This document shows, one piece after another, positions 1-64,000 of a stretch of DNA of 64,000 bases; position 1 is the first letter of the stretch, and each line of letters opens with the position of its first letter. The notes beneath the pieces are model-generated. The model ran no database searches, was not told where the DNA came from, and worked only from the letters and a program-made list of their open reading frames with translations. Origin of the DNA: Spizellomyces punctatus DAOM BR117 (Eukaryota); the NCBI GenBank assembly GCA_000182565.2, contig KQ257460.1. One strand, written 5' to 3'. Made by a program: the position numbers and the translations under genes.

Positions 1-2340
1 GTGTGTCTAATGACATCCAGCATGACTCCAAGACCCCAGAAGATCACCTGGACCACCTCAAGCAGGTTCTGCAAGCCCTCAGGCAGAACAAGCTGTATGC
101 CAACCCCAGCAAGTGCCAGTTCTTCAAGCAAGAAGTAGAGTTTCTTGGCCATGTAGTCTCACATGAAGGAGTCAAGCTTGACCCCAAGAAAGTGCAGACT
201 GTTCAAGAATGGCCCACCCCTCAGAGTGTCACTGAAGTCAGACAGTTCATGGGCCTGGTGAACTACTTCCATAGCTTTCTGGAGGACCTGGCAGAGCAAG
301 CTGCACCATTGACAGACCTGTTGAGGAATGACAAGCCCTGGACCTGGTCTGAACCTCAGGAGAAAGCTTTTCAGCAGCTGAAGGATATGGTTACCAAAGC
401 TCCTGTACTCAGACCCTTTGACCCAGCCTTGCCTACCACTGTCTTCCCTGATGCCTCAGGCTATGCAGTTGGAGCATGGCTTGGACAGGATGATGGGAAA
501 GGCATGAGACCAGTTGCCTACCACTCCAGGAAGATGGCCCCAGCAGAGACCAGATATGACACCAGAGAACAAGAGCTGTTAGCCATCCATGATGCCCTCA
601 GAGTTTGGAGGCCCTACTTGGAAGGAACCCCCTTCAAAGTTATCTCAGACCACCAGTCCCTCAAGTGGCTACAGAACCAGCCCTTCTTGACCAGAAGACA
701 AGCCAGATGGGTCATGAACTTCCAATCTTTTGACTTTGAGATTGGCTATGGCCCAGGAAGACTCCACACAGTGGCAGACATCCTGTCTAGAAGACCAGAC
801 CTGGCCCTAAGATGCATCAAGTGCAAGGCCTTGGTGACAGCAGAGTTGAATGCTGTGACCCACACCACCAGCACCCTTCAAGAGAGATTGAAGACCAGTA
901 CCACAGAAGACCCAGAACTTCAAGAGCTCATCCAAGCTTTGGATGACCCCAGGAGACCAGAAGACCAGCAACAAAGGCTCAAGTACCTCAGCCATCAAGA
1001 TGGGTTACTCTATTTCCAGGGCAGGATCTTTGTTCCTAGTGACCCAGACCTAAGGTTGAGCCTACTCCAAGAAACCCATGACACTCAGTATGCTGGACAC
1101 TTTGGCATCACCAAGACCCATGATGCCCTAGCAAGGCATTACTACTGGCCAAGGATGTACAAGGACATTAAGAAGTATGTCAAGTCTTGTGATTCCTGCC
1201 AGAGAAGCAAACCTAGTCAGCAACCACCAGCAGGCTTGCTGCAGCCCCTCCCAGTACCTAAGACCAGATGGAGCCAGATTTCCATTGACCTGATCCCTGA
1301 CCTACCTGTGACTTCCTCTGATCACAATGCCATCTTTGTCATTGTTGACAGATTGTCAAAGAGAGGCCACTTCATCCCTACCACCACCAGAGCCTCAGCC
1401 AAGGACCTGGCCCTGCTCTTCTTGAAGCACATCTTCAAGCACCATGGCCTCCCAGAAGTGATTGTATCAGACAGAGACACCAAGTTCACCAGTTCATTCT
1501 GGTCCAACTTGATGCAACTCTTAGGCTGCAACACCCTCCTAGCCACTGCAAGGCACCAGCAGACCAATGGACAGGCAGAGAGAACCATCAAGACTTTGAC
1601 GATTTACCTCAGAGCTTTCCTGCAGTACAACATGAAGAATTGGGAAGATCTTCTCCCCTTTGCTGAGTTTGCCTACAACAACAGTATCTCAGAAACCACA
1701 GGCTTTACCCCATTCTACTTGGAGAATGGCCAGCATCCCAGGACCCCAGCAACACCACCAGGAGAAAGCAATGATCTTGAAGCAACAGACTTCCACCAGT
1801 ATATTCAGCAACTGCTTCAAGTAGCCAAGGATAACATGATACTGGCCCAAGAAAGACAAGTTCAGCAAGCCAACAAGTCTCTCAGCAAAGCTACCCCCTA
1901 GGCTCCAAAGTTTGGCTGTCTAGAGAAGGTATCACCCCAGAAGAAGAAGCCCAGAGGCCAGCCCAGAAACTTCTTCACCCCTGGCTTGGACCTTACAGAA
2001 TCAAGGCCAAGGATGAATTTCAGAATTACACCCTGGAGCTCCCCAGCACCATGAAGATTCATCCAGTGTTCCATGTGAGACTCCTCAAGCCTTACCTGGA
2101 CCCCACAGAGGAGTTCCCTACCAGACCAGTACCCCCTGAGCCTGAGCCAATTACCAGCAAGGAGAAGAGTTTTGGGAAGTTGAGAAGATTCTTGACCACA
2201 AGACCAGAAGGAAGAAGAATCTCTACCTCATCAAGTGGAAAGGCTATCCCTCCTCTCAGAACACCTGGGAACCAGAAGAATACCTCCTACCCCATGGCAG
2301 AGAAATCTTGAAGGAGTTCCTAGCCCAGAAGGGAGCTTAA
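1..2340 (+). mobile_element. Ty3/Gypsy (chromovirus-type) LTR retrotransposon pol, 3' part: RT C-terminus, RNase H, integrase, GPY motif, chromodomain; two frameshifts
   Basis: ORF 3-1901 has RT thumb (KCQFFKQEVEFLGHVVS), RNase H (DASGYAVGA...ELLAI...SDHQSL), integrase HHCC (HDTQYAGHFG...CDSCQ) and DDE core. After a frameshift near 1890 it reads SKVWLS...WLGPYRI...IHPVFHVRLLKPY. After a second near 2160 it reads [10 protein letters not shown]...[17 protein letters not shown] to TAA at 2338-2340. Confidence 0.95.
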
Positions 2341-2356
2341 TCTTAAAGTGGGGGAG

Positions 2357-2790
2357 TGTGACAGAATTCTTCTGTCAGTGCTATGGTTATACTGGTTAGA
2401 TGTGGTTCCAAACTAGTGGTCACATGACTTTGCTGATGGTGTCAGCATTCATTTGACCAGAATTAGATAAATAAGCAGATTTAGCCATTTCTGGCTAAAT
2501 TAGATGAGTATCCTGACACACTGGCATCTGCCCCTTTCAATCAAGTGGCACAGTGTATTTAGGATGACTTGTCTCACTTGTGATTGGCTATAAATGGTGC
2601 AATAGGCTGACAAATAGTTTAGGATGATGTGGGTGAGATCTGATTGGGTAGTTAGGATATAGCATTTGTCAGCCCCTTTGTCTATAAAAAGAGGACCTCT
2701 CTGAGGCCCCTCAAAGGAAAAATAACAAGTAGTAACCAAGTCTTCCCTAGTTTTCTGTTGTCTTCTTGTCCCTGCTGTATAGGTGGAGGC
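2357..2790 (+). repeat. 3' LTR of the Gypsy element (right boundary uncertain), preceded by a polypurine tract at 2345-2356
   Basis: AAAGTGGGGGAG follows the pol stop and is followed by TGTGA. TATAAA motifs and repeated TTAGGAT units lie inside. No clean terminal TCACA is seen before Copia coding sequence begins near 2790. Confidence 0.7.
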
Positions 2791-2937
2791 ATTGCAGATA
2801 AACAAATCACGATTCTGGACATGGATATGAAGGAGCAGATGGCTGATTACTTCACCAAGCCATTAACCCAGGAGGATCATAATCGATTGAGACAGCGAAT
2901 CATGAGTGGACTGGATAATATTCAAATGCACACATGA
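2791..2937 (+). mobile_element. Ty1/Copia pol C-terminus (RNase H end)
   Basis: Hand translation gives IADKQITILDMDMKEQMADYFTKPLTQEDHNRLRQRIMSG...*. ADxxTKPL is the hallmark Copia RNase H C-terminal motif. Too short to appear in the ORF track. Confidence 0.85.
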
Positions 2938-3020
2938 CCCATGTATGTGGCAGCAAACTTTGTGGAAGTGCAACTGGATGATAATGGTGGAATGTGAAAA
3001 ATGAATATGAATAATATTAT

Positions 3021-3894
3021 CTACACAGCAATACCCAAACCACCCAAACCACCCAGTCCGCCTGCACTGCCCACACCACCAAAACCACCAAAAGGACCAA
3101 ACAGACCCTCAAAACCCTCCAAATCCTCGCCCTCCAACTCCTCCTCAGTCTCCTCCTCCCCCTCTTCCTCACCCCTTCTCACCACCTCCGCAAACTCCTC
3201 CCCTTCATCCATCACCACCTCTTCCAAGAGTCTGGTGAGCTTCGTGATCTTGTCACATACTGCAACTGCAGCCTTCTTCTTCGCATGCTGGGCTTTCTCC
3301 TTCTGGAGCTCACTAGGTGGCCATGAGCCTCCAGTCTTGTACCCTCTGTTCAAACTAAGGTCCTGGAGACCATGGTATGTGCCAAGTGCTTGCAAATGGA
3401 TGGGACTCTGTACAGGCAACAACCGCATAACATCCCTCTCAGTCTTGGCCAAACCCAAATGCCTTCACAACACCTCCTCTTGGTCCTTCCGATGTTGCAA
3501 AAAGGCCCAATGCCGTGCTGCCTCCACAAACTCGCTTTCAAGTGTGCTCAGTCTGTGTGCAGGCTCCGGCATCTTCCCCACCACACTGGCTACCCTTCCT
3601 CTTAGCCCCTAAAACCACAGCCTCAAAAACCCTCCTCCTGGGTCTCTCCTCCAAAATGGAAGTCTCCCTCCCTATGCCAGACGGTCCCACACCCAACACC
3701 ACACTTGGAGTGGTGGTCTCGGCCTCTGAAGGAGGAGGGGCTGGGAAAAGCCCTGGTTGCTCCATAGGGACCAAAGGGACATCAGAACTGGCTGTGGAGC
3801 TCTCCGCTGTCATCTCACACAACTGCCACGAGAACAAGGTATGCAAAGTTTCACTGGGAACTTTGCCTTTTCCCTTCTCTTCCTTGGGGGCCAT
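3021..3894 (-). pseudogene. Decayed antisense ORF (~290 aa; basic N-terminus, acidic then Gly-rich C-terminus) inside the Copia 3' region
   Basis: ORFs 3538-3894 and 3021-3458 join via one frameshift near 3600 and one in-frame TGA (likely CGA to TGA). An upstream intron-like signal lies at 3990-3896. Confidence 0.55.
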
Positions 3895-4093
3895 ACTACA
3901 AAAAAAAAAAAAAAAAAAAAACTGGAAACACCATTAGCAGCTAGCCAAATGAGCTCTGCAAGTCTGCAATGCTGTCACAGCAGGTCTTACAGTTGATAGA
4001 AGTATGTGTGAAAGTGTAGAAAGTCAGTGGGCAATGGGTTCTTGTCTTGTAAAGAAAATAGCAGTTCAGACTTTTGACAGGTCTGAGTGGGGG

Positions 4094-4341
4094 TGTTAGC
4101 GATCACAGGTAGCAGACCTCTAAGCCACTTAACCGCTACGCCACGCAGGCGCATCTTCACTGTGCCACGCGCCACATGTGCCATGCGCGTCATTAGATTT
4201 CTCTTGCATCGCTAGTAGTATATTCAATGGTGACTTCTTAACATACAATAGACTTACATCTATACAAGAGTATAGTTCACTCTGTTCCTACTCTCTATCA
4301 CTAATACATTCCCTATAGGAATATACCCTCACTAGCTAACA
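4094..4341 (+). repeat. 3' LTR of the Copia element (248 bp)
   Basis: Polypurine tract GAGTGGGGG (4085-4093) is followed by TGTTAGC...GCTAACA, a perfect 7-bp terminal inverted repeat with TG...CA ends. Confidence 0.85.
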
Positions 4342-5018
4342 ATCAGAACTCTTTTCTTGTTGTTTGAATCAGTTTCCTAGCACAATTTTCAATAGGTTAT
4401 GAGCCCTGAATAGGCATAACTGACTTCACAACTTCAAAAAACTAGATTTTGATCTCCACACCTACCTACCTGTCTATTTGACATCCTACCTGCCTACCTA
4501 CCTGCCTCCTTACCTTCCTATCATCATCATCAGATCATGTGCAATCACACAGTACCCTGTCCCATCATACTAACTTGCCTTTGACTAGCAATGTCAGAAA
4601 ATGATTTGACAAGAATATAGCTGCACTGTAGGGCTTTCCAGATATGCTTTGGTTTGAGTCAATAGGTTCAGGACTTGCCGAGTTTGTTATTCAATTTCTG
4701 TCACGGACCTGCATGCAGGTTGATGAATGAATTCACTTAATTCTAAACAACGAAACATATGCCCTGTTTATATTCCAGGTAGAGACACATATGGAAAGAC
4801 TTGTATTTAAGGTCTATATGCGTGGCAACATCCAAGCGGGTCCCAAATAATGCTTAGACCCCATGCAATGTATGATCGATCGATCTCACATGATACCCCA
4901 GCTCATGTGATATGTGGCACCTATATGTCACCAGCAGCTCGAGATCTCCGCAGTGTAGCATGCTACAGGGTGGAGAATCGACACCAGCGTTGCGCACTCT
5001 AGAGAGACGTGCATCAGT

Positions 5019-8000
5019 ATGAGCGCAGCGTCCGCTTTGGAGCCGCTCTCCAGAATTCTGGCTGAATTGCGGTCCCGGTACGTTCTTTGTGGTCGAGCTA
5101 TGGTACCAACTTGGAGGTCTTATCCGTCGTCCTTTCCTTGTATTTGAACAGGAATGACGATGCTCGTCTGAGAGCCGCAAATGAATTGAGAGACCACGTA
5201 AAGTATTTCCGCACCTGTCTGGTTGGAGTCACACATCGTTGACATCTAGAATAGGTTATAGCTGTTTCGCGCGAGATTTCAGGGGAGGCATTCACCAAAT
5301 TCGTGAATGATGTGAATCGCCGAATATTTGAACTTATTCACAGCAACGACAACAATGACAAGATTGGTGGAATTTTAGCCATTGGTATTTCAGTGTAGAA
5401 ACTGCGACATGAACGCTTGCCAGGATGGTTGATAGGTGTCATCTTCAGACAAGCTGATCGATTTCGATGGCGAAGAAAATACCACCAAAATTACACGATT
5501 CGCAAATTATCTCCGAATTGTTTTGCCGGGGAGTGATCCACAAATTACAATCCTGGCAGCGAAGGCATTGGGTAAGCGGAAGCCTGCCAAGTGATGCCGA
5601 TAAATTATTTACCTATCTTTTGCAGGACGCTTGGCGCTTTCAGGTGGTACACTCACCGCGGAGTTTGTGGAGTTTGAAGTAAAGCGCGCTCTCGAATGGT
5701 TGCAAGGTAAGGTGAAGCGAGCTTAGATACTGTCCTGTATTCTTAAGACCAAATGCCTATAGGAGATCGACATGAGGCCAGGCGCTATGCCGCAGTGCTT
5801 GTACTACGTGAATTGGCCGTGAGTGCCCCCGACGTTGATATACGCCTACGTTGGGCAAATCCTTGACCTGATTTGGGCGGCGCTGAGAGATAATAGGGTA
5901 GGTATGCGATAGAGTACCACTGAATATCAGACTATCTCATCAATTGGCAGGTAGTGATACGAGAAGGGGCGGCGGATGCACTTAACGCGACGTTGGCCCT
6001 CGTTCAAGTCCGAGAGAATAGACAAAGGAAACAGTGGTATCAGAAGATCTTAGAAGAAACTCAAAGAGGCTTCAAAACCGGCAATGCAGATGCCATCCAC
6101 GGATCGCTTTTAACGTTAAGAGAGCTGATAAGTCAGAAAGGGATGGTAAGACTAAATATCATCGCTACAGTTTGCGACACGATTTTCAACTCTGGAAGCT
6201 AGTATCCCCAAGAAAAGTACAAAGGTCTATGTGAATCGGTGTTGAAGTACAAGGATCATCGAGATGGCCTAGTTCGTCGTACCGTTATCTTGATGATTCC
6301 ATCCCTAGCACAATTCGACGCTGCGGATTTTGTCGCTGCCTATTTGAATGGGTGTATGGCATATTTACTCTCGCAGCTGAAGAAGGACCGTGACCGCTCA
6401 GCGGGTGAGCTGATGAACTGCATTTGAGAAATTTCCGATATGTACTCAACACATACCGTCTTCTTACAGCCTTTATCGCAATCGGTAAAGTTGCCATTGC
6501 TGTTGGAAGCAGCATAGGACCATATCTGGATGGAACGCTTCAGAATATCAAAGATGGCTTGAACATTAAAGGGTCGTTACACTCTTTAAATGTTATTTTC
6601 AAGCTAGCTTAAACCGTCTCATACGTTGACCTTACAGGAGGGGCAGAGTTACCCATGAAGCACCTATTTTCCAGTGCATCAGCATGCTTGCTCAAGCGGT
6701 CGGTCCAGCTCTTACCAAATACATGCACGATCTACTTGAGCAGATGTTTTCCGGTGGACTTTCTGAGCCATTGCGCCAGGCTCTGGTTGACCTCTCGGTG
6801 TACATCCCACCACTCTTAAGTATCATCCAAGGTATTGCAGTCCTATATCCCTACTGTTATTAGGTGCTAGGCTACCCATCAATCTAATGACCTGATTTAT
6901 GTTAAAGAGAGATTATTGAACTTGCTTTCCATGATCCTTTGTGGTCAACCATATCGCCACCCGGGCTCACCAGCGCGTACCACGCAAACACCTCTCACGG
7001 GCACTATGCGAGATTTTCAGGTGCGACGGAATGACTGTGGGTCCACCGTATCTTCTGCTTAATCAATTATTTGACCAGACCCAAACCGAAGTCCATGATG
7101 TCGAAACCATAATACTCGCCTTGACTACACTAGGAGGCTTTGACTTTGCAGGTTCTAATGTGATTGCTCTCGGTACCTGTAGCCACATCTAAGCTCATCT
7201 AAATGTCCTTAGGGTACATGCTGCACGAACTCATTCGCGAATGTGCTGTTTCATATTTGGACGACGATAACACGGAAGTTAGAAAAGCGGCTGCTCTGAC
7301 CTGTTGCCACCTGCTTGCGCGAGATCCTGTGTGCTACCAGGTACCTGTTAATATCTTTCACTGTCGCAGCTTCGTCAAGACATTGTGTGACCCTTGAAAT
7401 AGACCAGCAATCATGCCATGCAAATCATGGGCGAAGTATTAGAGAAGCTTCTAACTGTTGGAATAACTGACCCAGGTCCGGTAGCAGTGCATTCAAGGGG
7501 TTGGCATGATTCCCTCATTCACGCAGAATCGCTTCGCAGATCCGGTTATACGGCAAGCGGTTCTATCCTCTCTAGACGAACGCTTTGATTATCACTTGGC
7601 CCAAGCCGAACATATACGCACGCTCTTCATTGCACTGAATGATGAAGTTTTTACGATACGTGAGCTGGCGATAACGATCATCGGTCGCTTGACAGTTCAG
7701 AATCCGGCCTATGTTCTCCCGTCACTGCGCAAAACCTTAATTCAGCTTCTAACTGAACTAGAGTATTCGGGGGCAAGGTAGCGCAATGATCAGGATGTCT
7801 GTCATAGTCTACGTTGTTCCTAATCACATCCACTTAGTCGTCAACGAGAGGAAAGCGCTCGGCTTCTGAGTCATCTCGTCTCCGCCGCTCAAAGGCTTAT
7901 TAAACCCTATGTTGAACCTATTCTGAAAGTGCTTCTTCCCAAAGCGAGAGATCCAAGTTCTGGGGTTGCGTCGAGGGTGTTGACTGCCATTGGGGAACTC

Positions 8001-11000
8001 GCACCAGTTGGTGGTGAAGGGCTGCTTCCTTTTTTGGATGATTTGATGCCGATTATTATGGAGACCCTGCAAGACCAGAGTAGTTCCACGAAGCGGGAAT
8101 CAGCATTGCGTACGCTTGGCCAACTGTCGAGTAATACCGGCTGGGTCGTGGAACCTTACCTCAAATACCCGAATCTCCTTGGAGTGTTAATTGATATTTT
8201 GAAGACCGAACAGTCACCTGGGATTCGCCGAGAAACCGTGAAAGTTATGGGCATCATTGGTGCCTTAGATCCTTACAAGCATAAGGTAGTGAAGGTGCGA
8301 TTCTCATACTTCGTCTTCACCATTAAGCAATTTTTTAGATTGCATCGCGAGACCCTGAAACCGTCATTAGTGGAGCTATTGCAGAAATTCAAGCAATGCC
8401 CTTAACCATGAGTCCATCAGCGGAAGATTATTATCCTACGGTTGCCATAAATGCGTTGATGAAGATATTACGTGACCCATCCTTGAGCATTCACCATACA
8501 GCCGTCATCCAAGCTGTGATGTACATCTTTAAAACCCTAGGACTTAAGTGTGTCCCGTTCCTGCCGCAGGTGAGGAATCCAGAAGCCTTGTACCACCCTA
8601 TAGGTTTACTCACTAAATTCACAAGATTATGCCACCATTTCTTACCATGATGAGGACGTGTCCAATTGGGATGCTGGAGTTTCACTTCCAGCAATTGGGA
8701 CTTCTGGTCTCTATAGTAAAGCAACACATCCGCAGCTACCTAACGGATCTACTTTCGCTGATACAAGAGTACTGGAGCCCGACATCGAACATTCAAATTA
8801 CTATTTTGTCTCTGGTGGAAGCGATTGCTATAGCGCTGGACGGAGAATTCAAGGTCTATCTACCCACCCTCCTTCCTCAAATGCTCCAAATCTTCGATGC
8901 CGATACAAGCGAAAGACGTCAGCCAACTCAGAAGGTTCTGCATGCAATGATAACATTCGGTTCCAACTTAGAGGAATATTTGCATTTGGTGGTACCCGTG
9001 GTAGTAAAGCTTTTCGAGAAACCGGACGTTCCAGTGCATCTGCGCAAGCATGCCATTCAAACAATTGGCATGCTTTGCAAGAAAATTAATTTTGCCGACC
9101 AAGCCTCGCGGATTATCCATCCGCTCGTTCGTGTGCTGGCAATACCGCAGCCGGAACTGCGTGCAGCGGCGATGGACACGCTTTGCGCCCTTGTGTACCA
9201 GCTGGTGTCCGATTTTGCCATTTTTATCCCCATGATCAACAAGGTAGCGTCCATTCTTTGATTCGATCCCTCACCGTAGACTCAACTAAATGGAATCACC
9301 AGATGTTGGTTAGGCATCACATACAGCATCCGAAATATGACCTGCTAGTTTCGAAGTTACTAAAGAATGAACCATTGCCCCAAGAATTGGGTAGTGATGG
9401 TGAAGAAAGGTACACCCGAACTGATGCGAGGATGTTTCTACGATACTTACCATCGATAAGCAGATATAGCGAAACCCTCGCCGATGACTCACCCGCAGAA
9501 GCGGCAACGAAGAAGCTGCCAGTCAATCAGCAGCAACTCAAGAAAGCGTGGGAAACGTCGCAACGCTCAACAAAAGATGATTGGGCGGAGTGGATCCGTC
9601 GCTTCAGCGTGGAGTTACTAAAAGAGTCCCCTTCGCACGCCTTACGAGCATGTGCAAGCTTAGCCGGCGTGTACTACCCCTTAGCTCGCGAACTGTTCAA
9701 TGCAAGCTTCGTATCATGTTGGAGCGAACTGTACGATCAGTTTCAAGATGAGCTTGTACGTTCTCTCGAAACTGCTCTTACATCCCCAAATATACCGCCG
9801 GAAATACTACAAACTCTCTTGAATCTTGCTGAGTTCATGGAGCACGACGACAAGGCTTTGCCAATCGACATCCGCACTCTAGGGCTGTATGCTGCCAAGT
9901 GTCACGCATATGCAAAGGCTCTACACTACAAGGAATTGGAATTCATTTCGGAACCCCTCACTAATACCATCGAAGCGCTTATCAGCATCAACAATCAGCT
10001 ACAACAGCCAGATTCTGCTATTGGAATTCTTACGTATGCCCAACAAAACCATGATGTTGAACTAAAGGAATCTTGGTACGAAAAACTACACCGATGGGAG
10101 GATGGCTTGGCCGCTTACGAGAGAAAGCAAGCCGAGGATCCGCTGTCAGTAGAGGCCACATTGGGAAGGATGCGGTGTTTGCATAATCTTGGGGAATGGG
10201 AAGCTTTATCGCAGCTTGCCCAGGAACGCTGGGCTTACGCAAACAGCGATGTTAAAAAGGCCATAGCACCTCTCGCCGCTGCTGCGGCCTGGGGCCTCGG
10301 TCAGTGGGATCTCATGGATGAATATATTGCGGTAATGAAGCAAGAATCTCCGGACAGTGCCTTTTTCCGTGCCATTCTCGCGTTGCATCGAAATCTGTAC
10401 CCTCAGGCAGCCCGCTTTATTGATAAAACTCGCGATTTGTTGAACACGGAGCTCATGGCTTTAGTGGGGGAAAGCTACAGTCGTGCCTATAAGTAAGCGT
10501 CCATAGAAAGGTATTGTCAGTGAAGCATGTCTAATCGTGTGCTGAAAATTGTAGCGTGGTGGTGCGCATTCAAATGTTGGCCGAGCTGGAGGAAATAATT
10601 ACCTACAAACAATTGTACGAACAGCCGGACCGCCAGGCCGCTATTCGAAGGACGTGGATGTCGCGGTATGCATTCATCAATGCACTGTCAGGGAGTGACA
10701 ACTAAACATTTTCTTTTAAATAGGCTGCGAGGATGCCAGAGAAACGTGGAAGTGTGGCAGAGAATTCTTAAAGTTAGAGCTCTGGTGATAGCCCCGCAAG
10801 ATGACATGGAGATGTGGATAAAATTCGCAAATCTGTGCCGGAAAAGTGGGAGGTTAGGCTTATCGCATAAAACACTCTCTGGGCTGCTTAATGTGGAAGC
10901 GAAAGATTTTAGTACCTTGGTGAGTAATTGGGCAAGTGGGGCGAGGAGACACTGATGATTTACTGAACAGATTCACAGGCCATTCGAGATGACGCTCCAC

Positions 11001-14000
11001 AGGTGGTTTACGCTTGCTTGAAGCATTTATGGGCGTCAAGCATGAAGGAACAGGCGTTTGGTCAGATGAAGGAGTTCACAAAGAGTATAGTTGAGAGATT
11101 AGGTTTGACGACGCTGAACGATATCCACGCACATGTTGATGGCCAGAGTGGAGATGCTAGTAAACTCGGACCCGTACGACTGTTGGCGCGTTGCTATTTG
11201 AAATTAGGCGAGTGGCAGAGTGCGCTTCAAGAAGAGCTCAACGACGTACGTATCAAGGTTTTTGCTGGGCGCACCGCAAAACTCATGCTTACGGTATAGT
11301 TATTCTTATCTATTGATAGGCTGTCATACCAGAGATCCTTCGCTCGTATTTGGCTGCAACACACTGCGATAAGGATTGGTATAAAGCATGGCATGCATGG
11401 GCCTTAGCGAATTTCGAAGTGATATCTCATTATGAAAAAGTTCATGAGAGTATCCCGCCCCAAATATTAGTTGCGCACGTAGTTCCCTCAGTGCAAGGTA
11501 CATTCGACTCTGAGTGGTCCCGGTACTTATTCAGCTAAATTCATTCTTGGCTAGGCTTCTTCCGGTCTATTGCTCTGTCGAAAGGGAACTCACTGCAGGA
11601 CACCTTAAGGTTACTGACCCTTTGGTTCAAGTACGGATTCCAGCAGGATGTAAATATAGCTATTGGCGAAGGCTTTAATAGTGTTAGCATCGACACGTGG
11701 CTTCAAGTAATACCCCAGGTTTGTCCCTGTGTGGAGGATTCCATACCCTCATTTTTCTGACCCCTCCTTTTTTGTACTGTACCTCACTATTCCCTCACCT
11801 CCATTCGCAGTTGATAGCAAGAATTCACACTCCTAGTCCACATGTGCGCCGCCTAATCCACCAGCTCCTGTCCGACGTCGGTAAAGAACATCCTCAGGCA
11901 CTCGTGTACTCATTGACAGTTGCCTCGAAGTCTCAAAGTACCTCAAGGAAGAAATCTGCCTTGGCGATCATCGAGAAGATGCGAATGCATAGTGCAGTTT
12001 TGGTTGAGCAGGTAGACTTCGCGTGGAGGTCACGCTCGCGCCCCCACCGCGGGCTGAATGGAAATTTCCTCTTCTCTCTTAGGCGTTGCTCGTCAGTCAG
12101 GAGTTGATTCGTGTAGCGATTCTTTGGCACGAGATGTGGCATGAAGGTTTGGAGGAGGCTTCAAGGCTCTACTTTGGGGATCATAATGTGGAAGGCATGT
12201 TTACGACTTTGGAGCCTTTGCATCACATGCTGGAGCGAGTACGTCAGCATTCTGCAAGTAACGTTTGTTTGTTAGTAACATGCTAATCTTCGATTCAAGG
12301 GCCCTGAGACCTTGCGCGAGATTTCTTTCAACCAAGCATTCGGGCGCGACCTTCAGGAAGCTTTGGATTGGTGTAAGCGCTTCAAAAGAACTCAGAACGT
12401 CAATGATATTAATCAAGCGTGGGACCTCTACTATCTGGTGGTAGCCCGCAAAACCCATATGTCCTTCTTTGAGGTATACTTATCATGACGACTTTAGGTG
12501 TTCCGGCGAATAAATAAGCAGCTGCCGCAGCTGACAACACTGGAGTTACAATATGTGTCTCCAAAGCTATTGGCTGCGCGAGATCTTGAGCTTGCCGTAC
12601 CGGGTATATAATTGTGAAATTGGTCATGACCAAATTGACTTCTACCAGCTCACCGACCTCTAACATTAGGGACATACCGAAGTTCCGAACCTGTGGTTAA
12701 GATCGCGTCTTTCGTACCTACATTAACCGTAATGACGTCGAAGCAAAGGCCGCGCCGCTTAACAATAAAAGGGAACGATGGAAAAGAATACCAATACCTC
12801 CTTAAAGGTAGAAAATGGAAACACTTCGCGCTGGCGGCCTATAAATTAACACCATTGGTGATTAGGTCATGAGGATCTTCGGCAAGACGAGCGAGTCATG
12901 CAATTGTTCGGCCTTGTCAACACATTACTTGCAACGGATGCGGAAACGTTCAAAAGGCATCTCAGCATCCAGCGTTATCCAGTGATTCCACTTTCGCCAA
13001 ACTCTGGTCTGATCGGATGGGTGCCCCACTGTGATACATTACACACATTGATCAGGGATTACAGAGAAAGCCGCAAGATCCTATTGAACATTGAACACAG
13101 ATTAATGTTGCAGGTAGTTATCGGCTGCCATGAAGATGACCAGCGTCTGTGCTAATCCAGCATTGTCTTCAGATGGCTCCGGATTACGACAACCTGACGT
13201 TGCTGCAGAAAGTCGAGGTCTTCGAATATGCTTTGGAGAACACCACTGGACAAGATTTATATAAAGTACTTTGGTTGAAAAGCAAGAATTCAGAGGTAAT
13301 ATTTTCTATGCATCATTAGGGCATGTGCCTGTACTTTGGCTTACTTAAGGACACGAAGGTATGGCTGGATCGACGAACAAACTATACGCGATCGCTCGCA
13401 GTGATGTCTATGGTCGGCTATATATTGGGACTCGGGGACCGACATCCATCAAATCTCATGCTGGACCGTTTTACTGGGAAAGTCATCCACATAGACTTTG
13501 GCGACTGTTTTGAGGTAGATTCAAATCATACTACGCGAATCACTGGTACAGTGTCATGTTTATTGACGTTAGCATATAGGTTGCGATGCATCGAGAAAAG
13601 TTCCCTGAGAAAATACCATTCCGACTAACAAGGATGTTGATTAACGCCATGGAAGTACGTATCACCTCGTTATGAGAATTTTACGCTTTCACAATTACGA
13701 TTAACTTGTTAACACGACATGTCAACCTCAGGTCAGTGGAATCGAAGGGAATTTCCGCATCACTTGTGAGATCGTAATGAGCGTCCTGCGCGACAACAAG
13801 GACAGTCTGATGGCTGTGCTTGAAGCTTTTGTGTATGACCCCCTTATCAATTGGAGGTTACTGTCGACGGCTAGTCCGAAGCCAGGTCTTGTTGTTTTTG
13901 CTGATTTCTGACTAACCCAGTAAGAATGCTTACCTTGTTTTTTTCTCGACAGATGCCAAACCCATGCGCCAGACAAAAATGGAGAATGGTGAGATCTCTA

Positions 14001-14535
14001 ATGTAATGGGCGTCCGTGGCATCGATCAGAAGTGTGACATCGCAAATCTGTAGATATTTTGGATGAACCTGTGCAAACACGAAACTTTCCCGCCAGTCGG
14101 AAGCTGCAGCGAAATGAGAACGATCTTATCGCCAATGGTTGTTGATATATGGTGTTCAAAATCTTTACAATTCATTTATTTTTTTTTTTGCCCTGTAGAG
14201 GAGGATCAGATTGGAAAACCTGAGGCGCTAAACACCCGGGCATTAACAGTCATCAATCGCGTTTCGAATAAGCTGACGGGTAAGCTTCTGATATTGGTTT
14301 TGCCTGTCTGCGCTCCAGTAGCTGATGGCAATTATTCCGAACAGGTCGTGATTTCAAGCCAAATCAAACGTTGGATGTACGAAATCAAGTGCACCGACTA
14401 ATTTTACAGGCCACATCACTAGAAAACTTATGTCAGGTGGGTGTTGCTCGACTGTGGATCTTTCTGTTCCTCTACATCTAATCCTCATTCGGGGCTGTTT
14501 TCTAGTGTTATATTGGTTGGTGTGCGTTCTGGTAA
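5019..14535 (+). CDS. TOR: Serine/threonine kinase TOR (HEAT, FAT, FRB, PI3K-like kinase, FATC), multi-exon
   Basis: [21 protein letters not shown]; kinase motifs [38 protein letters not shown]-terminus ...YIGWCAFW*. One apparent +1 indel at ~5826-5830. Confidence 0.97.
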
Positions 14536-14615
14536 ACTGGCGGTTTGACGGCGTAAGCACGTATAATTGTAATACTATAGTGAGCCGCTAAATCTCTTCT
14601 CGCCTTTGAATGATC

Positions 14616-14825
14616 TTAGGGTTGTGCTGGTGGGTCTTCTTCAATGTTCGGCCGGCCCGCACATCGCTTGAACCAACGCTCCACAGGTCTACATACAATT
14701 CGGCCACTCCCGAGTTTGCACTTATACTGAACTAGCTTCGCCCAAGTGCACCCGCTATTTTCTGATGTTTGTGGAGGATGAGAGTCAGAGAAGGTATCTC
14801 GTCCTTTCTTAAGCGACATGTCCAC
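14616..14825 (-). CDS. SOM1: Mitochondrial inner membrane peptidase accessory subunit Som1-like small protein
   Basis: CTWAKLVQYKCKLGSGRIVCRPVERWFKRC reproduces the four-Cys spacing and LVQ/P/F residues of yeast Som1 as recalled (CRLKELVQWEC...YVCSPFKRLFEHC). Confidence 0.75.
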   Translation of the reverse strand: MDMSLKKGRDTFSDSHPPQTSENSGCTWAKLVQYKCKLGSGRIVCRPVERWFKRCAGRPNIEEDPPAQP

Positions 14826-15121
14826 GCAGCTCTTGGCTCCAAGTAGCTGAGGTGGCTCGTGATTTGTGATGTTTCTGCGAATGTCCCTCCAGCACTTCTA
14901 AAAATGCGTGCACCACTACCAGTCGACCACTGTTAACCAATGGGCACGAATGTTGGCACACTGCAACTAAGATTGCAACCACGGAGTTAACGTGACTGAT
15001 GTGGGAAGTGACTGTGCGCATTTTATTGAATGAATCCATTGCAACCTACATCTTGGGGTGCCCACTGGTTAACGGTGTAGCGAGTGGTAAGCCATTTCAT
15101 GATCTCTCTGAACCCCTCCCC

Positions 15122-16436
15122 ATGGCTTCACTTTATGGTGCACTTGAGCAAACAGACAAGGAAAAAGGCATACAAAGCACTCCTGGACAACCTCCCGGAG
15201 GAAACAAGGTCGTAGTTCCAGCGGGCTGGGCATCACAGGCGCGGTTTATCCAACCAGTGACTGTGAAGCGAAAACCCCAGTCCAATGGTCCACGCCCTCG
15301 ATCCATGCTGAAAAATGCTACCAAATGGGCCAACGCAGCCGCTTCTCTGGCAGAAGATTCAGTGGGTTCACCCCGCGAAGACATTCCTGTCCAAGAGCCA
15401 GTGCTTCTGTTGAGAGGTAGCCCGGAGCAGAAGGTTCGTAGAGCGCGAGCGTGCGGCGACAATACCGTTGACACTAAATCATAGATATTCAGAAGAGACA
15501 AAGAGCACACAACCTGAAGCAATCTGAATCCCTGACAGATATATACGGTAATGTCCCAACAGTTTAAAATCCTATGTGCCTGGGAGCCTTCACTGGTGAT
15601 TTTCGCTCATACACTAGCGGAACTGCAGACCCCGCAAGTCCAAATGAGTTTTACGCCTTTAAGAAGGAAGCTAAACGACGGAAGGATGTGGAAAGAGGGC
15701 GTAATTCTTCCGGTTCACGGAATGATCCAATAGCTCAAGGTTCGACCAATGTTCAGTTCTTTTCGCATTTCCTAATTGTTATATAATCTTCACAGAAACT
15801 GTCAATTGGACAACGAGCTCACCGCCTAGTGAGACTATAAAAATGCTCCCAGATAGATCTGTTCAACTTCAGACACCGCTAGATATGTCTGGCGAAGAGG
15901 CATACATGAGGAGGGCTCGTTTGACTGGCGCTGGAACTGGTTTGAATGGTCAGAATGCACCAGTGATATCACCGGTCCATCAGGAGCCGTCCAGGGTTGT
16001 ACTCCTCATCAACATGGTGGGTCCGGGGGAGGCGGACGCAAGCTTGCAGCAGGAAACTGCTGAAGAATGTAGCAGGTATGGCAAAGTGGAGCGATGTACA
16101 GTATTTGAGGTACGAAATGCTTGCTGCAACGGAAGGAAACGGTGGGTGTACCTTACCACCCATTTAGGTCCCCTATCATGTTCCTGAGGAAGAAGCTGTG
16201 AGAATTTTCGTAGAGTTTTCTGATATTGGATCTGCAGTACGAGGTATGCTGCGATTTTCTGTCTGCCGGACAGAGGACAGTTTATTAGTGCGTCGCGCGA
16301 TGCACGGAACCACCTTGACTGACCTTACTGCCATTACAAAGCACAATCAGACCTGAATGGCAGATTTTTTGGTGGCAGGGTGGTTAGCGCTTCTTTCTAT
16401 GATGTGGATCGATTCTACGCCAATCAGTATGATTAA
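15122..16436 (+). CDS. SPF45: Splicing factor 45 / RBM17 homolog (SPF45 motif plus C-terminal UHM)
   Basis: Starts MASLYGAL; SGEEAYMRRARL motif; UHM SRVVLLINMVGPGE...EECSRYGKV...AVRIFVEF...LNGRFFGGRVVSASFYD. Confidence 0.88.
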
Positions 16437-16687
16437 TAGTGCAAATGATCAGACCACTGTTTTGTTTGTATTTGGATTGAACCGATGCATTTAATGTACA
16501 GTACTGTCCAGTATAAATTAGGTTAATGGTTCCAACCGCTTTTATGTGCCATCAAGAGAGGTGTTAGTGGATAGAAGCTTGCTGGGAAAAGATCTTGCAA
16601 TTGTCATTGGCGTGCACTCAACGGCTACATTTTTCCAACACTCACAATCTCCACCCAAATTCCATTCTTTGGACGCTGGTCTGCAGC

Positions 16688-19600
16688 ATGCATCTAGACG
16701 ATGCATCCAGTACTGTGTTAAAGAAGTTACTGACTTCACAGCTGCAGCCCATGTGAGGTCCCCTTGAGCTGGTTTTCGTTATAGTTATGTGGCTAACCCG
16801 TAGTTTCTCAGATGTGACGCCGATCCCATTGTATTGGCAGACTACGTTATAGCGTTGCTCAAGCACGACAAGCCAATCGCAGATCTCAAAGCTCTCTGCA
16901 TCAGTCAACTTGATGACTTTCTCAAAGAAGGTACCCTTGACGATCATCTTTCCGTTTTATGGCGATTTGTTACTCACTCACATGGGTGGATGAACAGCAA
17001 CGCAGCCATTTGTGTTGCAGCTATTTGACTCGCTGGCATCATTAGGATTCTTGGAGAATGAACCCCAAGCTGTCGGTAACCAAGCTGCCCTTCCACGTCA
17101 TCAGCACCTGCATACAAGTGCACCAACGACTGGGTTGGAGGAACCTTTACAACCGACCCCCAGAAAAGTCTTCGAGGAGGATGCGTCTGAGGACGAAGAC
17201 GGTGATCGGAATTTCAAGCATACCCGTCGTGGAGGGCGTGAATCATCGAGCGACAAGGCATCTCCGGCAGCGGACCTCGGAGACCGGCGTGTCGTTCAAA
17301 ATGACCGGCCGCGAGCAGATGAATCTGCAGGAAGAAAGCGTGGAAGGGGCGAGGATAATATGTATCCTCCACAAGCTTTAGATCCCAGCAGTCAGACTGC
17401 TGGTTATCCAAGTAGTAAGCAGGCTAAATATGAGGTACACAACACTTCTGAGCACAAGAGACGGCGCTCAGACGAGCAAGGCGCAGACGACGGAGATGTG
17501 CACCGCGCTAAAGTGACACGCGGGTACAATGGCCCAGCTCCGACTGGGTATGGAAACGGATCTACAAGACGGGCCGAATATGAACGTGATGGAAGAGATC
17601 GGGATATGCGGGCGCTTAATCAGCGATATCCTCAGATGCTTCCTAATCAAGGTGTGCCACCAGGGCGGTGGGATGGAGGACCTGACTGGAGTAACACGCA
17701 TCCAACGTCAGGAGCTCCCCTTGCGGAGCGGGAAGCGCGCTTCATTGACAGAAACAATGGGAGATATCGTGGCAGAATGCCGGACCGGCTAGGACGAGGC
17801 GGAATGGGACCAACGCGAGGCGGATATATGAACGGTCGCGGGCGTCGTCCGTGTCGGGACTACGAAGGTATCCGTTCTGACTGAGTTGCCTTGTTTCTCC
17901 TGGCAGTTATTGACTTGGACCACCCTTATCATAATTTCTGGTCATAGAGAGGGGTTATTGTCTCCGTGGAGATGCATGCCCTTACGATCATGGGGTTGAT
18001 CGCATTGTGGTAGATGATATCCCAATGGTTGGGGGAAGACCTCCTTTTGATCTAATGGGTCCGGCGCCTCTGGGACCTATGACGGGTATGCGAGCGCCAT
18101 TCAGCGTGCCTTATAATGCGGGTGTTAGTGGTAGAACACAATATGAAATTGAGCCGTATGGTAAGCAGTAGGTCTTATCTATGGTAATTTTCCACACGGA
18201 TAGTAATGTTTCAGTTTTAGAGCCTGGAATGCAAATATCTCTGGCGTCCGAGGGGTATGATCCCGAACGTGCTTCTTTTGCTTCAGCTGCGCGGGCAGGC
18301 GGCGAGAACGGCGGCTTGGGCAAGGGCGATAACCAAGCGGCGGCTGGAGCGCCGTTCAATGTGCCTCAGGGTCATGGAGGTCCTATTTCTACGTCTCCTG
18401 ACATTTCTCGTGGCGGCTTTCGCAATCCTCGTGGTTTTAGCCGACGTGGTGGCGGGCGGGGGGGTTTCTTTGGTCATTCATCACAGCGCGGAGACACCCT
18501 GTGCGTTCAGTCTATACCTCCCGAGTTCTGTTCAATCGACAAGATCAATGCATTTTTCAAAAAGTTCGGTACAATTACAAATATTAAGTTGGACGTTCCG
18601 TCGTCTAAGGCGGTAGTCCAGTTTTCTCGACATCAGGAGGCTATGGCTGCGTATAGATCACCCGATCCCATCTTCGGCAACCGTTTCGTTCGAGTATTTT
18701 GGTTCAATTCTGATGCGTCGGCAGCTGATTTCAAAGCTGGTGCGGACGTTCAGACTCCTGCGGTGCCGCAACGCGCGTCTGTTGTGCATCCGGATCCCAT
18801 TTCATCAGGGCCTGATGATATCTCTGCAACCACCGCCGCAAAAGTAGCGGCTGCGGAGGAGAAGAAAGAGAAAGCAAAACAAATGCTTGAGATGCAGCAA
18901 TCACTCATTTCAAAGCAACTTGAAGAGCAGAAAAATATTATGGAGAAGCTTCAGTCGAAGAATCTGACGCCTAAAGAAAAGAAAGCGCTTCTGGACCAAT
19001 TTGAGATTCTTTCTAAATCACTAAAGGATGTCATGGATTCAGCATCCAATCAAGTTTCGGCTGTGAAAGGCAAGGGTGGGCCTGTTTCAAGGACGACGAT
19101 CATGGAGGAAAAAGAGCGAGAAAGACTAGATAGAGAGTTGGATGCCTTGAACCAAATTAGCACAGCTGATCCAGAACAAGGGGGACGCGCACCGGATGCC
19201 GCTCTAGTGGCCGAATTGGAAGCTTTGAAAGCACAGGTACTCTCAAACGAACGAAGAAATCGTATTACTGCAAACACTAAAACTTTCCCATGATCAGGCG
19301 GCGGAACGTGGAATTGATCCGGCCGCGGTGATTGCTGCTGCTACTATTCCTCGAGGCGGCGGAACTTACTCAAGAGGGCGGGGACGCGGTTCCTGGGGAG
19401 TGGGCCGCGGAGGGAGTCGCTATACATTGGATAATCGGCCAACCAAAATTCGCGTCGAAGGCCTTATATCACCGGCCCACTTAGCGTTGCGATCGCATTT
19501 TGAGGTCAGTACTATATAGACGCTCTAGCATATTAGATTTGGATAATCTTACCCTTCCGCAGAGATTTGGAACTGTAAGTGGACTAACACTCTCTGAAGA

Positions 19601-19965
19601 CAATACTATGGCCGTCGTCCAATTTGCATCAAGGAGGGACGCAGAAAAGGCAAGTCATGTTCACCTTCCGTGGTGCACGGAGAGCTTTAGTCCGTCCTTG
19701 AATGACTAACTGACGGGCCCTTCCCCAGGCGATGTCTGAGCCTCTAACTTTTGTGGGCGCAGATAAGGCGAAACTCTCCTGGTTTACTGGCCATTTGGCG
19801 ACCCCAATTGGAAATAGCTCTGAGGAAGAGATTGGTATAGCTGATAGGGAAATCACAGCGGCGAAGGGTGGAGAGACTAGTGAATTGGGTTTAGATGCCA
19901 CCAAGACGTGGGAGGAGGAGGACGATGACGATGATGATAATGAAACGTCGTGGAAGCGACGTTGA
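16688..19965 (+). CDS. RBM26/RBM27-like RNA-binding protein (PWI, CCCH zinc finger, two RRMs)
   Basis: PWI ICDADPIVLADYVIALLKHDKP; zinc finger PCRDYE.RGYCLRGDACPYDHG; RRM ...PIFGNRFVRVFW; acidic tail ending SWKRR. Confidence 0.9.
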
Positions 19966-20272
19966 CTCTCTTTGCGTGTAAATCTTTGCAATCACAATTA
20001 ATCACATTTCTGCTCGATATAATTTTTTGTTACAATTCATTGATCTTTCAGATATCGACTGTGCCAATTAGTGGTGAAAACGTCCTGTCCGCTCTCCCAC
20101 TTGAATTATAGGACCGGCAAGTTGTCTGCTTTTTGCGTATCGAATATTTTCTGGTCATTGCAAAACATCTATTCTGAAAGTGTAAAAAAGGAAATAGGGA
20201 TGGCGAAGGGAATGGTATACAAAACAAGGGGAAATGGGCAGGGCTATAAAAGGCATCCAACTAACTACGATC

Positions 20273-23200
20273 CTAAGCATTGACCTGGCGACGAACCATT
20301 TCCCTGGCCCACTTGGCAACTCCTTTCGCGTCTTGGTCCATGTTGCGATCGGTCTTAATAGATTTCAACAACACTGAAATCCACTCGGCGGAGAAAAGGG
20401 GCTTGAACTGACCCAGTGGGAGTGCGTCGGCTAGATCTCTGTCGTTGTACAGAACATTACTCAACAACATCGAAAGATATGATATATTCCACGCCCTTAC
20501 CCAATAAGGCCAACAAGACTTGACGTAACCTGTGTGCTTCGGGGTGCTTCGGAGGTGGCGATCTCCTGAGCAAAACCGAACATTTGCGCCCCGTAGTTAC
20601 CGAGCAGGTTTGCTAACCGTGCCAGTTAGGAAGGTTAAGAGAGGACATGAAGCCGAAAGGTACAACCCACCTTTGCCTGCAGTTTTCAGCCCTTGTGCGA
20701 TGCCTACATAAGCTTCAATGATTCCTTCGCGTAATTGGTTGCCGTAGTCAAAATCGTATGACGTTGTCTAGAAGAGTTGACCTTTAAGCACCACGGCGCG
20801 GCTCATACAACATCAGACCACACGATGTACCATAGTCAGGTTTGCCATTGCACCGGCCTGTTGCAAGACGGCCATGACAATATCCAAATACATTTCAAAG
20901 TTACCGCCAATCGCCAGGGCAATATCACCAAATGCTGATAAAATCGAGGGCTTCACTGCTTTATTCAACGCGGGATTCTGTACAAAACATATCAAGACGT
21001 TTAGCTCCTCAATCCGATAGTAGGTTGAGCATATATCTAGACTATTATGTACCTGCAAGTTAGCCATCATCAGATTCATCAAAGTATCGCAGAACGGTTG
21101 AATTCGCTCGTTTAGCGCACGAGAGATGTCGCCGATCAGGCCGACCGCAATGGAACACATCTACAAAATACATTGAAGCCTCAGACTCTGATCAAAAGAC
21201 GGTAAATTTACTCATTATAGACCTGGTATTCTTCATGGTTCTGAAGGCACTGAAACAGGAAGGGAGTGAAGGCTTCCATATATCGACTGAAATCGCCTTC
21301 CAAAGCTGCTCATACCGAACGTAAGTGCCCACCCTTCGTAGCAAGGAGTATCAAGAGCCTTACCAACGGTCAACGCCCCGACAGTCAGAAAAGCGTCCTC
21401 CAACACAGTGGATGATCTTGATGCTGACGACATGAGCATCAGTAGAGCCTGCATAGTACGGTCCGCAATTGGAACCACAAGGTTGCCCAAGCGCCGAACA
21501 ATTGCCTATTAGGTGCAACCAGAACAATACTTAGCCAATAGGATTACCGGGCGATTGGGGGGAGCAGCTTACCGTCATCACCCCACACAGGTTTGACTGC
21601 AGCTCAAAGTGGAGTCTCCTATCATCGGCACTCACAAGCTGGTTCTATAATTGTTCTTTGTTAGTCGACGGTGCGACCAGGCAAATCCATGGGAGAAGGC
21701 ACCTGAGCAGCCAGCGTGTATTCCAGCCTGTCCAAAATTACAATGGCGAGTTTATTTACTGTCGCCAAACAGTCCTACAATATATCAGGAAACATTAGCA
21801 CAACCCAGTCAATGCAGCCAGCAAGAACATGACGGCGTACCTTGGCGCAATGAGACACGAGAGTAGCCATCGCCTCGTAGACACTTGCTCTGTAATTTGC
21901 GTCTTGCTGCGGACTGCATGGTGTGTACTATGCACATGAGCACACTCCATTTTAACCACGGTTGCCAGGAGGACAGAGAGCTTGCCTTTCCCCAGCGGCG
22001 TTCAAGGCTAGCACGATCGTCTCGAAGTACATGGATAAGGGATATATATCTGCGTTTTCTTCCGAAACTCCCAAGTTTTCGCCTAAACTCATCAGAGCCT
22101 AAATGTTTTCCTTGTTTTAGATATGCACCACGATAGTAATGACAGTAAACTACGTTCTTACCCAAGCACAATTGGACGCTACCCGCGGGTGATCCTGCAA
22201 TCCTCCCAGGACCGCGACAATGAAGGGTTCAAGAAGATCTGGCTTGATGTAAGTCGGCAAAATCTCACAGATTCGGCCTAGGGTCCAAGCAGTGGCATCT
22301 TTGACTTGGAGTACGGGATCTTTCATCATGCCAATCAACAATGGCAGTGCCTTATATCAGGCATGCAGCCTCTATTACTGAACTGCCTATATCTGGACTA
22401 TCAAAAATAAGCACATACCTGCACAACCAGAGGACCCAGAATATCCGGGTTTGGGCCGTCCAAAATAGAGCCTGCGAGCAGTTAGAACCACGATCTATAT
22501 GTTCACGACATGGACATAAAACCTACCGAAAGCCATGATGGAGGCATCTTTATACCTCCAATCTGAGCTTTGGATATGAGCCTCAACGAATTGCAGTACA
22601 GATGGGACAATCTGCTCCCGGGCAGCGGCTGCCAGAAGAGACAGGCAAGTAGCTGCAGCCATAGAGACATTCCATTCATCTTCATCATCGTCCTCCTCCT
22701 TCTTAGTCATCAGCCACCACAGAGCGTCCACCAAATCCGCCCCTGCCGTTCTGGCGAAATGATGATTCGTTCTGCTGGCGTCCCCCTGAGCCAGACAAGG
22801 ATTAAAATCTATCTGTAGCGACGAATGATTCTACGGCCTTACCTCTTCCTCGGCGTCTTGATCCGCTTCGATATCGATCTCTTCCTCACAGACAGTTGAC
22901 CAAAATTCAACAGCCTGCAGAACGATCTCCTCCTTCTCTTGTCTCATTCCCCATAGGGTAAGCTGAAGAAGAGTATGATTATTAGCATATTCATCCATAA
23001 ACCTCACAAAGATCCTACCGATCCCAACGCCTTGTGCATGTAGTCGTTCATGAAGTCGTAGTAAAGCGACATGATCTTCACCAAGCATTCAAATGCAGCT
23101 ACTTGGACCTCCGGAACCTCGTTGCGAGTAGCTTCGCAAACAATCGTCATTATATAGTTCCGCTCGCCCTGTCCGGTCACGCGTTGCGTCAATTCAGTAC

Positions 23201-24327
23201 AATGGAGAGGCCAAAACGCATGGTACGCACCTCGGCTTCAAAATTTTGCTTAACGAACTCCAAAGAATTATACAGGGCACTCAGAGCGGCTTTTTGCACC
23301 TCAGAACTGAGCAGGACTTGATGATCAATACCATTGACCAACTTAATCGTCCAAACAGCAACATCTACCTTGGCTCTTCTTTTCTGGCCCCTGACACTAC
23401 CGCGGTGAGGATGTGGTTTGCGTGTTGTTGAAGAACATTGGGATCCTGCATACGGAGATCTTAGCACAAGCTCGAGAGAATCCACCGCCCTCGGAATTGT
23501 CGACGCACCACTACTTCGCAAATCAAGCCCAGTGCCTGGAGTGATGCTTGCTTCAATTTCGCATTGTCGGTCTTGGTGACGTTATCCAACATGCCAGGAA
23601 TCAACTCCGGCCAGCCGCCTCGTGGAAGCTCGATAGCTGCGATCGCTTGGACGATCTGCATCAATTAAACAAGTCAGGCATACAGCGAGATTAAGGAGGT
23701 ACTGATGAGAGGGCAAATTCCGGAGTACCTGTGCAGCCACATATCCGACTCGAGAGTTTTCCGAACCTAAGGTATGCAATACCTTGATAAAAAAGAAAGC
23801 ATGAATTGAAACTGGAAACACATCGGGTTGCCAAAACTTTTTGTACATACCGCAGCCTTGATCCCCGAATGCGTTTGCGCATCCGTATGGATCCATCTCG
23901 TGGCCAACTCCTCCTTCCTGGGCGCTTCCTATCATACTCAGTAAGTAACGTATCGTGTACACTGTCGGAGGCCCGACAATAGACCCTACCTTGGCAGTTA
24001 AAGTATTCTTTAAAGCAAGACCGGCAGCTTGACGAATATGCAAGGCATTGGCTTCACTTGTAAGTTCTTGACAAAGGGCGGCTGCATATTGTGGCTGCCC
24101 CGCACACATGAGTAAGTTGCCGCAGCGAGAACAGTGGCACAACACCATACGGCCGACTTACGAAAGATTGCTCCGCGTAGGCCGAGAGTTGCGCTTCCGC
24201 ATTCTCTCGATGCTCTATTGGGAGTCATATTCAGCACCGTTGGATTAGTTTCCAAACCCTTGTCATCACAAGGTAACCTACCCGGTGAGAGCGTAGCTTC
24301 CAAGAGCGGTGCTAGACTCATCGTCAT
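20273..24327 (-). CDS. KAP95: Importin beta-1 (karyopherin beta-1), multi-exon
   Basis: IRQAAGLALKNTL, IAAIELPRGGWPELI, QAVEFWSTVCEEE, acidic loop EEDDDEDEWNVSMAAATCL, VKDATAWTLGRICE, VKPSILSAFGDIALAIG. Confidence 0.95.
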
Positions 24328-24895
24328 GTGTACCGACCGAGCTATAGCTAACTAGAAGACAGGAAATAAATGTATATGTACAATATTGCTCTGTCGAGGT
24401 AGATGAGAGAAGTCACACAGGTCGTAATTGGGCAGAGCAACCCGTCAAAGTGCTGTTTTACACGACGCAAACGACGTTTTCTGTGATCACGTGATTTATG
24501 TCGACGCAATTCAATTCGGACAAGCATCCGGACAAGACATATTGATGCGGTGCTCCTCCTTTATCGCACTTCAAATTCCTGCATACAAAGAGAAGACATC
24601 AGGAAATCTGTATGCAGCTGAGCTATGCCAGTGCGTCATATTATGAAAACGATCTGTACGGTGACAGCGACCATACCTGCCGGACAGTTTGATGGCCGCC
24701 GCAAGGCCCGACCTAAGTGGATACTAAGCCACTTGCGCTGTGCCATTCACATGACTCGTTTTTTCAGCTTGAGTCGTTCTCTGCACTGGATGGATGAGCC
24801 GTTCCACCTTCCACATTTTCGTTCAAAGGTCACAAGGTAAGGAGGACATGGTAACGTCACGGAGAACAGCACAATATCTCATTCTCGGCTTCTAG

Positions 24896-25438
24896 ATGTC
24901 ATCCGACTTGATTTGGCTGTTGGTAGGTGACACTATCTTGACTATACTGCTTCCAAGTCTTATCTCATGCGCCTTGTTATAGACCCGCGATCAGTCTGCC
25001 TTCCTCGTGAAGCGCAACGGTGTTCAATTGAGCAGGGAGCCGGGTAACCTACTCAACCGGAACTCGTTGAAGTACTCTGGATTGGCTCAGAAGAAGGTGG
25101 GAAGCCATGAGGTGACCTTGGCGGAACTGGATCCTTACAGTTTTGTCTTTCAGACCATTGATATCTCCACGGCCGGCACCAACGGTGCAGTTGTCTCCGT
25201 CAAGAAGACCTCTGTTCCTGCCTCCAAGCCGAGCAAAAGTGTGAGCAAGACCACTCTCAAAAAGTCGACTCGTGCCGGAGCAAAATCCGTCCGTAATATC
25301 ATTCGTACCTACCGCCCAGATTTAGAAAAGGCCGCCTTGGCTCGTCTCTCTCGTGTCCTGGAAAGCCAAAAGCCTGGCAAGGTCAACAAGCCAAAGAAGC
25401 TGCGTGGTGCCAAGGCTCGCAAGGCCACCACCGCTTAG
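24896..25438 (+). CDS. RPL28: 60S ribosomal protein eL28 (L28e family)
   Basis: Spliced reading MSSDLIWLL|TRDQSAFLVKRNGVQLSREPGNLLNRNSLKYSGLA...YRPDLEKAALARLSRV; short 5'UTR intron at 24837-24895. Confidence 0.92.
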
Positions 25439-25554
25439 GTCCTGTGCACTTTAAATATATTGCCTAAACCCGTAAAAGCAATCTTCTTTCATATGTCTGC
25501 TTAAAGTACGAGTAATCTAGTGTAACCTATCATGATGCAGAGCTACAGATGGCA

Positions 25555-27917
25555 TTACCACGTGGAGAGGTCCTTTGAAATGGGCTCTATGTTATCGTCC
25601 TTTAGGTTCAAATGCAGTAATGTATCAAGAGTACCTTTTGCTATTGATGGCAAATATTGAATTCCCTGAGACGGCTGCTTAAGCGCGACATTGGGGTGGA
25701 AGAGTTTCCGACGGTTAACTGTTCCATTCGACGGGTGAGGCAAGGATGGATCGGTGGTGGCTAGAAAAGAGGGGGCAAGATATAACGGCTTGTGTGCATT
25801 TGTTGGGAGCTCGACGAAGCACTTGTGATTATGGTGATATGGTGCGGTGGATAGAGGCATGTGAGGTTCCAGGCGAAAGAATCTTGCGTTCGCCGTACAG
25901 TCCCTGTACACTGGGGCGATTTGCGTAAGTGCTTTGCCGTTTTGTTGTTTGGAACTTTTAACACCAGCGGCCGAACGAAGGTAATGCCTCAGGAAGTCAA
26001 TCCGACTATGCGATTCCGCATATCCTTCTGCTAGAGCCAAACAGGTGTAGCGGAAGAGATATGAAATTCGCCTTATGTTAGTTCTTGCAAGTTTAGATGC
26101 TTCAGGCCGTGAAGGGATGCCGAGAGCCGCCTCCAGCAACGTGCCGGGGCCAGGATGCGTTTCATGTTGTCGTCTCGCTCTCATTGCTTCCCTTGCCAGA
26201 ATCCCGAAAGGTTGCGACCTGAAATGCCGCTGAATTTCCGCTAGCGCAACGACGGCCCCTGCCCGGATCTTCCAGGCATTGCTCTCCTCCGTCACAATGT
26301 CCCGATGCCAGTCTACCATCTTGGGTTGTAGCACCTCAACCGTGACGTTGCCGCCATCTCCAATTTGGATCATCTCATCTATGTCTTGCTCATGTGCCCC
26401 GTGGTCCCTGAGGTCGAATCTTCGATGTTGTGTTCCGCGATATTGCAAATACGTCAGTAAGGACTCCATGACTAGTTTACCCACAGCCGATGAATGGCCG
26501 TTGATGATAATAGCACCGAGACACAATATCCCCAGGTACAACCAGTGCCAATCTGTGCGGGCATCCAGTTTATTCAGCACACCAAGGAATACTCGGCACG
26601 CATCTTCGCTTATTGCAGCAGCCGTAGCCAAGAACCTGATATAGTTGCGTCCTAGGCGTCTTTATAGCGTGAAGAATTACGGATGGTTCCGACGCTTGAG
26701 TAAGATAGCCGCATTGTACGTACCGTGCCCCTCTCCCTCGTAAATCCTCCAAAATGGCGTTGAACGGCCCTATCACATCGCTCGAATCCCCTCCTGGCAG
26801 AGCTCTCATCGTCTGGGAAAGAAATGATAACGCCGTCGCCGTTGCTGGGGGTTGCTCCTTGTCCTGTGTCGTAGAAAGGAGCCAGCGAATCTATCCAGTA
26901 ATGGTGACTCATGTCACTATATAGAACCATTGGGAGAACTAGGAAGATACCAGCCACCAATCCCATGTGCTCCTGACCTACCGAATCTTCCATCTCCGCC
27001 AGTAAATGGATCAAGTATGGATCGGTAGTTTGAATGTTTGGCAGACATTCATCGAGATACTGCTGCATTATCTGTTCGGTCTCCGAGGGAATGACGTATC
27101 CACGGACCTCATGAGCAAATTCTAACCGTTGCATCGCCAAACACATGCACTAGGTGGAAGAGATGAAATAGTTTGCACATGGTGGCTACATGCTCGGATG
27201 CGCCTACGCACCTACCATTGAAATTCTTTTCACATCCCAGCTCTTTCCGGTGCTTGCACAATCCTCCGCGTTTTTCAGAGGGATCAAAATCAACATCCGT
27301 TGAATCATGTCGCTGATTAATTTCAACAGGCTTTCCACTTCAGTGTCGTCGGTACGGAGTTGATTGACATCCAGAGCTTCGAAAAGTACTTCAAATGCTC
27401 TATCATGAATTGAGGGTAAACTGCACTCCGTAAATGCTAGGACGGATCGACGTGCATGTAAAGCCGACGATCGCCCAGGGCTGCTATGCACGTGCTCCTC
27501 TGTGCTTCCCAAGTTGGCATCAACCCGCTGGCGAAGAAGCCGAAGGTGTGGGTGAAGTTTTAAGGATTCACTTCCAGGGAAACGAGCGGCCGGTGTTTTC
27601 GTTGAGGTGGGGGCTTTCAATACTGGATCAACCACTGAACCTGCCAAAACTAGATGCTTCAATTTATCAAAAATATCTAATGCCTGTCTTCTCCTTCGCT
27701 GCTGGTCAGACGGTGTGCTGGATGCATTGCACTCGCGGACGAAAGCAGCCACTGTCTCCGGAATAGACAGCCGAACTGTCGAAGATGCATGGATATTCCC
27801 CAACCCAGCGGGCACTTGTTCAGAGCCCGTGTTCAGGTGCTGCTGTGGTGTTGACGCTCGAGAAGTAGAAGGTTGTAATGCCCAGGAATGTTGGACCAGG
27901 ACGGTGACGTAGCCCAT
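25555..27917 (-). CDS. Helical-repeat protein, probable TMEM232-like (start codon uncertain)
   Basis: Three long ORF segments (237, 164, 358 aa) separated by short intron-like gaps. Several collinear blocks resemble metazoan TMEM232 from memory, e.g. FTECSLPSIHDRAFEVLFEALD and LATAAAISEDACRVFL. Confidence 0.55.
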
Positions 27918-28281
27918 GTTTCTTATAGAAATGGACTGAGCGACAAATGGGGAAGGAGAATCTCAGCTGCTTAATCAGCAAGCAGGTTCGTTCACCAAGC
28001 CACTTTATCACGTGGACGGTCGATCGGACGCCCTCCCATATATTTATTGAACCACAGCAGGATTTGCTCCTCCTTCCCCCAGTCCACTCATTGTTACGAC
28101 CAGGTAAGAGCATTGGTTCATCGTGCATCCATCGATCCATCCATCCATCCATCCGACCTTTGTGGCAAATGCTACAGTATTGCGAGAGCAATGATAGTGT
28201 TGTATTTGCTTGGAAGGGTGGTGGTCGGGATGGTCGCGACGCTACATGTCGAATTGTGATGCTGACTCGGTTCTGCCAGAC

Positions 28282-28426
28282 ATGCGTGATAAGTGGAGGA
28301 AGAAGCGTCAGAGGCGTCTCAAGCGTAAGAGGAGAAAGATGAGGGCTAGGTCCAAAGTACGTTTGAATTATGCATTACAAGGCGATCACCAGCGCTTATG
28401 TTTCGTTGGACTATTCTTTTTAGTAA
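28282..28426 (+). CDS. RPL41: Ribosomal protein eL41 (25 aa)
   Basis: MRDKWRKKRQRRLKRKRRKMRARSK, then a GTACGT...TAG intron (28357-28423), then TAA at 28424-28426. Confidence 0.95.
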
Positions 28427-28780
28427 ACGCCCGTTCGATCTGCCTCCGACTACGCGAACCTCGAGTAGCTCAGGGGAAACGATCACATCGACCAATTAAA
28501 ACTATCACAATACGTCGAACAAGCATTTTAGGCAGTTGGAGGGTGTGGGAATGTCATTGCCTACCTGATATTCTGCTGAGGGTGCGGAGAAGGCAATTGT
28601 GTGTAGTCATGTCTAAGTCAGAATTAAATACATGCTTATTTCTGGCCCATATGACTCTTGATTTAAAGGTTGGAATCCCGTACTATGTCATCGCAAAGAT
28701 AGTATGTATTTCCAGAACAGCCCGCGCAACTGAGGGCTATAGAAGCAAGAATGCCATCTGGTGTTACACCGTTGCTGTAA

Positions 28781-29556
28781 CTATTCAGCGATGCGTACTT
28801 TCCGCCCTTGGGTTTCCTCCTTGGGGATCTCCACCTGCAGCACGCCGTCTTTGAGTTTCGCCGAAATCTGCATCGGTGGGTCAAAAGTAACGTCGGCAGG
28901 ACATCAGACACACGCTGGGCATACCTTTTCAGCGTCAATTTTGTCTGGGAAAGTGAACAGCCTTCTGAAGCTCCCAATCACCCTTTCTCGGCTCCACACC
29001 TTCTCGTTGGCAGGAGCGATGTTGGTGCTTGTGTCAGCTTGCGCAAGATCCGTCTTGTCTGATGTTCCGGCCGTGTCCGCAGCTTCAATATTGGGCGGGC
29101 TTACTTCACGCACATCTTCAAATCGTCCCTCAAGTGCAAGAGTGTCTGCCAATTTTATCGTAAGAGCAGGGTCAGACTTGGTCCGCCGTTGATGGACGAC
29201 AGATGATGCGTATACTTACGGTCGTCGACGACCTCCAAGTCAATGTTGCTCCTTGGTAAGCCGGGTACTTCTGCCTCGATGATATACGCATCCGGACGCT
29301 CTACAAAGTACGTCATTGGGTCAGCAATATGTGTATAACCGATCCCGCTGCTTGTCCAAAAACCTTTCACATCAACAGCAGGCACAGGTGCACGGATATT
29401 CGCCAGTGCCGCTAGTGGATTAAAAACGTCGTCAGAGATGCCAATAGGCGCAAGAGCACTTTGGGCTGAACCGGGTCGAAAACGGGAGGTAATGCCGTGG
29501 GGGTTATGTTCAAATACATTGGTCAAACTGGGAAGAAGACGACGAACGATGGACAT
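28781..29556 (-). CDS. Small heat-shock protein (HSP20/alpha-crystallin family)
   Basis: PAVDVK|ERPDAYIIEAEVPGL...WSRERVIGSFRRLFTFP...ISAKLKDGVLQVEIPK across three short introns. Confidence 0.92.
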
Positions 29557-30294
29557 GGTTAATTGCAGTGTCTCAGGCTTTATTCTTCTGGGGCACTGTC
29601 TCCGAGGGCCTTTTTATTGGAATACGACAAATCGATACGTACGTGAGCTGACTGGCGATGAGTATGAAGGGCTGTGAGTAATGACGCAGCTAACCCTTCT
29701 TACTCATTACGAAATGAAAACCGTTTGAAGCAGGTCCCATGTCCAAGTAAACTAAACCCCCGCATGCGGGGATAGGACTTGGGAGAGACTTAATCCTTTG
29801 AACCCCCACCTATGCAAAAAAAGTTTCTATTAAATATACTTGGAAGCTCTTAATGTACAAGTATATTACAATGATGACAGCATGTGCCCATACGACATTG
29901 CAGCGGCATCATTCCAAAAGGGCCTTACATTGCCTGAATCCAGTTTTATGGCAGTTGGTGGCGAACAACCGAATGAGTATTCGCCGTCTTTTGATCATCC
30001 AATTGGCAATTTGGGCTGGTTGGCCATGAACATGAGTTATGTCTTGCATGCTTTCCAACATATAAACATGTACACAGCTGCCATTGTGCGATGACTTTTT
30101 CTTATTTGCTTAACATAGAAGATAAAAGATTGTGGACCGACTCTAGTCAGTTTGATGCCAATTTCAGATCGCAATATGCGAGATAGGAACGAAGCGGCTA
30201 CGTTCGATGGTTACTTTACCCTCCTAGCTCTAATCCTAACCTTGCAATGCATTTTGACGCATCATGAAGTCTATGGCTCTATCTAGCACACGAA

Positions 30295-31768
30295 CTATCC
30301 CAGGGAGCCACCGACAGTCACATTTGCGCTCACAAGGGCTTCCTGTATCCAAGGAGGGGGCGCCAAAGGTGTGTTACTGTCAATGATGCTGCGAACAGGA
30401 TAGCTTTTTGGTATTCCGCCAGGTCGGAATATGAGGTTGACCTTCGGAGCCTTTGCTGCAGCACCCCTCGGCACCACTGTTTCCTCTTCGCCGTCTTTAC
30501 CTTTCTTCCCTTTAGGAGCTTGTGGGGCTTCATAACTCGGATATTTGTTAATCGTAAATCCAACACCTGAGGAAGGTTTGAAAGGAGTTTGAATGACTGG
30601 AAGCTTGCCGCTCTTCTTTAATCCTTTGCTGGAACGAGCTTTCGCTCCCGCTAAAAGATAAGAAGTTAGGCCAGGCTGTTCACAAATGATCGAACTTGCC
30701 ACTTTAGGTTACCTTGCGCCTGCAACAAAGATACAAACGGACTAAAATACTGTAGTTTCGAGCTGCTCGAAATGAAGGGCCGTTCTCCCACAACCTTCCG
30801 TTGATGTTCCTGCCGGTCTTTCTAAAGTACGTCAAATAACGTGGGTCAGAGAGGTGTCGCCTTGGAACATGTATTTGCAACGGTTACCCTTGCAACGATA
30901 TCAGGCCCATCATATGGATCCCCAATATATTCATACGGTTTCCCGATGGTAACATTCGCATAACCTACAGATGGGGCCGGCACAGGGTACGTAGTATTGG
31001 CAAGAAAGTTATCTGCATTAATATCGACCATATCGCCATACCAAAACCGCCCTTTTTGGGTGGGCGCGTCAGAAAGTTCACCAGCGCCTCCCTTTCAGGT
31101 GGTTCTCGTTCGCTTGTAAAGGAAGGGCGATCTTCGCTCTCGTTCTTTTCAAGAGGCCATTGGTGCTCGAACGTCCCCCAGGGTGATCCACTCCCGGATC
31201 TAGTGTAGTAGTAAAAGAAAAATGCTTACTCGGAAGCTGTGAAGTTAAAATATAATGGACTTTCATCCTTACGGCTTTGGGGGAACATTGGACGGTCTAA
31301 ACGGAGCTGGAACGATATTCTTCTCCTTTGCTTGCAATCTCCACCGTCGTCGTAATTTTACTAAATCAATATATGGCTCATTCTGCGCCGATGTCAGGTC
31401 ATTTGAACCCAGGAGTACCTTTTCCACCTCGTGAAAAACATGGCTTGCTCACCTCAAACACTCGAATGAACTCTTTGTCGAAGAAAACATCTTTTGTGTC
31501 ATGTCCCTTCTTGGGAGGGTTTGTAATGAACTGTTTTCCGTTCGTTCGATAACTCAAGAAAGCGTCTACATATAAGAGATTGTTTAGATGAATCGCTGTA
31601 CGAAAGCCATATACGCATCTGCCAAATTTTGGTACCATTCTTTTTCTCATTGTACTTGTCACCAATTGAGATGTATGGGACTTCACTGAAAATCCCGATC
31701 CGATCAAGATCTGGACGCCCAAATCTATTTCCCATCTCTCCCGCGCCATTGTTCTTTGAACTGGGCAT
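30295..31768 (-). CDS. CFAP96: Cilia/flagella-associated protein 96 (C4orf47/UPF0602 family)
   Basis: DLDRIGIFSEVPYISIGDKY, FFDKEFIRVFE, GYANVTIGK, PFKPSS and IFRPGGIPKSYPVRSII match the family motifs in order. Confidence 0.85.
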
Positions 31769-32070
31769 GGTGGCAGTTCTCCTATCCGATGGTGGGAGAA
31801 TGTGCAGAGAGCCCGTGAGGCACGGACTGCATCTCAGAACATCTCTCGAGTCACGATCCGCAAAATCCCTCATTTTTGAAAACACATTCATTTTGATTAC
31901 CACAGAATTCACGGTATACAGAACAGATCATTTTAGCCAACACATGCATCCTTTAAACGCGAGCCCCACGGATACCTTTAATAGCCCACAACCTATATAC
32001 AACTACACTAAAATGCAAGCTGGAATAACTGCGGCCCATCGTACCACATAGCACCGCTCCCTGCATAATA

Positions 32071-34335
32071 TCACTGACCCCACTTGCCTTCCTTATTCTT
32101 AGGGTCAAAGTACTTCTTCAAACCTTGCCAGCATTCATAGTAATCATCCTGCAAAACTTTGCCACCTGCATATTCTTTCTCCACGGCCCATTTGGTTAAG
32201 GAAAGCATATGGGACGTTTCAAACATGAACGCTAGACCATCAGGGCGGAGCTTGACGGGTTGCAATTCTTCGGTTGACGCCTTTTCGAAGGTCACTTGAT
32301 CGGGTCCGTGTGCACTCATTGTGCTAGAAAGAGATCCCTGGTTCTCAGCATCTACACTGAAGCTGGTGGGTGTAGATCACTTACCTGTGAAGAGATGCAC
32401 CACCAGGTAGAAACCCTGTGGCCTTGGCATCGTAACCTCCGCTGATCAAACCCATAAACTCGGCCATACTACAATATAATCCATATATGAATATTGACGT
32501 TCGCAGACTCTCCGCACGGGGAATCCATCCGTATACTTACCAATTACGGTGGTAATATGGCGGGCTGAGAGGCAGATGATATAATTAAACAGCAGGAGAC
32601 TGTGACTAAGATATTTGACTTACCGGAATGTATGTTCTCCGACCATCCACCGCGGTGGGAATATGACAAAGTCAGCTGCAGCAACACCAGGTGTGTTCGA
32701 TTTGGATGTGAGCACCGTGAAGATCGAAGGATCCTATGGGAAACCAACAGGCTGTATCAGTAAGCTTCATCTCATTGTCTTCAACTAGCTCCATCGTGTA
32801 AGGGCTGGTTACCGGATGATCGAATGATACCGTGTTAACGGTGCAGAATTTCCGCAAGTCATACTTGTACGGGGCATAGTTGCCATGCCTGATTTCAGTC
32901 AAGCTAGTTGTTATCATGATGCTCAAACGTTTATATAGCGATGAATTAAATACATTACCAAGCAACCACATCAAATGCCGAATGCGTCTAAGACGGGAAG
33001 AGATAGTACGCAACTCAGAGGTGAACCTTTGATAATGCCAAGTGTATTCGCTAACCTGCTGAAGGGTGTACAGTTGGCCCTGGTACTTTGTTGTTATAGT
33101 GAAGGATATATTTTCCTTGTCTTCATATGCCGCGGTTGGATACAAGAAATCGCGTGGGTTAGCAAGGCCATTGGCACCTAGGAATGAGATCGAGGATCAG
33201 TAATTGAGAGCAGGTCGACCAAACGTGCTTCACAGCACACGTCTACCGATTGGCCCTAGATCCGGTAGCTCAAAGTGGCGGTCAAATACTTCAAGAACAT
33301 ATCCTCGGCTGGGTCCATCAGGTAATCTCACAGCATAGCGAATTCTAGGTCACCGCTTCACAGTCAGGACTGCGTTTTAATGGAGAGAGCGTAGAAGAAG
33401 AAAAGAGACACTCACCCTCGAGGAATAACTACTATTTCATTCGGCTCGACATAAAGATAACCAAGTTCGGTTTGAATATCCAACCGCCCTTGTTGAGGAA
33501 CTGTGCAGAGGAACTGGATGTGAGTTGAGCTCGTCTTCCCATAGCCACAATGTACCGGTTAGTGATTACCAATTAGTAAGTCACCGTCCGCATTATAAAA
33601 GGCAGAGTTCTCCATGCTTGCATTTGCAAGATATACGTGGATGGCAATTCCATTTCGTACCGAAGGATCACCAGATCCACCTATATAAGACAAAGAAGAT
33701 GATGAGCTAGTTCTTACACGATTGCTCTGCATAGTTAACACAGGTACCCACAAACAGTGTGAAGACCGTGTACAAAGTCGACACCGCCATGCTTCGGCAG
33801 CTCAAAGGGAGACCATCTGCGAATACGCTCTGTTCAGTCAATATTATTTCGCGCTAGATAAATGTATAAATACCTTAGCTGATTGGGGGTAGATTGACAC
33901 TCAGAATCTTGATGCCCCACGGCAAACGAACGGACAAGAGTGGGTGACGGAGTGCGTGTGAAAGGGGTGTGACAGACGGAAGGGCGAATACGATAGAGCC
34001 AGCTATCAGATTGTAGTTAATTATGAGTAGGATATAACATGAATTGATTATAATACGTAATATAACACTAACCTGCGCTGGTTTTCCGACCTTGGTGCTG
34101 TGAATGCGGTTCCAGAAAGCTGTTCGGCGTATAGGCCGTAGGGGACCCTTTGAGGAGAGTTTTGTCCTAAGCATCGTCAGAGAATACAATTTAAGAAACT
34201 TGAGGCTGGCAATTTTCTGCTCCATACAACACGACAAGACACCTGCTTACCTTCCGGAAGTGCCCCCTCGAGTGCCTCTGTTGCATGAGTGTTTCCAAAG
34301 CCCTGGAGATACTTGTAGGTAGATGCGGAAGACAT
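32071..34335 (-). CDS. HGD: Homogentisate 1,2-dioxygenase, multi-exon
   Basis: [66 protein letters not shown]. Confidence 0.95.
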
Positions 34336-35017
34336 TGGTGCAAAACCTGAGTCCAACGAATACAAAAAAGACGGAAGACCGAAAAACGCAAGCCGACAAA
34401 GCTTGGATAAATGCAAGATGTCGTGAAAGGAAGGGCGCTGAGAAGCGTAATGGCCTTTCGATCACGTGTGCGCGGACCGTGTAACAGCCCAAAGACTACA
34501 ACATTGCTCACACGACGTCGGCCGTGACGCTTTGCAGATTCCTGTTTCGCCGTGCCTCGAACCAGTTGGGCTTTGGCCAACTCATATTTAAAGGTGGTAA
34601 GAGCTCCGGGGACCACCAACGGCTATCCACTATCAGTGTACGATTGCCTTTCCCGGTTCATTTTCTCGTGTTTCTCTGCCATCATCCCGATTAGCATCGA
34701 ACCAGCACTTTCAGCTGGACTTGCGACCACGCCACACGGGGCTTAGCAACTGCGACGTAAGCGAAAGTCCGACCCTGCATCCTTGCTCCTTCACCCCTTC
34801 ACCCTCATTTAAGTTTGAATTCTTACTCGCCCACCAATGTCCAGATCCGTTGTCATTCAACAATGCCGAAGGCCAAAAATAGATTCAATGGCGGGCTCTG
34901 CCCGAGTGACTCACGTTAACTTTCGATCCAACCTCTGCCAGTTTCGCCCCCAGCTGCCGAGTTTTTATTTTCCATAGCCATATACCTATCCAATATTAAT
35001 CAATCAGCTTTCAGGCC

Positions 35018-38000
35018 ATGTATTGCACTCTCCATGGTGTTCCGTATCTACCGGGAACCGCTATACCCGTTAAAGCCAAATATGGAAACGCGATGATTTT
35101 GTTCAACCACAGAACGGGCTCCTCTGCCGCATTGGATGAGATGGGGGTTGCTAGATTGGAAGCAGGGGGTATTTATACCGCAGAAACTTTGGAATCGGAG
35201 AAGCGTCTGGCCGCAAAGGTAGGCAGACATCCACCTACCACAATGCTGCTGTGGAACGTTAATGTATTCGATATCGTAGTCAAAGGTAGGATTAGAATCC
35301 AGCGATGACAACAAAAAGCTACGAAGGCACTCTGCCCTTCCACGCATACTTAGTAGGAGGACGTCGGATTCCTCAATGGGAAAAACCTTGCGGGGCCTTG
35401 CTGGTGGTAGTAAAGCTGCATCCGCCGCGTCGCTGGCTGGACCCGCTGAAGAGGAAGAGGCTATCAGCTTTCATGAGATGTTAAACATGGACACACCAAA
35501 GTCAGACGGCCAACAAAAGGTCAGTTAAGCCCGTAATATGTTGATGATGTAGAAAGATTTCCTGACGAGGAGTGACAGGATGCTTCGTTACGAAAAACCA
35601 GACCTCGATCCGCAGTCCCATCTAATAGCGGGTTTTTCACGACCACTTCTGCCGACACTTCCTTTCCCCCTTCGGGTACATTTCCGAGCCTATTTGATCA
35701 ACTCAAAGCTCAAAAGAGAAACAGTGGAGCACCGCCAGCATCTGTAGCGATAACAGAGTCAAGAGGGGACATTCCGCGCACTGACTCACTCGAAAGCGGG
35801 TTGAGCACATCATCTGTAACTGTTGCCTCCTCAGTTCCAGATCTGCGGGGTACGGTTAAAGATACATCCAGACGCTGGAGCGCCGGCTTTCCGTTTGGAC
35901 CAACGACAACTAGTTCCGACTCCATAAATTCAATGTCATATACAGGGAAACCGAGCCCGCTGTCCGATGTTGAATCCGATGACGAAAAAAGAGACAGTGG
36001 GATGACGTTGATAGATTTCTTGAATAGTGGGCCTGGATCTCGACCTCGAAAGGCCTCGGACTCGCCAGGTGTTTCGAAGATCAATACTGGCACCATCAGA
36101 GTGAAAAGTTCATCTCAGAGCTCCGGACTGGCGTCTCCGAGCGGCATGTCCAGTATTTCCACAATTTTGGCGGAGACGTCCCCTCCGAGATATCTAACGC
36201 TGGTCGGAGGGAAGAAATATACTATATCAGGATCAACCACAACAGCTGATAATATTGCAGATTTGGCCGCGCTCTCCGGCGTGGTACGCGTGGAGCGAAA
36301 CAAGTCCGTCGAGGTGCTGTCGGCAACATTAGAGGATTATGTTCTCAAAATGTGCGAAAAAGCTCCAAACAATGGGGAGATGCCTAAGATGATCATAGAC
36401 ATCCCGACAGAAAACTGTTTAGCATTGCCGGATCCGCAGCAGGCGACGCAAGGCGCTTTCAACATCATACATCGGAATGGCGTACTGCATTGTTGGGCAG
36501 CATCTCAAGATGAGATGTCAGCATGGACCAGCACTATTAATACTGCTAGTTCCAATATCTCTGTAGCGCAGAGCCTTAGTGGAACCCTGAAAGGAACGTT
36601 GGCAAATACAGGTAGACGTAGTTTCGAGCACATATCACACGTTCGTCCAATTGTACAGAACGGCTAATCCGTTATTTCTCGAGCAGGTGCAAAAGGTGAT
36701 GCGTATACGCGCGAATTTCACAATTTATTGGCAGAACTGGCAGCCAATATGAGGGAGGTTACCGGGCAGGATCCAGGACACTCAGAGACAGACGACGAGT
36801 CGCCGGTGCCTGAGGGTGATCCTACTCCGGCACCTCCCGCGCCTTTCTTGCGTACGTCTAGCAATATTTTGGGCGCGGAGGAAGAGCAAAGAGTCATGAC
36901 TGCTGAGGAAACAAGTCAGTATGAGGCAAAGACAGTAGCAGAGAGCGTACCGGAGGCTCCCAAGGCGCCCGTAAGACCACCGTGGGTACTCATGAAGCAA
37001 ATGAGTGACAATTTTGATGGAAAGATTGTGGTCCGATACGAAATAGATCAAGGTAGGCCATCACGTCATGACTTTGCGCACAATATGCGAATCCCGCTTC
37101 CCCGACACATCTAGTCCGCGCGCGGGAAGATTACTTAATTCCCATGCTTTCCGTTTTCGTTACATGCTCTCATCATAGACGGGTCGGTGAACAAGCACTC
37201 CATTGCAGGGGGTACCCTCGACAAACTGATCGAACGTCTTGCTGATGAGCACGATCCCGGTAAGTACAAGATGAAAATCAACTTAGATCAGTTGCTTTCA
37301 ACTGAATATTGAACATAGATCAGGAATATATTCAAGCCTTTTTGCTGACGTACCGCCATTTTTCAACCGCCGAAGAAGTGCTGGAGAGACTGATTGGACG
37401 GCTCAATGTAGAACCCCCGCAAAATGCATCAGTAGATCAAGTTCGGGCAGTCGAAAAATGGCGGCCGGTAATTAGACTACGGTAATCTCATCTAATTTTG
37501 CCATTTGGTAGACTTTGGTGTCATGTCTCATGTGTGTGCCTTTACTAGCACGGTGTCCGTGGTAAAACACTGGATTTTCAATCACTGGTCCCCAGACTTT
37601 GTCAATCCAGCAGCACAACGAGCCCTGAACAGATTTCTGGACATCATGCAGCAGCCATTCGAAGCAAAAACAGAGGAGGTAGAAACCCCGGCGGTCAAGT
37701 ATACAGAAGACTTTCAGAGCCTGGCGGTACTCCTCAAAGGGTTAATGACTGTCAAGGTTGGGATTTGTTTTGATATCTTCATTCTCAGCCAGTAAGATAT
37801 CTTATTGCTTTCCGAACGCTAGCACCGCATCGCTAAATGGCGACTTGCGAATGCACCAACGGTTTTCTCGAAAGCATCTACAGTTGCTGCTAAAACCCAG
37901 TTCCTTGAAATGGACCCAAAAGACCTTGCCCATCAACTGACCATCTTGGAACATGAGCGCTTTGCCGCCATAAGTCCCCTGGCTTTCCTGTTACATTTGT

Positions 38001-38842
38001 GGGAAGATAAGAAAGATGATCCGGTAATTGCTAGGGAAGTTGCTTCCATTACGGACATGGTGAACGGTTTCAATCAGGTATAATCAAGTACGCGGAATAC
38101 AGAATATCAGGGATCTTACTCCCCGCATCTCATTTTAGGTGTCCTATTGGATCGCGACAGAGATTTGCACTCAACCAGAACTCAAGAATCGGGTGAAAGT
38201 AGTTGAGAAATGTATCAAAGTGGCATACCACTGCCGGGCGTTGAACAACTACAATACTTTGCTGGCAATAATATCGGGCTTGAATCTTTCTGCAGTGAGC
38301 CGACTTAAATCCACTTGGGAGGTGAGAAGTGCGACCCGTGGTTTTTCACATGGCTCAGTTCATTGCATCGTATTTAATTGTCCAAAACTTTTCAGGCGGT
38401 CGATCCAAAGCGCTTGAAACAATTGCAGGAGCTGGAACTTCTTCTAGCACCGCAAGGCAATTATCGTTCATATCGGCAGATACTTGACCAAATGGAGAAG
38501 GATCGAAATCCTCCCCCCTTCATCCCAATTCTGAGTCTTTTCATGAAGGATTTATTATTTATCAATGATGGAAACCCAAAGCGATTCGACAATGGACTCA
38601 TTAATTTTGGAAAGTTGCGAACGCTCCACAAGAGCATCTCTCGGTTCAGTGTCTACCAGCAAAATCCATATAATTTACCAGAGACCCCACAGAGCTTTGC
38701 CGTATACGAATTCTGCCGCAAGCTGCGGTGGCTAAATGAGGCAGCACTTTACAAGTACAGCTGCTTGTGTGAGATGAAAACAGGATCGGCCCAAGATACC
38801 ATACGACTGCGGGATAAATGGATGAATGAGGGGAAGCGATAG
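35018..38842 (+). CDS. Ras guanine-nucleotide exchange factor (Ser-rich N-terminus, PH-like domain, REM, CDC25 domain)
   Basis: GTLDKLIERL and FLLTYRHF (REM); LAHQLTILE, SYWIATEI, LNNYNTLLAIISGLNLSAVSRLKSTW, PFIPILSLFMKDLLFINDGN (CDC25); CWAASQDEMSAW (PH C-terminal helix). Start codon is approximate. Confidence 0.88.
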
Positions 38843-39013
38843 CAATACGCGCGACTAGTTGAGAGTGTACTTGATGATAATTAAATAACAAGTTGTATAT
38901 TCAAGTCAAAATAATGCAAAAACGAAAAAGAACACCACATCCGACACCCAATCCAACCTCATCCGGGAATCATTTTATGAGGACATGACATAAAAATATG
39001 TAGTCATTACCAA

Positions 39014-40824
39014 TTATTTGCCCTCGAACATCTTCTTAAGATGAGCCGTACTGAAGGACTTTGGCCTATAGACAAATCAACATTAGCACATTGACCACCC
39101 TGTCGATGGGAACAAGTTACGCTTACCGCTCAATAGGGAGACCCAGGGCACGGTCCCAGATGAGCCCATTCATGACACCCAAGGCGCGCGACACTCCAAA
39201 CAAGACAGTGTAGAAATCTTGCTCCACAAAGCCGAAGTGCTGGAGAAGAACACCACTATGGGCGTCAACGTTGGGCCATGGGTTCTTGGTCTTTCCGTGC
39301 TCGGTCAGAACTCCGGGAACAATGTTGTACAATTGGCTAACAAGCTTGAACATTGGATCGGTTGGAAGGTGTTTGAGAGCGAACTCGCGCTGGCAAGTGT
39401 AACGGGGGTCGGTCTTACGGAGCACAGCATGTCCGTATCCGGGAACAACCTGACCACTCTTCAAGGTTTTCCACAAAAACTCCTTGATCTCCTCATCGGT
39501 AGCATTGGGACCGACTTGCTCCCTCAATTTCAAAGTCCAACGAAGAACCTCCTGGTTCGCCAAACCGTGAAGAGGACCGGCCAACCCGTTCATACCAGCG
39601 GCGAAAGAAAGGTACGGGTCGGAGAGAGCACTTCCAACCAAGTGAGTGGCGTGAGCACTACACATCGAACGGTTATTAGACACCTAATATCCAATGCCAG
39701 ACGAAAGTTATTGAAGGTGACAAGTTACCTGACGTTACCTCCTTCGTGGTCAGAGTGAATAGTGAGGTAGAGACGCATGAGTTCGACGAACTTGGGGTCC
39801 TGGTAACCAAGAAGGTGGGCGAAGTTGGCACCCCAGTCAAGGTTGCGGTCAATCTCAGGAACCTTGCCATCCTTGAAAACGTTACGGTAGATGCGAGCTG
39901 CAATGTTGGGGAGCTTAGCAATCAAGTCGTTCGCGTCCTCGAAAGTGTAGTCCCAGTATTGAGTCTTAGGAACACCACTCTGGTAGGCTTTCGCAAAACT
40001 GCTCTCGTGCTGCAAAGCAGTGACAGCCAAGCTGAACTGGCTCATCGGGTGGAGGGTGTTGGGGCAACGATCAAGAAGGTCTTCCACGTACGAGGGGATA
40101 GCAGACCGGGCAGCCCAGTCGGCAGAGAGGGCCTTGACTTGTTCAGCAGTGGGGATCTCACCGGTCACCAAGAGCCAGAAAAGAGACTCCGGAAGAGGCT
40201 CCTCACCGCCCTCCGCTGCAGGGAGGAGCTTCTGGCACTCAGGAATAGTGTAACCACGGAAACGGATACCCTTTTATGGACAACACGCCAGGTAAGTTTA
40301 GACAAGAACGTACCGCCAAAAGCGCGTTCAACTAACCTCCTCGGCATCGAGAACGGAGCCTTCCCAAACAAGACCCTTGATACCACGCATACCACCGTAC
40401 ATCTGGTATTGACGAGAATCAGCATTCGTAAGGTCTCTGAACGTGACTCAATAAAACTTACCATGTCAACGGTGGTCTCACCCATAACCTTGTTGCCATA
40501 CTTGGCACGCACTTCCTTTACTTCCGCCTGCTTTTCGGGGATCAGCTCCTTCAGACGCTCCTTCAAGCTCTGTAGTCCACGGATCAACGACCTTTAGTTT
40601 ATCTGAAGACATCTTCTTGATATATTTTCATGCCAAAGCCATACCTGAGTCTTGGCAGTGGAATAGGCACGGACAGCGAACTGCCGGGAAAGAAGCTAAC
40701 ATGTAAGATGTGATAAGTAAGCACTGATAGGCACGATTCGCTGTCCCGCATCGCGGGGATCACACCGTTAGGGACATACCGACGAGGCCGCTGACACCTT
40801 TGGCAAAACACGAAGGGAAGCCAT
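39014..40824 (-). CDS. CIT1: Mitochondrial citrate synthase
   Basis: [50 protein letters not shown]-terminal presequence [15 protein letters not shown]. Confidence 0.97.
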
Positions 40825-41498
40825 TGTTTTGTGAATGATGGGAGAGTCGGTGATGGGAGACGACAAGCAACAAAGAGGAAAGAAGGCAGTCGGTTGATTC
40901 CCATCCGATTTTTCAATTTCCGGAAATTGCCGTCGCTCCGGTCACGTGAACATATGTGTCATCCCGTTGGTTGTCAAGGATGGATTTGGGGAAGGAAACA
41001 AACGTCCAAAGAGTTCCCGTCCTCCAAGATTACTTTTGCGGTGGATATTCTTTGGGCTCTTTACAGTGTTTGGGTTACTTGAATGCGCTCGAGTTCTCGT
41101 CAAGATCGGCTGGGACAGTATGATGTCCAGGTGTACTGATCGCCCTTTAACAGATGGAGTTTATGAATCCCCCATCAATACCATCGACGGGAAATATATC
41201 AACTGCAATAAAGACCAGGAGAATCGTTGGCCTTTCTTTTAACAACCAACCTGTCATTGGGGATGGTACTCCCTAATATAACGTACCGTCGTGATCTCAC
41301 ATGATCAGCCGCGTCGATAAATCAAGTATAACCCCCAAAATCTCAATTGGACACGGCCGACACTTAGACCGATTTACTTTAGACTATTTTCACAAATATT
41401 GCCGGGTATGTGACAAAGTATATATACAGAAAATATTATCCAATGCATAGAAAATACACCGCCTGTTTTTCTGCATTTTTAAAGCATGTTAAGTTAGT

Positions 41499-41837
41499 TT
41501 ATGATATGTTGAAAAGTAGAGGAATGTACAGCAACAAGCATCCATGTAGCACCTTCTTTGCATCCATTCTTGGTTGCCAAGCCTCCCCCTTGTTGAGAAG
41601 ATAGAGAATCACTTTGATTGTATCTTGATCTACTGTGGGAAAGGATGGTGCAGATAGGATGTAGAATTTGAGAGCATGGGAAGCGTGGTCGGCGAGTTGA
41701 TGGATGATGGCAATGTAATCTAGAAGCCATTGGTGGTAGATCTTGTTTGGCAGGGCTTTTGCAAAGGAAGTCTTGTTGCAGGTATGTAAGGTGGGTTTGT
41801 CGAGTTTTTTGAGTTTTTGCTTCTTTTTTGGTGGCAT
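41499..41837 (-). pseudogene. Fz1: Truncated Fanzor1 (TnpB/Cas12-related RNA-guided endonuclease), N-terminal ~105 aa, SpuFz1-like
   Basis: MPPKKKQKLKKLDKPTLHTCNKTSFAKALPNKIYHQWLLDYIAIIHQLADHASHALKFYILS...ILYLLNKGEAWQPR closely matches the N-terminus of Spizellomyces punctatus Fanzor1 as I recall it. It is intronless, starts with an NLS-like stretch, and homology stops at ~41520. Confidence 0.85.
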
Positions 41838-41966
41838 TGATGATATCTATGGAAAAAGATGAAAGCCTGGGAAAATGGGCATGATAACTTATATAGGATT
41901 TTTTGGATCAAACCATAGTTCATGAGTCTAAATCGAGTAAAATTATGATTAAATTGGTTGGAATCT

Positions 41967-41995
41967 GTGTACTAGTGCCCACTCCACCGACAGCA
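41967..41995. repeat. Candidate degenerate left terminal inverted repeat of the Fanzor transposon
   Basis: GTGTACTAGTGCCCACTCCACCG lies ~130 bp upstream of the Fanzor ATG and resembles my recollection of the Spu element end / omegaRNA scaffold 3' part (GTGCTAGTGCC...CCACCG), in the orientation expected for the left TIR. Confidence 0.5.
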
Positions 41996-42234
41996 TTTGG
42001 GAATTGCGGATTCACAGATTCTGAATCCACATGAATCCTGTGAATCCACATTTCAAGATTCGGAATTGGGCTTCCAAGAGTGACCGCCAAAGAGGAAGCC
42101 ACCATACCAGAACCCTCAAAAGAACTACGGGTGACATTGCAAACGCTTGGTTTCAGTATGATATGAGGTGCTAAGTAGCGCGCACTCCTCGCCTTAATGT
42201 CTTCCAGCATCAGGCGCACATCATCTCGTTGACA

Positions 42235-45200
42235 ATGAAGCCAACCAATGGAGGCCTACAGTGGTTGGGACTGCTCATCCTGATCGCTTCTATACAAGCA
42301 TCCCAGGTGGGGCGAATATTGGAAATGTTACCAGTGATCGGAGGGACTTGATCCTGAACCCTATATTGCGACTGTAGGCATCTTCACTAGTCTTGAACGA
42401 CCCCGCTGGCCTCGAAGAGCTCAATAGCGGTATTTTGCGAAAATCTACATTGCATGCTGTGGCTTTTCCTGACGTATGGGAGGTATGTGCAGCCCAATTT
42501 CAAAGTCACCGTCCTGAAGTAAGCCACGCAGTAATAAATATGACCGAAGAGCTTGGGTCCTTTCCCACATGGTTCTAGAGAGCTCGGAAATGATCCTCTT
42601 AGCGCTTACGGTGGATTTGAGAACTTGAGTTTTTCTTCCACGGATAGATATCCCTCGGAGCTTGCCGATGGAGGCTTCGTGCGATGGCGTCATGTGGAGA
42701 CAGGGCCAGATCAAACTGTACGGCTGTCATATCCGCAGATACGGTGGGAGTTTAACCAAAGGCCATTTGGTATGAGTAGCTTTGTAAGAAGATTGCAGCT
42801 TTTATGTGCAACTTGCTGATATGTAAGGACAGGTTGGGCTGCGTTGCAGCATGCCTCATATTTCCGGGGCAAATTCAACGTGCATGAAGAAGGGATTTAT
42901 TTGGTCGAATTTTCAGGGGTGGTATCTTTCAAGATAGATAACCGTGCATTTACTGGCAATGTATATGGATACACGCATGCGTCCCATTCTATTGTATATT
43001 TGTCCAAAGGCGAGCATATCTTATATGTGTACGCTGTCATTGATGTTCGTATATCAGGCGGGTAGGCATCTGTGCTCAGGTTTTGGACGTGCTCGATCTG
43101 GTACAGGACTTACTTGTATTCTGCGCATAGTACGATACCGCCGGAGCTTCGTTTTCGTGGAAGTCTTAAAAAAGCGGAAATAAACCAAGAGAACCATGGC
43201 CTTATCCATTTTGAGAACGATGCAGTGATCCCTGAAGTAATGGGGACGGAACTTATATCGCCTTTTGCATCAGTTGCTATCATGAACGCCAATATCACTA
43301 CACCCGCGGAAAGACCCTTGACTCGGCAGCAAAGTCGTGATATGACCGGGTGGGTGCAAGTGACCAGCGTACACGCAACATTATCTGATGGCACAGAAGT
43401 GGGTGATCGACTGTTCATCGATAAAAAAAAATGATGCCATGCCGTCTGATCTTTCTTTCCTTCTTGATAGGTCAATGCAACTCTTCCGGTGCATTTTAGC
43501 ATCAAGATAGCCCCTGGGCAAATCATGGCAGTTCCCTTGAATTTGAGTATAGGCGCTATTCCTCCAGACCTCGCACCTTCTATGAGAATCGAGCTGGACT
43601 GCATTAGGCTAGATGACAACGAGCGCTTCTCGCTGCTATTGGGCCCCTTCACTTTTCACAGACGACAATGGAGCGATGTCTACAAGATAACCTTTCTGGA
43701 CTATGACTTTTCTGTTCATTATGCGATGGCACGTCCACCTAAGAAGGCCTGCGCAGATAGACAGACGAAATGTCCGATAGTCTTGGCGCTCCATGGGTAT
43801 GTCGTACTGGGTCTGTCTTGGTTCTCATTCAAATCTTTATGGTCTTGAATCTTTTCTACCCTTACAGTGCGGGAGTAGAGGCATCATCGGAATTCTGGAC
43901 CAATGCATACCGACAACAGGAAAATGCCTGGGTAGGGAGAGCAGAGGCTTCAGACACCAAGGCGTTAAACCAATTCTCACGGCCATTAGGTCTTATACCC
44001 CACCGGCAGAACTCCATGGGGGTTCGATTGGCATGGCCCATCTTTTCGCAATATAGAGTATGCATTAGATGCGTTGCACCTACTGCCTGGAGTTCCCGCC
44101 GAAAAACAAAAAAGCCTTGCCATCAATCGAAATAAGCTTATATACGCTGGCCACAGTAATGGAGCACAAGGAGCGTGGTGGCTCGCAAGTCATTTTCCCG
44201 ACAAAGCGCTGGCGGGTATGACCCCATACAAACACTGTGTATCTCAAGATTCACACTGAACGTTCCGAACATAGCGGTTCCTGCTTCGGGATATATGAAA
44301 ATCCAATTTTATGCTCCATATTTTATGCGTGTAGGCGATTCATATGCGGATCCTCTACTTCGTGGCATATTAGATGCCAGCATTGCTGAGCATGACATAG
44401 ACTTATATGCAGCAAACATGGTAATTGGAGTCTGTGACGTGCACTTTTTAAACTCGCCGTTTAGCGCTCATGCTGCTTAAAGGGAGGGCTACCAGTGTTA
44501 GCACGTCATGGAGCTCTCGATGACAATGTTCCTCCATTGCATTCTCGACGTTTGATACGCCTTGGGAATGAGTGGAATCGAAACCCGATATCGTGGGAGT
44601 ATGTAAAATACGTACTTCTGGCGTGGCTATCATAACTCAATTCTTTGCATTCTCTGATATAGTTTATCGGAGATTCCCGCTCAGGGACACTGGTTTGAAG
44701 GAGTTGCAAACGATAACACCATGCAAGAGTTCATCGACAAGCATTTGAATATCACGGCGGATCCTGAATTGAGTCCTCCCCCGCTACCGGAGGCATTCTC
44801 ACTCAATACACTCAACCCTGCGTCAACGGGATCCAAGGGAGGAATCCGGATACTTCAACTAGAAGTGCCATTTCGGTAGAGTGGCATATGCTCATGCGGA
44901 GCCAGAACTGTAGTCCTCATAATGTTTTATAGCCTTGGTACCATCCGAGTCCATCGCGTTCAAAATCAGTGGCATCTCAACACTAGTAATATTAGGCGAT
45001 TCGGGTTTGTGCGTGACCCCAGACAGGAAGGTATAGAGAGCTGGTCCGTTGATGGCACAGACTTCAATAAGCCGCCGTCCGTATCCGGACCATCGTACGC
45101 AAGATTGGATCCGGACAGTTCTTGGAAGGTTTGTCGCTGGCTGATTGCGGGTAGGACGTGAAGATCACTGACGTTGGACATGTACAGGAGGAAAACGATC

Positions 45201-46096
45201 TTCTGTGGATCAGCCAAGAGAGGCATCCCAGCACGTACGGCCCCATCTCCAGTGTGCGCGATATCACAGTTTCCTGTGACATTTGTATCATCATAGACTA
45301 AGAGTTTTACTTTCAGGCACTGAACCATCCATTCATCATTGTCGTACCTTCAAACCCGGCACAAAACGAGGATCTCTATAGAGAGGCCGCACAACACATT
45401 GCGCTCTCATGGTACATATATTCGCGGGGCGTGACTCAGATCGTTCGGGATATAGACGTGCTAGACGGGATTGCGGCGCGGTACAATTTGATTGTTCTCG
45501 GCGGACCTGCAGACAACGCTTATACGCGAAGGAGGGAGAATGAGGGTGGCGCTAATATGGGTAATGACACTCCAGCTAGCGATTGCCAGCCGCACCATTA
45601 ACGCTCAAGCATAGTGAAATTTCGACCGGCGGGGGGATTTCAGATAGATAAACGCAAGTACGAATCTCCTGGAACAGGTATCTCCAAGATGTGTGGTTGT
45701 ACCAGCTTAAGTAAGATCTGACCTAAAGATGAATTGACGCCCATAAAGGCATTATCTTCCTCGCACCAAGTCCAATTCGAACACGGGTGGCCGTCTTCAT
45801 TGCGGGGACCGACAAGGATGGCATTTTACGCGCTGCGTGGTCACTTCCCTTCCGAACTGGATTACAGATACCAGATTATCTCGTTGTAGGAGATGAGTAC
45901 GGCGATCCGCATGTATGTTTGTTTGCCTGAGTGGCATGGTTAGGGGCGATACTGACCATCGTTGCAGACAGGATGGACAGCGCGCGATGGCGCCCCATTT
46001 GGCGGTGCGGGTACAAAGGGCGCTGGTGGGGTGTTGGCGGCTGGATACTGGAATAACACCTGGGACTGGGATCCTAGATGTGGTTATCTCAAATGA
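42235..46096 (+). CDS. Secreted alpha/beta-hydrolase (peptidase S9/esterase-like, ARB_06907-like), multi-exon
   Basis: Signal-peptide-like MKPTNGGLQWLGLLILIASIQA; IVLALHG|AGVEA; nucleophile elbow AGHSNGAQGAWW; ARHGALDDNVP; GHWF; C-terminus AAGYWNNTW. Confidence 0.8.
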
Positions 46097-46246
46097 GCTG
46101 AATCAAAGTTTCGCTGCCTGGAATTGTAACTATGAATATAAGGTCCATGATATCTGCGTATATGTTTCTTCACGGTATTATGGAGGAGGTTTATGCAAAG
46201 TAATATTGAGCCCAATGAGAGTATCCTGATTCTAATGAGGGGCTCT

Positions 46247-47180
46247 CTACAAATCCGCACGGACACGGAATCCTGGACCGGTCGGCTCCCCCCTCAAAGT
46301 TGTCAACTCCCCATGGGGCTCACAGTTTTGACGTCCAGACTGAGGGCCCGCCTTTGGCACATTGCCCTTCTTCAATTCGTCGAGAATTTTAATGGTCGTC
46401 TCGGAAGTCAAGTCCTCCTGCAGAAGATAAGATTTGAGTTCTGTTCACGAATGCATTCTAGCACAACAGGAAGAAGACCTACATAGTAATCGTCGTTGAC
46501 CGCAAGCACTGGGGCGTTGACACATGCACCAGCACACTCCACCTCCACCAAAGTAAACAGTTTATCGTCGGTCGTTTGCCCAGGCTTGATTCCCAAGTGA
46601 TTTTGAATGGTTTCCAAAATACTGTCGGAGCCACAGAGCTGACACGGAGTTGTGGTGCACAGCTGCAAGAAATACTTCCCAACGGGTTGCCTGTGCGCGA
46701 CCAGTTGAATTAGTTTTCTGCCATCGGCGGTTGACGCTGTCCACGAACCTGTTAAACATCGTGTAGAAAGTGGCGACCTCGTATACTCGCATTGGAGGGA
46801 CTTCAAGGAGATTCGCCACATAGTTCATTGTCGAGATACTAGTCCATCCATTCTGCCGTTGAGCCAAGTCAAGAAGCGGGATGGTGGCGGCCTTCTTATA
46901 TTGCGGAGGATACTTCTTTATGATTTCCTTTGCCCGTTTAAGATTCTCAGGGGTGAACTCGAAGGGTATGGTCGCGTTGTTATCTGTACTGTCACGGTGC
47001 TGTGTGCAATAAAATAGATGAGATGCAACCGAGTTCCTCCCATTCTTCATTTCCACTACAAACCACGAAGAGTGCATCCGATCTCGCCACCGAAGTATTA
47101 GAGATGGTTCGCACTGATTGCGCCGCCAGTGAGCGAGGTCTTGCCAAGGGGACCAGCCGTCGCGACAGAATTCGCAGCAT
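46247..47180 (-). CDS. NDUFV2: NADH:ubiquinone oxidoreductase 24 kDa subunit
   Basis: [58 protein letters not shown] (2Fe-2S ligands). Confidence 0.97.
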
Positions 47181-47270
47181 GTTTTGACAAGACTTGGAAA
47201 TGCAAGACCTGAAAATGGAGAGGTCCTCGCTCTCCTCTGGTTCGTTTGCCCCCCGCAATTCTTTGTGGTA

Positions 47271-47278
47271 TCACGTGA
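47271..47278. promoter_or_regulatory. Palindromic E-box TCACGTGA in the ~150-bp NDUFV2/Ssr4 bidirectional promoter
   Basis: Exact motif between divergent ATGs at 47180 and 47334. The same core recurs in five other promoters in the window. Confidence 0.55.
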
Positions 47279-47333
47279 GCAAAGGTGTTTAACGCGGCAT
47301 TGCAACGCAACCGCGAGATCAACCTCAACGGTA

Positions 47334-48856
47334 ATGTTCAAGAAACTCACTACCAATTTTGCTCCTCAACGGGGAGCGCCGCTAAGTCCGGATCGAGCAG
47401 CAGAGATACTGCACAAAGCAGCCTCACTAGTAGACCAAACGTCTTTCGAATGGATTATTGTAGACAAGCCCGTTGGTAATGTTCTGGGGATAGATCATTA
47501 ATTACTTAGAAAAAGGGTTCTAAATAATGCGTACGCAAGCAGACGGTTCCATCTTTGTGTTTCAACTTCATCCTTCAGAACCCCTCCCTGAGGATGGATA
47601 TGGTGAGCTTGAGGTCAATATAGTTACGTCATGGCACGGCATGCAAACAGTACCTCAATACAGGGTGGATGGACGATGAAGCCGCGTTTCGCACTATTGT
47701 CGTCGACAAGGTATGGTGTTATGTCTTTACAATTAATGGAACCTGTGATGAACTACTTCTTCCTGCAGGAAATGGAAATTATATCCCGAAGCCAAGGCTT
47801 CGGCTACGGGGATAAAGTCGCCCACATGTATGTTACCCTGACACTGATAATATGTGGCATAATGTTAATTATTTGTTCTATAATATTATAGGACACGAAG
47901 ACGCTACCGCTTGGTCCACTCTGACCTTCAGCTAATGCATTATCTCCAAATGCCTGATCCCGCCCGACATGTGCCAGTCCATCCGCAGCTCATCAAGGCC
48001 CCTCCCCGCGATCCCGCGACTTTACCTAATCTCACTGCTCGTGGCCCACCGCCTCCACAAATGGTACCACCGTATGGAATGGCACAGAGAGGGATGGCTG
48101 GTGCGGATCCCGCACATTATAAACATCTTGGTCATCGCAAACGTGGTCGGGTAAGTCACCATGTTGATGACCGTTGGGTTTTCGCACTTAATTATTGATA
48201 ATAGATAAAGACGTCAATGCAACCTCGCGCTTTTCTAGAAGACGATCACGATCCGTCTGGGGGTACACATCTGATAGTGCAGTACCTCTGATGTCCCATC
48301 TATCGCTATAGCTAATGCTGTGTCCATAATAACAGACGAGTTAGATGGATCAGTAAGCCGTGCGGTGGCATTGGAAAGATACAAGCGGAACCACGAGTTC
48401 ATTGACATGATATTTTCACCGTACCCCATTGGTGAATGGTCTCCCTCTCTCTATTAACATAGTTTGTGTTCCTAACAACTTAATTGCGCATAGCATCCAT
48501 AATCCCTCCCCAAATAATATCGGACACGAGTGCCGACCGTCTAGAAGGTCTAAAGCGCCAGCAGGTGAGGAAGTGGAGGTCCTCTGCCGTCGTTTCAAGC
48601 GATGGTCTCATCCAACTGGAGTAGGTTGAAGTCGGTGAGGAGATGGGTAAACTTGCTCGGTCGAATGCAGACGAGATCAAAGAGTTTCAAGAGAAGTCTA
48701 AGAAGCTAAGTAAAGCTATTGATGTGATAAAGCATGCCAAGTCACTGCAGGTTTGTTCCTCAAGCACGCGCAAAACAAGTCGTTTCAAAGCATGCTCATA
48801 TTTCCGTTCTTCAGGAGTTGGATGCTTTGGAAGCTGGGACAACAGCGGAGCTTTGA
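47334..48856 (+). CDS. SWI/SNF and RSC complex subunit Ssr4-like (DUF1750)
   Basis: [15 protein letters not shown]...EDGY, GFGYGD..AH..RRRYRL...LMHY and C-terminal DELD...[17 protein letters not shown] match the fungal Ssr4 pattern from memory. Confidence 0.7.
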
Positions 48857-49029
48857 GCTCTGGTGAAACTCTCGACTACCTTTATATTTCGAAACTGTAG
48901 GAGCTCGCTTTAATCGGCCAGATACCCCAATCTGGTGGCTTAATTGTACATACTAGCCTGAACAACGAACACAAACTGTCTGATATTTTACACCGCCGTT
49001 CTCTTCATGACACAACGACCAATCGCTAG

Positions 49030-49835
49030 TCACATGGCGACACCATACCCTTCAAAATTTCTCAGTATGATGCCCACTTCCACATGCACCTTTCCCATTG
49101 AGCATGTCGTTAGCCTGAATCGATCCGACGGAGTATGTACCATGTCGGGATTTTTGAGTGCCGGTGAGGAATTGAGAAAATATGCTGCAGGTTGGGTCGT
49201 GTCAGCAATCGTGTAGCGCCTCATTCTGGTACAGGTAAACTAGGCAATACTTACACCATACTTCGTCCCAGAAAGATGTAACAGGCCGCCATGTCACAAT
49301 ATCTAGAGCGTGCTCGCCAGGTGTGGTTGGGATATGTACGAACCCGTACCCATCTAACATGACAAAACTGTCAATTGGCGCCTCATGTAGTAAAGAAACT
49401 GAAATCCGAAATATACATAGTTCGTTCCGTCCAAAAGAATCTCGCCGAAAAACTTGAACTTGGAGCTTTGGCCATCCCGTCACGCTTTTCGTCGCGTAGT
49501 GGATGTCTTCAAACGGACCCCATCCTTCTGTTAGATTCAAACCATTACCTACACCAATTGAACCTCCAGGCTACCTATTGGATGGCTCCAGACTGTAAAT
49601 CTATCATCCTAAAAGTTTCAAATTTAAGCAAAATCCATTATTAAAGCAGCGAAACCTTACATGCGCTACGGCACTTGATGCAAACCTCTGGTACATCCAC
49701 CTGCGTCAACCCCTCGGTTGCTCCTTCGAGGATTTTCCACCCATCACCGGCTATGACCCTCCATTTGCAACACAGCTCTGGGCGCGGAAAGTTGGATGCA
49801 CCTACAAGGGAGCCGATAATATGCAGTTCTGCCAT
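49030..49835 (-). CDS. B9D2: B9 domain protein 2 (ciliary transition zone, MKS module)
   Basis: MAELHIIGSLVGASNF...CKW...[50 protein letters not shown]. Confidence 0.93.
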
Positions 49836-50029
49836 GACGTCCAGAAAGCACACTTGTTGAATTACGCGAATGCTGGACGCGGTCGCCTTGGGCGGGTCCG
49901 TTACATAATCCACGATCGTGGGGTACAATTCTTGAAAGCGATGCAGATGTAAACGAGCCAGAAGCAAACATTATTGGAAACTACCAAGATTCATATAATG
50001 ATATGACAAACTCCATTTTATTCAACGAC

Positions 50030-51960
50030 ATGCCAATTGAGAGCACGATCCATGTTAAACACAATTTGGTCAGGTTGAGTTGTTCAAATTGGAGCTCAAG
50101 GTGGTTATTCCTCCTTAACGGGACTGGCTAAAGCGACGCGGCTGCTATATCCTATGAGGTGTCTGACCACTGTTACCTCCACCAATTCCATTTATTCTTC
50201 TGGGTCTCTGTTAGAATTTCACAAGAGAAGAATACACTTCAGATGATAGTATCTTTAACGAAGAATGCAAGATTTCTTGAGAGACTGTTTTCAGAAACAA
50301 GCATATCGAAGAATCAACTTTTGGTATTGGGCCTAGAACGGATCCGTAGCTCTCTGTCGAGTCGTTTATCCTACATCCGCACAATGCTCGTGAAAAAGAG
50401 GGATTCGGTCCGAGCGGCGACCATTGACCAGTTACGGTCTTAAATATGTGCCTCTTCAATTATTCACTGGTCTTCGTAGGCGGCTTCAAACATCGGCGTC
50501 GAGGATATCCTGAAATTCGCAGGGTAAGCTACTTTAAAAAGAAGAGCAAATGGAAGCAGGCGGTATTGCTGGATGTGTTGGACCAGGTCCTATGTAAAGG
50601 ACTTCACTTACTTCAACCCCAGACTGTGTCACTTTGATCCTCACTTTCAACCTGGTGCTCTATACGGACAACAAGAGGAGCATGCCTGTCCGATGATGGT
50701 CTACTCCAAGGACGAGTTCGTATTTCAGACAACGGACGATACGATGACAATGTATCTGCAACAGAGGGACAAAGTACCTAAATTGCACTCGATTCGAGTA
50801 CCATGAAGAATATCATTCAAACCTATCTTTCGGATTGCTGCCTTCGCCAACACTAACATGGTCGCAAATATATACAAAGTAGTGGGTTGCTCAAGGCGCT
50901 GGTCTACGATGAAACTCTTTATCATCAACGAGATCTCAATGGAACCAGTATCCGCTTCTAAACACGCTGGTCTGTTATCACCGCCGATATCCTGTACAAC
51001 GTTTTTTGCTTCCAGAAATCGGCAGCTCCCGCGTGTAGTAGAGGTGAAATACGAGTATACCAATTTGAAAACCGAAAAAAGGTCTCTTGTGCTACAATCA
51101 CATATCGTTGATGAAAACGCCTCCCTACGAGAAGGAACAGGATGCTCGACTACGTGTACCAGTGCCCCGGTGGCCTGAGTGAACACGGAGGACCGTATTA
51201 TATATGTTATGCATATGGATCTGAAGAGAGTGCATGCCCGTAAGATGCTGGGGCTGGACGCAAGAGGAGGGAGTCTGGGTGGTTCGACGTGCTCCAGAAA
51301 AATTCAAAGAAACGGATATAACCCCTTCAAAGTCTGGTATGCTGCATGCGGATGAACCAGAGGAGCTGGATGTGAAGTCTCAGGTTATCTAGCTGAGCAA
51401 GGATCTACCGGTGATGTTCATTAAGCAAGCTACAAAGCTCAGTAGCCTGATACTTATCGAATAGACTGCTACGACTTGGACGACGCGCATCTGCGAAGTT
51501 GGCATTTTGCAGCGATTGTTGTCGAAGACGCCACGACAACGATCTGCCAGGACCTTTTTTCAGACGAGGTTCCCACCTTCACACCCCATTCGTCCTCAAA
51601 ATCCACGCCTCAAAGCTCTACCACTCAAGGCGCCTTCACGGTGCTTCAACCCCAAGTATATCTCTGATCGTCGCAGTATCGCATTGGAAAGATACGATAT
51701 ACACATTGAAATTTGGAAACATCCTCCTTTGGAAAAGGTTGAATTAGTGAACCAGCTGCAAAAGGACGTAGGAGACCTATTTGGAACTGCATCACATGGG
51801 TTCGTGCCCTGCGTGTGGGATTCAATTGGGTTGACTACAGGCTCGATCATGATATATATCACACCAATGACAAGAAGATGTGAGGGTAGATTCTTTGAAT
51901 AGAAATATGGCAATGCCAGCAACTTATGGAGCCGTGAACGTCCCGGGTGGACCGTAGGAT
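50030..51960 (+). pseudogene. Possible decayed coding sequence of unknown family
   Basis: About 2 kb without a recognisable gene in an otherwise tightly packed region. Several short, protein-like + strand ORF fragments are broken by stops and frame changes. Confidence 0.3.
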
Positions 51961-52507
51961 CAAAAGATAAGATGGGTACCGTGTTCTTTAGCCTTCACAG
52001 GTTTACCGTACTTTGACTACTGGGCTTACAATTATGGGCCTATCGACACTCGTATCCACATAGAACTATTGTGATTGTGAATTCTCTTTTGTAATTTTCC
52101 TCAAAAGATGAGATTCCAGCCATGATGCTCTATCGCTACCTAAGATCCTACAGTGGGTCCAACGGTGGGTGCAAGGCAGATGTCAGCTTCAGAAGCTTAG
52201 TAGCATCACGTGGCAATTGAGCACCACGATGCTCGAGAAGACCCAGCGATGAGCGATGACCGTCCTCAACAATATCGTTCATTCATTCCCGTGTTTCTAA
52301 AAAGGTACTTTCAAATGTTTCTCCATCCATCCATCCATACAGATTGCGGAAAGGAGGATTGTGTGATGGTTCTGGTTTTCCCTGGGTCCTTTACGAGGAT
52401 GGTATTCGATGGATGGATGACATGAAATGACCATGGGCATGCACGAATGATGAACTAAATTATGACCCATTTGCGATTACTAGGGTAAAGCCTGATTATC
52501 GGGAGCA

Positions 52508-52980
52508 ATGGTAGGTTCCAAAAACAATGCTTGCCGTTGGTTGATCTTTCATGCTCACCCAGTTCTTTATGTTAGGCCAAGTCAAAGGTTCGTAACAGTT
52601 CGGTTGGTGGGCCAGGGCGATTTAGGCGGGGATAGATGCTCTGTTGAGAGATCGGGTGTTATGCCTCATAGATTCGAAAGGATGGAGAAGGCTATGCCAG
52701 CCCAGGAAATGGAATCGAAGGACGATCTGCTAATGTTCTGTTCGCCTACAGAACCACACCAACCACAACCAGAACCGTAAGGCTCACCGCAACGGTATCA
52801 AGAAGCCAAAGGCCAACCGTCACCCTTCCCTCCGAGGAGTTGACCCCAAGTTCCTTCGCAACCAGCGGTTTGCAAAGAAGGGCAGCCTTGGTAAGATATA
52901 GGGGTTCGATTGGCGAGAAGGACGATTGGCTGTACTAAAGTATTCGTTCGTTTGCAGCCGCATTGAAAAAGCAGGAATAA
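52508..52980 (+). CDS. RPL29: 60S ribosomal protein eL29
   Basis: Spliced reading [58 protein letters not shown]. Missed by the ORF track because of micro-exons. An alternative ATG|GT lies at 52399. Confidence 0.92.
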
Positions 52981-53236
52981 GTAGAAATTGTGTGTGATTG
53001 GTGATAATACACGAAAATCCGCTTCCAGAAGGAATGAACTCCTGGACCTGCTGAAATTGACATTTGACCATACCACTGTTGGCTGTTCATCCTCGTCCAA
53101 AGAACGAAACTGTGAGAGGCGAAGTCCCAATACCACCGCAGAACTAGTATTCCTTTTGACCATACAGACACTTTCCATTATTGTCCTTATTCGTTGTCAT
53201 TATACTCTTATACCAAAATACTAGGGTAAGACAGGT

Positions 53237-54020
53237 CTACTGAGCCAAGATTCCCGCGCCTGTTGGAGGTGCTGCCCTATTTTCATTCGTCAGCGTTTTA
53301 ATCAACTCTTCCAGCGGCGCCAACTCCTTCTTATCAATTAAAGCAAACTCCTGCACAAAAAACACAAAATGCTTGAAGCTGGTATTCAGATGCGCTTCTT
53401 CTCCCAAAGCCACAATCTTCGGAAAGTGTGCATGATATATGTGCGCATATACTCGGAACAGTCGTTTAAAGATGTTTTTGACAATTGACGGGAAACTTTT
53501 CGGAAACGGTACACCAATTTTCGAAGGGAATATGGCTTCATCGTCCAGTTGGGCTTGCACCCATGTCATCAGGTAATCAACATATTCGGGAGCAGAGACT
53601 TTAACTGGCTTTTTGAACTGCACGCCGTCGCACCAGTGATATTCGTACTTTGGACCAGCAGACATAACGGGGCATTCGGATGGCGTACAGAACTCCGTGA
53701 TTGTCCCGTATAGCATGTTAATTTGGTTGAAGAAGTCAACCGTGTTGACTGCAAGCCACTCGTTCAAGTCTTCACCCTCTGGAAGAGCAACGGCGAGTCG
53801 AAGATTTCCGGAGCCAAGCGTCGCCTCTGCATACTTCTTCAATTGATATTGTTTTGTGCCTTCGGGTATGTTCCGCTTGGGTTTAAACGTTTTGTTCTGA
53901 TTGGAAGAAATATCGTGAAAACACGTTCTCCTGGACAAGTGCCTCAAAACTGCATACGAGAAAGCCCTCTGCCAATCACCAGGCTCAGAAGCCTACCCCT
54001 TTTAGTCCAAAGAAGCTCAT
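53237..54020 (-). CDS. MOB1: MOB kinase activator 1
   Basis: MSFFGLKG|NKTFKPK...ATLGSGNLRLAVALPEGEDLNEWLAVNTVDFFNQINMLYGTITEFCT...KRLFRVYAHIY. Confidence 0.96.
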
Positions 54021-54659
54021 TGCACTTGTATGTGTGGGGAAGTTGGCACGTAAAGCAAATCGTAAGCCCTCAAATTAAGCTCGTACACGTATGAAAAGGT
54101 ATGCAAGTAATCAGAATTCAATCAAACAAGGAGAATTGAGTAATAGAAAGCCAGAAGTTCGTGCTAACAATATTCGTGCGTTCCAAAACCTCAGGATGTC
54201 GGCGATTGCCCAAATGCCCCCACTGTTGACTTCTAGACGCTGGTAGCTGCTTACGCTCCAATACCAAGCCACGAAGTTGTGGCTGGTGTCTCTCGGTCAA
54301 CGTATCGAGTCTGTCGTCGGAGACTTCGTGAGCGAATCTACCCACCGCCCACTTTGCCAAAGTTCCCACTATCCGCCGCTTGTACATATATTCTAAACCG
54401 GCGTTAGAGGCTGTTGATATCTGTCCTTCCTTATCTGCTGCGCTCGTGGAAAGGTGTCCAGAGATCTGCCCTGTCACGAAAAGGGCATTTGGTCGCGGAA
54501 CAGGATCACTTTGCTATCTTACACGTATGCTTTATAACTTTGGTTGGATATCCGGTTCTTGAAATTGAGCTTCCAATAATTTCCTGTTGCAACATTGCCG
54601 TAGTGATTGACCTGAAAGTCTCAAGTGAACGTTTATCTGCGCATGGGGATTTTCTAATA

Positions 54660-57600
54660 ATGGTGGTGGACCCCATGCAACATAAAACGGAAACCGTAAT
54701 AGAGTCTTGGTCGATGGTCAAAAAAGAGCATGTAGTGAAGGAAGAGCGATTATCTTGGCACCTGACGGGGTCTCCAGAAGAGCACAGATCGGTGGTTATT
54801 GAGGCAGAGCCTGTGCCGACCCCGCCCACGCTTGCGGATGGTGACGTGAAAGACCCTCCCGCACCCATATCCTGTGATAAGCCAACCTGCTCCACGCCGG
54901 AAGTTGCAGAGAAGGTTAGCAAAACGTACACGCATATCCTTTCCAATGAGTTCAAGGGAGGGGCGAACGGGAAGACTCCCAGTGATGAATATATGATCTG
55001 CGATTGTCGATATGTACCAGGTACGTGCAAGCTATGCATCAGTATCTGTGTCGTTTGGCTTTGGGTCGTATGTCCAGACATTAATGTGCTCAATAATGCC
55101 AGGCCAAAATATGCGACATCAGGCCTGCGGGGAAGAGTCGAACTGTATAAACAAGGAGCTTTTTATAGAGTGTATGGGAGAAACATGCCCCGCCGGGCAA
55201 TATTGTCAGAACCGAAGGTTGGTACGGAAAGTCGAATTCTACGGATAGTACGACGCCTTAGCGGTATTTTCAGATTCCAAAACCGACATTACGCGCCCAT
55301 CGAAATCTTTGAAACTGAGAAGAAGGGCTTCGGCCTTCGGGCTACGGCGCCTATTCGCGGGTATGTGCAAGCAGCATCGATAAGGTAATACCGCAGGTCA
55401 TCTTTGACTAAATCACTGTTTTGTAGAGGCTCCTTCATAATAGAGTACTGCGGAGAAGTCATCACTGGTGCAATGTTTAAGAAAAGGATCCAAGAATATG
55501 ATAAACAGGGGCGAAAGCATTTTTATTTCATGAGCCTGAAGGCAAATGAGGTACGTCGGTGCATTCACAAAGATCAGATATAATAGATCACGTCATCTGA
55601 CGCTTGGTCCGCAGTTTATCGATGCCTCAAAGAAAGGCAATATGTCTCGTTTCATGAATCATAGCTGCTCCCCAAATTGTGCGTTACATAAATGGGTGGT
55701 GGGATCAAACTGGAGAATAGGAATCTTCGCTCTACGTGACCTTGACGTGGGTGAAGAATTGTCATTTGACTATAAGTTCGAACGTTATGGGTAAGGCAAT
55801 TGGGCCATACAAAGTTGGCTTCTTTTTACCTAATGCGCTTTTGGATTGCAGTGCAAAGGCGCAGGAATGCTTTTGTGGCTCCGCCAATTGCAAAGGCTAC
55901 ATCGGGGGAAAGCAAGCAGAGATTGTCATGAATTCCGATGACGGTAGGGTTGTTGCATCGTCCAATGTTCAGAGCCTTCTAGTTACTCAGCGGTACTTTT
56001 GCTTGCGATGCAGAAGGAGATAGTGATATGGAAAACTCAGAAACAGACAAGCCACGTGCTACTCGTCGACGTAAACGAGGTGGCGAGGACAGCGACTATG
56101 AAGGGGAGGCGGTTAGGCAGGTTGGTAATGAAGAAGGAGCATGCTGACACTGTACGAGAGCATAAACATTGTGCTTTGCAGGAGGCAGAATGTCTACATA
56201 ATGCAGAAGATGTTCAGGTTGTCACACGATCCTTGTTTCGCCATGCGGCCAAACCAAAGAGAATTATGCGGCTTCTTAGCAAAATCGAGGTGTGTTGGTT
56301 AGCACTGCCTGTGGTATTCGTATATTGAAAAGATAATAACTTCCCAATTGGATAGAACACGAACGCGCTTCCTTTGCAGCGGCGCTTTATCTGGGGACAT
56401 GGGCTCTCCGTTCTCAAAATGTGTCTTCGCGAATACACAGGGAAAAATGCCGCAATTTGTTTACAGGTTAGATCGGGGACACAGTGTACAGCTATTGTTT
56501 GCAACATTACTAATAGGCTTTTCTTTGGACCAGGTGTTACGTATATTGCGCATGCTTCCTATCGCATCTAAGAATACCGCTGAGAAAGTCGAGGATTGTG
56601 TAGTCAAGCTAGCAGAGCTACCCGATTTGGAGATATCTACGATTGCCAAAGAGGTAAAGTGATCGTCAGCTGTCGTGTTTCTGAAGTGCCACGCGAATAC
56701 TAAATCTTTTCGCAGCTTGTTGAGAGTTGGTCCACATTGCAAAGTGTCTACAAAATCCCAAAACGAATTCCTCCGGTAAGTGAAAAACAAGCTTTGCCAT
56801 ATTGTTCCTTATAGTAAAAAATGCTTTGGACAGCCCCCAGACAGCGATGCACCAAAGGAGGCCACCGGTCAAGACTCTCCATCTCAAAATGGTGGATCTA
56901 AACGCTCCTACGATGAACCTGATGGGGATAGAGTTGAATCGTATTCGCCGCGGTCAAAGCGCTCCAGAAGTGATGACCGCGAGGGAGAGCGTCGATATTC
57001 TAGTTCCGATAGTCGGAATCGGCATGATATGTACCGACCTTCCTATTTTGCATCTCGGGCGTACCCACCGGAATACGCCGACTATGAAACACGGTCACCG
57101 TGGTCGCGTCGTGGATCAGGAAATAATGATAGCGATTACTCTGGTCAGCGACCGTACCCTCGCTCAGCTGTTCCTTCCCATAATTCGTCGGTATCTGGCA
57201 GCCCTCGATATGGACACGCGCCATATCCGGATCACAGGACCACATACTCCAGCGAGCATGAGCACACCCCCAGGCGTCCGTCGCAAGCAGATCGCCCGCT
57301 ACCGCTAGGATGGAAAGCGACACGTACGGAGGATGGTGCCGTTTACTATTATAATGTTAATACACGGGAAGCGCAGTGGGAGTTTCCTTCCGAGTCCGGT
57401 GAACCCGCTAATGATGAGCGCGCGACGTTACCCTCGATGTTACCTGGGGTATCGGAATCCGCAATCAGGGCGGTTGTGGAAGAAGCCAACGCGGTGCAGT
57501 CGTCACCAGAAAAGCCGTCACCTCACAAGGAGAAACGGGTTAGCCACCCAACATCAAGTACGTCAGATTTTCCGAAGAAGCTCAAAGTAGAGGTAAGTCT

Positions 57601-57992
57601 TGAGTGCCGCGCACAATTACATTCATAGACTGAAGTTCACAGTACTACTTTCAGATCGGTAATTTTGTCGTCAAGCAGATGTCAAAATACAAAATTCCGT
57701 CCGAAAAATTCAAGGATTTGGCACGAGCTGTAGGGGTCATGATGCTACTTGCAGCACGCGCCTATTTTGCTGAACCTTGACTATTTCTTAGGTAACAAAG
57801 GCATTAGTCGACAAAGAGCGAAGAACGCATAGCTTGAACGACAATAGTGAGCTTTCGGAGCATAAGAAGAGTAAAATCAAGATTTATGTGAAGGAGTACT
57901 GCAAGCGGAACGGTTACTTACCAAAGTTACAGGGGGGACCTAGCCCCGCAACGACTGGGCGTGGCAACGGCAATGATAATATACGATCGTAA
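54660..57992 (+). CDS. SET2: Histone H3K36 methyltransferase Set2 (AWS, SET, post-SET, WW, SRI)
   Basis: [10 protein letters not shown]...[53 protein letters not shown] domain LPLGWK...[27 protein letters not shown]. Confidence 0.93.
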
Positions 57993-58302
57993 AGCGGAGC
58001 GATGTGTACATAACCAACACAATAATGATTTATGGAACTTGGACAACAGTGGAAAGTAAAAGATGAGATGATGAGTTTGATGTGATCTTTGGTGCGCCCG
58101 CCGTTTGAGGAACCTGCGAAAAGCGCCTGAGCCCGTCTTCCAAAGCGCTGTCGTCGATGTCTTACGTGAGCGTGTGGCGCTTGTGGCGTCGGAAGATGAC
58201 GCGAGTTGTGGCGCAGACCCATCCTCCAGATTTGTCCCTAGGTTCCCGACGGTCCAGTAATTCTTTGGGACATACCGGCAACAATCGAGAACAGTCCCGG
58301 CC

Positions 58303-59601
58303 ATGCACAGAGCTTTAAGACATATATTGGCGGCACAACGCCTGCGCCCGTTTAGTCGGAACTATTCTGTTGTGGGCACCGATGCGACGGTGGTTCGTGG
58401 CCTCGTGGGCGCGATTGGGAACACGCCGTTAATCCGCCTCAATAAACTTAGTGAACAGACGGGTTGCGACATACTGGGAAAAGCTGAATGGATGAACCCT
58501 GGTTGGTGAACCTCAGCCAAAACGATGATTTGCCCGTCTACTAGTGCTAAACTCAGGCGAATGTCTGCAGGGGGATCTGTCAAGGATCGTGCAGCTTTGT
58601 ACGTTGTAAAGAACGCCGAAGAACTGGGGCAACTGAAACCAGGAGGAACTGTGGTAGAAGGGACCGCAGGAAATACAGGAATTGGGTTGGCACACGTTTG
58701 CCGGTCAAAGGGATATAATCTCGTAATGTGAGTGAAAAGTTTTCATTACTCGTATGCTCCTTTGCTAACACCTAGCCTAAATTCCAGATACATGCCCAAC
58801 ACACAAAGTCAGGAAAAGATTGATCTTCTACGGATGCTTGGTGCCGATGTTCGGCCAGTTCCTGCTGTACCTTTTACCGACCCTGCCAACTACAATCACC
58901 AAGCCAAAGCATTTGCAGAGTCCCTTCCCAATGCTGTGTGGACAAATCAATTTGATAATGTACGAAACATGAAGTCTTGTCGCATTGATCCTTGCAAATG
59001 ACTAAGAATGAATTTTAATATATAGGTCGCGAATCGGCAAGCGCACATCGAGACCACTGGACCCGAGATTTGGCGTCAAACTGGCGGCAAGCTGGATGGT
59101 TTCGTATGTGCCACAGGAACCGGTGGCACATTAGCTGGTACAGCAAGATATCTGAAAGAAAAGTCAGATGGCCAGGTGAAGGTGTTTATTGCTGACCCGC
59201 CAGGCTCCGTATTGTACGCATATAAAAAAGAGGGCCAGCTGACGCGCACGGGCGACTCTTCCATTACGGAGGGAATCGGCCAAGGTCGTCTTACGGACAA
59301 TCTGGCTCCTGACTGGAAACTGATTGATGATGCTGTGCATATCCCAGACGCGGAGACGATCGAGATGGTGTATCGTCTATTGGACGAGGAAGGCATCTTC
59401 ATTGGTGCTAGCTCGGCATTGAACGTTGTGGCAGCGACAAAGATGGCCCAGCAACTAGGACCTGGTAAACGAATCGCCACTATGATCTGCGACGGCGCCG
59501 CCAGGTATCAATCACGATTGTTCAGCAAGGCGTGGTTGGAGAGCAAGGGCTTGTTAGATGCAATTCCCCAACATTTACATAAATACATTCTCTTAGCATA
59601 G
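58303..59601 (+). CDS. Cysteine synthase (O-acetylserine sulfhydrylase, PLP-dependent), probably mitochondrial
   Basis: [25 protein letters not shown] (PLP lysine), [28 protein letters not shown]; Arg-rich presequence. Confidence 0.95.
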
Positions 59602-59712
59602 GGCGTATTTGTAGCGTAGTAAAACAAATCAATATCTTTAGAAGCATCTCCATCCATTCTACAGGTAAAAAAATATACATATAGCGTATTTACACATTAT
59701 ACAATTAGTGCA

Positions 59713-62700
59713 TCAAAGTCGCGCCATATAAGAGACATCCATCTGGCAAAGCTTATGCGGATTAACGGCATTGGATATCAAGTCTAGAATGGTTTGATTT
59801 GCCGGCTCACACCGCTCGATGCCCTGAAAGATGGGATATTAATCAGCATATGGGAATAACAAGGAGCTAACGTTTTTGCCCTACCCGCTCTCTTTCTGCT
59901 CTGCACGCGATGCCGTGAGTCCGCTTCAGAACAAGGTCTACATTTTGCGTAACAAATTCCCTGAGTTGCGCCTCCTGTAATGGTGGCTTGCGAGCAATGT
60001 TTTGCCACGTTACTAATTCGTCACGGACAAAGATACTGAGATAGTCTTCTAGTTCATACTACATATAATCGTTTGGTGAGTTCCTCATGCATTTCCTCTG
60101 TCTTCCACGCTGCGATACATACATCTGGTTCTGTCAATGCACGTCCGATAGCTTGAAGGGAAGATGCAAAGACGCCTTCCACGCCAATGGGCGTTAGGAA
60201 CGTTTGTATGTTGGGTGTAAACCGGAACGGTACCGGCTCCCCATTTGAAAACAAATATGTGGTAGTAGACAAACCTTACAAAACCACGTTAGGACGCTTT
60301 GTCACCACGCAGCGAAAAGTGAAACCGATGACTCACTTGGTAACAGGTCCGATGCCCATATGCTGCCAGAACGACGAGAGATGTGGAACTTGTGAGGTGT
60401 TCTCTGTCCAACGCTCATCACATGCGTCATGAACGTCACCGCTGCCAATGACTGGGTAAAGTGCTTTCGCATGGTCCACAACTCTCCATATGATGCCAGG
60501 CTCTTCGTGATGAACTAGTACACAGAGGGGTTTTAATGAGGCAATGTCAGAGGGTGCACATGAGAATGATATCACCTTTGTCAAGATATTGTCCGGCATG
60601 AACTTCGATGCAATGTCCTCCAAAAGTTCAGCTTTCAAATTTAGCATCTCAACTTTATCCAGTTTCTTGATACAGCCAAGATTAGCTACTATGTCCGGTG
60701 ACCTGAACACGGCGAAATACTCACCCCGCGCTTAGCAAACTCCTCAGAAGCATATACGTCACGCATGCGATTGATGTAAAACATAATCGGGTCATCCTTG
60801 TGCTGTCCTTTCTGGGCACAATAATCTTCCCAAATTTCTTGCAACGTGATGTAACTAGGATCATCCTGCACCAGTCGGACAGTAGGTGCAAGCGGTACGA
60901 TAATGGGAAGGTGGAAGGAGAGATTTCGTCGTCGACTTTCTCTCCGTCGTTCCATGACGCTGTTGAGAATGCGGAAGAGCTGGATGATCCGTTCCTCCCG
61001 ACGGCAATGTCTTGCAGCCGGATGCTGGACGCTGAACGGATGGAAAGTTCCATCGTGACCCCGAATCGTAAAGCGGCGGTGACAGGCAAGGTAGCCACGT
61101 ATCAAATCGACCTCCGGTTCAAAACGGTCGATGCGCACAAAGTCTTTGTTATTGTCCTTCATCAAGAAGTACTGTCCAGGTACTTCAATGTCCTCAAATT
61201 TCTGATATTCGAATTCTACAAGCCAGTGACTGAAGTGCTCGAGATGTTGTCGCCGTGGGCGGCTGTCAAGCAAGATTTCCAACTTGTCCCGCCACTCTCT
61301 AAACCGCTCTACAAGCTGTGCAAGGTTCGGCTTACTCTTAATGAAATCTTGTTCAAATGCCGCCTTGTATTTGATGTGATTCGGGTACATGCTTTCAGCA
61401 AATCGCAACAGATTCACCTCCGTAGCGGGAGACAAAGCTCCCCCTTGATCTCCTGCATCGCGAGAAAGTTGCTGCAAAAACATCTGAACACCGTCATTGA
61501 GCAGGGCTACTATTAACCGATAAATGTCCTCGTCAGTGGTCGGTTTTAATCTTTGCATTATCTGGTCCAACATCGTTTCCATAGACAGGGCAAGAAGTGG
61601 GAATGCAGTCTTGACAACGGCATTGACTTCCTCGAGATGCTCCCAGGGCGTGTACCTTCGCTGGGTTACGGCGGAAGTTCCATTAGTGGCCTGCGCGGAT
61701 GCCGCATCACCTTGTTGTGGCCCCTGGGGTTCAGTATTGGTTGGAGTCTGAGGAGGCTGATCCGGTTGGCGGGGTGCACCAGCAGATGTGGTGGATGCTG
61801 CCTGCTTTTTTGATATCAAGTAATCATCGCGTGCCGTCCGCAACTGGAAATAGAGAGCCTACAGAAATGAGAGCAAGTGAGCACATTACAATATTCAGTA
61901 GATTTTATGCCTTGAGCATAGGATATCATACCTGCGGGTACTGCTTCGCAATCTTCTTGAGTATCTCCTTTGCTTGGGAAGCTTCTTTGTTCGACAGGGC
62001 AGCCAGAAGTTGTGGTATAAATGTAATCCAATACCAGATCGGAACATCACCCTTGTACTCGTCGAACGCGTTGGCAATTGTATTCTCATTATCATCCAAG
62101 CTCAATAGCCATAATATCCGTGCCAAGAACTTTCGTGAGCGGGCATTCTGATAGATACCGGCAGCCTGCAAGTAGCAGTTCATAGCCCCAGCACCATATT
62201 TGATCTCCGTAGGTCGTTCTTTGAACATACGATCGTTATACTGGGCAAAAGCTGCCCAACCTTTCGCTAATGTCGTCTCAAGTTGAATAGAGGAAGAGAA
62301 CGCTTTTTCTGCATCGTCATGAAGGTTCAATTTTGCAAAGAAGATGCCCTTTAAGGCAAAGAATTCTGCCTTTTGCTGGGGATTGAAGTAGAGCAGATTC
62401 GTATTGTTGATCACATCAAGACCGGTAGCGTAATCAGTGGCATTCACGAAATAGCTTTTAGCTTGCTCGCGCAATTTGAAGAACGCCTCATGAATCTCAA
62501 TGTTTGGCAGTGTGTAAATTTTGCTCAGCGAGTCGTTGCAGACATCGATCAACTGATGTTTCCGCGCGACGTGAGCGAATCGGTTGATGGTCCATGCCGT
62601 TTCATGGTATCCGCGAAACGCCACAGAGCTCGGATTATCTCTCACACCGTTCCCATTGTGTTGCACATTAAGCTGAGGAATCAGTGGAAGGTATGCCTTG

Positions 62701-64000
62701 TTCACTATCTGAAACACGTGCTGACGCCAAGCAACAATATCACTCCACAAGGTAATGTCATCCCACATGTTCGGAAGTCGATCTCGCCAAGTGGTGAAGA
62801 TTCCTTTTAGTTCCTGTTGCTTATCTTGTATGTTCACCACTGTAGTCGTATTGAGGATCTGTTGTATCTGAGCTCCCTCATGTAATTCCACAAACTGCTG
62901 GAAGGTATGCAACAGAGGTATATGGGCATTGAGTCCTTGTTTTGGTAGGATGAACCAGCGCTTTAAGCTGCTTTGCACCCCTTCGTCGCAAAGCTTATGG
63001 AATTCCGCTTGGCGTTCGGGTCCTTCTTGGTATCTTAACAGTAAACTGAACGACTGAAAGACCTTCCGTCGAGGGCTATCTTGCATCGATTCTAACGCAG
63101 TCTGCAGCGACTCGCGTTCACTGGTCCAGTCAGAGAGTCGCCACGCGCATTCCAAAAATAATTCTGCATTGGCCTCCTGTTTCGACAAGTCGGTCAAGAG
63201 ATCCCACTGCTGTAACCGCTCTGCTGAATAGACCCAATGATCCTCCCAAAGTCGGTATTCGGATTCAGTAAATGGCAAAACGCCTGTTCGCGCCTTCGCT
63301 TGGGCGGCTTCATACAGCCGTTGAGCTTGAGCCCACATACCCCCTTGCTCATAGGATATCGCCGCATTCGTCTCAGCAAAAAGGCTGCGTCGTCGCCACA
63401 GTCCGTAGAAGTAATCAGCTTCAGAGAGGCTCCAGAAAATCTCACAGAGGGCATCAATCGTGCTCTCTCTAATTTTCTCATCCTCTTTCGCTGCCAATAC
63501 TCCGGCGAACCGCGTGTCCACAATGGACTGTTGTAGCAACTCCACTGCAATGTACCAGGCGTCGTATGTCTTCCCTAAATATCGTACTAGCTGAGGGGGT
63601 AACCGAGGTTGGATTGCTGCCTCGCACTGGCAAATGCCCTCAAGTAACGCTTGAATGACGTTGGGTCGCATATCAACCTGTTTGATATGGTAGTCCTTCG
63701 CCAGCAGAGGTATTATAACCTTATGTACGTCATGCCGCTCTCGAGGGTTGAGCAAACCCCAACAGAGCGGGAATATATCAACCCACATTGCGTAGGTGAC
63801 GTTATCGTCAGAGTACAACAGCTGACGAAGTGAATCCACAAGGGTTTCCAATGTGAGCGACTGGAGATCACGCAAAAACTCGCGGTGATGTTCCATGACA
63901 GCCGGAAAGCGTTCGTCACTTGTTGTTGTGCTTTCGATTGCCATATTATCTTCCGAGGCATCCAGCGCAGTTATAGAGGCAGTTCGGTAACCCGGCGCGC
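59713..64000 (-). CDS. TRA1: Tra1/TRRAP (SAGA/NuA4 PIKK pseudokinase), 3' part; continues beyond the window
   Basis: FAT region ([42 protein letters not shown]), [44 protein letters not shown]. Confidence 0.96.

What the first reader, a model, noticed from the sequence alone, without database searches (positions are those of the whole stretch)
41499..41995. Relic of a Fanzor1 element: a eukaryotic RNA-guided DNA endonuclease system
Seen: an intronless minus-strand ORF beginning MPPKKKQK (SV40-like NLS) in the gap between citrate synthase and a hydrolase gene, in AT-rich DNA unlike the host genes. Established knowledge (from recall): this closely matches the N-terminus of Spizellomyces punctatus Fanzor1. 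Fanzors are transposon-encoded TnpB/Cas12 relatives guided by an omegaRNA transcribed across the element's 3' end. Inference: this copy is dead, since similarity stops at ~105 aa before RuvC and I see no omegaRNA end downstream. It suggests full-length copies and omegaRNA-only loci elsewhere in this genome. If the species is not S. punctatus, this is a new ortholog family.
Basis: partly seen in the sequence, partly recalled or inferred. Interest (0 to 1): 0.9.

Follow-up and report, generated by a model that had tools for sequence, protein, structure and literature searches.

The report
Dead Fanzor1 fragment beside citrate synthase
This is a broken left-hand piece of the known Spu-1/Fanzor1 transposon of the chytrid fungus Spizellomyces punctatus. 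It has no nuclease part and no guide-RNA end, so it is an ordinary transposon relic, although it is still transcribed.

Summary
The minus-strand ORF 41499-41837 (112 aa, MPPKKKQK...) matches the N-terminus of SpuFz1 (PDB 8GKH, E 3.7e-46). It also matches 20 named S. punctatus paralogs at 73-86% identity. Homology covers only codons 1-105 plus about 105-140 nt of upstream element DNA. A profile of 12 full-length paralogs finds nothing else in the 64 kb. No right-end inverted repeat lies downstream, so RuvC, the zinc-finger domain and the omegaRNA are all absent.

The host citrate synthase matches S. punctatus DAOM BR117 with 4 mismatches, against 13 for S. 'palustris'. This is therefore the genome in which Fanzor was discovered. 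Saito et al. 2023 report 42 full or partial Fz loci and 134 ghost loci there. The locus is not a new family.

Three things are new here:
- All ten relic-specific substitutions that could be scored are G:C>A:T, and five of the eight in the ORF change the amino acid.
- An RNA-derived contig shows an 82-nt GT..AG intron whose donor lies inside the ORF. That contig continues into the citrate synthase leader, possibly by merging separate transcripts.
- Stranded reads over the fragment are mostly antisense and come mostly from paralogs.

Verdict: correct reading, already known kind, low interest.

The parts
41838..41979 (-). Left-end non-coding part of the Spu-1 element upstream of the ATG. The true terminus is somewhere in 41943-41979. 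TATATAAG lies at 41888-41895, 51-58 nt upstream of the ATG.
   Evidence: Paralog reads and contigs fit up to 41943, 41963, 41966 or 41979 and then run on unlike the window (tables 7 and 8). Summed DNA contig depth in X2 is 42 in bin 41912-42045 and 2.8 beyond 42046. P0015's annotated N-terminal extension matches 41792-41923.
41523..41837 (-). Codons 1-105, homologous to SpuFz1 residues 1-111 (basic N-terminus and the start of REC, including the equivalent of the TAM-contacting R96).
   Evidence: E 3.7e-46; all 23 homologs hit here and nowhere else with E below 0.07; alignment (relic R90 aligns with R96 of P0013); Saito et al. passages for R96.
41499..41522 (-). Last 7 codons and the stop codon of the ORF. 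Homology has decayed or ended here.
   Evidence: HMMER carries a weak alignment in the same frame through the stop to 41448, which is not significant on its own.
41471..41552 (-). 82-nt GT..AG intron. The donor AAG|GTGCTA follows codon 95, and ACTAAC lies 21 nt before the AG. It is seen in one RNA-derived contig.
   Evidence: table 5 (joint 41470>41553, CT..AC on the plus strand, X1 record 1, 30 letters on the far side). One search compares it with the five citrate synthase introns of 59-84 nt.
41302..41506 (.). Low-copy repeat abutting the point where Fanzor homology ends. It is not Fanzor-like.
   Evidence: X2 record 8 fits 41302-41506 (19 other letters) and not beyond. X1 record 2 fits 41342-41582 across the break (16 other letters, 4 gaps). 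X2 summed depth is 3.5-6 here, against about 2 for single-copy DNA and 62 inside the fragment.
40780..41470 (-). Exon holding the citrate synthase start codon (40824) and 646 nt upstream of it. In contig X1 record 1 it is joined to 41553-41582.
   Evidence: table 8 (1 other letter in 691); [14 protein letters not shown]... starts at 40824; P0150 residue 1 at 40824.

Best explanation
The stretch from about 41500 to 41943-41979 (minus strand) is a 3'-truncated, non-functional copy of the Spu-1 transposon of Spizellomyces punctatus. It keeps the left-end untranslated region with its TATA box and the first 105 codons of the Fanzor1 gene.

Everything needed for RNA-guided cleavage or for mobility is gone. 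That means most of REC, plus WED, RuvC, the zinc-finger nuclease domain, the 75-nt omegaRNA scaffold and the right-end inverted repeat. Fanzor homology stops where a different low-copy repeat begins (about 41506).

The fragment lies in the divergent promoter region between citrate synthase and a plus-strand gene. It has since collected G:C>A:T transitions without visible protein-level constraint.

It is still transcribed in the sense direction. Splicing uses a donor that the decaying ORF appears to have acquired (GCG>GTG, inferred). The resulting RNA either ends shortly downstream or, as a minor isoform, runs on as a long leader of the citrate synthase mRNA.

Shown: homology, truncation, absence of the other parts, species, the splice junction.
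Inferred: how the truncation arose, neutrality, where the transcript starts and ends.
For: - Homology: (8gkh_P, E 3.7e-46). One search gave 23 hits with E<=0.001 among 51 candidates; 20 are S. punctatus DAOM BR117 proteins at 73-86% identity.
- Truncation: all 23 homologs match only 41505-41923. In some searches, an HMM of 12 full-length paralogs gives one hit in the six-frame window, covering HMM positions 1-131 of 631.
- No right end: one search found no inverted partner of the left end in 40800-41560 (score 16; shuffle mean 17.1; 241 of 300 shuffles at least as good).
- No other copy: 40800-42200 has no second copy in the window. One search found 0 Rfam families.
- Species: S. punctatus citrate synthase P0150 shows 4 mismatches in 4 aligned blocks, against 13 for S. 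'palustris'.
- Decay: 22 difference rows fall in the fragment (40 of 121 rows were shown). In 10 of them at least 90% of X22 reads differ from the window. All 10 are window A/T against family G/C. Eight lie in the ORF, of which 5 are non-synonymous and 3 synonymous. The changes include E>K and R>W at residues conserved in nearly all 23 homologs.
- Not annotated: the exact 112-aa sequence is not in the protein collection.
- Transcription and splicing: X1 record 1, joint 41470>41553. Its intron features resemble those of the host's introns.
- Literature: partial Fz loci are described for this genome (PMC10432273 section 7). Spu-1 is about 2.1 kb with terminal inverted repeats and TA duplications (PMC3627910 passages).
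Against: - The 105 homologous codons contain no stop or frameshift, and a TATA box is retained, so a short protein could be made.
- The 5:3 non-synonymous to synonymous count is too small to exclude selection. It rests only on the rows that displayed.
- The left terminus could not be placed (41943-41979), and no 30-nt inverted repeat could be recognised without other copies.
- At least one other locus shares the same break (X1 record 2). The truncated form was therefore duplicated, or it is part of a larger repeat that I could not characterise.
- The splice junction rests on one contig of one unstranded run, with 30 letters on the far side. X22 showed 0 reads across it.
Confidence: 0.9

Rival explanations
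1. The fragment has been co-opted as an alternative promoter and first exon of citrate synthase. Transcription starts at the old Spu-1 TATA promoter, the 82-nt intron is removed, and the RNA continues through 41470-40825 into the citrate synthase coding exons.
For: - X1 record 1 (1745 nt) is one contig that runs from the citrate synthase coding exons through 40780-41470 and across the splice to 41553-41582.
- The fragment and citrate synthase are in the same orientation.
- The TATA box lies 51-58 nt upstream of the relic ATG.
Against: - A contig from unstranded reads can merge overlapping transcripts, as the tool's own caution says.
- In stranded X22, minus-strand depth is 0-0.37 over 40974-41375 but 0.8-2.3 over 40706-40973. 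That points to a main start site close to the citrate synthase ATG.
- Such a leader would carry a 121-codon upstream ORF and would translate citrate synthase poorly.
- Minus-strand depth of 3-4 at 41376-41643 falling to 0.37 below 41375 fits a short transcript that ends near 41380.
Confidence: 0.25
2. The short ORF is kept because it makes a useful protein: a nuclear N-terminal Fanzor fragment that interferes with or regulates full-length Fanzor, like truncated transposase repressors.
For: - The frame is open over all 105 homologous codons.
- The basic N-terminus and the R96 equivalent are retained.
- Sense transcription is shown by the splice junction.
Against: - Substitutions fall at residues conserved in nearly all 23 homologs.
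- Five of eight relic-specific ORF changes are non-synonymous, and all are G:C>A:T.
- Splicing removes the last 17 codons.
- Among proteins of 61-196 aa, only 3 relatives were found, all differently broken.
- At the 10 diagnostic positions only 38 of 767 X22 reads (5%) carry the window's letter, and those reads are antisense.
Confidence: 0.04
3. It is an internally deleted, non-autonomous Spu-1 derivative (ghost-like) that still has a right end and makes an omegaRNA.
For: - DNA just beyond the break (41302-41506) is repeated elsewhere.
- Ghost elements of about 550 nt exist in this genome.
Against: - There is no inverted partner of the left end downstream.
- The adjoining repeat has about 2-3 copies by X2 depth, not the 134 reported for ghosts.
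- One copy of that repeat stops fitting at 41506 without any Fanzor part (X2 record 8).
- I had no omegaRNA reference sequence, so the scaffold itself was not searched for directly.
Confidence: 0.03

Closest known systems
Spu-1 (SPu-1) element encoding SpuFz1, Spizellomyces punctatus DAOM BR117 (Bao and Jurka 2013, PMC3627910; Saito et al. 2023, PMC10432273; PDB 8GKH)
   Same: Same genome and same family. The 5' untranslated region and codons 1-105 are 73-86% identical in protein to the 20 named paralogs, and 77% to P0013, the 8GKH protein.
   Different: Only about a fifth of the roughly 2.1-kb element is present. There is no RuvC, no zinc-finger domain, no right-end repeat and no omegaRNA.
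Partial Fz loci of S. punctatus (23 of the 42 Fz loci in Saito et al. 2023)
   Same: A partial Fanzor gene in DAOM BR117, which is very probably what this is.
   Different: I could not confirm that this locus is on their list.
Ghost Spu-1 elements (134 loci, about 550 nt, both inverted repeats, omegaRNA but no ORF)
   Same: A non-autonomous derivative of the same transposon, of similar length.
   Different: Ghosts keep both ends and the omegaRNA and lack the ORF. This fragment keeps the ORF start and lacks the right end.
Transposon fragments that supply promoters or 5' exons to neighbouring host genes (general phenomenon, from established knowledge)
   Same: The fragment is in the same orientation as citrate synthase, keeps a TATA box, and has a splice donor inside it that joins to host-side sequence.
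   Different: It is not shown that a single RNA molecule spans the fragment and the citrate synthase coding region, nor that this matters for expression.

Membership tests
Fanzor1 / Spu-1 element (as a sequence derived from it) | Significant protein similarity to SpuFz1 and its paralogs | tested here: met
   E 3.7e-46 to 8gkh_P; 23 homologs; HMM hit with E 2.5e-56.
Fanzor1 as a working RNA-guided nuclease | RuvC domain with catalytic D383, E541 and D606 (residues as given by Saito et al.) | tested here: not met
   Only HMM positions 1-131 of 631 are present anywhere in the six-frame window. tblastn with 23 homologs finds no C-terminal part.
Fanzor1 as a working RNA-guided nuclease | Zinc-finger nuclease (NUC/TNB) domain | tested here: not met
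   Same searches; nothing beyond residue 105-130.
Fanzor1 as a working RNA-guided nuclease | omegaRNA: 75-nt scaffold spanning the right-end inverted repeat, followed by a 14-15-nt guide | tested here: not met
   No inverted partner of the left end in 40800-41560 and 0 Rfam hits. The scaffold sequence itself was not available to search with, so this rests on the missing repeat.
Spu-1 as a mobile element | 30-33-nt terminal inverted repeats, CA before the left repeat, TA target duplications | tested here: inconclusive
   The left boundary lies within 41943-41979. A CATA lies at 41944-41947, but CATA occurs 481 times in the window, which equals chance. No right end is present, so no pair of repeats or duplications can be read.
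Ghost Spu-1 element | Both inverted repeats around a conserved body of about 550 nt without the Fz ORF | tested here: not met
   The start of the ORF is present and no right repeat is found.

The most novel reading that the evidence does not exclude
The dead Fanzor fragment may be a working piece of the citrate synthase control region. Its old promoter and a newly acquired splice donor would give an alternative long-leader citrate synthase transcript. A polyadenylated antisense RNA that starts near the citrate synthase promoter and ends about 15-35 nt inside the element's left end would run across it. Most antisense reads carry paralog letters, so antisense, polyadenylated transcription over the 5' part of Spu-1 copies may be a family-wide feature, possibly linked to silencing. 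It is not mentioned in the passages of the Fanzor papers I read.
Probability: 0.2. Interest if true: 0.35.

Novelty: already known. Interest (0 to 1): 0.12.

Why it matters
It matters little. S. punctatus DAOM BR117 is the genome in which Fanzor was first found (2013) and characterised (2023), and partial copies there have already been counted.

The modest extra value is as a worked example of how such copies decay:
- truncation at a junction with another repeat;
- exclusively G:C>A:T changes;
- gain of a splice donor;
- a hint that Spu-1 5' ends are transcribed antisense, which could bear on how the host controls these elements.

Tried and rejected
- **Whole-genome search and laying the genome:** not possible, because no genome is held. 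Copies could not be collected and the ends could not be defined by alignment.
- **Scan of JGI metagenome contigs with SpuFz1 (P0013):** 159 pattern matches, none confirmed.
- **Pfam:** no family for the ORF. None either for P0013, P0002, P0016 or P0015 in this Pfam copy, although the protein database lists PF26935 for the paralogs.
- **Pfam on 7 exon-sized pieces of the plus-strand neighbour:** none, so 'hydrolase' stays unverified.
- **Earlier findings of this scan:** nothing.
- **Literature:**
  - Fanzor + Spizellomyces punctatus: 10 papers.
  - Six-term search on antisense, exaptation and similar: nothing relevant among the 15 listed.
  - Fanzor + citrate synthase: 1 unrelated paper.
  - On these searches only, I found nothing in print on this locus.
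- **CATA as a marker of the left end:** rejected as uninformative (481 matches, equal to chance).
- **The idea that the ORF continues after the intron into more Fanzor sequence:** rejected. The spliced frame adds 26 unrelated residues and the HMM finds nothing.
- **Run X4:** gave only fragments and added nothing on presence or absence in another organism.
- **Domain boundaries of SpuFz1:** not found in the passages returned.

Full report
**Observation.** The minus strand carries an ORF at 41499..41837 of 112 aa that begins MPPKKKQKLKKL. It lies between citrate synthase and a plus-strand gene. Citrate synthase is on the minus strand, with its start codon at 40824 by my splice model and by alignment of the named protein. 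The plus-strand gene's RNA-derived contig starts at 42101. GC is 0.355-0.445 over 41300-41999, against 0.48-0.59 in the citrate synthase exons.

**Identity.**
- phmmer against all PDB chains gives 8gkh_P, the MBP-SpuFz1 fusion, at E 3.7e-46. Query residues 2-106 align to chain residues 396-506.
- The large protein database returned 23 longer relatives with E<=0.001 among 51 candidates. Twenty are S. punctatus DAOM BR117 proteins at 73-86% identity, one is from Spizellomyces sp. 'palustris' at 67%, and two are unnamed.
- P0013 (638 aa, 77% identical to the ORF) is the 8GKH protein itself.
- The alignment places the fragment closest to P0002, which shares QPRMDAKK. It also shows that relic R90 is the equivalent of R96, a TAM-contacting residue named by Saito et al. 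(passages).
- Pfam gave nothing for the ORF or for four paralogs.

**How much of the element is present.**
- tblastn of the 23 homologs against the window hits only 41505-41923. Every other match has E of 0.079 or worse.
- An HMM built from the 12 homologs of 575 aa or more gives a single hit in the six-frame translation of the whole window. It covers HMM positions 1-131 of 631.
- After residue 105 that alignment is weak, and it runs through the stop codon.
- RuvC (D383, E541, D606), the zinc-finger domain and most of REC and WED are therefore absent.
- The published element has 30-nt inverted repeats, and the omegaRNA scaffold spans the right one (section 7 of PMC10432273).
- A local alignment of the reverse complement of 41925-41990 against 40800-41560 scored 16. 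Shuffles averaged 17.1, and 241 of 300 were at least as good. There is no right end.
- Rfam found nothing in the window. I did not check whether Rfam holds a model for this RNA.
- BLASTN of 40800-42200 against the window found no second copy.

**Species.** The cluster of the best citrate synthase hit contains the named S. punctatus DAOM BR117 protein P0150. Against the window it shows 4 mismatches over four aligned blocks. The 'palustris' protein shows 13. The window is therefore DAOM BR117 or a near-identical strain. This is the genome where Bao and Jurka found the first Fanzor: SPu-1, about 2100 bp, 33-bp inverted repeats, TA duplications, 17 full copies (passages). Saito et al. counted 42 loci with full-length (19) or partial Fz genes and 134 ghost loci there. 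The exact 112-aa sequence is not in the protein collection, so the ORF is apparently not annotated.

**Reads (one lay at 80% likeness on 39500-43500).**

What the runs are:
- X1 is labelled 'DNA?', but its contigs skip five citrate synthase introns and five introns of the neighbour. It is therefore RNA-derived.
- X2 carries the introns. Record 6 covers 39887-40681 with 0 differences at a depth of about 2, so it is DNA.

Copy number from X2 summed contig depth (a rough guide only):

| Bin | Depth |
|---|---|
| 41644-41777 | 62 |
| 41912-42045 | 42 |
| beyond 42046 | 2.8 |
| 41242-41509 | 3.5-6 |

The fragment is thus high-copy, and the 200 nt beyond the break is a separate low-copy repeat.
- X2 record 8 fits 41302-41506 only.
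- X1 record 2 fits 41342-41582 across the break at about 93% identity. At least one other locus therefore shares the same truncated form.
- Paralog reads and contigs stop fitting at 41943, 41963, 41966 or 41979, so I can place the left terminus no more closely than that.

**Decay.** Twenty-two of the displayed difference rows fall in the fragment (40 of 121 rows were shown). In ten of them at least 90% of X22 reads differ from the window.
- All ten have A or T in the window where the family has G or C.
- Eight lie in the ORF: five non-synonymous (A>V, E>K three times, R>W) and three synonymous.
- This pattern fits unconstrained G:C>A:T decay, but the sample is small and limited to the displayed rows.
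- At those ten positions only 38 of 767 X22 reads (5%) carry the window's letter.

**Transcription.**
- X1 record 1 (1745 nt) runs from the citrate synthase coding exons through 40780-41470 (1 difference in 691). It then jumps to 41553-41582, skipping 82 nt that read GT..AG on the minus strand.
- The donor is AAG|GTGCTA after codon 95, and ACTAAC lies 21 nt before the AG. The host's introns are 59-84 nt with similar signals.
- The donor's GT corresponds to GCG>GTG relative to the family's alanine codon. This is an inference from the protein alignment and from one clipped paralog consensus.
- Sense RNA from the fragment therefore exists and is spliced.
- Whether the same molecule reaches citrate synthase is open. 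The contig comes from unstranded reads and may merge transcripts. The leader would hold a 121-codon upstream ORF.

**Strand in X22.**
- X22 reads sense: the plus-strand neighbour gives 1.3-10.7 on plus and 0-0.8 on minus, and citrate synthase gives the reverse.
- Minus-strand depth is 0-0.37 over 40974-41375.
- Over the fragment, X22 depth is 21-142 on plus against 1.4-3.2 on minus. These reads are therefore antisense to the Fanzor ORF, and they come overwhelmingly from paralogs.
- Loose A-runs follow 41963 (24 reads) and 41966 (25 reads).
- Plus-strand depth of 6.5-26 continues into 41108-41375, outside the high-copy Fanzor-homologous part. A plus-strand RNA probably arises at this locus too.

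**Comparison and verdict.**
- The fragment is derived from a Spu-1/Fanzor1 element but fails every test for a working one.
- It is not a ghost element.
- It is very probably one of the 23 partial loci already counted. The list is in supplements that I could not open.
- The only open points are local: possible use of the fragment's promoter and donor by citrate synthase, and antisense transcription over Spu-1 5' ends. I searched for print on these and found nothing relevant.

Noticed in passing
window 42001-42054: A 17-nt-arm palindrome (88% complementary, 20-nt spacer) built from three GGATTCA motifs lies about 20-60 nt outside the fragment's left boundary, in single-copy DNA. As DNA it folds at -14.6 kcal/mol, z -4.35, with 0 of 200 shuffles as good. 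Its role is unknown. It could be a promoter element of the divergent gene pair.
   Followed up: partly
window 41000-41979, plus strand: Stranded RNA reads (X22, first mate reads sense) cover the Fanzor 5' region almost only on the antisense strand. A-runs follow 41963 and 41966. More than 90% of these reads carry paralog letters, so many Spu-1 copies seem to give antisense polyadenylated RNA ending near the left end.
   Followed up: partly
window 41302-41582: A low-copy repeat starts exactly where Fanzor homology ends (about 41506). One other locus shares the Fanzor/repeat junction at about 93% identity. Another copy has the repeat without the Fanzor part (records 2 and 8). Its family is unknown.
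   Followed up: partly
window 41720-41923, minus strand: A 67-aa ORF (MNYGLIQKILYKLS...) in the element's 5' untranslated region has a conserved start that the public gene model P0015 (SPPG_02589) uses as its start codon. That model reads MNYGLIQKILYKLS... and then runs on into MPPKKKQK. This looks like an annotation artefact of that paralog.
   Followed up: no
run X1 on window 39500-43500: The run is listed as 'DNA?', but its contigs lack ten introns of the two flanking genes. It is RNA-derived.
   Followed up: yes
window 46565-47365, minus strand: An ORF piece matches the thioredoxin-like [2Fe-2S] ferredoxin family PF01257 (E 1.2e-19). It is probably a complex I 24-kDa-type subunit gene.
   Followed up: no
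No Pfam family was found on 7 exon pieces.
   Followed up: partly
P0016 (SPPG_04428), a paralog elsewhere in the genome: This 298-aa gene model jumps from about residue 95 (QPRTDAKK) straight to GQKQQLPPKSD. It is an internal deletion of a different kind from the truncation seen here.
   Followed up: no
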